Below, piece by piece: positions 1 to 64,000 of a stretch of 64,000 nt of DNA. This DNA comes from Tubulanus polymorphus. Taxonomy: Eukaryota; Animalia; Nemertea. The position numbers and the translations under genes are program-made. How positions within the stretch are numbered: position 1 is the stretch's first letter; every line of letters begins with the position of its first letter. The DNA lies in the NCBI RefSeq assembly GCF_964204645.1, contig NC_134031.1, positions 1,612,001-1,676,000 on the forward strand, given 5' to 3'. The notes beneath the pieces are model-generated. The model was not told the DNA's origin. It saw only the letters and a program-made list of their open reading frames with translations, and searched no databases.

Positions 1-328
1 ATTTCACTATTTCTCATATCATAAAATAATATACATGTACATTACATTATAAGACAGTCTATTTATGTATAAAATATGTTACAATGTCCTCAAATCATTC
101 AACAGGCTTCATATATAAAGTCATCACACACTGAGTCCCTGAGTCGTTGTTTAAACATTTAACTTTTCAAACTTGGTTTAAATGCTGAATTTCTAAAAAA
201 AAGAAGCTCGATTTTGAAGAACAAAAATTATGAATAACCAGAAGGTTACAAGTATGAGTAGCTCACACTTTCATTGACTCAAACTACTAAAACAGCACAG
301 TTGAAAATTTTATTTCAAACTATCAGTT

Positions 329-3300
329 TTAAAGTTGATGATTTCGTTTGATTTTCATTTCCGAATGTTTAAGTTCGACCCACTCCTCTTTATCGTAGTT
401 GAACCAAACGATTCCTTTGTTGAAACGTCCGTTGAGATTCGAGTAGTGACAATGTTTATACCACCAGCCCGACGTATAGTGTTTACCGCAGTGCGTGCTG
501 CTCGCGTCGTTATCGCGATCGAGCGTGCTGAACTGCATGTTCGTCGAGTACGAAAACGCGTCCGTTGCATTACCGTGGTAACCGGTGACGTTTAAGCGGA
601 ATCCGGATTTTTCATCGTCGACGAAGAAAGAATCGTAGATGGCGTACGTGTAGACATCTTCAACGTCCCATAGACCGATATACAGCATGTATTGATCCTG
701 CGCCGTTAACCAGTGAAGATATTCATTACCGATCCAGAATTCAGCAGACGGATCTCCGAATCCGAACTTGTATTCGACCCAGTCCTGCGCGAAGTCAACG
801 GAACCATCAATTCTACGTTGAATATACGTCCAATCATTGGCGTCTTCCAGCTCGCAGTAAGTTTCCACGGAATGTTCGCTGTTTCCCGGTCGAATCAACT
901 GAGCTCCATTTCTCTTGATTCCAGTTCTTTCTAGTACGTCGGAACAATCTGCAAAAAAAACACATACGAATTTATCAGACTCGAAAGCGATGTGAATTTA
1001 GAACAAACATTGATGAACAATTTGTAGGAACGATGCCCTCTCACCACAATTGACAGATATATGTCAGATATGTCAACAAATGAAGACAGATACAGATGAT
1101 AAGATTACTGAGAGAAACCAGAGATTTTAAAACCAACACCATATTCTATAGAATTAGTTTACTGTAGTTCATTTTCAAATAGATAGATTCATATTTAAAC
1201 TCTGAACTGTTGAACTGAGTCCTGAATATTTTGGCTTCAATTAAAATCAGGTTGGGGTTGAATTTAGCCTTCCTTCAAAGAAAAGCGTAACACCTGTAAA
1301 TGTATGTGTATATATTTTTACGTACCTTTAGGTAAATGCCGTACAAATTTATTCAGTTCGACCTTCGTATCGATGACGTCTGGAAGATGTTTCGTCAGAT
1401 TACGACTCAAATCGATCATCATACCCAACGTGTTTCCCATTTTATTCGTGTTATTCTTCACTTTATCGACGTAGTTTCGTTGATCTTTCTGTTCTCTCGC
1501 CAGACGGCGCACGCGTCCGTCGAATAGCGACATCCGATACGACAGTTTACCCATCGCGGCGTCCTGATCGTTGTCTTTCATTTGTTTTTTACATTCGAAC
1601 AACGACGCGTTCAACACTTTCACCTCGACGTGCGCCAGACGGTTATCGATCGCGAACGCGCGACTTTCGAGCTTTTTAAAATCGGACGAGATCATGTTCT
1701 GTAGCTGTAACGCGAGGTTCGTATGTTGACGTAGTTCGCGTTCGTTCGTCGTCGAAGTCTTATTCAAACTACGTATATTTTCTCTGATCGTTCTGAAATT
1801 AGCGTTGACGGTTTTTTTATCGTGACCGACGACCGCGAAGAGATTCTTTAATTTCTCTTTAACGAACGCGATCGATTGCATTAAACTCTCGATCTGACGT
1901 CTGTTCATCTCGGTGCCGTTCACGTGACCGCTGTTCGCTATGTGCCATTGTTGAAGCGATAGAATCTGCTGCGTTACGTTCAGGAACATCTTCTGCACCG
2001 ATTCAACGTTATCCTCGATTACCTTCTGTTTCGTACGGACGACTTCGTTTTCTAATTTCATCATCAGCATCGTAACGTTGGTCAGATCGGATCGCAGTTT
2101 CATCACATCCTGCTCCTGATTCAGCAACTTCTTCTGTAAACTCTCGACTACCGAGTCGGACTTCTCTTCTTTCTTCGCAACGGGAAGAAACTCCTCTTCG
2201 GAACCGGAACCTTCTTCGAATATTTTCAATCTTTTCGAGGTTGTAACTCGGTGTTGAGGTTGTTTTCGATGGTGTCGCCCACTGGTGGCTCGTTTCGACA
2301 TGAATTCGGTTAATTTCGCTTGCGTTTCATCGAGTTTCACGTCCCTGTTGACCGCCTGTGTTTTTAACGTATGAACGTCTTTGATAATCTGAGTAATGTA
2401 ACGACTGTTTAAATCAGTTCTTTCACTTTCTCTCATTAAACGTATTTCGAAAGCTTTCACGCGATCGTTGAAATCTGATTGGATGTTTTTCAAATCTCTT
2501 AGATTTTGTTGTAACTGAAATGAAGAAGTTGAATGAATGAAATCACAGTAGATAAGAGTGTTTGATACTCTAAGTGGTATGGATATGTGAAGAAAGTCCA
2601 GGACTGGGTTTCTAGGGCTACATCAAAGATTTGAATTGTAAATCATTTTAATTTCAACATTGAATTCAGTTGAATCAATATTAGAGCTACAGTTCTATGG
2701 ACCCTGCTTAATTTGGATCATTTGGACCCATCAAATTCATCCAGTTTATTCTCATCCAGAAATCCGGATTAAACGGTGGATTTTACCGTAACTCTTTGTG
2801 AAACCAGGGTTCGGTTTAAGAGGCTAGTATTACCTTCAACCCGGGGGTTAACTCAATTCATTTTCAACTGGATTAGCCCTGAGGTTTAAGGTAATACCAG
2901 TCTATAAAACGGACCCCGAGGTTTTATCTCTCAGCAGCGAGGTTTCCTTACCTTCTCTTGTTTGTCTTTGACTTCAGTAACGGTCCAGTCTATATCAGCG
3001 ACTACATTCAGCTGTGTTTGTACGCTCGACATTTGCACGTCAGATTTAGCTTTTTCAGTTTGTAAATGAGACACTTGACCCATCAGAGTATTAATCGTTC
3101 GATCCTGAGCCATCACTGTGTTCTTCATCTCTTGCATGTCAATTCTGTCAACACAATAAAAACATGTGAAAATTAATACAAAAATTCTCAATGATTGAAT
3201 TTCTTCCTCAAATTTGTGTCCCTTATATGATAAAAATCTCACAATATATAAGAAAAATGGGTTGAAATGTTTCCTTGAGAATAGTTTATTTCAACATTTC

Positions 3301-3719
3301 AACTATAATGCCCTAACAGTCAACTTCAAGAATAGAGTTCCTTGAGCTGGAAGTTTATTCAACGTTTCAACTATATCCTAATAGTCATCTTCAGGAATGC
3401 TAAAGTTACAACAAAATTTTTTTCATCCTAAATGCAAAAAACTTCAAGGAAACATTTCAGACTCTTCTTTTATATTCTGTTCATCAAGATCAGGTTTCAT
3501 CTAGTGTTTCATCAAAATTCTTGTCCCTTACCTGTCCTGAGTTTGTTTATCGAGAAGTTCAGCGACAAGCGATGCCAGAGATAAAGAATCGAGTTTTCCA
3601 TCTTTAATGTCGCTGGTTGTGATTTGCTTTCCGTGCGATTCACAAATATCATTGAGGACGAACAGCATCAGAATACAATATAAAAACTTCATCTTACTAG
3701 ACGCAGGAATAGATACCAT
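329..3719 (-). CDS. Secreted coiled-coil + fibrinogen-related (FReD) protein, scabrous/angiopoietin-like; 4 coding exons, about 729 aa
   Basis: Exons 3719-3532 (signal peptide-like FLYCILMLFVL), 3144-2952, 2514-1326 (coiled coil) and 948-329 join in frame via GT-AG. FReD motifs: WTYIQRRIDGSVDF, EFWIGNEYLH, FSTLDRDND, GWWYKHCHYSNLNG. The C-terminus resembles insect Scabrous from memory. Confidence 0.9.
3357..3398 (-). ncRNA. Penelope/retrozyme-type minimal hammerhead ribozyme motif in an intronic repeat
   Basis: Minus strand reads ATTC-CTGAAGA-T-GACTAT-taggat-ATAGTT-GAAA-CG-TT-GAAT: core boxes, 6-bp stem II, 4-bp stem I and palindromic minimal stem III. Degenerate copies lie at about 3290-3330, 3853-3890 and 13452-13488. 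Confidence 0.45.
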
Positions 3720-5731
3720 TAAATCTGAAAATACAGAATGAGAAATAATGATTTAACACTCTTGAGTCTGTGATGTTGTCATATATCAAATCCTTACACT
3801 AAGAAAGAAATAAGAGTGTGAAATGTTTGTTTCCTTGAGTTGATGATTTGTTTTCAACATTTCAAATATATCCTCATAGTAATCTTCAAGAATATCTTTA
3901 TACCAGTATTTGAGCTGAAAATAACCATTAGTATTGATGAAACTCTAAGTCTGTGATGTGAAGATATGTAGTGAATATAGAGAATCCCCCAACTAATATA
4001 ACAAGAAAGGATTCCGAAAAGTTTCGTTTAAGTTGAAAATTTAGTGATTATGGAAAATTCTGAAAACTGAGTCAATCCTAACCGTGGTTTTTCCCCTAAA
4101 AACCAACTTATTTCTAAATTTCTCCGCAATTTAGTTAAACTCTGATGTATCGAAACTTTAATCAATCAATTGAAACTTTTCAGACTCCATCTTTCTCATT
4201 ATCATTAGTGTGGCATTCTCTATATCACTATTAGGATCTCTATATCACTATTAGGATATAGTTGTAACATACTAGCTCAAGGAAACATTTAGAACTCTTG
4301 TTTTTCATATTTAGGAAAAGTGAATCTGCTTGTTACAATTTTAGTTCTCTAAAAGCATCATATGGTGCTCGGATGTTTTTTTCTGGGGGTTTATTTCTGG
4401 GTGGCCACACGCTGTTTGTTTGCTAACTCGTATATTGAAAAACACGCTGTGATTTTGACACAGTGATAATCCATGTGTATATTGTACGTGTGTATAAACG
4501 GTACACAGAAAATCCATCAGCTATTCTTCAATTGTATAAACACAATCAATCAGCGCAAACAAAAAAATAGCCGATTCTGCCAGGTATTCAAAGGTTTAGC
4601 TAAAACTATCCATTTTAGAGGAACTGATTGAGGGGCCAACTTTGACTACCACACTAAAGCAATTTTGCATTTTGTTAAAAAGAGGCACCAACCCTAAAAC
4701 ATCAACCCTTGTTCACGGTATAAGTTATATTGATGTTTCCGTAAGAAGTTGGACTCAAATCTAGTGATCCATTTTTTCGTCATAAAATGTTTCAACTATT
4801 TTAAGGACATATAGAATTTTTTCTGCCTATTTTCAAGAAGGGCATTTCAGATTTATTTAGGCACCCTGGGTCTGCCCCTGTTTGTAATGATTTTAAGTAG
4901 CTCCTACTATTCAATGAAGATATTCAGTATACTGCTCTGTGCCACATCGCCACAAAAATATTACCCGTTTCTTATTTAGTTAAATGAGATTGTCTGCTGA
5001 AGCGGTATTTTCTCGGCTGGCGCCTGTTACGGGCGAACAAAAATTATCCAAGAAGAAAATAAAAACTGAGATGATTTTGTTAATGGAATAATATTATGAT
5101 TAGTGTAAACAGAAGCTTGCTCCAAAAAGATTGGCCTAATGACATAATAATGATGCAAGTAGTAGTCGGTATAGGCTACTGGTAATACATACACTAACAC
5201 ATTATTACTGCATATGGACATACGATATCAGCAAATTACTGTTTGTCCAGAAATCAGTTTCAAAGTTGAGAATTTTAGAATTAGTTCAATGGCTAGAATT
5301 TAATTTATATCCCAAACCGTGGTTTCAAAGTTGTAAGTTTGAGTCCTTTGAGTTTAGTTCAACTGTTAGAATCATGATATTTCAAACCCTGAACTGAGTA
5401 ACTGGGACCTGTAATTCTGTGTTCATATATCAATGGTTAGAGTACAGAGTAGCTTACTTCAAAACCGCTAATCCATAAATATGAACAGCATATCATATCA
5501 ACATATATAGGTGTATAGGTGTATATATCATTTTGTTCAAATGTTTTGATCAATAAATAGCTAGTATGAATGAGGAATGCTTATCTAATCTCCCAAACTG
5601 TCAGGACTAAGGCATGAATCAAAATCATTCCTTAAAAATGAAATGTGAGAATTCAAGTGATTTAAAGTACCATGTCACAAATATTACCTTATATTGTATA
5701 TAAAGCTGTAGAATTGAAATAGTTCACTTAC

Positions 5732-5961
5732 ACGTTTTATAGAATGTTTTATAATCCTCGGTTTCCCCACTGATAAATGCTACAATGACTTATCACCAAG
5801 TCTTCTGTTCGGTTGGCCTACTAATAAATGATAACTGTGATTACCTAAACCGAATGGCCTCTCCTCCTCGTCGTCAGTCGGTCGGTCGGCTGTTATCAAC
5901 CAATAGAATGATTGCTGCTAGGAAAATGTAACCTATCAGCACCTACAAACCTACTTATATA
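5732..5961 (-). promoter_or_regulatory. Putative TATA box and non-coding first exon of the FReD gene
   Basis: Minus-strand CTATATAAG near 5954-5962 and a strong donor CGT|GTAAGT at 5732/5731; an acceptor lies just upstream of the ATG at about 3724. Confidence 0.35.
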
Positions 5962-6881
5962 GATATACTCTCTGACTCTGACTCCTGCCAGATTTGAGAT
6001 TGTTCAGGTGTCCAAATGAGTGGTCATCACATATATATTACGACACAATTATTCCTTCTATCATTATATTAATTAAAGGATTTACTAATTGAGATTGCGT
6101 TAATTAGATAGTAATTATCCTATATTAGGCACGATGACTACTGAATTATCATAATTTGCCATTCAGCTGATGACTGGTTAATTGTCGCAAACAACAATCA
6201 TCATGTTTTAGAAGTTGCCAATTTCTTGAACTTTTAATCTCAGACATTCAGACAGACAAAATATGGCCGATTTTTCTTTTAAAAACCATTAAATATATCG
6301 CATCAAAGATGTGAGTTTACGATGAATTTTTCCGCGCAGACGTTTACTAAATACGATTGATATTTTCTCACACGCGTCGCAGACAAAATAAAGCATTCCT
6401 TCGCGTAATCAATTATGAAATCGATCCTAACATTTACGAGTTTTTTCAGATCAATTTACAATTAACATCAACACAGATGACTAATTACAGCCACGTTTTG
6501 TAATTAGTGGTTTTCGATGTGTTTCGGAGGGTTTGTTGTTTTCGCTGATGAAATGTATCACACTTTTTCTGTGAAATGAATCTACGTTTTGTTAACCACC
6601 AGTAATCAGGATGTTTATGTAATTTCGTCGCGTGGTTTCACAATGTTTAGTGTTTATTATTAGTTTGTGATAGTTGTGTGTGTAAACTGACCTGAGTTTT
6701 CAATTAGTGATATTTAGAAGATCGTAGTCAACCGGTCTCAACCGGTCTCCGCTTGTTGAGAAGATCACAGAGAAAAAAGAAATAAACTTTATCTATAATA
6801 CGGAACCCCTTTATTGGTTTTACGTGTCGTAAAATGCAACAAATTATTTTCATTTTGTCTCTATTTGTTTTTTTTTACCAG

Positions 6882-9800
6882 ACGTTGCTTCGCGTGTGGG
6901 ATTGTTTTCTACTCGAAGGTCCGAAGGTTCTTTTCCGATTCGCACTGGCGATATTGAAGATTCACGAGTCGGTTCTCCTCGAAAAAGAAGACACGATAAG
7001 CATCATGAAACATCTGAAACTGTGCGCGAGATTAACGTACGACGCTGAGGGTTTGATCAAGGTAGAATAATAAAGAGAATCAATTGCTGTCAAATTTTTC
7101 ATAAGTATATCTCTTATTTCTGCTGGATAAGTAGAAAACGCTCCTGGGTCCAGTTTCACGAAAAAGTGTAAGCCTAAAACAGTTAAGTTTGAATTTTTGT
7201 CCTCAATGTAAACATGAAGTAACCAATGGCAATTACATCAAAAATTTGAGTTTAACTTTTTTGTGAAACTGAGCCTCTATTATTTAACAAACACTTTTGC
7301 CGTTTTCTGCAATTCAGAATTTGTTGTCAATTTGTTGATAGGTCGCCTTCGAGGAATTGAAGCCATTTCCGAGTCGTAAAGATATTTCATCCAAGCAGAC
7401 GTACTATATCAATTTGCTGAAAGAGCAAGTGAAAAAGAGAGAAGAAGAAAGAAAAGCAATCGCAGAGAGAGAGGAAATGGTATGATTTTTAGCCCAAAAA
7501 TTCTGAGATGTTTCTGAGGGTTTGAGTCAAAAATTCTGAGATGTTTCCGAGGGTTTGAGTAAAAAATTCTGAGCTGTTTCTGAGGGTTTGAGTCAAAAAT
7601 TCTGAGCTGTTTCTGAGGGTTTGAGTCAAAAATTCTTATTTCTTGTTGATTACAGTTTCGTGAATTAGAGTTGATACCGCAAAATGCACTTGTTATTGAG
7701 TGTGCTGCCGTGTTTGAAGAAGGTTAGTCGCATTCCCAACTATTGCAGTTTCAAATATATCAGTTTCTGGATTTAACGGTGACAGAATCGTTGTTTTTCA
7801 ATTCAGGTAAAATTTGGATGTGTCACGGCGAACAAAACTCGGGTAAAATCTGCAAGATTAATTGTGAGGAAAACTTGATGTATGATCTGAATTGCGAGGT
7901 AATTAAATGAACTGTTTGTGATTTGAAATCCCCTGAAGTTTTTACTCCGTGCTCACCGCCTGGAGTCTATATTTCAGTTCGATTCACGTATCATGGCTAT
8001 TGTCGCGATGTCAGAAGAACTCGTTCTAATCGGAACTCTGTCACAAAATCTTTATGCCTTCTCTACTGCATCGAGGTTAGTTAGTGAAGATCTGAATGAA
8101 TTCATGCTGAATAAACTGTTATCAGATTTACCATGAATTTTTATGTATTTTTAGAGAACAGTTGTGGAACATGCGTCTACATGATGTCATATTGTCGCTG
8201 GTACAACATGTCGAAATGGGTGGAAACAAAGTGTTTGCCGCTCTTGGTGACGGAACCATTGCAATCATCGAGGTAAGCTTCATTTGGAAAATATTCTTAA
8301 TCTCCTGATAAGAATGACCACAACCTTAAATGCACCTAGTCGTAGCCTATAAGTGGTGATCAATTGAGACCATTCACATTGGGTTAGGGTTAGGGTTAGG
8401 GTTAGGTCCATGCCTGCTCAGGCCAAATTTCAGCACTGATCAGTTTGATCACAGGTATAGTCAGAGACGGTATTTCCTCGATGTGAATTGTTGGTGACTT
8501 CATTTATCTGAAGATATCTCAGTAAGATTTATCTCTATTTGCTCTTCTCTCTCCCCCGTCTGTTTAGGATGTTGGTTTAACTCAACCGAGGTCAGATGTA
8601 TTTTACATTCCAATCGGACATTCTCCGGTCACGTCGCTGCTCATATCCGACGGTAAACTATGGTGTGCATCGGGTAATGCTGTGCAGATTCTACATGCCA
8701 GGTAAACAGACGCATATCAGTCTAGAAAAACCCAGACCTGATTTCAATTTACTATTGAGAGTAGTTTCTACCCTTTTTAAGACCTCAGCTTCTCCCAAAA
8801 ATATCAAAATACTTTTCAACATCAGGCTCCAGTTGCACAGTTGTGACTTAAGTCCAAAAGTGGTCTTAGATTGTAAGTCTGGTCTTAAGTTGTTAGATTG
8901 GCTATAGAACTTAGTTGGTCTTAGACTGGTCTTAAGTCTAAGCCATGACTATGCAACCGGCCCCTGAATAATTTCAAGTAAAGTTAATCTCACTTTTGGT
9001 GCAAACTAACAAAATTTAAGTTATCAGGTAGTCTGGTCTGTAACTGCTCAGTCCAGTAATATTTCAGACTAGGAACACGATATATTTATATGTTTCAGCA
9101 CTTTGGATTCTGTTGATAATTTTGTCGTATCATCGAATCCGTTTGATCACGTTCTGACCTTGAGTCAAGGTGAACACGGAATCTGGATGGCCGTTAAAGG
9201 TTCGTCGTTACTGGAATTGTGGGACATGCGACAATTTACTTGTCATCTGCTTTTTGATACGAAAGAAAATCGATACCAACACAGTAGAAAGGTAAATCAG
9301 TGAACAGTATATGGTGTAAATCAGAACATTATACAGCGTAAATCAGTTAAAAACAATGCAATGTTAATCAGTGAACAATATGCAGCTGTACAGTTCTTTA
9401 TTAAATCTGAGTTATGTTAATTCATTTTCGATATCTAGACTAAAGTCTTATGCAAGAGTGTAGAACTGGATCCAGTTTCATATAGGATATAAGTTTTATC
9501 AATCATATTCTGGTCAAAATATATGTCATGTTATACCATGGTAAACCTGGTCCTGAGGAGCCATTTCGGTGTGGTATCAAATAAAATCACACAAAAACAG
9601 GCAGTACTTTGTAGGTTTACTGAATTTGATAAAGAAATACAAGCTTTCTTGATAAATGAGACATGAGTCATGTCTTCACATTAAACTCATTTACCTGATG
9701 AAGCTGCTATGCACTAGCAATGAAAGTTCATGATTTCTGATTAAATTAAGTTAATCAGCTCATTACTACCTCTTTTCATGTTCATTTATGATGTGGTTCA

Positions 9801-12800
9801 TTGAATAGTAATCGTCAAATTTGTAAAATGAGATGTTTGTTGTTGTTGTTGTTGTAGGACGAGGAAGACTATTTCAACCCATGTCGTATCACCGCGATTT
9901 TACCGTACCAGAATCTACTGTGGGTCGGAACGGCTCGCGGAGATCTGATGATCTACGAGGTTCACGAGCGTCGTTCGAGTAAAGTGCCGACGATGCAGTC
10001 GTCGGTGAGCAGCGCATCGACGTCTCCGTTCGCGGCCGGCGACGCCCTCAGTCGAATCACTTCGATTAACACCGTCGAAGAGAAGGTGAATGCACTATAT
10101 TTCCAGCGCATGGAAAACCAGGTGATGATACACGCAGCGATTGACACATTGCTAACGATAACTAATTCATCATCATCGCTAAAAGTCATGATCATGCTAA
10201 CACCTGGCTAACCATACCTTCATGGAATTCAATGTTATGTTGTTCGTACCCTTTACTTAAATAAGATGGTTATTTCTATGATTTCTGATCTGTTTTAGGC
10301 AGCCATCTTTCTGTATTGCATGATTTATTTTATTTTATCGTCTTAGTGCATGTGACTCCAATAGTTATCATTGTCTCTCTCTATTTCTCATACACATTTA
10401 TGGTTTTATTGTTAGTTACACTACTCCGGAGTATCCATACTATATGGATAGATTTATGATATATGGTATTTTTATGTGATTTACCTCATATTGACTCTAA
10501 CTGGTTAAGTGAAGATACCAGACCTGGCTACCTCGTTATTTTCCTTTGAAATAGTTTTCAGGACAAATGACAGACAATCAGACAACGATAATAGTGCATG
10601 TGGTGTGGTAGAAAATGCTTAAGAATTCATTGTGATTTTGAGAGTATTTTGATAATTTTTATCATTAAATTGACCCTCTCTACTCCCAAGTAGATATAAC
10701 TAGTCAGGTCTGAGATACTGAGTCTTTGAAAACACTGTATGACGTATCTTTTCAATTTTATTTTTTAGTCTTCCACATTGAAAACCAGTCCGCAGAACAG
10801 CTCCGCGAGTTCGAGGTCGCCGATACGGGGTAATACCCCTCCGGTGAAATTCGATTTAGACACCGATATGCAACGATCGCCGAAAGTCTGCGGTTCGCCG
10901 ATAATCTGTACATCTCCGATGCACAGTCCGCGATTCGTGAGAAAAAAACGACTTTGTCAACAGCAACAACTGTCGCCTCTGAAACAACCGACGAAACAGA
11001 CAGTTGACGCCGATAATTCGAATAAATCGGAGAATTCCGATTCGTTGAAAGTCGAAACTCATAAACGCGTCATCGAATATTTGTCGTCCCAGCAGATGAA
11101 CGGAAAACTGTCGAATAGCGATGAATTTGAAGATTGCGTCGACGATTCGGAGGATTCTCCGACCGCTGAAAATAATAACATGACCGAAAATACTGAGATT
11201 ACGTCATCGAGTGTTCACGATTCCGTTCCGCGAAGTCCGAGCCGCGGCGTTAAAAATATCGTATCCGATAGCGACGTTATAGAAACTGATGAAACTTTGA
11301 CTGAAAACGAAATTAAAAATGTCGTCGCGACAAAAATCACGTGTAGCAAGAAAAAACCGTCGTCGTTTAGCGATCTGAATTTCGGTACGGATTCGCGGAC
11401 TTCGCTTCATCATCTCGAGAACAAATACCCGGCAGACGCGCTTTCAGCAGACGCGCCTTCAACGGCTACAGAACTGACGCCGGATATAACGATACATCGC
11501 GCGTCAGAGAGCGCGGAAAACCCGACGAATAATGAAACTACCGTGAACGCGGAACTGCTGCGTCCGGAAGGAATGACCGATTCGAGTTCGGTATTTTGGT
11601 CGAGCAACGAAGACGTATCGGGTCCGTCTCAACGCGATTACGATTCGAAAGACGAAGACGAGGATACGGATATGAACGGGAAGGAGCCGTTGTCGCCGGT
11701 GATTACAGCGTTACAGAGATACGAACGTATGATGACGGTCACATCGATTCAATCGGGCGGTAGCGACTTCCCGTACGGTTTAGAGTTACAGCTACTCGTC
11801 AAAATGAAAATATCTGATAAACCGATTCGTTGTCTGCTACAGACCAGGTAAACATCGCTCAATAATGATTGAAACTTCTAAAAACCTCCAGATCTTATTG
11901 TGATTTCTGTATGACGCTTACAAATTTGAGTGCCTTATTGAAAGGCACTTTATATCAAAAAGGGCACAATGTCGTTGAAAAATACCTGAAAATGGCACTT
12001 GCTGTAAATCAAAGGTGTTTAAATCAAAAGTATCTTTCCTGTCAAGGGCATTACTGCCAGAATTCCATTTTCTAAATACGTTCTTAGATATGTGATCAGA
12101 TTTTGGATCCAGAATCTGACCCTGGATCTGCCTACCCCTTAACTTAGGGCTTAGTGAATATTCCTAATTCTATTTCGCTGTTATTTGAATTATTTTAGAT
12201 CAAATGATGAGGATGTTGTCGTATCATGCGCTGGTTGCTATGGTGATGATGAACCGGTCCTGAAATGGCGGCGAGAACCGAACGAGGTATATAATGAACC
12301 CTGCGTAGAGCACCCGAACCAACCCATGTAGAATGTTGATATCAGTAGTTTGAATACGTGTGTATTTGAGTGTCAGTAGCGAATGAGTTTATCCTAAAGT
12401 TTGCACATGCATCAGAGTAGTTAGTCATCATACACAGCTAAATACCATACATATATATATATTATATTCCAAACCTACTTCTGTAGCATGCTGTTTAATG
12501 TCTGTAATATGAACTCTTCAGAAAAATACTGAACTCAGGAATACCTATAACCATCTGTATAGTCTTATAACCTCCTTTTCAATTTTTACATCGAACTTCA
12601 AACCAACTTTTCACAATCTCCTATTTCGGCTTGTAAAATATTCACAAAATCTGAACCCGAGGGAAATGTGGCATTTACGTACTTTGATATCGCTTATATT
12701 ATGTATTGTGCCGCATGCTAACCGTTTCGAAACCAGGAGTTCATCATTGTTCTCTACGACAGAGCTCGGTCCTCGTATTTAAATATGCTGCTTGTTCTTT

Positions 12801-14107
12801 TCTGATTTCAGAAAATATGGAAAAGTGAAATGGTTTTCACTTTATTGAGTATATAGACTAGTGGGTACTACTACTTAATTTTCCTAATTTACGGGTGCTT
12901 TATGTTCCACTAAACCTGTGCTATTCCATCAAAGAATACATGTTTTATTCATTATCCGCTGTGGATAACGTGGATACCTCCACGCCTCGAACACGATTGA
13001 ACGCGGTGGCGTAACCTCGTTAGAAGTTCTGTTGTCATGGTGACGGTTTAACTAACTTTAAATCTGACGAATATTTATATAGTTGTACTAACCCAAAGTT
13101 ACTGTGTCATATATTCTACCTGCGACTAGAATCCTTGCCTAATCATCTAAAAAAACAAACTATTTCATTGTGGTTTTGGTTTGCGCTAAAAGCCAGCAAA
13201 AATTTTACCCTTACGTTGAAAAGTGAACTCCTGGTCTCAGACGTTGAATTCATGTAAAGACTCCTCAAATCTGAAGTCAATAACAGGCATTTTTGGATAT
13301 GGTTTACCCGGTATAAACCCGGTTCTCAGGTATAAACTAAATATGGTTCTTCGCTGGGAAGGGAATGCTGCCACTGTTCATTTACGATAAAATACCACAA
13401 TATAAAAGAAAAACTCATCTGAAATGTATCCTTGAGCTGCAATATATTATTTTGACATTTCACCTATATCCTAATAGTCATCTTCAGGGTCCAGTTCTAC
13501 AGTTCCGAGTTGAGATTTAGCTCTTGAGTTTACTCATTGAAAATGAACAAACTTTAACTCAGAGTTAACCCTAACTCACAACTGCGGAAAGTACTAAGAT
13601 TAACTTAATCATGAAATATTATACATACAGTCTCGAACAAGGGACCAGTTGCATAGTCATTACTTAGACTTAAGACCAGTCCAAGACCATTTTAGTTCTA
13701 TAACAAATCTAATAACTTAAGACCAGTCTCAAGATTTAAGTCTACTTTTAGACTTAAGTCTTGACTATGGAACTGGCCCAAGGGGACTAAGTTCAGAAGC
13801 TCAAAGATACCTTTTGGACTTGTTTCATTGCGGGATTTTATCATACCGGTATTCGTTACAACGTGGAGTGTTTCATCACGGTTATAACGCCTGTTACAGT
13901 TCATATGTTATACTCATCTGTATCTACAATCGATTTGATTTCTCGTTTCAGAAACTGTGGACGAACGAACCAATTTTCGACATATGTCCGATATCGAACA
14001 TGCCTCGAGCTCCGTCTTATATGCGACATCGATGGTCGAGTTTTTCGTCGTCGTTGGATAATTTATCATCGGAAGAACAAGTCGTTTACAGAAAAACAAG
14101 CGAGTGA
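6882..14107 (+). CDS. 3' portion of a TBC-domain Rab-GAP (TBC1D2-like) with a C-terminal WD40-like beta-propeller; 5' exons not found in the window
   Basis: Exons 6882-7061 (TLLRVWDCFLLEGPKVLFRFALAIL, end of TBC domain), 7342-7479, 7656-7722, 7807-7898, then about 7978-8075, 8155-8272, 8569-8701, 9099-9291, 9858-10085, 10769-11847, 12199-12286 and 13952-14107. Propeller motifs: VFAALGDG, GKLWCASG, RITAILPYQNLLWVGT. A candidate AATAAA lies at about 16845. Confidence 0.85.
7146..7275. mobile_element. MITE with GGGTCCAGTTTCAC-type terminal inverted repeats
   Basis: GGGTCCAGTTTCACGAAAAAGT ... ACTTTTTTGTGAAACTGAGCC; similar termini recur elsewhere in the window. Confidence 0.5.
7495..7636 (+). 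repeat. Intronic 33-bp minisatellite, about 4 copies
   Basis: Unit AAAAATTCTGAGATGTTTCTGAGGGTTTGAGTC is directly repeated. Confidence 0.9.
8381..8406 (+). repeat. Short interstitial (TTAGGG)n tract, about 4 units
   Basis: GGGTTAGGGTTAGGGTTAGGGTTAGG in a TBC intron. Confidence 0.8.
8825..8964. mobile_element. About 140-bp palindromic MITE family copy
   Basis: CCAGTTGCACAGT...ACTATGCAACCGG termini with internal GGTCTTAAG repeats; an inverted copy lies at 13641-13779 and a partial copy at about 41475-41591. Confidence 0.65.
13641..13779. mobile_element. MITE, same family as 8825-8964 in opposite orientation
   Basis: GGGACCAGTTGCATAGTC ... GACTATGGAACTGGCCC terminal inverted repeats. Confidence 0.7.
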
Positions 14108-17100
14108 ACTTCTGTAGATACGTATGGCTAGCATTGATTTGAACAAATTACAGTTCCACAGTTCTACAATTTTCAGTTCAAATTTGACTCTAGGCAAAGT
14201 TCGTACTAGCCCTTAAAATCATGGAAAAGTTAAAGCGATGAGTGGCTTGGTAAAGTTATTTGTTGAAATTTTGGTTTGAATGAATTTTTCTTGCGGTTTT
14301 AGAACTGTAGGTCTAGTAGTGCACGTATTTAGTTTCATAAATTTCATCACTTATGCCTTAGTGAATATAAGCTCATGCCTAATTTAGTAGCAATGGAAAT
14401 TTGGATATTTCGCCACCGTTGCAAAAGGTATTGAAAATCGAAAACTGCAAATGGTTCGAACTCTGTCGAGGGTCAAACATTTGGAAATGAATTGATCCTT
14501 ACTATTGAGTCAAGCGCTGAACTTGTATCTATGGAACTGGAATCAGGTTTATAGAATTATAAGTTCATTGTCATCATTAAGAACTGGCAGCAAATTTGAG
14601 GGATTTCTGAAAAAGATTGGTCGAGGAAACAAATGTAAATTGTACGACTTATTAATATATGTATTTATGCCTGGAAATTGTGAATCTCAATTTCCAGTTA
14701 CACAGTTAAATGATTGTATAGTTAATTGAAGAGAAATGATTCTGCATCCGTTCTAGAAACTCTTGAACTACTGCTGGTTCCATTCAACTCCACGGTGTAT
14801 CGAAACTGTGGTGTTACAAACTTTTCTCAGAGAAATAATTTGCTTTTGTGTAATTAGGCAACACCACTGTAAAATTTGTATGATTACGCTAAGGTTTAAG
14901 GGTACAAATAATATGTAAATAACAGGATAAGCATTTTAAGTCACCATAGTTAGTAGCTAGTCTAGTACAAAGATATGCTAAGGTCAGATTGTGATATGAC
15001 TTGTGCGCGCATGGGCAACAGCCTTGAAGATTCTAATGAGAACATCCCTACTGTGCGGAGGGGGCCTAAGAGAAATGGTCCAATCTACATGGTTACATAT
15101 ACTAGAGGCATTTCATTTTCTGTCTGTTGTGAGCAGCAGCCTGCTGGACAGTCCTGACAATCTGTTACTACTTGCTCAGAGTTGAGTTCAAGTGTTTACA
15201 AGCTGACCGAAGCATATTAGTACAAACAGAAATCGATGGTGTCTGGGACCAAATCAATCAATACTTCATACAGAATGAGATTATAGAAACGTGTGAAATA
15301 ACAGTAGCTTTCAAACTGGACTCGGGTTTAGAAGTTTAGAAAAATAAACAATGAATTGACATAAAAATGCCACACCTTAATCATGGTATGTGTACTTGTA
15401 TATTAATGTTTGTCAATTGATATAAGAAACTATTGATGAGATGTGAATGATAGAAGCTGGATTCAACTGTTCCCGAATTGCAGTTCTTTAGAACTTCTTA
15501 TTTTGAATAAAGTTTAGATAAAGGTTAGATGGGCTCCATTTGAGGGGATACTGTACTCCTTGCGATTGTTCAGTTGTTGCTGCTATTTGCGACTTCTATT
15601 TGCTGAAAATTTACATTTCAAAATTCCTGGTCATTGCTCAAAAACCTGCACAGTGTTTGAAAATACCAGACTTTTTTGTTAAAGTCACATGTACGATAGA
15701 TTGTGATCTTTGGGTTGCAGTGAAATGCTCAATGTGCAGTTTGACCATGCGAACACAGACTCCATACAATACCTAAACCTTCAACAGATAAAAAGAATAT
15801 TTAAGTCATTTATTCATCATTGAAATATATTTCACCCCAGAAATGAAATAGTGCATTATACTTCAGAATTATTGAATTCACTGATTGTAGTTCGATTTGT
15901 TAAGTTTTGAAATTTTATTTACAGAATACGATTCTGTGAAAAGTGATACATTTATAATATGTATATTCTGTGATAGAAGGAATTTTCTTCGGCAAAATAT
16001 ATTTATTTTTGAAAGCATTCCGATGAGGGCTTGTACTTCATACTTACACTTCTTAGTACTTACACATTTACTAAAATGATATCTTCTGCTTCCATAGAAA
16101 TCTCCGTCCCACGATATATAAATCTATAACTCTCTGACTGTACTGCTGCTGCTGCTGAAATGACAAACCAGGCCATTTTCACAAATAATTAGATCCAATT
16201 TTTACAAATGATAAGATGTGTGAAAAAAATACATTTGAGACTTCAGATTTTTCTGCTGGGATATGTGTGCATTTCATTAAAGTCTAGTTTAGCATTTAAA
16301 AGTCATGTGTTCCTTGCCTTCTACGGCTGTTTCATAAACAAGTTCACAACCAAATATTTCGTTTGGTTCTTTTCAAGTGTGAAAATTTACTATCTTAACC
16401 TTCAAACATTTTTTTGTAAAATTTTGTTGTGAGCCCCTTAGTAGTCATTATATCTTTCAATTTATGCATTTGTTGTTTTTTCACTTTTCATTTTTTTCAA
16501 TTCTTTGTATACTTTATATGATATATTCTGGAAACAAATTACGCTATATGAACCACTGAAAATCTTGTTTTCAATCTTATCTGTCAAATTTTGTAAAAAG
16601 TCTTCAGTGCATTTAGATTCATACGATACATGTACTGATGGAGCAATTACTGATTTTTGTGTCTCAAAAAGATACCGATCTCAAATTATGTACAAATCTT
16701 TCTGTTTCTTTTATTCCAAGTTTTCAATGGATATAAGTTTCAACTTTGGATTTTTCAGCTGTCGGTTTTTAGAGTCCTTTAATGACATGAAAACTATCAG
16801 TGAAGTTACTTTCATTTCTCAACTCGAAAATCATGTAATGCTATAATAAATATACTGTAAGTAGTTGTTGAAATAGTTGTTATATAATTATATATTTATG
16901 TAACTGGGGGAATTTGCCAATATAACGGCTAGTCAAAACAATAAAATATTAGTTCAACAGTTAAAATTGATCAGGGTTTTTTTTTTATTTGCCAATAATG
17001 ATGCATGCAGTATTCCACTGGGCCAGTAGCCAGGATTTGTTTAGGGCAGTTCTTAATGGGGAAGCAGTTATCTTCGAGGAAAAACAAGAACCTGTGTAGA

Positions 17101-17918
17101 CCTAACTAATATTTTGAGTAAGGTTTGAAAGTCTATTTTGGCTTAAGTTCGTAGTTAAGGGCAAGAAAATAATAGCCCTACCCCGTGCTGACCCATACCC
17201 AAACAACTAGACTTGATCCTCCAACCTCTAGCATGATGTCCACAGAGTCATAGTGAGTGACACGCATTCTTATAGTCGCCTGTATTATGTTACTATCGCA
17301 TATTTGTCACTAAGGCCAGTGTAAAATGTGTGTTTATTAGCTGTTCATGGTGAGGGGCGCGTCCCGTCTATCCGGAGAGTGTTGTGAATACCATTCTATT
17401 GAGTTATCTAAGTGACAGGTGAACTCGGTTCTATTTACACTGACAGTCAGCGGGGAGTTTGTTTTAACAAGTGCCCCTTGAGTGCATCCGAGGTGTTACT
17501 TTGGTAGTTTTGAAGTGTGTTGAATGAGACCAGTTTCATAACCAATCAGCTGTTGTACCAATTGTCAAATGCTATATTCTCTTAGACTAGCACTACCATA
17601 GTTCCTTATCAGATGCATTGCTGGTTTGCAAGAGCAGTTCTTTAGTGCGTAGAAGGGATTTCATACGAATGAACTCTTGCAATCATATGAGCAAGTGGAT
17701 TTCTATCACAACTCAAACCATTTCCGAGGCCAGTCCTTTCAGGAGAGTCAATACAAAATATAATATTTTCAAGGAAACTTAATCTGAATAAAATTGCAAA
17801 ACAGGAAAGGAAAATCTTTCTTAACAAAACTGGTAGAAATTTATTATTCAACAATAATATAACTAATGACAGATGATAATTATTATTACAACGGTCAATG
17901 AAAATATGATAATAGAAT

Positions 17919-19221
17919 TCACGACTGTATAAATCGAATCCCGGTTTCGCAGATTGTGAATTTTCTCCCACACGTTTTTGAAACGCAGCAAAACGACTGA
18001 TCTTCGGAAGAATGTTCAAATCGAATTCGATCAGTAACGAATCTCGTCCACGCGTCGCACATATAATCCCACTCTACGCCGGTCTGATGTCGCTCTACGC
18101 CGGTCTGCTGTCGATTCGACGTTTCTTTCGTCGCTCGGTTTTGAAAAATTAAAGTTTTCGTCGCGAGCACCGTCAGGTTATACGATTCGACTAATCTCCG
18201 TAAAATATTCACGATTCTGCGCGTGTTAGCTTCCTGTACGGCGCGACAATCGCCGCCGTTCGAGCGATCTAGCCAATAGAACGCTCCGATACTGTCGACA
18301 AAAATACCGGCTATTTCCGGTCGACTGGAGATGAAAGATTCGATCGAAAGCAACGTTATCAATAATTGGCTGCTGTTCGCGCAGCGTAAAATATGTATAT
18401 TTTTCAGTGCGTTTTTAACGAAATTTTCCGTTTCCTCTTCGGAGAATTTTCGGCCGTCGCCGCTCGACGAAACTCGTTCGTTCACGAATGTCTCGATTAA
18501 CGTCGCGAGTTTTAAAATCGAAAATTGATAATCGGTATCGATGAAAACCAGTTCTACGCCGAGTCCGTATAGAGGAACACCGTTCCATTGTTCGGGTAAG
18601 ATTGCGCGCGTTATCAGATGTAAAAGCGTTAATGTTTTCGCGGTGCCCGCGTCTCCGGTCAGTTCGTACACGCAACCGGCCTCCGGACCACTTTCTCCAA
18701 ACAGATCGACGTGTAAACCTTTCAACGTCGATCGAGTCCCGAGCCTTGAAAAAAACTAAAACGAAAGAAGTTGAAATGGAAGAAGAATCGCACATCCAAT
18801 AGACAGAGGAATCACTCCATTGTCATAAACAGTACAGTGACAGCCAGGGCAGATCCAGCCGGTCAATTTGACTATATTCCTAGAAATTACTGCAGCTATG
18901 ATCTGCCAACGGCTACCAAGTATAGGTAGCAAGCATTGTACGTGTGAAGCTCATTAAAAGGGGGTTTGGGGTCCCCCCCCCAGGTCAGGAAACTTTTAAA
19001 AAATAACTTGTTTTCCAGAGAATACAGTACACAGTACAGTGGTCAGTGGAATTGGAATATAGCTTGTTGAATATAGCTTCCGTCCCTGCAGAAGAGAGTG
19101 AAACGGTGAATCCTGTCAAATTTAGAGTGGCTTTTCATTCTTTTTGATTCGTTCGAGGTAAAAACTGATCTGGAATTCGATTAACGTTACAATCAATGAT
19201 TACCTGAATTCCAGATTCCAT
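17919..19221 (-). CDS. XRCC2: DNA repair protein XRCC2 (RAD51 paralogue), 2 exons, 284 aa
   Basis: Exon 1 19221-19204 (MESGIQ|GT) joins exon 2 18755-17919 (FFSRLGTRSTLK...). Motifs: ELTGDAGTAKT (Walker A region), LPEQWNG..LYGLGVELVFIDTDYQF, VDSIGAFYWLDRSNGG. Confidence 0.93.
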
Positions 19222-20160
19222 TCTCGCTAAAATGAGTTTCAAGTTTATAACCTCGCTGTCAAATAATTTGCGGCTCAACGACCTTCAATTTGATTGATTT
19301 AGATTTCTAAACTCAAAAAACTCGATTTATTGAGGGCAGGTTCCTGCCCTGAGAAGCAAGGTGGCCTCTCAGGGCAGGTTCTGGAAAATCTGCAGAATGA
19401 CTCATATCAGATGAGCTTAGATAATCCTGGTTGCACCGCCTGTTTTTGAATAATACATTCAGAAAGCACTACGATATGTTCTTTGTATTCTCATCGGCTA
19501 TCATGTGTTCTAAATCCGCGCCTATCATGTCTTCTAATCGCCTATCATCGGTTCAGTCATAACGATTTCCATTTTAGCGAATCAACCTGTCACCTGAGGT
19601 CCCATCATGTCAGGTCAGGTCTTGGGCCCTGACATGACAGGTTCTGGAAACTCTGCAGACAGACCTAAATTCACTACTGCCGCCGAAACAGGTTAAACTG
19701 CAGCTATGCAGCATGTCCCGTGAGAGGACCTGGGGCCTGTGACGGGACAAGGATGTCCCGTCACAGGTCCCGATGGAAAATGAAAACTTTGCATTTCGTA
19801 GACGAAATGTCGAAAGAAACTGCACTGGAATGGTTACTATATACACTCAAAATAATGTTAAGAACATGTTAATAATCGAAATTTGTTCGTAATTTTATTA
19901 TTTCAGATCAATGATATCATCAAATCGAAACATTAAATGTAATAATGAAGATCGGATCAAGAGAAGACAGAACCACAGCTATCGAAATTTCAATTTTTAG
20001 TGTATAGACTGACTCATACTATCGAAAATAAAGTGAATGTATCTTGACAATTTTGGTGCCAATGGTGTTAGTAACCGTTTGTTAAGCGTTACACTGCAAA
20101 CAAAAGTAAAAGTGGAGGGGGCAACTTAATGGCCCTAGATCACTCTCGAGAGAGAATTCA

Positions 20161-20946
20161 AAGTGAGGGACCCGATTCAACACACTGTCCCGTGAGAAGA
20201 CCCGATTCAACTTACTGTCCCGTGAGAGGACCCGATTTCAAATACTGTCCCGTGAGAGGGCCCGATTTTAAATAATGTCCCGTGAGAGGACCCGATTCAA
20301 CACACTGTCCCGTGAGAGGGTCCGGTTTTAAATACTGTCCCGTGAGATGACCCGAATCAACTTGCTGTCCCGTGAGAGGACCCGGTTCAACACACTGTCC
20401 CGTGAGAGGGCCCGATTTTAAATAATGTCCCGTGAGAGGACCCGATTCAACACACTGTCACGTGAGAGGACCCGATTTTAAATACTGTCCCGTTAGAGGA
20501 CCCGGTTCAACACACTCTCCCGTGAGAGGACCTTATTTTAAATACTGTCCCGCGAAGGAACCCGATTTTAAATACTGTCCCGCGAGAGGGCCCGATTCAA
20601 CACACTGTCCCGTGAGAGGACCCGGTTTCAAATAATGTCCCGCGAGAGGGCCCGTATCAACACACTGTCCCGTGAGAGGACCCGATTTTAAATACTGTCC
20701 CGTGAGAAGACCCGAATCAACTTGCTGTCCCGTGAGAGGGCCCGGTTTCAAATAATGTCCCGTGAGAGGGCCCGATTCAACACACTGTCCCGTGAGAGGA
20801 CCCGATTTCTAATACTGTCCCGTGAGAGGACCCGAATCAACTTGCTGTCCCATGAGAGGACCCGGTTTCAAATAATGTCCCATGAGAGGACCCGATTCAA
20901 CACACTGTCCCGTGAGAGGACCCGATTCAACGCACTGTCCCGTGAG
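20161..20946 (+). repeat. Left subterminal array of 30-bp variant repeats, about 26 units
   Basis: Near-constant TGTCCCGTGAGAGG(A/G)CCC plus a 12-13 bp variable part (GATTCAACACAC, GATTTTAAATAC, GGTTTCAAATAA, GAATCAACTTGC). Confidence 0.95.
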
Positions 20947-21021
20947 CCAAACGTTGTTGAATGAGTATCTTTATGACAAATAGTGAATATTGGTGGAATA
21001 TTTCTCTATTTTGATTTATAG

Positions 21022-23355
21022 GTATCCGGCGAACGACAGGACCAAGACGACGACGTGGGCGATGATATTTCAAACGTGAGCCAAAAGTTGTTGCATGAAA
21101 ACTTCAATGTACAATATGAAAAAATGATCAAATATTGAAAAAAAATATATTTTACTGTATGAAATTACAGGTGTCCGCAGAAGACGGCTGGCTTAGATTG
21201 TATGACGACGTCTTTGACATACAAAATCTCACCGAGGCAGAACAGATTAAAATCAGTATGGAGTTATCACTCAAAGAGTCACATCTCCGTCAGAGTGCAG
21301 AGAAAAGGCTTCAATCTCTAGTTTCCGAATCCAATCTGAATATTGTGTCGGTCGCGGATGACGGAAGCTGCTTTTTTTGCAGCTGTTGTCGAACAATTGA
21401 GGCGAGAAAACGTTGACATAACAGCACATGAGCTACGATTAATGGCTGTTTCATACCTTTCTGAAAATAGGTATTGCGCTGTAAGTAAATTAAAAACCCA
21501 TTGATATATCAAGACAGCACTACAATAAATATTATATACACATATTATGGTTTGCTTCGCTGGATGGGGCTGATAAGGCCGACTTTCTGGAGTCTCATCT
21601 GACATGGCCATTATATCTTAATAAAATGAGACAAAGAACCACCTGGGCCGATGCTTTAGTTGTCCGTGCCACAGCTGACTGTTAAGGGAGACCAATGGTA
21701 CTATATACCAGTTCAGAGCAGTCAAACATCAATATGATAGATCCTGTCGAATGTAAAAATGCTGAACCCATCTTACTAGGGCATATTCAAGATATTCACT
21801 ACGTTGCCCTAGTAAAAAGGAGCTATATCCCAAGACGACGCGTGTCAGTCGAGAGTGTCAGAGGGTAACCTTGCGGCCTAACCCACGGAAGACGGTAAGT
21901 TGATAGTATATGCCACCCCTTCTGACTATTTGGCAAAAATAATACAGCCATCAGAAGCCTTGTTCATGTCAGCTAAGGGTTAATTAATTGAATTTCATAG
22001 CGTCAAAGTGACAGTTACCTCTGAGAACCGCAGAAAAAAAGAAGACGGGTTGTCGATAAAGGAATCTACTGCGTTTGCAAGAAACCAGATGATGGAAGGT
22101 AAAGCTTAATTATATCATATAAGATCAGGCTGTTGTTTTAAGATTCAGTCGTCATTGTCGAAAAAATCTTTTACCTTCACTTTCACTTTCACTTACCTTC
22201 ACTTTCAAAATTTTCTGCATTTGCATTTTAGGAAGTATTTGCAATGCGATGAATGTAGTGGGTGGTTCCATCCGAAATGTATTGGTCTGAACGAAGATAC
22301 TGTGGAGAAAATTGACTATAGATGCGAAACGTGTTTTGCAGGTAAGCGATGAACTAAAAAAATATTTTGATCAAATAAGCTATGCCAATATCCTTGCTAT
22401 GCTATCCTTTTATACAATGTGATTGCATTCTTTTTATATAGGTACCTAAACGATTCATTAAGAGTCAGGTATGGAATCCGATACATAATGCATACGAAAC
22501 TCTTGCCATTTTCCACTAGAAAGCAATGAATCAAATGTTTTTCTTTTCGCAGCTTGGCGCGGTTGAATATCACGTTTCTCGTATAATTAATGCCGAGATA
22601 AAAGACAAGAGGTAAATATTGTACCTTAGTAGAAATCTCGCCAGTTTGTTGAATTTTTCAAACTTTTGTTGATAATATACAATCTTTGGTTTCAGAAGGC
22701 CGGAATTCAGGAGACATTTGGACTTGATTAACAAAGACCATGAAAGAGCCGAAAAAGAACTGAAAGGATATGGCTATGGGCTTTTAACTGATGAGGTAAG
22801 CATTGATAACAGAAAATATGAAATGCGTACAAATAAATGAGCTTTCTTTCGATCATCGTAATATTCAATATTTTAAAGGGCCATGCATATCTCTATAGTG
22901 TAATGAAATCATACGTCAGCCCTACCTTTGCGGACAAATCGTAAGTATATACATGAATCAGACGTGAAGTTTTTTTACTATATTTCGAAATGATAATCAA
23001 TTCATTTCAATTACAGGAAACCATATTCAACTCGCTACATGACCCTCCGACAACATCATTCTAAAATGCTGAATTCAGTTTTTAAAGAAGGAAAGACGTA
23101 AGTTCATTCTCATCTTCTATTGCTAATTTCTTAAAAGAATTTCATCCATGTTATATTCATTGTATTAAAATATTTTTCAGGTCAGCAGTAACGTATGTTA
23201 ATGACGTTTTGCTTAAAGAGGCCATTTGTTTATTGGTGTCAACCTACCGAAATATCACATACAACGAGGCTGATATTCTTGGAAGAAGAACAGAGGCCAA
23301 AAAACTAAAAGATGTACAACGACTAATGTCCAAATACTTCTTGCCAGATTATTGA
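21022..23355 (+). pseudogene. 5'-truncated, disrupted transposon gene: UIM-like motif + OTU cysteine peptidase + NLS + PHD finger + PWWP3A/MUM1-C-like domain
   Basis: Exons about 21022-21075, 21171-21480, 21560-21894, 22001-22098, 22232-22341, 22442-22468, 22553-22611, 22696-22795, 22879-22940, 23017-23097 and 23181-23355. OTU: VADDGSCFF/AAVVEQL..HELRLMAVSYL..WADALVVRATAD..LGHIQDIHY. PHD: YCVCKKPDDGRKYLQCDECSGWFHPKCIG..YRCETC. Lesions: extra T in 21372-21378, lost acceptor near 21559, TAA at 21683-21685, TGA at 22022-22024, extra T near 22335. Confidence 0.85.
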
Positions 23356-24281
23356 AGAGTGAAGCAGTTTTCGATTCTTAAATGGGAGCTGTTGTAGATT
23401 GGTTATCCCGTAATGATTGTATTCTATGGAATAAGTTTTCTTGTTGCGATGAATTTTTGGATTGCTAGAGATGGTCTTTGCTGAATTTTGGTAATGGTTT
23501 TAATAGGAACCAGATTGTGACATGGATGTTTGAATTGTTGAAATGCTGTCCAGTCTTCTAATAGATGTGTGTAGTATATAGCCTATAGAAGTTCTTTGCA
23601 ATGATGTTTCAGAAGTTATGAATGATGGTTGAAAGATTCCAGCCGGGGCCGAGATGGTATTGTAAATTGTTGTTAATTAGTGGATCGTTTTATCTGCCTG
23701 GTTTGTTGTCGATGTCTTATGCTGTGTACTACTTCGTGTTAAATATTATTTTTGTATTGTGTCTTAACAGACAAGGGCGTTTTCTGTCATCCAATATGAA
23801 ATGATAATTTTTGGTTCAAATTATAATACATCTATCCGGAATTGGGAAATATTGCTGAAGAGTAAAAGGGGAAATATGAAAGAATTGATGATAACCTTTT
23901 TTACCGTGTAAAGTAATAATTAATAATTAAATGATAAGTAATAATTTAGTTTGGCGACAAAGATTTAGTAATCTAAAATGCTAAATTGATTTCGAATTCC
24001 AACGTATGTTGTTTATGTTCAAATATGAATAATATAGTCTTCGAATGTAATATGGTTTACAGATTTTGATAAATAAATAACTGAACATAATTTCACATAT
24101 ATACGATTTGTTTTATGTTTTAAGGGGACATAGCCAATTTGGCTTTTAGTACGTACATCCAGCCATCATTGTACGCATATTGTTGAAATAATAATTTCTT
24201 GTTGTAATTTTTATATATGGCAAAAATGCATTATCATTATGAGCATGGGACTCAACATTGACAAAGTGGACAATTTCATTA

Positions 24282-26050
24282 GTCCTCTCACGGGACAGTG
24301 TGTTGAACCGAGTCCTCTCACGTGACATTCTTTGAAACCAGGTCCTCTCACGGAACAGTAAGTTGATTCGGGTCCTCTCACGGGACAGTGTGTTGAATCG
24401 GGTCCTCTCACGGGACAGTATGTTGAATCGGGTCCTCTCACGGGACATTATTTAAAAGCGGGCCCTCTCACGGGACAGTGTGTTGAATCGGGTCCTCTCA
24501 CGGGACAGAGTGTTGAATCGGGCCCTCTCACGTGACATTATTTGAAACCAGGTCCTCTCACGGGACAGTGTGTTGAACCGAGTCCTCTCACGTGACATTC
24601 TTTGAAACCAGGTCCTCTCACGGGACAGTAAGTTGATTCGGGTCCTCTCACGGGACAGTGTGTTGAATCGGGTCCTCTCACGGGACAGTATGTTGAATCG
24701 GGTCCTCTCACGGGACAGTATTTAAAATAGGGTCCACTTACGGGACAGTGTGTTGAATCGGGTCCTCTCACGGGACAGTGTGTTGAACCGGGTCCTCTCA
24801 CGGGACAGTATTTAAAATCGGGTTCCTTCGCGGGACAGTATTTAAAATAGGGTCCTCTCACGGGACAGTGTGTTGATTCGGGTCCTCTCACGGGACAGTG
24901 TGTTGAATCGGGTCCTCTCACGGGACAGTATTTAAAATAGGGTCCTCTAACGGGACAGTATTTAAAATCGGGTCCTCTCACGGGACAGTGTGTTGAACCG
25001 GGTCCTCTCATGTGACATTATTTGAAACCAGGTCCTCTCACGGAACAGTAAGTTGATCCGGGTCCTCTCACGGGACATTATTTGAAACCAGGTCCTCTCA
25101 CGGGACAGTGTGTTGAATCGGGTCCTCTCACGGGACAGTATTTAAAATCGGGTTCCTTCGCGGGACAGTATTTAAAATAGGGTCCTCTCGCGGGACAGTG
25201 TGTTGAATCGGGTCCTCTCACGGGACAGTATTTAAAATCGGGTTCCTTCGCGGGACAGTATTTAAAATAGGGTCCTCTCACGGGACAGTGTGTTGAACCG
25301 GGTCCTCTCACGGGACAGTATTTAAAATCGGGTCCTCTCACGGGACAGTATTTAAAATAGGGTCCTCTCACGGGACAGTGTGTTGAATCGGGTCCTCTCA
25401 CGGGACAGTATTTAAAATAGGGTCCTCTAACGAGACAGTATTCAAAATCGGGTCCTCTCACGGGACAGTGTGTTGAATCGGGCCCTCTCACGTGACATTA
25501 TTTGAAACCAGGTCCTCTCACGGGACAGTAAGTTGATTCGGGTCCTCTCACGGGACAGTGTGTTGAATCGGGTCCTCTCACGGGACAGTATTTAAAATCG
25601 GGTTCCTTCGCGGGACAGTATTTAAAATAGGGCCCTCTCACGGACAGTGTGTTGAATCGGGTCCTCTCACGGGACAGTATTTAAAATCGGGTTCCTTCGC
25701 GGGACAGTATTTAAAATAGGGTCCTCTCACGGGACAGTGTGTTGAATCGGGTCCTCTCACGGACAGTATTTAAAATCGGGTTCCTTCGCGGGACAGTATT
25801 TAAAATAGGGTCCTCTCACGGGACAGTGTGTTGAATCGGGTCCTCTCACGGGACAGTATTTAAAATCGGGTTCCTTCGCGGGACAGTATTTAAAATAGGG
25901 TCCTCTAACGGGGCAGTATTCAAAATCGGGTCCTCTCACGGAACAGTGTGTTTAATCGGGTCCTCTCACGGGACAGTATTTAAAATCGGGTCCTCTCACG
26001 GGACATTGTGTTGAATCGGGACCTCTCACGGGACGGTAACTTGAATCGCG
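24282..26050 (-). repeat. Right subterminal array of the same 30-bp variant repeats, inverted, about 59 units
   Basis: GGGTCCTCTCACGGGACA plus a variable 12-mer; reverse complement of the left array. Confidence 0.95.
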
Positions 26051-26795
26051 GGTTCCCGGCCGTTGTAAAATCCTGCGTGAAAAACGTGCATTCATATCCC
26101 CTATTGTCCCCCTGGCCCTGCAGTAAATTAGAATTTTTCGGTAGGCCCTTATGTATTTATAAATGAAATCAAAATGGAAAATGTAATAATTACAATCGAT
26201 AGTTGAATTTATTTATTCATAATCGTTATAGGCAGAATACATAAGAATATATAAGGGACTCGAAACCGCTAGCATTGGAATCGACGTTTCATGTAAGAAT
26301 TCTACATTTGTCCCGTGAGAGGACCCATGTCCCGTCACAGGCCCGGGTCCTCTCACGGGACGCTGCAGTTTAACTCATATGCTGCCGCCTCGACGTCCAC
26401 ACCGGTACGAAGTTGCAGCTCTGTGCAGTGAGATTGATAATCCTCGTCCAGAGTAAGTGAAATTTGAGAGAACAACTTCAACAACACTAGAGTCTTTTCG
26501 ACTTAACTCGCTTCCAGACCTAATCCTTTTTCACTCGCTGTGTTACACTTACACAGTTAGTTACAGCTACTTTCTTTTTTCTAACCGAACGCCGCAGGAC
26601 TGCTGTGGGCCTGGCCCCTCCTCGGGCCTGCCTGCCTCATCCTCACTTGCCAGCTCTTAGTACACGCAGTATATACAGAGCGCCGTGGTGAACACACCAT
26701 CTTATCCCAGCTACCGAGGCCGCGTACCTTAATTAAACTGCCCAGGATTGTTTAAGACGGCCCCAGGCAGTCTAATCTAGCCAATCAGGGTGTTT

Positions 26796-26935
26796 AGATC
26801 AGAGCCAGGGTTGTGTGGATCAGAGCCAGGGACTGCCGGGGTATGTGGATCAGAGCCAGGGACTGCCGGGGTATGTGGATCAGAGCCAAGGACTGCCGGG
26901 GTATGTGGATCAGAGCCAAGGACTGCTGCGGTGTG
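26796..26935 (+). repeat. 30-bp minisatellite, about 4.5 copies, in the first intron of the RRM gene
   Basis: GATCAGAGCCAGGGACTGCCGGGGTATGTG repeated; unrelated in sequence to the transposon arrays. Confidence 0.85.
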
Positions 26936-26973
26936 ATTTTACATTCATATTTTGTTTGTTAATTTATTTTCAG

Positions 26974-29900
26974 ATGACCCTTGTATTGAATAATGATCAT
27001 TACGGTTGGGCGTACGAGGCGCCCCCTGTCGAGGAAGGCGCTACCCCGTGTTCTCTATGCTACGGTCGTGGAATATCGAAGTTACCGGATCTGACGAGTC
27101 TTCGCCCTCCCAGAGCAATGACTGTACGTACCTATACTACCTAAAGCATTTATCTCAACCGAGAGAGATTTTGTTTAGAAATACTAATTGAGGCGATTGT
27201 TTTTTGCAGCCCGGTCAATCACCGAGTTTAGGTAAGAAACCGAGTCGAGGACGAGGTCGAGCGAAGATTTTAGCCGATGTTGTCCACTCTGTTCAGTCAA
27301 CAGTAAGTAAAAACAAACAATCCCTCTTTACATTTTATAATTGTCCGGAATCAGTTGCGCTGTTTTCCTGTTAAGACTCGATGATTTATACGTATTGGAA
27401 GTGAATGAATTTTTACTCCACTGTCGTCAAACTGAACTGAAAGTTTTCTCTGATTGATCAGATCCCAGATAAGCGCAGTCTTGTGTATTCAATACCCTTT
27501 AAGTATGTGCTGCTAATTCTTTAACCCCTAAACTGTCTCAAATTCCTGAGCTAACTCACTGAGGCCAACTTTAACTCTCCTGTTTAAGATTTCACAATTA
27601 TAGACCTGTTCTACTGGTGTTTCCAATGACTTAATTTGTTACTATAATGGAACCTTGTGGGAAAAAGTGAAATTACTGAATTTAACGGGTATGAGCCAAG
27701 AGAGAACGGCTATCTGTGTAGCCTATCCGCCCCCAGGTCACCATTGACCCCCAAAATTATCTAAAAAATCAGAAACGTATTTCATTGAACACAAAACAAC
27801 ATAATGATTAATTTCAAGCATAAGACCTTGTTTTAGAAGAAAGTGCAACTTCACTAAATTTAATTGGGGGAGCCACTTAGACCTCATTAATTCATCCGTT
27901 AAATGGTTTAAAGGGACTCGCATTAAGATGTGTATTTTGTTAAAGTTGTTAAAAGGTAAAAGAAAAATCATTGACATTTTTTCGCAGAGTAACAAATCTT
28001 TGTCGCGCGGCAGTTCCTGTTCGAGTCTCAATCGCCAACAAATAACAGCTAACAGCACCGGTACTGCAGGTGCCGGCGCTGGCGGTTTTGGAAATAACAC
28101 GGGATTCACCTCGAAAAATGTGGACGTCAAAAAAGACGAACGAAATTCGTCGCAGTCGCCGAATTCACGTCTTCTTCAAGAAAAAGACTTCGCCGATCAG
28201 TTCGAAGATGCAGTTAACGATGAAACTGTTGACAAGAACTTTCTAGTCAAATCTGATGAAATTCCATCCAACTCGCAGATCTGTGATAGTATTTATAGTA
28301 TTGATAGTACGGCTGCTAATTCTATGATTTATCACGCTCCGTCCTCTGATCAAACGGCGTCTGCCGATCGTCGAGTCGTCTCCTCGTCTGCTGGTTGTGA
28401 AAGAGGAGTTTACCCGAAGGCCGTTAACGGAACGAGTCTTTACGATCGATTATGTGAAGAAATTAAGAACAATAAAACGACGACGACGAAATCAAAACGC
28501 GAATCTACGAGAAGCGAAAATAAACGATCGGTGAAAAACTCCGACGTGACTTCGCTCGTCGAGCAGTTGAAACTAGCGGCAGCTGAACGAACGGAAGATG
28601 ACGAAAACGATGACGATCTTGACGACCTTCCGAAAAATGATGAAAAGTGTAGCGATTCTAGTTACGATCGTATTTTAGCCGATCGTAAAGCAACTCCGAA
28701 GTGGCGCCCGTCGAAACAATCCGACGAAATCGTCGCGATGAAAACGGACGAGATATTTTTCGGCGCGAATGAATTCGCGAACGACGACGGATTCGAGGAC
28801 GATCTTTTTTCGCGAAGTCGAAATCGTAATTTATTCTCGAATTCGGCGCCGATTAAAATCGATTGTACGAATCAGTTTCCGGATTTAGGCGCTGATCAGC
28901 GGCAGACGTATTGCGAGCAGACGGAGCCATCCTCCTCATCGGCGTCGATATGGACTCCGAAATCCGTCATCGATTGGAACGACGACATCGATATAAAATT
29001 TGTCTCGTCGAAAAAATCGTCGAAGAAAAATCGCGCCTCAGATAAAACTGAAACAACGACTCAGCAGCAGCCACAGAAGCAGCAGCAGCCGCAGCCTCTC
29101 AGAAAAACATCATCAATCGGCAAGAAGAAACTAGTCGCGATGTCACCTGCAAAAAATCTGGAGAAAAGCAATTCATCCTCGACGGGACAGCAGCAGCAGC
29201 AGCAGCAGCATCCGAAAACGTTCGCAGGTGCGGTAAAAAAAACAGACAATAGCGTCATCGTCAATAGCGATAATAGCGGTAAATCTACAAAAAAATCAGC
29301 AGCCGAACGAAATCCACGAATTCGTATCGATAATTTACCGAGAGGTTGTGAGAAGCAGACGCTTCGAGAATTCTTAGAACAATTCGGACAAATTATCGAT
29401 ATTCACATCGAGAAAAGTGGAAAGTTTGATTCGGCAATCGTTAGGTGAGTTGACTACAGTTTTACCGACAATTATTCGAATTTTAATTTTCTTGCTGCGA
29501 ACAACTTTTTGTACGTATTTCGTCGATACTTTTGATTTGTAAACTTGTAATTACAGTTTAAGTAGTAGTGAAGCTGTCGAATGGGCGTTGTCTTGTTTAC
29601 ACGATTGTGATACATTATTTCCTGGTATGTACTATTACTGTAAGGTGTCTGACCAGGGAGGGAGGTGTCTTCTCGAGTCCTACCTTCCTCGTCTAACTAT
29701 ACCAACTTTTGGTTTCGACTCATTAGTCAAAACAAGAACTGTGCAATTGAGTCCAGATTTAACTTTCAATTAAACCTCTCTAAATTCCAGACCTAGTTCT
29801 AATCTACAGTAGTAGAATAGCTACAATCAAACACGGAGAACAGATAAAACCCACTGTATATAGACTGATAAGTTTTAGAATCAAGAATTCGTTTAATCAA

Positions 29901-30693
29901 AAATTAAAATGACACAACGCAGTGAAGTCTCACTTGATGATGATCACCTGTTGGTGATCTCTAGTGAGTTTGAAATGTCGTGGCGTTTAAATTTTTGATA
30001 GAACAAATTCTTGATTTTAAAACTGCATATAGTAGGTCTTTATCTTTCTAGTACAACAGTGTTGAAATTATGTCATATCGTCGACCTTTTCTATGTGATT
30101 TAATACGATTAATGTTAAATTGTCGTTCGAATGCGTTGAAAGAACTTTATCATGATTGACTTATTATTAGGGTTCTTTATTTTGATAAGTTTTGATAAGT
30201 TAATCTCATTATAGGATAGACCTGTGCAGATCGGTAATGTTTGTGTATCTAATGTAGTGGCATATACAACACACGTAGCATGCACTTGTAAAATTGTGTA
30301 CATAACAAATGAAAAAGAATTGGTTTGAAAAAGTTTTGTCTGAAAAAAAATGCATTTATTTCTTTTTGACAAGCGACAGATCGGAAATAGATCAGTTGTA
30401 CTGTATTTATTTATGTTATGCCTCGAGAATGAACAATTTTGAATTTATTTACTTTTTTGAATTTTGCAATAATAAGCATGTTGTCCGAGATGCAGATAGA
30501 TTTTCATGTTTTGTTTGAAACGAATGTAATAAATCTTTACGTTTTGAAGCCTCTAGAAAATGGGTTCTCTTTTCATTGATATGAAGTTTCTGTGGAATCG
30601 CTGCAGGATTTATAGATTTGTTTAATTTGCGTTTTTTCTTTTGTTATTTCAGACCAACCGCTTCCATTAGCTGTTGTCAAATTGACAAAATGA
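26974..30693 (+). CDS. Uncharacterised, mostly low-complexity protein with a C-terminal RRM
   Basis: Exons 26974-27123, 27210-27302, 27989-29444, about 29557-29624 and 30653-30693 join in frame. RRM-like IRIDNLPRGCEKQTLREFLEQFGQIIDIHI..AIVSLSSSEAVEWALSCLHD. An upstream non-coding exon donor is at 26452/26453. Confidence 0.75.
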
Positions 30694-31659
30694 CGGAGGA
30701 AAGAAAGAAGTGCGTTTTACTTGTGGAGGGGAGGGAGGAGGGTTAGATTTTTTAAGTAATAAAGAATTTTTCATCATTCAGAAGTCGACAATTAATCTCA
30801 GTAGCCTTGTGTTGAATTTATTTTGTGGAGAGGATCATCGTTGAGGATGGACTAAATGTCTACTTGTATTTTCTTGATTGCAACAAACCAAATTCCGAGG
30901 ACTGACGCAGGGCATGCAACTGCTAACAAACCCAAAGTGATATTCCAATAAAAGCCCTAGGGTCCAGGGTAAGTTCATTTCTGAGAAAACGATTTGAGGG
31001 ACCTCGTACATAAAAATCTCGTGGCACCAATTCATGGAGCTGAATCTGGCCCGCCACTCTACTGTCAGAACTTCACCGTTAAGTGCTGCCGCTATCTATT
31101 TCATAAGCGGTAAACACTGGAACTAACTCGATCACCAGATGTTCTTGCTGCGGCATGCGAGCCATTACGGATTCGCCTTACCGGAATGTGCTGCCAGTAG
31201 TCATTGTGGTCGAATGCGACATTAACCCGGAAATAGGGATCTTTTTGTAAAAAAAATTAATAAAATGCGAATTTCGGGTGATTGCATCTTAATCGAACAA
31301 CGTAATTAGCGAATACTATTAGAAGACACTTTTGGATGATTGCATTTAGACGACAAGACATTTCAAAGGTCAGATATGAAGGGATAGAAGGAGTATGCCC
31401 ATTAAATTCAATTATAAATATATTTTATTGAATGCAATGGCTTTTACGACGTTCTTAAATATACGTATTTCGTCCCCTGTGGCTCAAATTATTATTGTTT
31501 ATTTAGGATATTTCAATCACTCATGATTCTAGAATTGTTCCACACTCAGAACATATGAATTTCGGAAATGCCTCTGTTAGATAACTTCTTGGTCGAAACA
31601 ATTGAATAAACATCATATATTTTTCTCGACACAACACTAACAGAGTCAGAGAGGTTAGA

Positions 31660-36530
<4,871 letters not shown>

Positions 36531-37099
36531 TGATGTTGAATGAAGTGATGATAACTAGTCAAACTATAGTCAAACACAGATCTTCACTACACTGACACAT
36601 GTGAAGATTTTCTAGTGTATATTGATTGGTTGACATGCGCATGTTATTACATGCAGGTACATGTTAATGATACACGCGCACATTATTTTCTATTTTACTG
36701 TGGATTATATTCAGATTGTACGATGTTTATTTATGAATGACACGTTGAAATGATGAATTGTTCGTTGTATGAAATAAAACTTACTGTAAATAAGAATGAA
36801 TCTACTCGGATTTGTAAATAAATTCTACCGATGAAATTCATGTTACTGAGTTCAGTTATTTGTTGTATCTGACCGTATTGTACTTGTCTATCGAATAACA
36901 CTTGATTAAAGAGATATGCCCTGTAAAATCTGCATCTTGTGTTTGTTTTTGACGGAATAAAGCGAAGGATGTACAATATTCTCGGAATACGATTGACCAT
37001 TAATGACCTAGGAGCAATCAGCCAAGACCGATCGACAAAAAAAAAAATTCATGCACCTTTCGATGGCAAAATCATCAACTGGTTGAGGTGGCCATAAAT

Positions 37100-37390
37100 T
37101 GGTAGAAGTAGAAGTAGAAAACCTATTCTTCACTTAGGTCACGATTTAGTTATAGTCGGTGGTTCCTATTACGTGGTTTATGTTACGCCATCTATAAACA
37201 TTTCGTAACACTACGGGGTCTAGAAGACGACGTACAAACGCCTGAAGCTCGCCCCAAAGTTCTCGAGCCCCGAGATTTCCCCTCACATCTTCACCCGTCA
37301 AGAGATTCGAACTCACTAATCTAAAGCCGTTTCCCGAACTAAACGAGTTCCGGAGCGATATCAGACCACTTGCAAGCGAGGATGCTCCCC
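37100..37390 (-). mobile_element. Probable tRNA-derived SINE
   Basis: Minus strand shows an A-box-like GCAAGTGGTCT, a B-box GTGAGTTCGAATCTC and a (CTTCTA)n tail at about 37102-37118. Confidence 0.45.
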
Positions 37391-37510
37391 TCGACGTTTT
37401 AAAAGAATTCCGAGTATCAAGTATTCATTATGAATTATTTTATTAAGTAATCAAGCAGTGAATTCTATTGATGGACGTAGAACAAAAATATCATAAATAA
37501 ATTTAAGTAG

Positions 37511-40210
37511 CTAAAGTTCTTCTGATCTAAGAATTTGGAATTGTCGTTTCCTAAGTATTTGTTCTCTAAGTTTCTTCATTTTTTCTCTTCGTTCCTTCAC
37601 CTGTTTTTTGTATTCCCACGTTTCTTCTAGTTTATGAAGACGCGGGGGTGTTGTCGGCTTCGGGTCCTCGGGAATAACAACGTCCCACGATTTGGCGCAA
37701 CGAAATCCGATGTTCTGAGCCGACTCTTCCAATGGAAGCCCTTTCCTTTTTAAAAAGAATGGAAGTGGAAAGAAGACAGTTTTACGAACAATTGACAGCT
37801 GACTAAGACATCAGAATTAATCTAGGCATTTCATCAGAACCGGGTTAAACTGGACGGTCCTGGATTGCTTCGAGTTCAAGTTCAAGTTCAAATTTATTTC
37901 ACGGATAGCATGACTGGCGATGTACAGAGATTGAGGGGAAAACAAACAAACAATAGAATTTACAACTTTTTAAACAAGCGCAATTATAAAAAGAGAGAGA
38001 GAGAGAGAAGTAGCTTTCTGTGCGGGCCAAGCAAGGCCGCTGTTGCAAGCACCCAGTAAAAAAATAAAAACCAAAGGATAATGAAGGGAGAAATGGAAAG
38101 GAAATGAGAGCTTACCTCGTGGACGCCCTGACTGGGTGATTGGCCGTCGTTTCGTGGTGATGATGATGGTCGATATTGTCGACAAAACTTCCGCCTTTCA
38201 ACACTTTACGTAGTTGAAATTTCTCACGAGTTGCACCGTATTCTAAATAGTGATCGTTCGTCCATTCCCAGACGTTACCCACCATGTCGTACATACCTAG
38301 AAATACATCACGAAGTAAGAACTTACAATCTGTTGACAGGGCTGACCGCGAGAGACAGTTTCTTACTGATCGGAGTGAGACTGACCTCTTTCATTCTGTG
38401 GCGGGAATGCGTTCACTGGCGACGTAAACTCGTAACCATCTCCCAACTTATTTTCAGTCGGGAACGTTCCCTGAAAACAGAATTGCATAGAAATTCATTA
38501 CAAGTAGCGGCTACTTTTTCCACTGTTCATTCTTCTACTTTACAGCAGAATTAAACTTATATCAACCTGCCACGTATTCATGCTGCCACGCCTAAACGTA
38601 TCACCCCAGGGGTAGGTCCATTCTAGAAAACAAAATAGTATTTATATTCAGTTCCCCCATTAGAATGCATCTAAAAATTTCAATCTTGGCTTAAGAAGAT
38701 ATTACCTTTAGTACTCGCCCTACAAGCTCTTTCCCATTCGGCTTCAGACGGTAGCCTTTTACCTTTCCATGTACAAAACGCGTGAGCATCGTGGTAACTA
38801 ACATGTGTAACTGGATGATCCAGTCGCGACATTATATCAGAGCCTTCTCCTTCTGGCTAGAAATATCCAATAATTCAGAAAGAAAATAATTAGTTAAAAC
38901 AAACACGCACGCACAAGATGATGTTAGAAATATGAAATGTTTTGGCAGCGAAATGACTTCATCTTGTGATCAAAGTCGTCGTCTTTGAGACGATAAGTTT
39001 GTGGACGGCGACTTTATCCAAACGATGACTTTCACCTTTTAGTTGATAGAATTGGAAATATGAATTGTGGAGACTCGAGAGAAGAGACGACTTCAAAAAT
39101 ATGACGGTTTTCAGACGAACCGAGTTTGGCTGAACTGATCGCCAGAGGTACCATTACCAATGAAATGAATATCATTCCAGGTTTATTTGCATAATCTGTC
39201 GTTTTACGTACCTGGTTCCAGGTTGCTCGTGGTAAATAAACCCACCACGGTTCGCCTTTTTTCAGTTTTTTAGACAATCTATTCACGTCCTTTTGGTCAA
39301 CGCGTCCTCGCAATGCTCTCAGTAACACGTAGCTGTGACCGTTGATTTGGGCGTCAGTTTTGAAGGATGACTTGGCTTTTAGAAATTTTCTGAATTGATA
39401 TGAAATTATAAATTGAACGAAATAACGGAAAAACCGTACATAATAATTGACTATTTTATTTGTATTTAGTAAATATCTTTTTCGTTGCGTTCAAAATATT
39501 TGACTGAACTCACTGAAATTCTTCAACGGTCACCGGATATCGGTCGATTTTAAATGAAGCGACGCGCACCGTTCTCGGTGGATATTCCAAAATCCGTTTG
39601 TATTTCGGGTCGTTTATACCCATTCGGAAATCACCCTCGAAAAAGCGCACCATTCCGCTGAGTTCCCCCTTCGCACCATCTTTGAAATAGAATATTTATC
39701 AGAAATTTATACTGTTAACGCCTTTTCTATAGATTGGGTTTAACTTTGATTAGGTTCGAAGACGTTGGCCAATCAGATTTATCCAACAGAAATATACAGA
39801 TTGGGCGAGCTTCGGATTTCTTGGTTATAGTTGTAACTATAGTGGTCGGAGCTAAAATTCGAACGCTAGTTCCGTGCCATAATGTCGGCCATCTTAGAGC
39901 TAGTTCGGAGTATCTACGCATAAACTAGATAGACTAGTTTACTTTAGTTTAAACGCCCATAAGTTCTAACTGACATTAGGTCTCACTCCTGGTGGACTAA
40001 CTCCGATAACCTAAGTTCGCCCTAGTTGTATATGGAGCCTAATGAGATGAGCCTGGTCGATGCCACGGGTCACGTGGTTCCGCATGATCTTAAAAGTTAA
40101 TGTTTTAGCCACGTTTTTGATCTATTACGAAATGTAAATGTACCGTCTTCATCTGGTCCAGTCAACAGATCTTCTTTTGTTACTTTTTTCCTTTTCACGT
40201 AAATTCGTGC
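37511..40210 (-). CDS. SUMF2: SUMF2-like inactive formylglycine-generating enzyme paralogue; 5' exon(s) unresolved, candidate ATG at 41065
   Basis: [83 protein letters not shown] (no catalytic Cys pair; SUMF2-type ANH..R.STR), NIGFRCAKS. The C-terminus SEEL is an ER-retrieval-like signal. Confidence 0.85.
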
Positions 40211-42006
40211 TGAAAATAAAGAAACGATGCTGCAAGTCAAATTATGATTTGACTTTGAGTTCTGAGGTCTGCAAGGTTTTGTCGGGAGATCACTTCTGAA
40301 AAGATCGGTTATTGCTATTCGCAAAATCACAACAAAATGACAACGATACTGTAAATATAGAAACAATAGGCAGCACAGATAATTTTGTAATATTTTATGG
40401 CTATTAAAATCAATGCTTTCAGAGTTGCTGTATGGAACATGTGTCACTGGCATCTATCATCAGACATCGTACACAGTTGTGTCGTTAAATCTGTTGCGCT
40501 ATCTTCCGCATACATCAAACTTAAATACACAGATCTATGATACTAATGACTATTCTCAAATTACAAAAAAAGTTACAGGTTTTTAATGCATCAAATGAAA
40601 TAGTTTTGAAGAAAGTTTTATTTGTCAGGAAAGAAGGCTTTACAAGTTTAAGACAATTGATCAAGTTGTACTTGACTAAAAACATTGAAATAAATGTGTT
40701 AGATTGAAATCTGATATATGAACATCTAAAATCACGCATTCACGAAACAAGCAAAATTCTTTATTTTCAATAAATATTAATCTAATTTCTATATAATCGT
40801 CTTCGGAAAAAAAATCTTATAGGCTTAATCGCGAATTCATTTCCTCGCAAGCATCTTTTGTAATCCATTTTTTGAGTGCATCATTTTCAATTACGTAGGT
40901 GCATGTTCACGGCAGTTTTAATTAGAATGTTTAGCTTCCCTGCGCTTTGTGTAAAACGTTAATTTTCTTGTATTAAATGCAATTGAAATAAGAAACATTG
41001 CCGGTGAATAATTTGACTTAAACAAAAACAATCTTATTGATACGTACCACTTTCGGCAGATTCATCGAATTTCTTTTTTGCAGAGTGCGATTCTAAAACT
41101 AAAAAAGCGACTATTAAAACGATAGTCCGTATAGTCGAATACAAGGCGGCCATTTTGGATGAGTTGGCCGTTTCTTCTCTAGTGAATCAGTGTGTACCTA
41201 ATGAGAGCTCGGGTACCGGGTGGCGTGTCGTCACTATGGACCCTGTCACAGCTGTCAACGTTGTCACAATTGTGTCTTATTTTTCGGGATGAGCGACACG
41301 TTGCGAAATAATGACGTTGATTTTATAGTCGAGAATTAAAGTCTCTATTCATCGAGGAGAGAGTTAGGCCAGAGAGCGGTTCGGGGATTTGCTTTTTTCA
41401 CATTTTTTGAATTCAAAAATGATGTCGATAGTCAATATTGAAAATATACAATGACGTTGTTGCACTGTCGTCGCTGAAGTTCAAAAGTGGTCTTAATTAA
41501 ATCTTATAAAGACTGGTCTTAAGTTGTTACAGAACTAAGATAGTCTTTAGATTGCGTGGTCTTGTCGAAGTCATGACTGTTCAACTGGCTCAGTGCACTA
41601 CAACTAATGCCTCCCGCTGAGATACACGCGATAATGCTCTGTTTTGAATCAAAAGAAATAAGATGAAAACTTCATGGTATGATTAAAGTTTCTAAACATT
41701 AAACATTAATGCATATACCTACATTTACCATAGATGTTGTTGCTGAGTACAAGAAATATAAACAGATTTATGACGTTACAGTGACAAGCTTTATTGATTC
41801 GGGAAACGTTATATCTCAAACTAAACTTTACACGCAACATTTCTTCCACATTTTTTCTACAAATTAGCAAAAGATATTTCTTAAATGAATCTGTATTTAT
41901 TGGAAGTTGAAATGAAAGTAAACGATGAAACATCATACGATAGAAATTGATGACACATTCAGAAAATTGAGAAATACTAATCAATTCTTTATAGTGTAAA
42001 TATCAT

Positions 42007-42795
42007 TTAATTGATGCGTTTGTAATAGTTAACTTTTTCGATGCCTTTTAAAGGTCGCACGAATTCGTGAACTTCCATGTTCCAAAATGTCATTAACATA
42101 ATCGGGTAAACGGCAACTTCTTCAAAATCGCATCTACGGAACAGCGACAGAGCTCGTTTCTGCGCAACAGACGCGCAACAATGAATTTCATCGTAATTCC
42201 GTTCTTTACAATAAGCGATCACTTCTTCCATTAACTTCCGCCCGATTCCGCGATTTTTAAACGCCGGTAGAAGGGATACTCGTTTCAGTATCGCGACTTT
42301 TTTATCGATGTAGTCGGCGACGCGAGGTGTCGGGTCTGCCGGGTGGAATAGGGCGTCGCTTACCGCTTTAGGCACGATCCCAGCGCAGCCTATAACCTCA
42401 CCGGCCAGTTCGATAACCCAGAACTCACCGCCGTCCTCGTTACGATAATACTGACGGACGTTATGGACATCTTTGCAGACGACCCATTGATACCAAACAT
42501 GAAATACAGTCCAAGCTGCCAGAATCAGTCCTAAATACAACGAAAGCGCGGCGATAATCAGCGGTACACTGAGAAATATAGAATAGAGAACTAAAGTAAT
42601 CGTAATCATAACCATTTGATTCACCCAGTTCTGTATCGATATCCAGAAATATCGCCAATTATTCGACATCAAAGCGCGCCACACAGGATTGAAGACTAAC
42701 AGTTTATCTTTCGGTTTGTACGGACGAATAATAATCGTATCTTCATCATTTCTACAATCAGAATCATCGACTGTTTTCAGCGGTTCCCCGTCCAT
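42007..42795 (-). CDS. Single-coding-exon membrane-anchored GNAT N-acetyltransferase, NAT8/camello-like
   Basis: IIRPYKPKD, hydrophobic segment, FWVIELAGEVIGCAGI, LKRVSLLPAFKNRGIGRKLM (acetyl-CoA motif A), QKRALSLFRRCDF. Confidence 0.88.
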   Translation of the reverse strand: MDGEPLKTVDDSDCRNDEDTIIIRPYKPKDKLLVFNPVWRALMSNNWRYFWISIQNWVNQMVMITITLVLYSIFLSVPLIIAALSLYLGLILAAWTVFHVWYQWVVCKDVHNVRQYYRNEDGGEFWVIELAGEVIGCAGIVPKAVSDALFHPADPTPRVADYIDKKVAILKRVSLLPAFKNRGIGRKLMEEVIAYCKERNYDEIHCCASVAQKRALSLFRRCDFEEVAVYPIMLMTFWNMEVHEFVRPLKGIEKVNYYKRIN

Positions 42796-44058
42796 ATTGC
42801 TAGTGTAAAGGGCTGCAAGCTCGTCTCGTCACCACTCGACCAAGTTGTGCCAGTACAACTACACGTCAGTGTCAATTGTTGATAGCCTAATTTTACCACA
42901 CTATATATATTCAACACTTTGACGTATATTGATAGTTTACTTCCTGCATTTTTAACCGTCTGACCTATAGTCTGATTCATACAGCTTTATTCCCCAAACC
43001 GGATTTTAATACAGCCATTATCAATCATTCAGCCGATAAGATTGCGGGACTTTACATGCATGTTTGGTCGTCAAGATTTGCGTCTTTTAACGTTTTTCGC
43101 GTTGTTCAACTGATATCGCTCATTGTTGTCATATTGTCTTTGTGGTGACGAATTAACGAATTCTCCTAATTCATCAACTACTTCTCAACGCAGTGAGGAA
43201 ATTTCGAAAATCTTAGAAACAATTTCGAAAATTTTTTATTCTTTATTGAAACTTGCATCTTCTGTTTGTTGTTTTCCGATTTTCGGTGTGGAAAATGAAA
43301 AACAAAAAATGTCAACAAAATATCTTCCTGATAAAATAATTTTCTGTTCGTGTCTCATAGATGGCGACCGAGTTGTTTCAGACCGATTACCATAATGCGA
43401 TTTTTAACTAATCAGATAATCTGTTTTGCAGGGGCCTTCCCTTTCACGGCTTTATTATTCATGCAAATATGAATAATGATAAGCAACTCGGTATTCACTA
43501 TACGTGCGGGTAATTCACATGTCGCCAAAATACACAAAGATAATGTATTTTGATGCCCTGCAACAAAGGCAGTAAAAATAGGATTGATCAGTATAACAAC
43601 TCGTCGTTGTACGTTCAGTAGGCTACGTGCTGAAACAGCCTGTATTGCGGCAGTGCTATTTGCAGCAGTAAAAAACACTGATCGCTAGTGGATGTGTATG
43701 GGAAAATGGCGGCGGCGGTGGCAGTGGCTGAATAGAGGGACAATAACCTTATCGCTAGCGAGTATTCGTCAAAAACTCTCCGCAAACCCAGTTTCGTAAC
43801 CCGCACGGTTTTGTTTGAATTTTGAAATTGGCAGCACGTGATTAACCGTTAAAACGGCGCGGATTGCGGCTGGAATTCGATAGATTGAACAGTCTCTGAA
43901 TCACCTTAATGTGACCTTGACGTTCGGCTGTCTGTTTATCAATTATCTCTTCTGTGTGGTGTTGTTTATCACGACGAGAATTTTCTTTTAATTTTCGGCG
44001 CAACTGCTTCAGAATAGTATCAAATATATACATCGTGAAAAACGAGGATTTGTTAATT

Positions 44059-47000
44059 ATGGCTTGCTGTAAAAATAAACCAGGAGAAGGTAAGATTTCT
44101 ATTTTAAGACGTATCAGTAGGGTACTGGATATCTGGGTAAGATAGTCAGTAACCTGTCTGTGGGGTATTAGAATACCTGTGGAATCTGGAGGTGACGGCA
44201 TTATTATCAGCTAAATGACCAGGGGTGTTTTAAGAGACCTTAAAGATATCTCCGCTTTTAAAGACCATAAACTGGTCCAGCATCACATTTTCTAAGAAAA
44301 TGTTGTAATACCGGTAGTAGGGGAGATATTTTCAAGGGGTTGGTACGGAACCCCGTCCCAGACTGTGCGCCTAGAACTCGGCGACCTGGTAAAACATCAT
44401 TTTTTGTGATGCATGATAATGTAAATAGTAAAGTATTTCATGTTGAATGGTACCTGGATGTGACATGTGTGATAGTATACAATAATCTGTAATGTGACAG
44501 ATGGCTCTAAATTAAAATACGTACTCTACACATATCAAAAAGACTGATTGTAAGACTAGCGACAGAATGTCAGTGTGGGAATTTAGATGACAACCTGACG
44601 ATTTATATGGATGCCAGATAAGAAAACATTTTTCACCAAAAAAAAACTTTAATTGAGTTTCATTAGCTTTATCGTCCACACATTGACTTCATGTGGATGG
44701 AGGCTATGAAAATGTCTAATATTATAGATATTTTCTGTGATCGCCCTGTCCAAGTGTTCGAATCCCTAAATTGATACACGTTTCACGAAGATTTTAACTT
44801 CTTAGACATCCCAGGCTGGTAGAACCATGCTCGCTATGAGACGGTCACATATTCACCACAGCCGACGTCTGATAGTTTAAGAATGGCCACTTTACGTCAG
44901 ATTTGGCTTATTCTCGTCCCATACAGAACGTGGACAATGGGACACAATGTATCGTGGGGAATCGGTCAAAGCTCCCACATTCAAGATTGAATTTATCTCG
45001 CGAAACGACGTTTCAAACAATATATATATATTTATTTTTTCCTAGGAGATTTAATACATAAATTATATTCTATATTAAGATAAATTATGAATATTTAATC
45101 AATTCATAATGATATGTATATTTCAGTAGGATCAACTTTTTTGGTTGTTGAACGAATAGCAATTTGATAGATTCGATATTAACTGTATTGTAGTGTTCAG
45201 TCGGTAGAATGCATCTTCATTTCGGGAAACCTCGTATTGAACTCTACAGGCATTTTTTACTCGATGTGAGTGTGTGTGATATAATACTCAATCAGTGTCG
45301 ATGTGTGATTTATTATAGCTCTCTCAGTAAGACTCCCCTCGCTCCAGCGCTGTGGCCTTCACTCGAAACGTCTGAATTATACAGAAATTTCTAAAAATAC
45401 CTGAACGCAAAACTCATATTAACAGAGCTCATAGTGAGGAGGAAAAAATGCACAGATTACTTATATATTCTATACCTTTACCTATTCTTATTTCATGTCA
45501 GTAAACATACCGGTACATATACAATATACGATGATTGACATATTTTTTAATAAACCAACAGCTATTGTTCTTTAAGTGGCGGCATTCCAAATATAGGTAT
45601 ATATACAACGTCTCAGTTCAGTGTCAGAGATGACGTAAATCTTCTATTCTTTATTCGGGAAAAAACTTGGGAAACTAAGGTTCGTGAGTGGGTCTACGAG
45701 TTGAGAAAGATTTTTATGAATCTCGAAGGATTGTTTGTAAGATTGGTAGGAAGTGCCGGTAATTCTCAATCACCTCGATCGTCGCGCCTACGTGTCATCA
45801 GTCACGTTGGATGAAAGGCGACCGCAGATTCTCAGCACTTAGAATAATGATGCGGTAAATATAGCTATCCATTCCCCGCATCCCACGCCTCTGATCCTTG
45901 ACAATGTACTAAATATAGCACATCTAGCTCGATATAACACAACCTCCTCGTTACAGGAACTTCGATAACTTGAGAACTTTCGCCTTTTGTTCGCCTTTTA
46001 CACGAGATCCACGAAATATTTCATAAATTTCATTCTGCTTCCAAAAAGGTCACACTTCGTTATTCATTCCGTGCCATATTCAAATTAAACAACAAACGAG
46101 CACCTGTAAGCCTATTAGTAAACATAACCATTTATTTGTATAAATCATTTAGGTAATAACTGCATAGCTCTGGCATATTCTTTATTGATGGCAATCTTCC
46201 AATTCGGTATTTTAAGTACAAATTGGAATGTCTAAAATTAGGAATTTCCACAAGAGTATTTTGACCGGGAAAAGCGCTCTTATCTGAATTTCAGTTATAA
46301 AAGAAAGAAAGGTTACGCGTAAAACTCATGTCGACTCGAATACTCTCGATAAGGAATGAAGTAGTTTTTTGGCGTGAATGAAAATGTAAAATATTTTGTC
46401 GATTTCGTCACGACACAAAACGAGTTTCTTTGTGTTCGTGATGAAGCAATCGGATTTTTTTATTGAATCGATGATGGCGGATGTGGCATTGTGTTCCGTG
46501 ACCTAATAAAGAGTAACGGTATATAGGTTTAGTGTCCTTATGTATAGTAAGAGTTTAGAATCGTCGATGCTGTCTGGGAGTATATAGAAATTAAAATGGC
46601 CAAGAGGAAAGGTTGCTATTGTCTCAATCCTGGTCGACATGATGAGAATAAACAAGGTAATTTGTTTGAGCGGATATTGGGTGCTGTTGCTAGACTTGCC
46701 CGATTCTCTCCTTTCTGAAACATGGCTTTCCCCCACAATACCTGAGCAACACGAATTTAAAGATTGATTTACAGGGAAATTCACTCTCGTCTTATCAGGG
46801 ACCACACCTTTTGCATTTCATATTTTAAGTCTTTTCTGCGGTCACAAGAAGAAAGTATTCATTGAAAAAAACAGGAAATGATCACGAACACCTATTAATA
46901 AACAAGGTTGGGTGTTGTTATTATGACTTATTATGGTAAGGCCCTGTATTTCTCGTAAGTCATACGTCATCGTTTGGTTAATAAATAATGCAATGGCAGA

Positions 47001-50000
47001 CGCCATTTTTTTTATGCGATCGATCCAGACACTTACCGACATAAAAACCGATCAATGCACAGACGATTTAATCACCCAGTTACCAGGGTTGCCTTCTTTT
47101 CATATTTATTGCGTAGAATACAAGCTGATCCAATACGAGCGATCACGTTGTTTCATTTGCCTTTTCCATATTTATCTATATTTTTGAATGCATAATATAA
47201 GAATGAACTACAAGGGCTGAATTGCGATCGGTTTCCACGTTAAATACATTCCCTAAAGTGCTTCATTCTTGACGAAGTCTATATCACTCTCCCCCATATC
47301 CCGGGTACGATTCATTATTTTATGGTTGCGATTTTTGCGTGAACTTTTTTTGCCATCGGAATATTTTAGAAGTCGAATAACAGAGAATCGAAATATTGTA
47401 TCATGGTCGGCGACTGTGGTGTTTCGCGCCATCGGGAATTCTTTTTGAATTAAAAGTTTTAAAAACTTCGAGAATAAGTTTTATAGTATGAAATATACGT
47501 GGCTCGATAAAACTGACACTTGGTTTCCTCAATCTTTTTAAGTGCCAACTTTCACGTCAGCGAGGTTTATCTTGGCCTACGTCGGGTTCTTCGGCTTCTT
47601 CTGGCTCTACGCGTTACGGTTCAACATGAGTGTCGGTATTGTTTGTATGGTGAAGAATCCACCGAAAAAGTTGGACGTTACGACGAACGCGACCAGCGAA
47701 CCGACTTCCGGAAATAATACGTACGATAGGGCACTAACGAATGAGGAAAAATGCGAAGCGGAAGGACTGGGTTCGAATAACAGATCTGCGGTAAGTATGC
47801 TCATTTACCTGATGAAGATACTATGTGCATTTTAGTAGCATAAACTCGTATTTCTATTTAAATCAAGTAAACCTACAAACGAGCACCTGTAAGCCTATTA
47901 GTAAACATAACCATTTATTTGTTTAAATCATTTAGGTAATAACTGCATAGTTCTGGCATATTCTTTATTGATGGCAATCTTCCAATACGGTGTTTTAAGT
48001 ACAGATTGGAATGTTTAAAATTAGGAATTTCCACAAGTATTTTGACCGGCAGAATGCTCGCTTATCTGAATTTCAGTTATAAAAGAATGAAAGGTTACGA
48101 GTAAAATTAAGTCATATTTTTCTTCGCATTTTATGCTCAAAATACTTGTTCAATATGATTTATAAATGATGCTGAAAAACACCTTTACTAGGCCCGTAGT
48201 TGAGTCCAATTTCAATGGTTACTCATTTATTACTTACAGCAATCGATTTTCAAATCTTTTCAAATTGTTTTTATTTGTATATTATTCAGGAAGGAGAATT
48301 TGAGTGGGATCGCCCGACTCAAGGTATGGTACTATCGGCGTTCTTCTGGGGTTATATCATAACGCAGGTGCCCGGTGGATGGTTGGCTAATAAATACGGA
48401 GGCAAACTCGTACTCGGATCCGGCATGGCACTGACCGCCCTGGCCACATTACTACTACCGGTCGCCGCCAGGGGGAGCGTTCACGCCGTCATATTCTTAC
48501 GCGTTGTAATGGGTTTCGGAACGGTAAGTCGGCCATTGAGATTATTACAACATTATTTTTGACGGATTTTTGTAATTTAGTTGATCTGTTGTGATAGGGT
48601 ACGGCATTCCCAGCAATGCACGGCTTATGGGCTAGATGGGCGCCTTCATTTGAAAAGACCAAGCTAATGACGCTCTGTTATTCCGGTAGGTGGATTAAGA
48701 AAAGCTAATCCTCTATTTGATCGGTAATGTTAGTTTGAGTCTGATATTGTCAGGATATTTCGTGTTCTTTTCCAGGTACAATGATTGGTAATATATTCAC
48801 ATTCTTTGTCTCCGGATTGTTGTGCGAATACGGATTCGATGGCGGATGGCCTTCCATATTCTATCTCATGGGTAAGAACTATTTCTCGCCAAAGAAAATA
48901 ATTTCAGGAGCGGATCTAGAAATTGGAAGATGCTCTAATAGAAAAGGAAGAGCATTTCTCGGATAAAGGCCACAAACAGTGTTCCACCATTAGATAATTT
49001 GAAGAAATCCATCCAGAAAGATGCACTTTCCAGAAAGGGAAACCTTTATGAGGAGACAGCAGTTGCCCAACTAGATCCGCTCCTGACTTCAGTCATTACG
49101 ATAATACATACATAAGATTTGGGCGTCGAACTAAAGTTACTTGTTATGAAAGAAAGAGAAGTACGGAAAATGTTCCAATATATTTGTGTCTCTATGACAG
49201 GTATCGGCACAGCTATTTGGCTGCTGTTTTGGATATTCCTCGTGTATGACACACCTAGTGTACATCCTCGTATCAGTGACGAGGAGAAGGAATATATACT
49301 TCAATCTGTCGGCGCCAACACCTTCAAAGATGCTCAGGTATATATGTAAATACATGTCTTAATACAGCTTACATCGCCGAGTGTATAAATTTGATCTGTG
49401 TGTTTTTCATCTACGTATTTTGATTTTCAGAATGTAAAAACTCCGTGGCTGTCGTTCATCAAATCGCCCCCTCTATTGGCTATCGTTGTAGCCCACGTCT
49501 GCAACAACTGGGGCAACTACACAATGATGACCAGTTTGCCGACCTACATGAAAGACGTACTTAAATTCAACATGAAGTCGGTGAGTTGTTATAGAATAGA
49601 AGTAGAAATACAAAATATTGAAAAAATACGAAGTTGGACGCCTGTTGAAGTTAAAAGATAATTTATATCCTTACGTCATAAGTTGCAAGAAGTTTTCCTA
49701 AATACCTATTCATCGTTCGGAAACATTTATTTCATGTTATTTGATTTCAGAACGGATTGTTCACTGCTCTCCCTTATATGGGAATGTTCGTGGCATCTAT
49801 CGGAGGTGGACAGGTATCTGATATTCTGAGAGCTCGCGGTGTTACGACCACAGTCGTCCGAAAAACCGTGCAATGCATCGGTAAGTAAATACCGCGATAA
49901 ACATAAATCAGATACATTACGCCGAATTCAGGAAGAAATGATGATTAACTAGAATGGATAGAAAGCATGAATGGAATGATTACAAGCTGTCTGAATTAGG

Positions 50001-50904
50001 AGAATGATATAGAATAGTCTGGGGAACTATACATATTAGTGTTTTCTATTGGGACATATGGATATTTTCAGTAAATCTGCATTTGTCAAACGACGTTCGT
50101 TTTCCGCTTAATTCGAGTCTACATCGAATCTATATATTCGGATGTTCTTGTATTTTCATAGCATTCGTGTTGCCAGCCGCGTTTACGATCGCTACTGGTT
50201 TCTTGGATTGCACACAGCGAGGTTTAGCGGTCGCGTTTCTGACTATAGCCGTCACCACTAGCGCTCTAAACCGATCTGGATACATCGTTAATCACGTTGA
50301 TATTGCTCCCAGGTAAATATCGGATTGTGTCCACAGCACTCTGATCCTCGCGAACTAGACGTCTGATGTCTTGTTGTATTTTATAGGTTCGCTGGTGTTT
50401 TGTTTGGCTTAACAAATACATTCGCTACAGTTCCTGGTATGTTGGCTCCACTCGCTGTTGGTCAACTCACGAAAGATGTAAGTCGATGCATTATATCGAA
50501 TACCGAATTTCTCATTTTGTTTACCGAGTAAAGCACATTTTTCAAACATTGAATTCAATCTTCCCGGCTTTGGTTGGGTTCGAATTTCAGTTGTGAAACA
50601 CTGGGTTCTGTATAGAATTATTGATGCTCAATTTTCTCAAATGTTACAGCGTTCTCGAGCCAGTTGGCAGATCGTATTCTATCTATGCGGCGGTTTCTAT
50701 CTGTTCGGAGCGCTCGTCTATACGAAATTCGCGAGCGGCGTCGAACAGGAGTGGGCTAAAGCCAAACCAGAAGCGCAGGCCGAGGACGGCGAGGCGTTGA
50801 CCGCAATTGACGAGAAACCGAAAGAAAACGAGGCCGAAAAAGATCAGAACGAAGTCGAAGTAAAGACTCCGTTACAATCCGAGAAAGATACCACAGAGTT
50901 GTAA
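44059..50904 (+). CDS. SLC17/sialin-like MFS anion transporter, paralogue A; two candidate first coding exons
   Basis: Exon 2 from 47543 ([35 protein letters not shown]), [62 protein letters not shown]. First exon 44059-44089 or 46596-46656, both phase 1. Confidence 0.92.
46095..46326 (+). repeat. About 230-bp non-coding block duplicated at 47877-48107
   Basis: AACGAGCACCTGTAAGCCTATTAGTAAACATAACC ... CTTATCTGAATTTCAGTTATAAAAGAA is near-identical in both places. Confidence 0.9.
48905..49085. mobile_element. 181-bp MITE with perfect 15-bp terminal inverted repeat CAGGAGCGGATCTAG
   Basis: The TIR pair is seen directly; related ends occur at about 51975-52234, 18845, 12120 and 4866. No TSD is discernible. 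Confidence 0.65.
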
Positions 50905-53800
50905 CTGGCGGATCATCAAAAAGTATCGTAGGAATCACGCAGCCCTTCCTGCTGTAGAGAAGAGAATGTAGAGACCAGTTTATATAGAATATTGTAGACG
51001 ACAGAAAGCTTGTAGACGTCAGTTTAATTCCTACCAAAGTCGTGTGTATTTACGATCTCATTTCGAACAACATTAATGAATTTGTATTTACTGTAAAATT
51101 GAGTTATTGAGAAAACGAAAGCTCAACAGATGATAATAATATGTAGCTACGATGGCCAAATCTGTAATATTATAATGTCCAGTATTTTATAGGCTGCTTT
51201 GTAATTATTCATCTATATATGTATATGCACTGACACTATACTTTGCTGATGATAATTATCGGGATTTGCTGCAATTTTTTATGTGCTCTCATTGTTAGCT
51301 GTTATATATCATATATTCATATATATAATTCATATATATATATCAATGTTATGGAACCACTGAAGCTCAATTCATTTCGCAATTTCGGTTTCGTTTTTTC
51401 AGTTTTTTTCAATCCATATCTCATTGTTGATGTTTAATCGGTCGCGAGACGCTGCAAACTCAACGGTTAAATGTTAAATGTATTTTTGTTTTGTTTTCAA
51501 TTGGCAAATCGCCGTAACCTGCATTTCCGAGAAGTTCTCAAAAAAAAAATTATTCTCATTTTTATTTTACGAAAAATTATAGTTAATCCAATATGGCCAG
51601 TCGGCTGTCAGTAAAGTTTTTTTTTTGTTTATCCTATTACAGTTTACCTGCTAATGTTTAATTAATTGTATGTTAAATAGTTATTGCTACTTATTCTAAA
51701 AGACTGTTGCCTATAATATGTACTTGTCTGACTATCTAATCATTGTTAATCTCAATCTGCTTTGTGTGATAGAACATGTGTTCCCATATATATCAAAGGC
51801 TGTGGTGTGCGCTTAGACCGTAGTTTCCGTCCTTTGAACACAGAAAGATCTGTATAATGCAGTCACACTATCGATACTATCCGGCTGATCGTGAAAGCAA
51901 CGTGAACAAATTACGTTTTATCATATTTTTCCATACATCCATAATATCTATTGGTTCAAATCCTCACGCGAGCTACAGGGTGGATCCAGGGGGCAGACTT
52001 TGACAGGAGCACAAAGAAATGATAAGGGCGTATATACTGAAAAAAGGGGAAATTCTTAAGTATTCACGCAGCAAAACAAGGGATGGAAGATTCAGTGCAT
52101 TGTCATACAATTTATAGGCACTTGAGGGGCATTTAAGGGAATATAAGCTAAATCTTGCGCTGCTGTCTGCTGTTTTATTAGTTCCGGGTGGAAAAAGTGC
52201 TCTGAAAAATATTGTGCTGTCCGGATCCGCCCCCAAGGCCGTACTTGGCAGATGGGGTCTTCCCTGGCTTCTTCGCCACCGACTGCTAGACGGGTTAGCG
52301 GTATCTCTACCGGACCGGTTGGCGGTCTCGAGTACACATTTTCTTTCAGAATCTGACGATTATTTTCCTGATTAATCTATAACTACGTCTGTATCTCAGC
52401 TATTGTCATCTTGAAGCTAACGCTCTGTCGAATTTGAACGAAAGCATTTTTACTTTTTATTCTGAACGCATTTCAAATATTCTAACAGATCTAACAGGAT
52501 CATTACGGAAGCTTTTTCATGTATATATTATATACATAATATATACAAAACCATAATCTCAACGTTTTAAAACATATGTAATATCATTATTTTTGCATTT
52601 AGCATTATTTTTAGTGTAAACAATAAGTTTATCAAATAGGCATAAAGGAGATTAATAAACAAGAGGGCAAATTTTTTTACCAAATTTAGCGTATGGTCTT
52701 CCAGAACTTTAACAAAGCAGCATATAATTCTCGATATTATCTTGTGGTGAATTGTTTCGGAGACTAATGCAGTCTTCATGCGGATGGATTTTACTTAAAA
52801 AGATTTGAATTCAAAACGAAAAATCGCAGCAGATAATATGATGGCGGTCTGGGGGTCTTGGTAAAGTATGAACACTTGGAAATCAAATCGCGTACAGAAG
52901 ATGGGCGCATTTACACGTGTTCACAGGGATGAAACCTTCGTTAAATTAGTCTCCCCTTCCCCTATACCCGAATACCGCGACTTACCTGTCGGTTTAAAGT
53001 ATAGTTGAATAGATGAATGTTTTAAGCATTTTACTATTTCTGATTTTTGAACGTAAAGAAGGTATCTACAATGAATAGTGTTGTTATTTGTGTGAAATTA
53101 TAATGAGTTGATATATCTATGATGAGAAGTGAAGCCTTACGCATGACATAGACTTACGTGTGATACTTATATTTATGAATGGATATCAAAATCGAGGCTG
53201 TAATGATTTGTATGATATTGTTTGGAATAAATGTACCTCGCTGTTTAGATTAAATGAACCGCGTTTCTTTCTTTTTTTTAAGCAAAAATTTATTATTTCT
53301 ATTTCTGGAAATATCGATGAAACTTACATCTTAATTCATAGCATAATATAATGTATAACTATTATACGCGAAAATCACACGAAACTAAAGACCGTAACAT
53401 AACTGACACAACACAATACACTCTATCAAATAAAGCCACACATTTCTAATCTATCAATAGCTATGTAACGATTATCAATAGTTTTGGCTAATTTACTTAA
53501 TCGTTTATAAAATCGAATATCTTACGAAAAATAAAATCGTCTATCTCGTCATGGTGATAGGGTTGACGATATAAATTGCGAAAACATATTATATAAAATC
53601 AATATCAATGATGAATGTTTTATCAGCTTATGACGTGAGACATTACATGTTACAATGTCGTTACCATGTTAGAGTCCATTACTGCTATGCTGATAGAGAA
53701 TACGACTTCATAATTTCGCTGAACTCAATGATTTAATTTCCGTCCAGTTGTTCTAAATCTATCTCATAGATAGAATGGCAGTAATAGAGATAAGAACAAA

Positions 53801-56673
53801 TTATAAATCTTGGGTATCGGTTCGCTGCATCGGGAATGAATCTTGTTCTTTATCTTTTGATTTGTTTCGCTTCTTTTTCTTGTCGCCGTCGTCGGTCAAG
53901 GCAACGGTTCCTTCTTCGTCATCGTTCGGTTCGGGCTTCGCTTTGGCCCACTCCTGTTCCACTCCGCTCGCGAATATTGTATACACGATAGCGCCGAGCA
54001 GGTAGAAACCACCACAGATATAGAATACAATCTGCCAACTGGATCTAGATCTCTGAAACATGGGAAAAAACGATTATTGTAATTTAACAAAATTCTTGTA
54101 CGTTAAGGATAGAGGTGGTTATTTCCCTCATCTGGGGTACGCTTACATCTTTAGTGAGCTGGCCGACGGCTAGTGGGGCCAACATCCCAGATACTGTCGC
54201 AAATGTGTTGGTAACCCCGAATAAAACACCGGCAAATCTGAATAGAAATAGATGTTAAATTAGATAGACACATAGATGACGACTCGAAAGATCGTCAGAA
54301 ATGGATCGATATGCAAATTATGGCCACCATTAGATCGATATGCAAATTTATGGCATCCATCTTTGTGGCTTAATGTTTCAGTAAGTAATCTCGTAGCTCG
54401 AGTATAGAGGTATCAATCACCTGGGAGCTATATCAACATGATTGACAATATATCCGGACCGGTTCAGGGCACTAGTCGTTACCGCTATGGTCAATAGGGC
54501 GACCGCGGCGCCTCGTCTTGTGCAGTCCAAAAACCCGGTACCAATCGTAAACAAAGCGGGCAGGACAAATGCTGAAACGATTATAGATTTGATGTGGGCA
54601 TGCTTGCAAAGCGTAAATGTTGGTAAAACGAATGAGTAAGCAGTTTCGCGTTCGATTTACCTACCTATGAATTGTACGCCTTTTCTGACTTTCGTAGTTG
54701 AGACGCCATGAGCTCTTAGGATATCAGCTACCTGACCGCCAAATATAGCTGCTACAAACATACCCATATATGGCAGTGCTGTGTAGAGACCATTCTGTAA
54801 TGAATTCAGAAAATATACACATGCACCCTGGGCGTTTACTGGCATTTTAACCGGTTTATGGGGAGCTGAGGGCATAACTCACCGACTTCATGTTGAATTT
54901 AAGTACATCTTTCATATAAATTGGTAAACTGGTCATCATTGTGTAGTTGCCCCAGTTGTTGCAGACGTGGGCGACAACGATAGCCAATAGAGGGGGCGAT
55001 TTGACGAACGACAGCCACGGAGTTTTCACTTTCGTCGCATCTTTGAATGTATTCTGTCCAATCGAAGCCAAAATGTAATCTTTTTCCTTTTTACTGATAC
55101 GCGGGTGTTCGCGCGGGAAGTTATAAACCAGTGCTATCCAAAATATCAGCCAAATCGCTGTCCCACCGCCTTAAAAACAACAAAGAGCAATGATAGGGTT
55201 TTGTTGTTATCATAAATAGAGGATAGTCGAGAAAGTAGTTACCCATGACGTAGAATATGGAAGGCCAACCACCGGCGAATCCGTATTCACACAACAATCC
55301 AGAGACGAAAAATGTAAATATATTACCAATCATTGTACCTGGATAGAAAAATGATACAAATACATCATGAGCCGAATCGTAAATAAATCTAGGCTTATAA
55401 TGTCTTTTCTTGAGGTCATTTTCCAAATATCAGTAGATGAATGCAAGATCCAAGAACCATCAGTGCACAACTACTGGAACATAGGAAGCGGGTCACCTAG
55501 TAAAATGTAGAAGTGATGCACCGACGTCACACTTATCGTTCAACGTGAAATGGCAATGAACGACTGTGACTATTTACTTTACAGCCAACTGCGGTCCAAT
55601 ATGACGCACTGTGGACGTCAGGTGCATAACCTCTATAGCTATGAATGTTTGGACCTGTGTCGTCATTTTTATTACCGACCTGAATAACAGAATGTCATTA
55701 GTTTCGTTTTCTCAAAGGTTGGCGCCCATCTGGCCCACAGACCGTGCATAGCCGGAAAGGCGACTCCCTGATATAAGAGAAAGCATCAATAAGATAATGA
55801 AATGGAAGTATGAAGCGCGTGAACGTGTACTAGACTTACCGTGCCAATTCCCATGACAACGCGCAGGAAAATGACCCCATAGACGTGACCTCTCGCAGCG
55901 ACTGGGATGAGTAAAGTAGCAAGAGCTGTTATACCCATACCCGATCCGAGAATGATCTTAGCACCGTATTTATTAGCCAACCATCCACCGGGAACCTGTG
56001 TGAGGATATAACCCCAGAAGAACGATGATAGTACCATTCCTTGCGTGGGACGATCCCAATCAAATTCTCCTTCCTGCAAATATATTATTGCATCTTTGTC
56101 AGGATGAGGCAATAACGTTGGTATTTTGAAATACAGTTGTTTCAAAAATGGACTTGGCATTTAGAACACATTCTGATCATGTATGCATATGCTGCAGAGC
56201 TAAAATATGTTGCCTTGAACAACGATGAATGCTAAACCCCTCGACAGATGCCTTCCCCTTGAGCTTCAATGTATAGTACTTATACTTACTAATGTCCTAT
56301 TAGAACGATCTTGGTCTTCCATGGCGCAGACGGGTTCACCGCTATCATCTGGAGTTGTTACATTGTAAGATGTGCTGTTGTTGAGAGATGAGTTCAATGA
56401 CGCCTTCGATGGAATCTTCACCATACAAACAATACCGACACTCATGTTGAACCGTAACGCGTAGAGCCAGAAGAAGCCGAAGAAACCGACGTAGGCCAAG
56501 ATAAACCTCGCTGACGTGAAAGTTGGTACTACCATAGATAAAACAGTATAGGTGTATACAAGGTGTCGATCAAGGACGAAGACAAACAGATACGAGATGG
56601 ATCATTGATACTTACCTCCATCATCTCTGCAAAAGAATTCTCCGAAATTCCCGCAACATTTCTTCTTGGCCAT
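53801..56673 (-). CDS. SLC17/sialin-like transporter, paralogue B
   Basis: First exon 56673-56616 ([19 protein letters not shown], phase 1), then the same exon series as paralogue A minus one intron; stop at 53801. Confidence 0.92.
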
Positions 56674-57224
56674 TTCGACCTTTTTTGTCACGTCCTCGAA
56701 AAATCCTAGGCAGAATTATAACTGTTACTGTGTAATGATTTGCACCAGACGTGCTGACTATGGCATATGTTTTCGTATTAGGTGCCTTTACGTGGTCGTC
56801 ATTTGTTTGACTATTATATATGTATATTTATGGGAGTTATATGAAACTGGTTTTCAAGCTATCAGACCTAATTCGAAAACCTGTTATACTGGAAAAAATT
56901 TGCGTAATTTAGTCGTATACACTAAATACCTAGAAATACTGCAAGATAAAAACCCAACAGAACGTGTTCTAAAGACAACAATGCAGGCTGTTTTTTATTG
57001 TTTTCCCCTTATATTCATGCAATACGAAATGAAAATCATGGAGGAAAACAAAAATAATCCTATTACTATAGGGTACCTATGTACCGTTGTAGTGTGACGA
57101 ATTAAGTTGGTTTTAGGAGGCAAATTTTCTTCTCCAATGCAGCATTCTTTATCGGGTGAACACGTTCATTGGCAAGGCACCTTTAGTAAACATAAGCAAG
57201 GGATAATGCATAATAGATTGATGG

Positions 57225-60200
57225 ATGGGCCAGAGGATGGGTAATGGCGCTGATTGGTCCAAATTGTACTCATGTATCCACAATCTCAGTAAAGCCTTTG
57301 CTTCTTTTGTTTTACAGTCCCGACGGTCCTATCATGTCGTTACATGATGGCTTATGTGGGATTTTTCGGATTCATGTGGGTATATGCGCTGAGATTTAAC
57401 ATCAGTGTAGCCATCGTCTGCATGTCCAAGGTACCAAACGACACGATGAAAATCGAGGTCAACACAACAGCGCCCCCTGAGGAAGATTGTGGAAATGGAG
57501 GCAACGAAACTGTAAAAAGAATTGTAAGATAACGTTATCTTTCTAAATTATCTGTTAATCAATTATTAATTAAACGAATTCATTTATACCTTGAATATAT
57601 TTATGTTTTTAAGGAGGGAGAGTTCGAATGGAGTCGCCAGTTACAGGGAGTGGTGCTTTCGTCATTTTTCTGGGGGTATATTGTAACTCAAGTTCCAGGT
57701 GGATGGCTGGCGGCTAGGTATGGCGGTAAGATTGTATTTGGAGCTGGGATGTTGTTGACATCGGTGGCCACGTTACTGATTCCAGTAGGAGCTCGTGGAC
57801 ACGTTGGTGTTGTGATCTTCCTTCGGATCCTGATGGGCGCTGGCACGGTTAGTCCTAATACGCATTTCATACAAAAACTCCTTAATTAGTAAAACGAGTT
57901 CTAAGAAAACCAAATTTATTTTCTAGGGTGTTGTTTTCCCAGCTATGCATGGATTATGGGCTCGTTGGGCTCCTGCCCTCGAACGGACCAAGTTGATCAC
58001 TTTGACCTATGCAGGTATGTTGCACTATCCTATGTTGATGACTTGTTAAGTTCATTCGATAGATGTTTGGCAGATTGATTCATGTAAATATGCAAATTTC
58101 AATATTTTATAGGTACAATGATTGGTAATATATTTACATTTTTCGTCTCTGGATTGTTGTGTGAATACGGATTCGCCGGTGGTTGGCCTTCCATATTCTA
58201 CATCATGGGTATGTAAATTCAGTGCTCTTCTTGTGTGAACTTTCCTCTATTTATCAATATATTTCGATTTCTCATCTATTTGACAGGTATCGCTAGTGCC
58301 GTGTGGCTGATATTGTGGGGTGTGTTTGTATTCGACAATCCTTCCAAACATCCTCGTATCACCGATACCGAAAAGGACTACATTCTATCGTCTATTGGCA
58401 CCAACACCTTCAAGGACAGCACGGTAATAAATCAAACAAAAAACAAACAAATACATCGATTGCAGATTCTTAGATACAAATTGGGATATCATTTCAATAC
58501 TTCAATAAGCAAAGCGTAAATTGTACAAATTTCTGTGTTTCAGAAAATGAAGACTCCTTGGTTGGCGTTCTGTAAATCACTTCCCCTTTGGGCTATCATA
58601 GTCGGTCACGTGTGTAACAACTGGGCCAACTATACTTTGATGACCAGTCTGCCTAGTTACATGAAAGACGTGCTCAAATTCAACATGAAATCGGTAAATT
58701 CAGATTTAAAGTTAAAAGTGGCCACTATTGATGATCGTATAAAATCAACGCAACATTTGTTGCCGTTTCTGAATATGTACATGAACCATCTTGCTGAAAC
58801 ATCTTTCAGAATGGATTCTTCTCCGCGCTACCCTACATGGGTATGTTTGTTGCATCAATAGGCGGCGGTCAAGTAGCCGATATTCTCAGGGCTCGCGGGA
58901 TTCCCACGACTAAAGTTCGTAAAGGCGTTCAATTCATTGGTGAGAGACTTTATTTCCAATAGTTGTAACATTACTCTAATTCTTCTCTTTTGACCAAACT
59001 TTATTTCGAACTGGATTGACGATGTTACTTACAACCTTGAATTTTAGCGTTCGTGGTGCCCTCTATATTCGTGATCGCTGTCGGTTTCCTGGACTGTACC
59101 CAACGCATGTTAGCAGTAGCATTCTTGACCATCGCTGTAACTACTACCGCCCTCTGTCGGTCGGGTTACATCGTTAACCACGTTGATATCGCACCGAGGT
59201 AGGTCAATTTCCCGATATTAAGATTTTATTTGACGAAACTTTTTTTTTTCGTATACGTTGTTTAGAATGCACAGCGTCTGTTTTTCAGATATGCTGGAAT
59301 ATTGTTCGGTATCACGAATACATTTGCTACATTGCCGGGAATGATCGCTCCAGTTGTGGTCGGTCAAATTACTCAAGACGTAAGTCTCCTTTCTACCATT
59401 TACAATATTCATAAAACTTCACACTTAGAAATATTCATGACGAGCCATTTATAGCGCTAAGTCCAACTCAGAGCACCATTGTCTCTTAAGCTAGAGTTCG
59501 CTCTAGGATCCCTACCCTAACCATGCATCACTCATATCTTCGTGGGGAGAAGTAACATCTGAACAACTCTACTTAATGCTTAGGGGTCATCTATCAGTCT
59601 CTTAAGCAAGAGTTCGCTCTAGGATCCCTACTCTAACCATGCATCACTCATATCTTCGTGGGGAGAAGTAACATCTGAACAACTGTACTTAATGCTTAGG
59701 CGTCATCTATCAGTCTCTTAAGCAAGAGTTCGCTCTAGGATCCCTACTCTAACCATGCATCACTCATATCTTCGTGGGGAGAAGTAACATCTGAACAACT
59801 CTACTTAATGCTTAGGCGTCATCTATCAGGCCAGGTAACCACTTACCTACTGAGTGTAGAGAGGTTATGAGGATGAGAGTCTTGTCCCGAGGACACCATA
59901 CGATTATATACAACCTGGCTTCCCTTCACCCAGTCCTGGAAGTGATTGTTGTATGTCGCTTTACGACCCTGTGGTACACCAGACACTGAAGGCTTCCCAT
60001 GAGTCGAACGCTCTATTAACCACTCGCCCGCACCGCAATTCAAACCTGTATTTCGTTTTTCCAGCGATCAAGAGCCTCGTGGCAGATTGTGTTTTTCATC
60101 TGTGCCGGCTTCTATCTGTTCGGAGCAGTGTTTTACACTATATTCGCCAGCGGGGTCGAACAGGAGTGGGCCAAAGCGCCCCCTAGTGACGACCAAAACA

Positions 60201-60280
60201 ACGCCGATCACGACGGCAAGGACGGCGAGGCGGGAATACCGTTGACGTCGATGGAAGCGGACAAACCAACCAACGTGTAA
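57225..60280 (+). CDS. SLC17/sialin-like transporter, paralogue C; first exon tentative (57225-57240)
   Basis: Exon from 57318 ([29 protein letters not shown]), [44 protein letters not shown]; stop at 60280. Confidence 0.9.
59482..59829 (+). repeat. Three tandem copies of an about 116-bp unit in the last intron of paralogue C
   Basis: TCTCTTAAGC(A)AGAGTTCGCTCTAGGATCCCTAC...CATCTATCAG starts at 59482, 59598 and 59714. Confidence 0.92.
59830..60036 (-). mobile_element. Degenerate tRNA-derived SINE
   Basis: Minus strand has GGGCGAGTGGTTAATAGAGCGTTCGACTC (tRNA-like head) followed by GTGTCCTCGGGACAAGAC...CTCTCTACACTCAG...GGTTACCTGGC, a common invertebrate SINE body motif. Confidence 0.5.
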
Positions 60281-60921
60281 TAACTGAAATACCGCGTTTT
60301 AATCCAATACTCCAAAATTGTTAATTCTTAGCTAGGACCAGATTCATGAATTATCAAGTTTTTTCGAAGAATTCAATAAAACCTATATAATTGATTATCT
60401 GATGACAATTTGTGAATAGATATTTCAGCGAATATAAATGAATGCTTAGATGAGTAATTAGAAAGAATATTGCGTATACAATACTACTCAGGAAATTTAT
60501 TAATTTTCGGAAAATTATTATTCATAGGCCAGACCAGAGTTCACGAAATAAGTTTACCAGTAGAAGCGTAATCTTTAGTAGCAATAATCATGTACAATAT
60601 GGCTAAACGTATTAAACTAGGCTTTAGCAAATTTTAACAGTCGTTTTTATTTACTGCAATGTGCTTAATGATATCTTATAACTATATATTCGAATTATTT
60701 TTACTTTTTTAGATGATAGATTTTACTTGAATGTATAGGAATCAGTTATACAATACAATCACAGTTCATGTTCACAGTGTTATGTGGTTTACCATCGTTC
60801 CAAAGAGAGATCTTTTAGGTTCCAAATTTTAGAAAAATGTTAAATCGATATGCAAATTTTGTGACATCACAACCTCACGACTCTTCTAGTAATTCGGAGT
60901 GTTGCGCGCGCAGTATAGATC

Positions 60922-60927
60922 TATATA

Positions 60928-60961
<34 letters not shown>
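60922..60961. repeat. (TA)n microsatellite
   Basis: About 40-bp TA run with one C interruption. Confidence 0.9.
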
Positions 60962-60962
<1 letters not shown>

Positions 60963-62800
60963 TCTAAGATAGTAGAGTATTTTTTCAACACTTAGAAATA
61001 AAAAGAGAAATATTGAGATAGTTTTTGATAGAAATATAGAATATATATTGTAAAAGAAATAGATTTATAGCCTGCATTATTTCATACAAGCTCTAGTTTA
61101 ATATTTTCATGATTTTGGTTTTGATTCGTGAAGGGTATATCATTCATCGCTTTCTATTTCGTTCGTGTGGCTTGGTTTTGTATGAATAGATGATTTTAGA
61201 TGTATATACATTTATTTGAAAGATTAATTGTTAAATTGTACGACATGAAATGACTCTAAATTGAGTTGTGCTTCGCTGTTCCGGATAAAATGATTCCCTA
61301 GAGCTGAAAACCCCCGCTCAATGTCTTGCATGTTTTATGTGTATAATACCCTCGTATATAGCTGTCTCAGAATTGTAATATATTTGTTAGATCAAATTGT
61401 TTTACACTGGTTCAAAGTTACTATTTGTAATTCATTTAGGTTCTCCTTATTATGTAGTTCTTCCGAAACGTGTATACAAATTATTAGTGATCTCTTACAG
61501 GGACAAGAAACTTGTTATCAATTAGATTGACATAGAAATACAATACTATCCCTGTTCATAGAGTACAACAAATAAAAACGCTAAATTTACAAAAATTACT
61601 TCAGTTTCTGTGTTGATTGTTTATTTTGAACCAGAAATTGAATATTGGTATACGACACCCGACAGAGTTACATTTGTGATAACGTTGTTGATGTTAGTCC
61701 GGTGTGATGCAAATTTGTTTGGTGCAAAAGAATATTTATTTGGGTCTCCCAGTTGGATTGTTTAATGTGTTTTAGTAATTGACAGTTCTGGAAACGAAAT
61801 GGACCGGTATTTGCATCCCACAGGTAGATATGTCGAAACGACTGTATAACGCACGTATAGACCTACTCGACCTGGCGGGATTCCGGGGGTATTCAACAGT
61901 CCACTTTCACTATTTTACACTCCCTTTGAAAGTTCAGTATTTTCATCACTTACTACGCCTCCCTCTACTCGCTCTATTTCCATTGCCCTCCATTTTTGGA
62001 GTACTCCAAGCTCCATTGGAGAGAACAATATCAACAAAGTGAAAAATCCCCAAATCTTTGCCGAAATTACATATGAGTAATTGCTTAAACCTTATCTCGC
62101 AACAAACATTTTAAAAAAAATCAAATACTAAAAGCTGTCGATCATTGTGAATGAGAGATATCTTTTCCTGTATTGGTTAAGAAAGAGTTTCGTACTCGTC
62201 GGGACAATTAATTAGGAAAGTTATTGTCAGGTTTCGTGAATCAACACAATGGCGCATTCTTTCGCAAGGGGAAACGTGCATAAATTGAAAGTATATACGT
62301 GTCAAATAATAGAAGTAGAATGTACATTGAGCTTGTCAGCAGGTGACTTTTCTCTCTAAACATAGCAAGCAATCATAACGACGACGGTATATAGTGTTCG
62401 TTTGCTGAACGACCTAAGTGGGAATTGAAATTCAAAACCAACAGTTCATCTGAAATACGGCTTCATGACAATTAATCAAATCAGTGTCATGTATACTTGG
62501 CCTCTTTGCTTCGTCCGACTTGCGTGTGATTCTATATCAATTACAACTAAGTCATCTGAAAAATATTTCTGGACTCTTTTCTGGAAAAGTTTCCAGAAAA
62601 TGGCCTTGATGGCCTCAAAACGATAAAAATGAGGCTAAATTAAGTTTAGAAAATGATTTTCATTATAATACAGCTATATTTAAACACTCCTTTGAGACAA
62701 AAATAACACACATAATTCTATCACAGACTGAGTATTTTAACGGTTCAGTTCAGTACACGCGAAATGACCTCGGATCCTATAAGTATGAAATCAGTTATTG

Positions 62801-64000
62801 TCACCACATAATCCACTTTCCCGGTTGTAACATATTTGACTTTTCGGCATTCTCGACTTTCAGTTCAAACGCCCGTTCCGACTGCGGAATTACTGGGATT
62901 TTTAAGAACAAACAAACAACGTTATGAAGATCCCCTGAAAAAAAAGCGAAGATTTACATAAAGATTCTAAAAGATGTTGAAGAATCCTATGTTTCCATAC
63001 GGGAAATGCCTAGCGTACCTTTTTTGATGGTAAACGCCTCATGCCACGATCGCTTCTCCGTATCGTAAAATTCAACGTGGCGTATATCATCGTTTGTTCC
63101 GAGACACGAACCTCCGAACACGTAAATGCGGTGCCCTAAAAACAGGAGGCATCGTTAATCAAATCATTCCAAAAGCCAAAATTACCAATAGAATGGAATA
63201 AAGTAACGAATACCTAGAGCTATAGCGCCTGCTGAATGCCGTGCATGTTTCATCGGTAAGATACCCTCGTTAAATTCCCACGGACTGATGATATCCGCCT
63301 GTAGGGGGCGCTCTTCATCGTCGTCGTCTGACGGCGGTTGTCCGTCTCTGTCTTTAGGCTCGTCGGGTAGCGCAGGCGGAGGTCTCGTTTTATCCAGCAC
63401 CTCCCTCAGAGGCACGTATGGTTGAAATGATTGTATCGTATCCAGCGATATGCATTCCTTCCTACCGTCCTGATAATACTTGTAACGTATACCTTTTCAT
63501 TGAAATACAATCGTGAGAATAAACTAGAGAAATGTGCAACGGCAAAGATTGATAGAGGAATAACAATCAACCGTAACTTCAATCATTTCATAGAATTTGA
63601 AATTAAAATCGCTGAAAGTTACTGGAATTGCACTCAATTAACTGAAAGAAATATTAACAAATGAAATGCAGATATTCATTTACCTCCAATGAAATAGAGT
63701 CGTCTTTTTACGGTGACCATACAGTGTTTGTAGATAGGTTTATTCAGATATTGAGGGTAGTCTTCGTCTAAATCTTGCCACGTTACGCGCGCCAATTTAT
63801 CAAATATCCTGTGTATATAAAAAGCATCAAAATGTACACGACGATGTTTAGATTGTAGGCCTAATACAAAGACTGAAAATATAGGCTTGAAATGATAAAT
63901 ACATATTTCAATGAATGGTTGATGTATCACTAACCATATATTATCTTCTGGTTGATCGTTACATTTTCCGCCGGAAGTGTACAAGGCGCCGTTGATGACG
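62801..64000 (-). CDS. 3' exons of a kelch-repeat protein, 5'-partial
   Basis: INGALYTSGG, HCMVTVKRRLYFIGG, MKHARHSAGAIALG|HRIYVFGG..VEFYDTEKRSW; last exon about 62934-62801 ends GKWIMW*. Confidence 0.82.

Follow-up and report, generated by a model that had tools for sequence, protein, structure and literature searches.

Zisupton, of the Kyakuja-Dileera-Zisupton (KDZ) group of DNA transposons, carries short inverted repeats that lie inside non-inverted ends. It is described as having an 8-bp target-site duplication (TSD) and as the only KDZ transposon with well-defined ends (PMC12730594), and three papers give it a multi-exon gene for a transposase whose C terminus carries a peptidase for ubiquitin-like modifiers (PMC12730594, PMC9297572, PMC12062965). 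Dada elements have no terminal inverted repeats and have short subterminal ones; their targets are small-RNA genes, where the TSDs are fixed, with 6 bp proposed for Dada-U1 (PMC3706591). OTU domains occur in Ginger1 and Helitron elements and Ulp1 in Mutator (PMC2836005).

Foldback elements such as Drosophila FB, Galileo and sea-urchin TU possess long inverted arms that consist of tandemly repeated short units and vary in length between copies. Their inversion begins at the first base, and FB is assigned to the MULE group and Galileo to the P group.

Here, we describe a transposon, element A, in a 64,000-nucleotide stretch of Tubulanus polymorphus DNA (NC_134031.1; "the window"), together with its copies (family A) and relatives (families B to E). 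Like Zisupton, A has an 8-bp TSD, short inverted repeats near but not at its ends and a multi-exon gene. However, Zisupton carries Ulp1, whereas this lineage has an OTU domain with a UIM-like helix and a PHD finger, as well as long inverted tandem arrays and, in family D, CxC4 and a C2H2/BED-like N terminus; moreover, the transposase is absent from A. As in Ginger1, Helitron and Mutator, OTU or Ulp1, and PHD, appear as C-terminal modules that can be exchanged between transposon proteins, although the transposases and ends of those elements are different (PMC2836005). Given this precedent, a swap from Ulp1 to OTU is unsurprising in kind. The long inverted arms of variable length resemble those of FB, Galileo and TU, which invert from base 1, whereas the arrays of A are internal. 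As in Dada, the short inverted repeats are subterminal and terminal ones are lacking, but the TSDs of A are 8 bp long and different at each copy. We put the probability at roughly 85% that family A is a young non-autonomous DNA transposon, an internal deletion of a KDZ-type element with OTU rather than Ulp1.

Results

Boundaries and copies of element A

The element spans 19685-26381 of the window (Table 1). As originally predicted, CTGCCGCC is duplicated exactly at both flanks, and the probability of a single exact 8-bp flank match by chance is 2e-5. The outermost 7 bp are unlike between the two ends (GAAACAG on the left, CATATGA on the right when read on the reverse strand), and the inverted repeat GTTAAACTGCAGC begins at base 8 with 13/13 positions matching, again in agreement with the prediction. 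Further in, a gapped inverted match between 19707-19752 and 26325-26367 reaches 89%. Inversion from base 1 together with a matching transposase, as in hAT, P, MULE and Merlin elements, was not found; the relatives carry KDZ-like exons.

Table 1 Features of element A in the window
Feature	Position	Strand	Remark
Left 8-bp TSD, CTGCCGCC	19677-19684	+	
Left terminus GAAACAG, 7 bp, non-inverted	19685-19691	+	
Left subterminal inverted repeat, 13 bp	19692-19704	+	
Three subterminal motif copies (forward, reverse, forward)	19714-19772	.	
Left array, 26.2 x 30 bp	20163-20946	+	
Acidic linker mini-exon, 54 bp	21022-21075	+	
Exon with UIM-like helix and OTU N-half (D-G-S-C)	21171-21480	+	3' border approximate
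OTU C-half (W...H-Y)	21551-21865	+	exon borders approximate
Two exons: basic stretch and first PHD cysteines, then remaining PHD finger	22001-22341	+	
Five exons, unnamed C-terminal domain	22553-23355	+	stop 23353-23355
Right array, 59 x 30 bp, in opposite orientation to left array	24282-26048	-	
Subterminal motif cluster at right end	26309-26361	.	
Right subterminal inverted repeat, 13 bp	26362-26374	-	
Right terminus TCATATG, 7 bp, non-inverted	26375-26381	+	
Right 8-bp TSD, CTGCCGCC	26382-26389	+	

The original prediction had proposed a search for copies with the same ends and TSDs of their own. At least 16 recent copies possess both ends GAAACAG...CATATG with copy-specific 8-bp TSDs, of which 14 are perfect and two match at 7/8 positions. 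One copy has T in place of the first G; otherwise, the termini are near-constant across copies, which rules out the TTAA within the inverted repeat as target site. Every copy runs 8 bp past this internal TTAA and is flanked by variable 8-bp TSDs. Thus, ends at TTAA lacking an 8-bp TSD, the outcome that the prediction had named as contrary to it, were not observed, and no copy showed the TTAA target duplication of piggyBac, Kolobok and Sola3.

In two long copies the interior is 98.6-99.9% identical, and the differences in size trace to the length of the arrays or to the presence of a nested LTR retrotransposon. Four candidates for an autonomous partner were rejected: a 9.6-kb copy in which only the arrays are longer, a 13.8-kb copy containing a nested 7.65-kb LTR retrotransposon, a copy on C8 in which a LINE-like stretch interrupts the left array and no KDZ sequence occurs in the 9.9 kb examined, and a match at C5:12.49 Mb that is a short fragment. 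No KDZ or CxC4 match was found inside any family-A copy, some of which were read over their full length, nor was a KDZ-bearing A-type copy present among 36 KDZ-exon matches and 18 last-exon matches; the direct parent of family A is therefore putative.

Arrays and end motifs

The two inverted arrays of 30-bp units lie behind unique end segments of 480 bp and 330 bp and are 80-86% complementary to each other, which confirms their predicted inverted arrangement. Each unit consists of the conserved subterminal motif of about 19 bp and an 11-bp variable spacer. The left array was rejected as coding sequence, with stops in all three frames within the window. The motif core, CGT[CG]A[CG]A[AG]GNCC, stands at element positions 35 and 75 in A versus 36 and 77 in D and was not found in families B and C or in the rest of the window. 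The subterminal motifs of family A are putative transposase-binding sites. The prediction of a Zisupton/KDZ family with foldback arrays holds for A, but such arrays are not peculiar to it: inverted 59-bp arrays are present at both ends of family E, and families B, C and D have arrays built from their own end motifs.

Gene remnant in element A

The gene remnant in the window comprises about 10 exons, a multi-exon structure like that of Zisupton/KDZ genes, and encodes, in order, an acidic linker, a UIM-like helix, OTU, PHD and a C-terminal domain. The mini-exon and its intron occur as a repeated unit in longer copies. The PHD finger matched PF00628 above the cut-off (E = 1.2e-8), and OTU (PF02338) gave partial matches in copies of A (the C8 copy), B and D with E values of 1e-4 to 1e-2 per exon, below the cut-off. 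Ulp1 had no match in profile searches of the scanned exons. The last five exon junctions are consistent with database model P0001, and the final exon is also present in families B, C, D and E. A profile search for homologs of this last exon retrieved essentially only the model of the same gene and one 43-aa fragment, and an Atlas search with it gave no match. Its likeness to the C terminus of PWWP3A/MUM1 (PF20886, E = 0.037) was dismissed as chance, being absent from the same exon in B, C, D and E.

The OTU region is disrupted by a frameshift in a T run at 21372-21378, in the N-half exon, and by an in-frame stop at 21683-21685, in the C-half. The frameshift was present in 4/4 young copies checked and the stop in 3/3, implying that family A spread after its cargo broke and that it moved in trans. 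The older C8 copy has neither lesion, and one codon is missing from its D-G-x-C motif. Between the window and C8 we counted nine replacement changes and one silent change, so there is no sign of constraint. With no transposase and an OTU gene broken in young copies, A is therefore non-autonomous. Accordingly, its placement in Zisupton/KDZ is sustained as one of derivation and not as that of a self-sufficient member.

Family D and other relatives

The predicted Zisupton/KDZ assignment is borne out by family D, which is a full-length relative, and by the KDZ remnant that family B retains; through these two families, OTU in place of Ulp1 also holds. Family D is 10.6 kb long (G000:C11, approximately 10328686-10339306, minus strand), with the 8-bp TSD AAAGTTTT, termini GA...ATG and an inverted repeat offset by 9 bp. 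The inverted repeat starts at base 8 in A and B and at base 10 in D; the GA start is common to the left ends of A, B, C and D, and the ATG right end to A, B and D. The ends of D are numerous and near-identical, suggesting that D was recently active.

The proposed HMM analysis of a full-length copy was possible in D; no transposase-bearing family-A copy was found. CxC4 (PF18717) scored just below the cut-off in D (E = 9e-6; 26.0 vs 26.9 bits), the N terminus is additionally C2H2/BED-like, and the transposase exon gave no direct match to Pfam PF18758. The exons of D, including part of the small ones, were scanned singly and had no SWIM, SAP, F-box or CxC7 match. A 248-aa exon carries the catalytic-type motifs GG..CPH, DRFHE and NSQ.QEQ, conserved in four database homologs, and in the Atlas D has as neighbours one chordate cluster with a SAP domain (0.97) and one cluster containing PF18758 (0.94). 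The KDZ exon is joined in frame, through phase-1 splice sites, to the linker and UIM/OTU exons. Nine exon pieces of the window align colinearly to D, with 41-62% identity; the exons of A correspond to the 3' half of the D gene, and each has its ortholog in the tail of that KDZ-like gene. Copies of family B have lost most of the transposase and still carry KDZ exon sequence immediately 5' of this tail, and family C retains only the last exon of the tail. Family D is thus predicted to encode a KDZ transposase, one with no direct PF18758 match, and shares its gene tail and end plan with A.

Discussion

In a comparison confined to published papers, family A is apparently an undescribed variant within a known transposon group and not a new kind of element. 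No description of a Zisupton with an OTU or deubiquitinase tail was found in the papers searched. We propose that a KDZ transposase from another element, which may be D or else an A-type parent that is lost or missing from the assembly, would bind the CGT[CG]A[CG]A[AG]GNCC motifs together with the offset inverted repeat, cut at the fixed GA...ATG ends and insert with an 8-bp stagger at AT-rich sites. The arrays, which vary in length between copies, would have arisen by tandem amplification of the end motif and may supply extra binding sites. The UIM-OTU-PHD tail is a relic in A; in the parent, it would probably recognise chromatin and strip ubiquitin, either at the target or off the transposase.

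The lack of a transposase in A would also be expected of a foldback element from another superfamily with 8-bp TSDs (hAT, P/Galileo or MULE/FB) that had picked up the 3' half of a KDZ gene as cargo and relied on the transposase of that other superfamily for movement, and these groups do include 8-bp TSDs and foldback arrays. However, the GA...ATG termini, offset inverted repeat and 8-bp TSD are common to D and B, which carry KDZ-like exons, the end motif occupies matching positions in A and D, and the ends of A do not invert from base 1; such a capture is therefore very improbable. Family A might instead have begun as a helper that expressed UIM-OTU-PHD alone and aided KDZ transposition in trans, its gene being lost later. 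An ATG at 20129 and a phase-0 GTGAGA donor in the first array unit lie upstream of the mini-exon, the C8 copy reads through both lesion sites and its array, too, immediately precedes the tail, and family B has kept the tail despite losing most of its transposase. Against this stand the two disabling lesions common to the young copies checked, the excess of replacement over silent changes, the codon missing from C8 and the survival of only the last exon in family C, which make a helper origin improbable.

Under the preferred reading of A as an internally deleted KDZ-type element, the source of the transposase is a separate matter. D may not be the mobiliser of A, since the two are unlike in the 13-bp inverted repeat as well as in its offset (7 bp in A, 9 bp in D). 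An autonomous A-type parent might reside in another haplotype, an unassembled region or other individuals, with D playing no part, and the limited identity of the tail proteins is consistent with this. However, the KDZ-exon and last-exon matches yielded no such copy, and D was itself recently active; we give a separate parent slightly less than even odds. A broader proposal, which we regard as unlikely and offer tentatively, is that families A to E make up an undescribed KDZ lineage of invertebrates in which left ends start with GA, inverted repeats are offset, deubiquitinase tails can be exchanged and the arrays of each family derive from its own binding motif. The transposase of this lineage would tend to insert right beside the ends of other KDZ elements by binding resident end motifs.

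Being a non-autonomous copy, element A serves mainly as a pointer to the KDZ lineage. The pattern of ubiquitin/SUMO proteases joined to transposases would extend to an OTU-PHD tail on KDZ, and this tail is dispensable in cis for movement. KDZ transposons are little characterised, and a single genome in which several very young families have exact ends, one element is full-length and an end motif is conserved offers a ready system for testing the binding and cut sites of a KDZ transposase. In three cases, KDZ-type ends directly adjoin the end of another family.

Structure and genomic copies of family A

Family A, to which the 6.7-kb element of the window belongs, is a real young transposon family. 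The window copy spans 6697 bp between target-site duplications (TSDs), and the 8-bp duplication claimed in the original prediction is exact at both flanks. The two ends are unlike over their first 7 bp and then form a perfect 13-bp inverted repeat, as had also been described, and a longer motif is clustered at both ends inside this repeat. Further inward, the predicted 30-bp arrays do lie in opposite orientation, and each unit consists of the end-cluster motif (~19 conserved bases) and a variable 11-bp spacer.

Coordinates of the family-A element in the window and of related families elsewhere in the genome (G000, with contigs C4, C6, and C11; L numbers are stretches read from it)
Feature	Location	Strand	Description
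Left TSD, family A	window 19677-19684		CTGCCGCC, exact duplicate at right flank
Right TSD, family A	window 26382-26389		CTGCCGCC, exact duplicate at left flank
Left array, family A	window 20163-20946		26 units x 30 bp, inverted vs right array
Right array, family A	window 24282-26048		59 units x 30 bp, inverted vs left array
Family D element	G000:C11 ~10328686-10339306 (L068-L070)	minus	full-length, 10.6 kb
Family C	L064:3262-9165		near-identical copies (at least 10); own end motif in a 59-bp array
Family E	G000:C4 ~1320500-1334400; C6 ~16128000-16136000 (L072, L073, L044)		

When the 268-Mb, intron-rich eukaryotic genome, presumably that of an invertebrate animal and with the window on its contig C7, was searched with each family-A end, at least ~25 left ends and at least ~29 right ends were detected. 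Sixteen copies possess both ends, each with its own 8-bp duplication (14 perfect, 2 with one mismatch), as had been expected of further copies; the chance probability of one such flank match is 2e-5. The target sites are 71% A+T, and their first base is G or C in 12 of the 16. Copies range from ~0.3 to 13.8 kb, with gene exons present in the eight largest. Two copies were read over their whole length, and their 3.3-kb interiors match that of the window at 98.6-99.9% identity; left/right array unit counts vary between copies (~26/59, 60/113, and 25/33). The 13.8-kb copy is long solely because of a nested LTR retrotransposon of 7.65 kb (L062/L063, G000:C2 ~9098774-9106421). This insertion has 1269-bp LTRs that are 100% identical, a 5-bp TSD, and gag, zinc knuckle, and protease domains, and no long RT frame was noticed in it.

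A broken half gene within family A

Domain and homolog searches for the A and D genes were run exon by exon. The family-A gene is half a gene, whose exons encode, in order, an acidic mini-exon, a UIM-like helix (weak in the window, E 0.17), an OTU spread across two exons, a PHD finger (E 1.2e-8 in the window copy), and an unnamed C-terminal domain of five exons, with no transposase among them. The window copy's own OTU pieces gave no Pfam match. The call of an OTU rather than a Ulp1 peptidase is based on D-G-S-C and H-Y motifs, together with PF02338 matches, below the cut-off at E 1e-4 to 1e-2 per exon, in an older family-A copy on contig C8 and in the B and D families.

A frameshift in a T run (window 21372-21378) is present in all four young copies checked and a stop (21683-21685) in all three checked, and exon search matches fit the presence of this stop in seven family-A copies, while the older C8 copy has neither lesion. 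As the OTU lesions are common to the young copies, the recent family-A burst came after the gene broke. Over 186 codons, 9 replacement changes and a single silent one separate the window and C8 copies, small numbers with no hint of constraint on the gene. Querying Atlas, a protein-cluster resource, with residues 61-218 of P0001, a multi-exon database model of the tail gene, returned nothing, and neither did a contig look-up for that model.

Related families with KDZ-like transposase exons

The relatives of family A were reached through genome searches with its last and OTU exons. Family D is flanked by the TSD AAAGTTTT; its termini are GA...ATG, with an inverted repeat beginning at base 10. 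Its gene encodes C2H2/BED-like fingers in the N-terminal part. A CxC4 exon matches PF18717 at E 9e-6, its 26.0 bits falling just short of the 26.9 cut-off, and the motifs GG..CPH, DRFHE, and NSQ.QEQ, which we take to be KDZ-type and which are retained in four database homologs at 42-45% identity, mark a further exon of 248 aa. In Atlas, this 248-aa exon neighbors a SAP-domain cluster from chordates (0.97) and one that carries PF18758 KDZ (0.94); since the PF18758 profile itself gave no direct match to the exon, the family-D transposase is a distant KDZ. Phase-1 splice sites join the 248-aa exon in frame to a repeat linker and then to the UIM-OTU exon; the linker is a 30-bp coding repeat, and family D also encodes a UIM-like helix, an OTU, and a PHD finger. 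Nine window exon pieces align to family D in conserved order at 41-62% identity. The predicted Zisupton/KDZ-type affinity is thus borne out through the CxC4/KDZ-like exons of family D and the common tail, but the window copy itself lacks a transposase.

Family B (L066, 6.5 kb, TSD AATTACTT) shares its 7-bp inverted-repeat offset and its gene tail with family A, and KDZ-exon pieces lie just upstream of the tail in B copies; at least 123 candidate B right ends were found in the genome. Family C retains the last exon alone. In family E, a KDZ exon within a 622-aa open frame (two copies score equally) is accompanied by two PHD fingers and a distant version of the last exon (hhalign probability 96%), and 59-bp arrays lie at the two ends in opposite orientation.

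Mobilization and comparison with known systems

The window element is genuine and young, a non-autonomous derivative of KDZ/Zisupton-type elements, bearing foldback arrays and an OTU-PHD tail. In family A the ends are fixed, the insertions have an 8-bp stagger, the transposase exons are gone, and the young copies have tail lesions in common; the family would have moved by cut-and-paste with a KDZ transposase acting in trans. The leading candidate for a transposase-binding site is the motif CGT[CG]A[CG]A[AG]GNCC, which occurs at left-end positions 35 and 75 in A and 36 and 77 in D and recurs in the arrays of both families; neither families B and C nor the remaining 57 kb of the window contain it. 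Approximately 30 family-D left ends at 90-100% identity indicate that D was recently active, making it a candidate mobilizer of A. This activity weighs against mobilization by a separate, unseen parent element, to which we give slightly less than an even chance and which is favored by an inverted repeat and offset in D unlike those of A. Genome searches found no KDZ gene with family-A ends. Most simply, the binding motif would have been amplified in tandem to give the arrays, whose length may change via slippage or unequal exchange. Judging from their domain families, the parent's UIM may bind ubiquitin, its OTU remove it, and its PHD read histones.

Zisupton, the sole well-characterized KDZ group, has 8-bp TSDs (PMC12730594), and its members are multi-exonic and known from invertebrates (PMC9297572). 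The window element works like a non-autonomous Zisupton and, lacking both transposase and Ulp1, is kept out of the strict fish-type Zisupton. OTU, Ulp1, and PHD are interchangeable tails of Ginger1 transposases, and Ulp1 occurs in Mutators and OTU in Helitrons (PMC2836005). Our literature search, which did not reach the two founding KDZ papers, Repbase, or Dfam, returned no description of an OTU on a KDZ transposase or of foldback arrays in the KDZ group.

Adjoining ends and other window features

A family-B right end (window 19542-19671, 92% identical to the L066 right end) lies 13 bp left of the family-A copy, and the window contains no left end to match it. A further end-like motif at 19340-19408, whose partner end was not found, shows a hairpin, CTGCAG, and AATGAC TCATATC, spaced as in the A and B ends. 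Elsewhere, an A right end (G000:C6:16136038, L044) abuts the apparent left end of a family-E element, and the left ends of a D and a C element adjoin directly at C4:872760 (L064:3261). Such adjacency, noticed post hoc, amounts to 3 cases in ~80 ends inspected against ~0.01 expected with a rough figure of 2000 ends and a distance of 20 bp, and it is not general (1 in ~32 D ends). The A/E and D/C pairs raise the possibility of an end-adjacent insertion preference; tandem insertion via a common site preference is already known, according to an earlier report (bioRxiv 10.1101/158386).

The transposon cluster lies ~0.6-0.9 kb upstream of a single-exon Rad51-family frame (window 17922-18755, minus strand; PF08423, E 2e-8), presumably XRCC2-like. 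A RING-finger exon at 31967-32470, which we assume to be COP1-like, is followed by a 33-bp tandem array (32106-32457). At window 47500-60200, similar segments (74-99% identity) in direct and inverted orientation form a mosaic, which points to gene copies that were duplicated and inverted locally.

Follow-up and report, generated by a model that had tools for sequence, protein, structure and literature searches.

A probable decayed OTU-PHD cargo gene in a foldback-like non-autonomous transposon of Tubulanus polymorphus

The locus and its mobile element

The window analyzed here, i.e., the whole stretch of 64,000 nucleotides of Tubulanus polymorphus DNA, is intron-rich and has a GC content of about 38%. 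Positions 19685–26381 are occupied by a 6.7-kb element, whose sole coding content according to Pfam searches and frame reading is the OTU-PHD gene described below. Two divergent host genes flank the element. On one side, ORF 17922–18725 of the minus strand belongs to a Rad51 paralogue (Pfam Rad51, E 2e-8); on the other, ORF 27928–29445 of the plus strand encodes a long low-complexity protein that ends in an RRM (E 2e-4). After removal of the element, the intergenic region between them is approximately 2.5 kb long. This position between divergent genes agrees with the initial annotation, which placed the copy in a promoter region.

The limits of the element were set by homology to six other copies, which starts at base 19685 and stops at base 26381 with the same two terminal bases. 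The left terminal region (19685–20162, plus strand) begins with GAAACAGGTTAAACTGCAGC exactly where this homology begins, and is followed by a tandem array of 26 units of 30 bp (20163–20946, plus strand). An array of 59 units of the same 30-bp repeat lies at 24282–26048 on the minus strand, inverted with respect to the left one; both were detected with TRF, and together they make up about 2.5 kb of the 6.7 kb. The right terminal region (26049–26381, plus strand), delimited by comparison with other copies, ends with …GCTGCAGTTTAACTCATATG. The same 8-mer, CTGCCGCC, adjoins both ends as the left (19677–19684) and right (26382–26389) target site duplication. Six insertions were checked, and five of them, among these the window copy, had exact 8-bp duplications; the sequences at the other four were CCATTTTC, GGTTTTTA, AATAAAAC, and GATTGCAC. 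The sixth pair (C1, 5.13 Mb) was imperfect, with one or two mismatches (GTATTTTT / GAATTTTT). The duplicated sequence varied between insertions, and none was shared.

With an identity of at least 95%, searches of the 268-Mb assembly yielded left and right ends of the element, about 16 of each. Eight copies, the window copy and seven further ones, carry the gene and are ~99% identical; one of them is split by an insertion, and one is truncated at the 5′ end. Paired ends elsewhere belonged to gene-bearing copies, to shorter deletion derivatives, and to two copies with nested insertions. The description of the gene as transposon-borne is thus borne out by the 8-bp duplications and the nearly identical copies. 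ORF and Pfam analysis revealed no transposase between the arrays, and among paired ends genome-wide there was no family member with an unexplained long interior. Since none of the copies leaves space for a gene that is unaccounted for, no autonomous member was seen. No rve domain was detected in the element with Pfam; the only rve in the DNA of this family lies within a nested Polinton-like insertion of an older copy on C8. An Rfam scan of positions 18500–27500 gave no match.

Past the stop codon of the gene, window positions 23387–23921 were 66–68% identical to at least 15 other loci that do not contain the rest of the element. This segment seems to be a repeat in its own right, older than the element and lodged in its 3′ part.

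Gene model and domain content

The gene model was obtained by three-frame reading with canonical GT/AG sites, and the exons were searched singly by profile. All features of the gene are on the plus strand. Frame and splice signals delimit an acidic mini-exon, VSGERQDQDDDVGDDISN, at 21022–21075. It is part of a ~135-bp unit that is present about once in the window and two to three times in tandem in other copies, as indicated by extra upstream matches of the latter to query positions 1–154. The unit (window 20947–21100; intron plus exon) starts with GTGAGCC..., as does the end of the 30-bp array. The acidic N-terminal exon is likewise repeated in L046, a paralogue from another lineage of this genome.

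The next exon, found by frame reading (21171–21378), contains a UIM-like motif and the OTU Cys loop DDGSCFF (21357–21377) and ends in a run of seven T (21372–21378), which shifts the frame and is present in young copies covering the site. The OTU sequence continues in the +1 frame at 21367–21471 (AAVVEQLRRENVDITAHELRLMAVSYLSENR) up to a GT donor; this stretch aligns to DGACLFRAVADQV of OTUD5 and, compared via the older copy, is 52% identical to the paralogue. The middle part of the domain (21554–21682, …FLESHLTWPLYLNKMRQRTTWADALVVRATADC) was placed by alignment to OTUD5 and comparison with the paralogue. It is followed by an in-frame TAA stop (21683–21685), common to young copies; the older C8 copy has a Leu codon here. 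The end of the domain (21686–21865), recognized by comparison with the paralogue and the C8 copy, includes the His loop LGHIQDIHY (21776–21802). Inside it lies a 2-nt indel (21855–21856) that puts the sequence out of frame ahead of the donor near 21895; no such break occurs in the C8 copy or the paralogue.

The basic patch KKRRR (22034–22048) and the first half of a PHD finger, IYCVCKKPDDGR, are encoded by the exon 22025–22099. This half aligns to the N-terminal halves of the Spp1 and BPTF PHD fingers and is conserved in the paralogue as GIYCVYRKPDDGR. The second half, KYLQCDECSGWFHPKCIGLNEDTVEKIDYRCETC, occupies 22233–22343 and was identified by Pfam and its PDB neighbors. The C-terminal region (22442–23355) of ~167 amino acids is composed of six short exons, 22442–22468, 22553–22612, 22697–22795, 22879–22941, 23018–23098, and 23182–23352, with the stop codon at 23353–23355, and is 43–56% conserved in other lineages. 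The last exon alone matched Pfam PWP3A-B_C (PF20886) with E 0.037 and 14.4 bits (cutoff 27). In this comparison by single exons, the score for a PWWP3A/B C-terminal domain thus stayed below the gathering score. Three other C-terminal exons (22553–22612, 22697–22795, and 22879–22941), searched singly, gave no Pfam match, and the ESM Atlas returned nothing usable for the last exon.

The four OTU pieces of the window, being too short, had no individual Pfam match. The same stretch from the older C8 copy (L038) scored against Pfam OTU (PF02338) with E 4.8e-4 and 21.1 bits, slightly short of the cutoff of 23.3, and the paralogue passed the threshold with E 1.9e-8 and 35.3 bits. In BLASTP, the family and the paralogue were 43–52% identical (5e-34 and 8e-16). 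The nearest solved structure to a profile of the OTU pieces was OTUD5 (E 0.004) with the catalytic loops aligned: D-G-x-C of the Cys loop and H-Y of the His loop are both present and correspond to DGACLF and NIHY of OTUD5. The predicted OTU domain therefore holds via the paralogue and the older read-through copy, and both loops named in the initial annotation were located. Its repair of the frameshift was also correct: the C8 copy has six T vs. seven in the window and reads ...SCFFAAVVEQL... in one open frame. Another open frame of this copy runs through ...ATADCLGRPMVLY...GHIQDIHY.... The TAA stop, the 2-nt indel at 21855–21856, and an extra G of the window at 22338 were absent from that annotation.

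In OTU proteases, the residue at His+2 is usually Asp or Asn, and some OTUs supply it from elsewhere. The window family (HYVAL) and the paralogue (HYVGL) have Val at this position, and no acidic or amide third catalytic residue is found just after the His. This lowers the confidence in deubiquitinase (DUB) activity, although it does not exclude it. Searches of the ESM Atlas with the paralogue produced only generic OTU clusters (0.84–0.89), which serve as leads only. An AlphaFold2 model of the paralogue ORF from a 7-row alignment had a mean pLDDT of 36.7 and was unusable.

The exon with the second PHD half passed the Pfam threshold alone (PF00628, E 1.3e-8, 35.2 bits, cutoff 24). The C4HC3 ligand set is complete and distributed over two exons, with C-x-C in 22025–22099 and C-x2-C, H-x2-C, and C-x2-C in 22233–22343. 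The nearest solved structures to the second half were KDM5B PHD3, SHL, BPTF, PHF2, EBS, PHF8, KDM5A PHD3, Set3, CXXC1, and TAF3, and those aligning to the first half were Spp1 and BPTF. KDM5B PHD3, SHL, BPTF, PHF2, PHF8, and Spp1 are known H3K4me3 readers. At the positions of BPTF Y10, Y17, Y23, and W32, which form the trimethyl-lysine cage, the alignments show Y, D, Y, and W in the window, with aromatic residues at three positions (Y10, Y23, and W32) and D in place of Y17. By homology, the assignment to the H3K4me3-reader type is a fair call.

KKRRR, present as annotated, is a plain basic patch for which no score is possible. The UIM-like motif TEAEQIKISMELSLKES is located at 21231–21281 and has Ser in place of the conserved Ala. 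Of the Pfam models tested (PF23625/PF02809), UIM_2 gave E 0.17 and 12.6 bits (cutoff 21), which is no more than chance allows, and neither the paralogue nor the older copy on C8 yielded such a motif with Pfam. The motif is therefore in place as a sequence and is not significant as a UIM. Profile searches of the kind proposed in the initial annotation thus recovered the PHD finger in the window and the OTU domain in the paralogue, with no match for the OTU pieces of the window or for the UIM. The claim that the ancestral protein joined an OTU domain to a PHD finger is borne out by Pfam and the paralogue. From homology only, this protein is predicted to have entered the nucleus, acted as a deubiquitinase, and bound histones.

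Lesions and state of the gene

The extra T of the T-run, the TAA stop, and the 2-nt indel are shared by all young copies covering the respective site, and the frame is broken at 21372–21378, 21683–21685, and 21855–21856. In addition, the window alone has the extra G (a 1-nt insertion) at 22338, which alters the splice phase at the donor of the PHD exon. A homopolymer assembly error could account for the T-run lesion taken by itself, but for neither the TAA nor the 2-nt indel.

The older C8 copy is 94–97% identical and reads through all three shared lesions. It is itself not intact: 3 nt are lost in the Cys loop, a 29-nt deletion covers a splice donor, and an insertion exceeding 10 kb is nested in the PHD exon. 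Recovery of intact copies, as suggested in the initial annotation, was therefore unsuccessful both among the young copies and with this older one. The segment L038:6300-10000 (G000:C8:7480300-7484000) belongs to the large AT-rich insertion that splits the PHD exon. Coding sequence was found in it for an rve integrase bearing a chromodomain (E 2.6e-9 and 1.3e-4) as well as for a packaging ATPase of the Pox_A32 type (E 8e-13), and for this reason the insertion looks Polinton/Maverick-like.

The canonical frame of the gene would yield at most a short N-terminal peptide with neither OTU nor PHD. Since all young copies covering the sites have the three lesions, the gene was dead in the master copy before the current burst, and the last burst consequently did not need the OTU-PHD protein in cis. 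Judging by its sequence, the window copy is a relic, not a working chromatin or ubiquitin tool.

Because the OTU region was broken before the burst, young insertion sites cannot reflect the protein acting in cis. In a crude and uninformative control, an ORF facing the element within 1 kb was found at four of six insertions vs. 57% of the background (P 0.49; ORFs were listed from 90 amino acids at insertions and from 100 in the background, which consisted of random window positions). Targeting of promoters by the PHD finger, as previously proposed, is unsupported: the protein was dead during the burst, there is no transposase for the PHD to guide, and the control gave no enrichment.

Relatives, origin, and comparison with known systems

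Further lineages were found by exon-wise protein search of the genome; the loci on C11, C1, and C4/C6 are known from match tables. The layout of OTU, PHD, and C-terminal region recurs in at least two more lineages of this genome. Lineage B comprises two decayed C4 copies, 94% identical to each other. Lineage C is a single locus, C11:10329691-10331866 (minus strand), in which the Cys-loop, His-loop, PHD, and middle and last C-terminal exons occur in order; all five tested exons matched at 43–62% identity, with no stops within the matches. This locus may be an intact relative or a domesticated gene. Lineage D is a decayed OTU-PHD remnant on C1, lineage E includes a PHD and a weak C-terminal pair on C4 and C6, and the five copies of group F have only the last exon in common. 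The lineage-B paralogue L046 has direct repeats of several hundred bases at 846–1209 and 5357–5761, 88–95% identical. These repeats, 4.5 kb apart, flank it in place of 30-bp arrays, a context different from that of the inverted arrays in the window. Word-index protein searches with the 330-aa paralogue ORF and a 135-aa piece of the older copy revealed no relatives outside this genome, and a metagenome scan with a single protein gave none either.

Taken together, 21171–23355 is probably a cargo gene of several exons, now decayed, carried by a foldback-like transposon of the cut-and-paste type that is non-autonomous. The gene would have been dead before the burst and would ancestrally have coded for an OTU-PHD protein. 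From the N-terminus, this protein would have had an acidic region, possibly a UIM-like helix, the OTU cysteine protease, the basic patch, the PHD finger, and a C-terminal region of ~170 amino acids. It may have entered the nucleus by means of the basic patch and docked through its PHD of the H3K4me3-reader type on active chromatin methylated at H3K4, where the OTU domain would have cleared neighboring substrates of ubiquitin or a ubiquitin-like modifier. By analogy, such a role would match that proposed for the OTU, Ulp1, and VTD domains of Ginger1 and Helitrons. For its mobility, the element itself would have to rely on a transposase that is encoded at another locus and acts in trans; this enzyme presumably recognizes the termini and the 30-bp repeats. 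As to its origin, the gene could be a long-standing accessory gene of the transposon or could have been captured from the host long ago.

In its strict form, host capture means that a cellular OTU-PHD gene, perhaps that of the C11 locus, became a passive cargo which never served transposition. The absence of a transposase from the element, whose mobility was not stopped by decay of the cargo, is in line with this, as are the C11 locus with its five exons in the same order and the different repeat context of the paralogue. However, protein identity to every other lineage is 41–62%, so that there was no recent donor. The decayed and dispersed state of lineages B (C4) and D (C1) fits genes of selfish elements better, and among annotated host proteins none with an OTU-PHD architecture turned up in a word search. 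We therefore regard passive capture as rather unlikely, at a distance the second choice after a decayed cargo gene of OTU-PHD ancestry.

A bolder proposal, which we consider improbable, is a lineage-specific chromatin-tethered DUB spread by transposons. Its intact form, possibly at C11, would read H3K4me3 and strip ubiquitin at active promoters, shielding transposition intermediates or countering silencing by the host, or would by now have been domesticated by the worm. If true, this would be the first fusion of a histone-mark reader and a DUB arising from a DNA transposon.

It is highly improbable that young copies still make a functional protein, whether by alternative splicing, by read-through of the stop, or by transcriptional slippage on the T-run, and that the module is active today. 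The seven-T run is indeed slippage-prone, and most copies have open reading frames in the exons of the PHD and the C-terminal region. Nevertheless, three independent bypasses would be needed (of the +1 shift, the TAA, and the 2-nt indel), substitutions that distinguish the young copies occur in introns as well as in exons, with no concentration in either, and the window has a fourth lesion. Chance matches in transposon DNA that was never a gene, a reading in line with the sub-threshold Pfam scores of the UIM-like motif and of the window OTU pieces taken alone, are refuted by the PHD score above threshold, the exon-wise protein conservation of 43–62% across lineages with canonical splice sites, and the OTU score of the paralogue.

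Transposon-borne OTU, Ulp1, and PHD domains are already known from Ginger1 and Helitrons. The transposases of Ginger1, animal cut-and-paste elements, include OTU, or Ulp1 with a PHD (Ginger1-9_HM), and a role of ubiquitin/SUMO hydrolysis in transposition was proposed (Bao, Kapitonov and Jurka, 2010; PMC2836005). Ginger1 proteins join the protease to a Gypsy-like integrase, and 4 bp of target, CCGG or CCGT, are duplicated on insertion (PMC2836005). The element in the window is similar in being a cut-and-paste element with an OTU-encoding protein. It differs in lacking an integrase, in its 8-bp duplication, and in combining OTU and PHD with a C-terminal region. Membership in Ginger1 was ruled out by the varied sequence of the 8-bp duplications and the absence of rve from the element.

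Helitrons and Helentrons encode OTU and VTD deubiquitinase domains, often fragmentary and seemingly dispensable for transposition; the Helitron OTU versions had not been tested biochemically as of 2022, and the function of the OTU/VTD domains is untested or proposed to be protective (PMC9741609; PMC11417382). A PHD partner of the Helitron OTU is not reported in these two papers (PMC9741609; PMC11417382). A transposon-encoded cysteine protease domain of the DUB type is the common feature. Helitrons are rolling-circle elements with RepHel and no target duplication, whereas the window element has inverted ends with arrays and an 8-bp duplication. The target duplication and the missing RepHel ruled out assignment to Helitrons. 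The ubiquitin/SUMO proteases of transposons (Ginger1, Helitron, MULE) are a recurrent puzzle, and their function has so far been a proposal. The fusion to a PHD of the H3K4me3 type suggests active chromatin as the place where such an enzyme would act. The value of the present case lies in this architecture and in the possibly intact C11 relative, not in a present-day function at the window locus.

Vertebrate RAG2, the partner of the RAG1 transposase, has a PHD that reads H3K4me3 and links recombination with active chromatin. RAG2 and the RAG2-like proteins of RAG-like (Transib-related) transposons resemble the product considered here in being transposon-associated accessory proteins with a PHD; in the window, unlike RAG2, the PHD is fused to a protease domain and has no known transposase partner. 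OTUD5/DUBA also carries a UIM, located C-terminally. The UIM-like motif of the window, in contrast, precedes the Cys loop. The Cys- and His-loop motifs align to those of OTUD5 (PDB 3pfy, 3tmo), although the overall similarity is low and His+2 is Asn in OTUD5 (HYNSV) vs. Val in the window family.

The foldback transposons FB and Galileo of Drosophila have long inverted arms of short tandem repeats, and many of their copies are devoid of transposase. Both features are shared by the element in the window. Its OTU-PHD cargo gene distinguishes it from FB and Galileo, and its 8-bp duplication and termini were matched here to no described superfamily. In both arrays, each 30-bp unit combines an invariant core, GTCCCGTGAGAGGAC, which includes a GTCC...GGAC inverted pair, with an AT-rich tail whose variation follows a super-period of 90–120 bp. 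The arrays are plausible candidates for an array of protein-binding sites.
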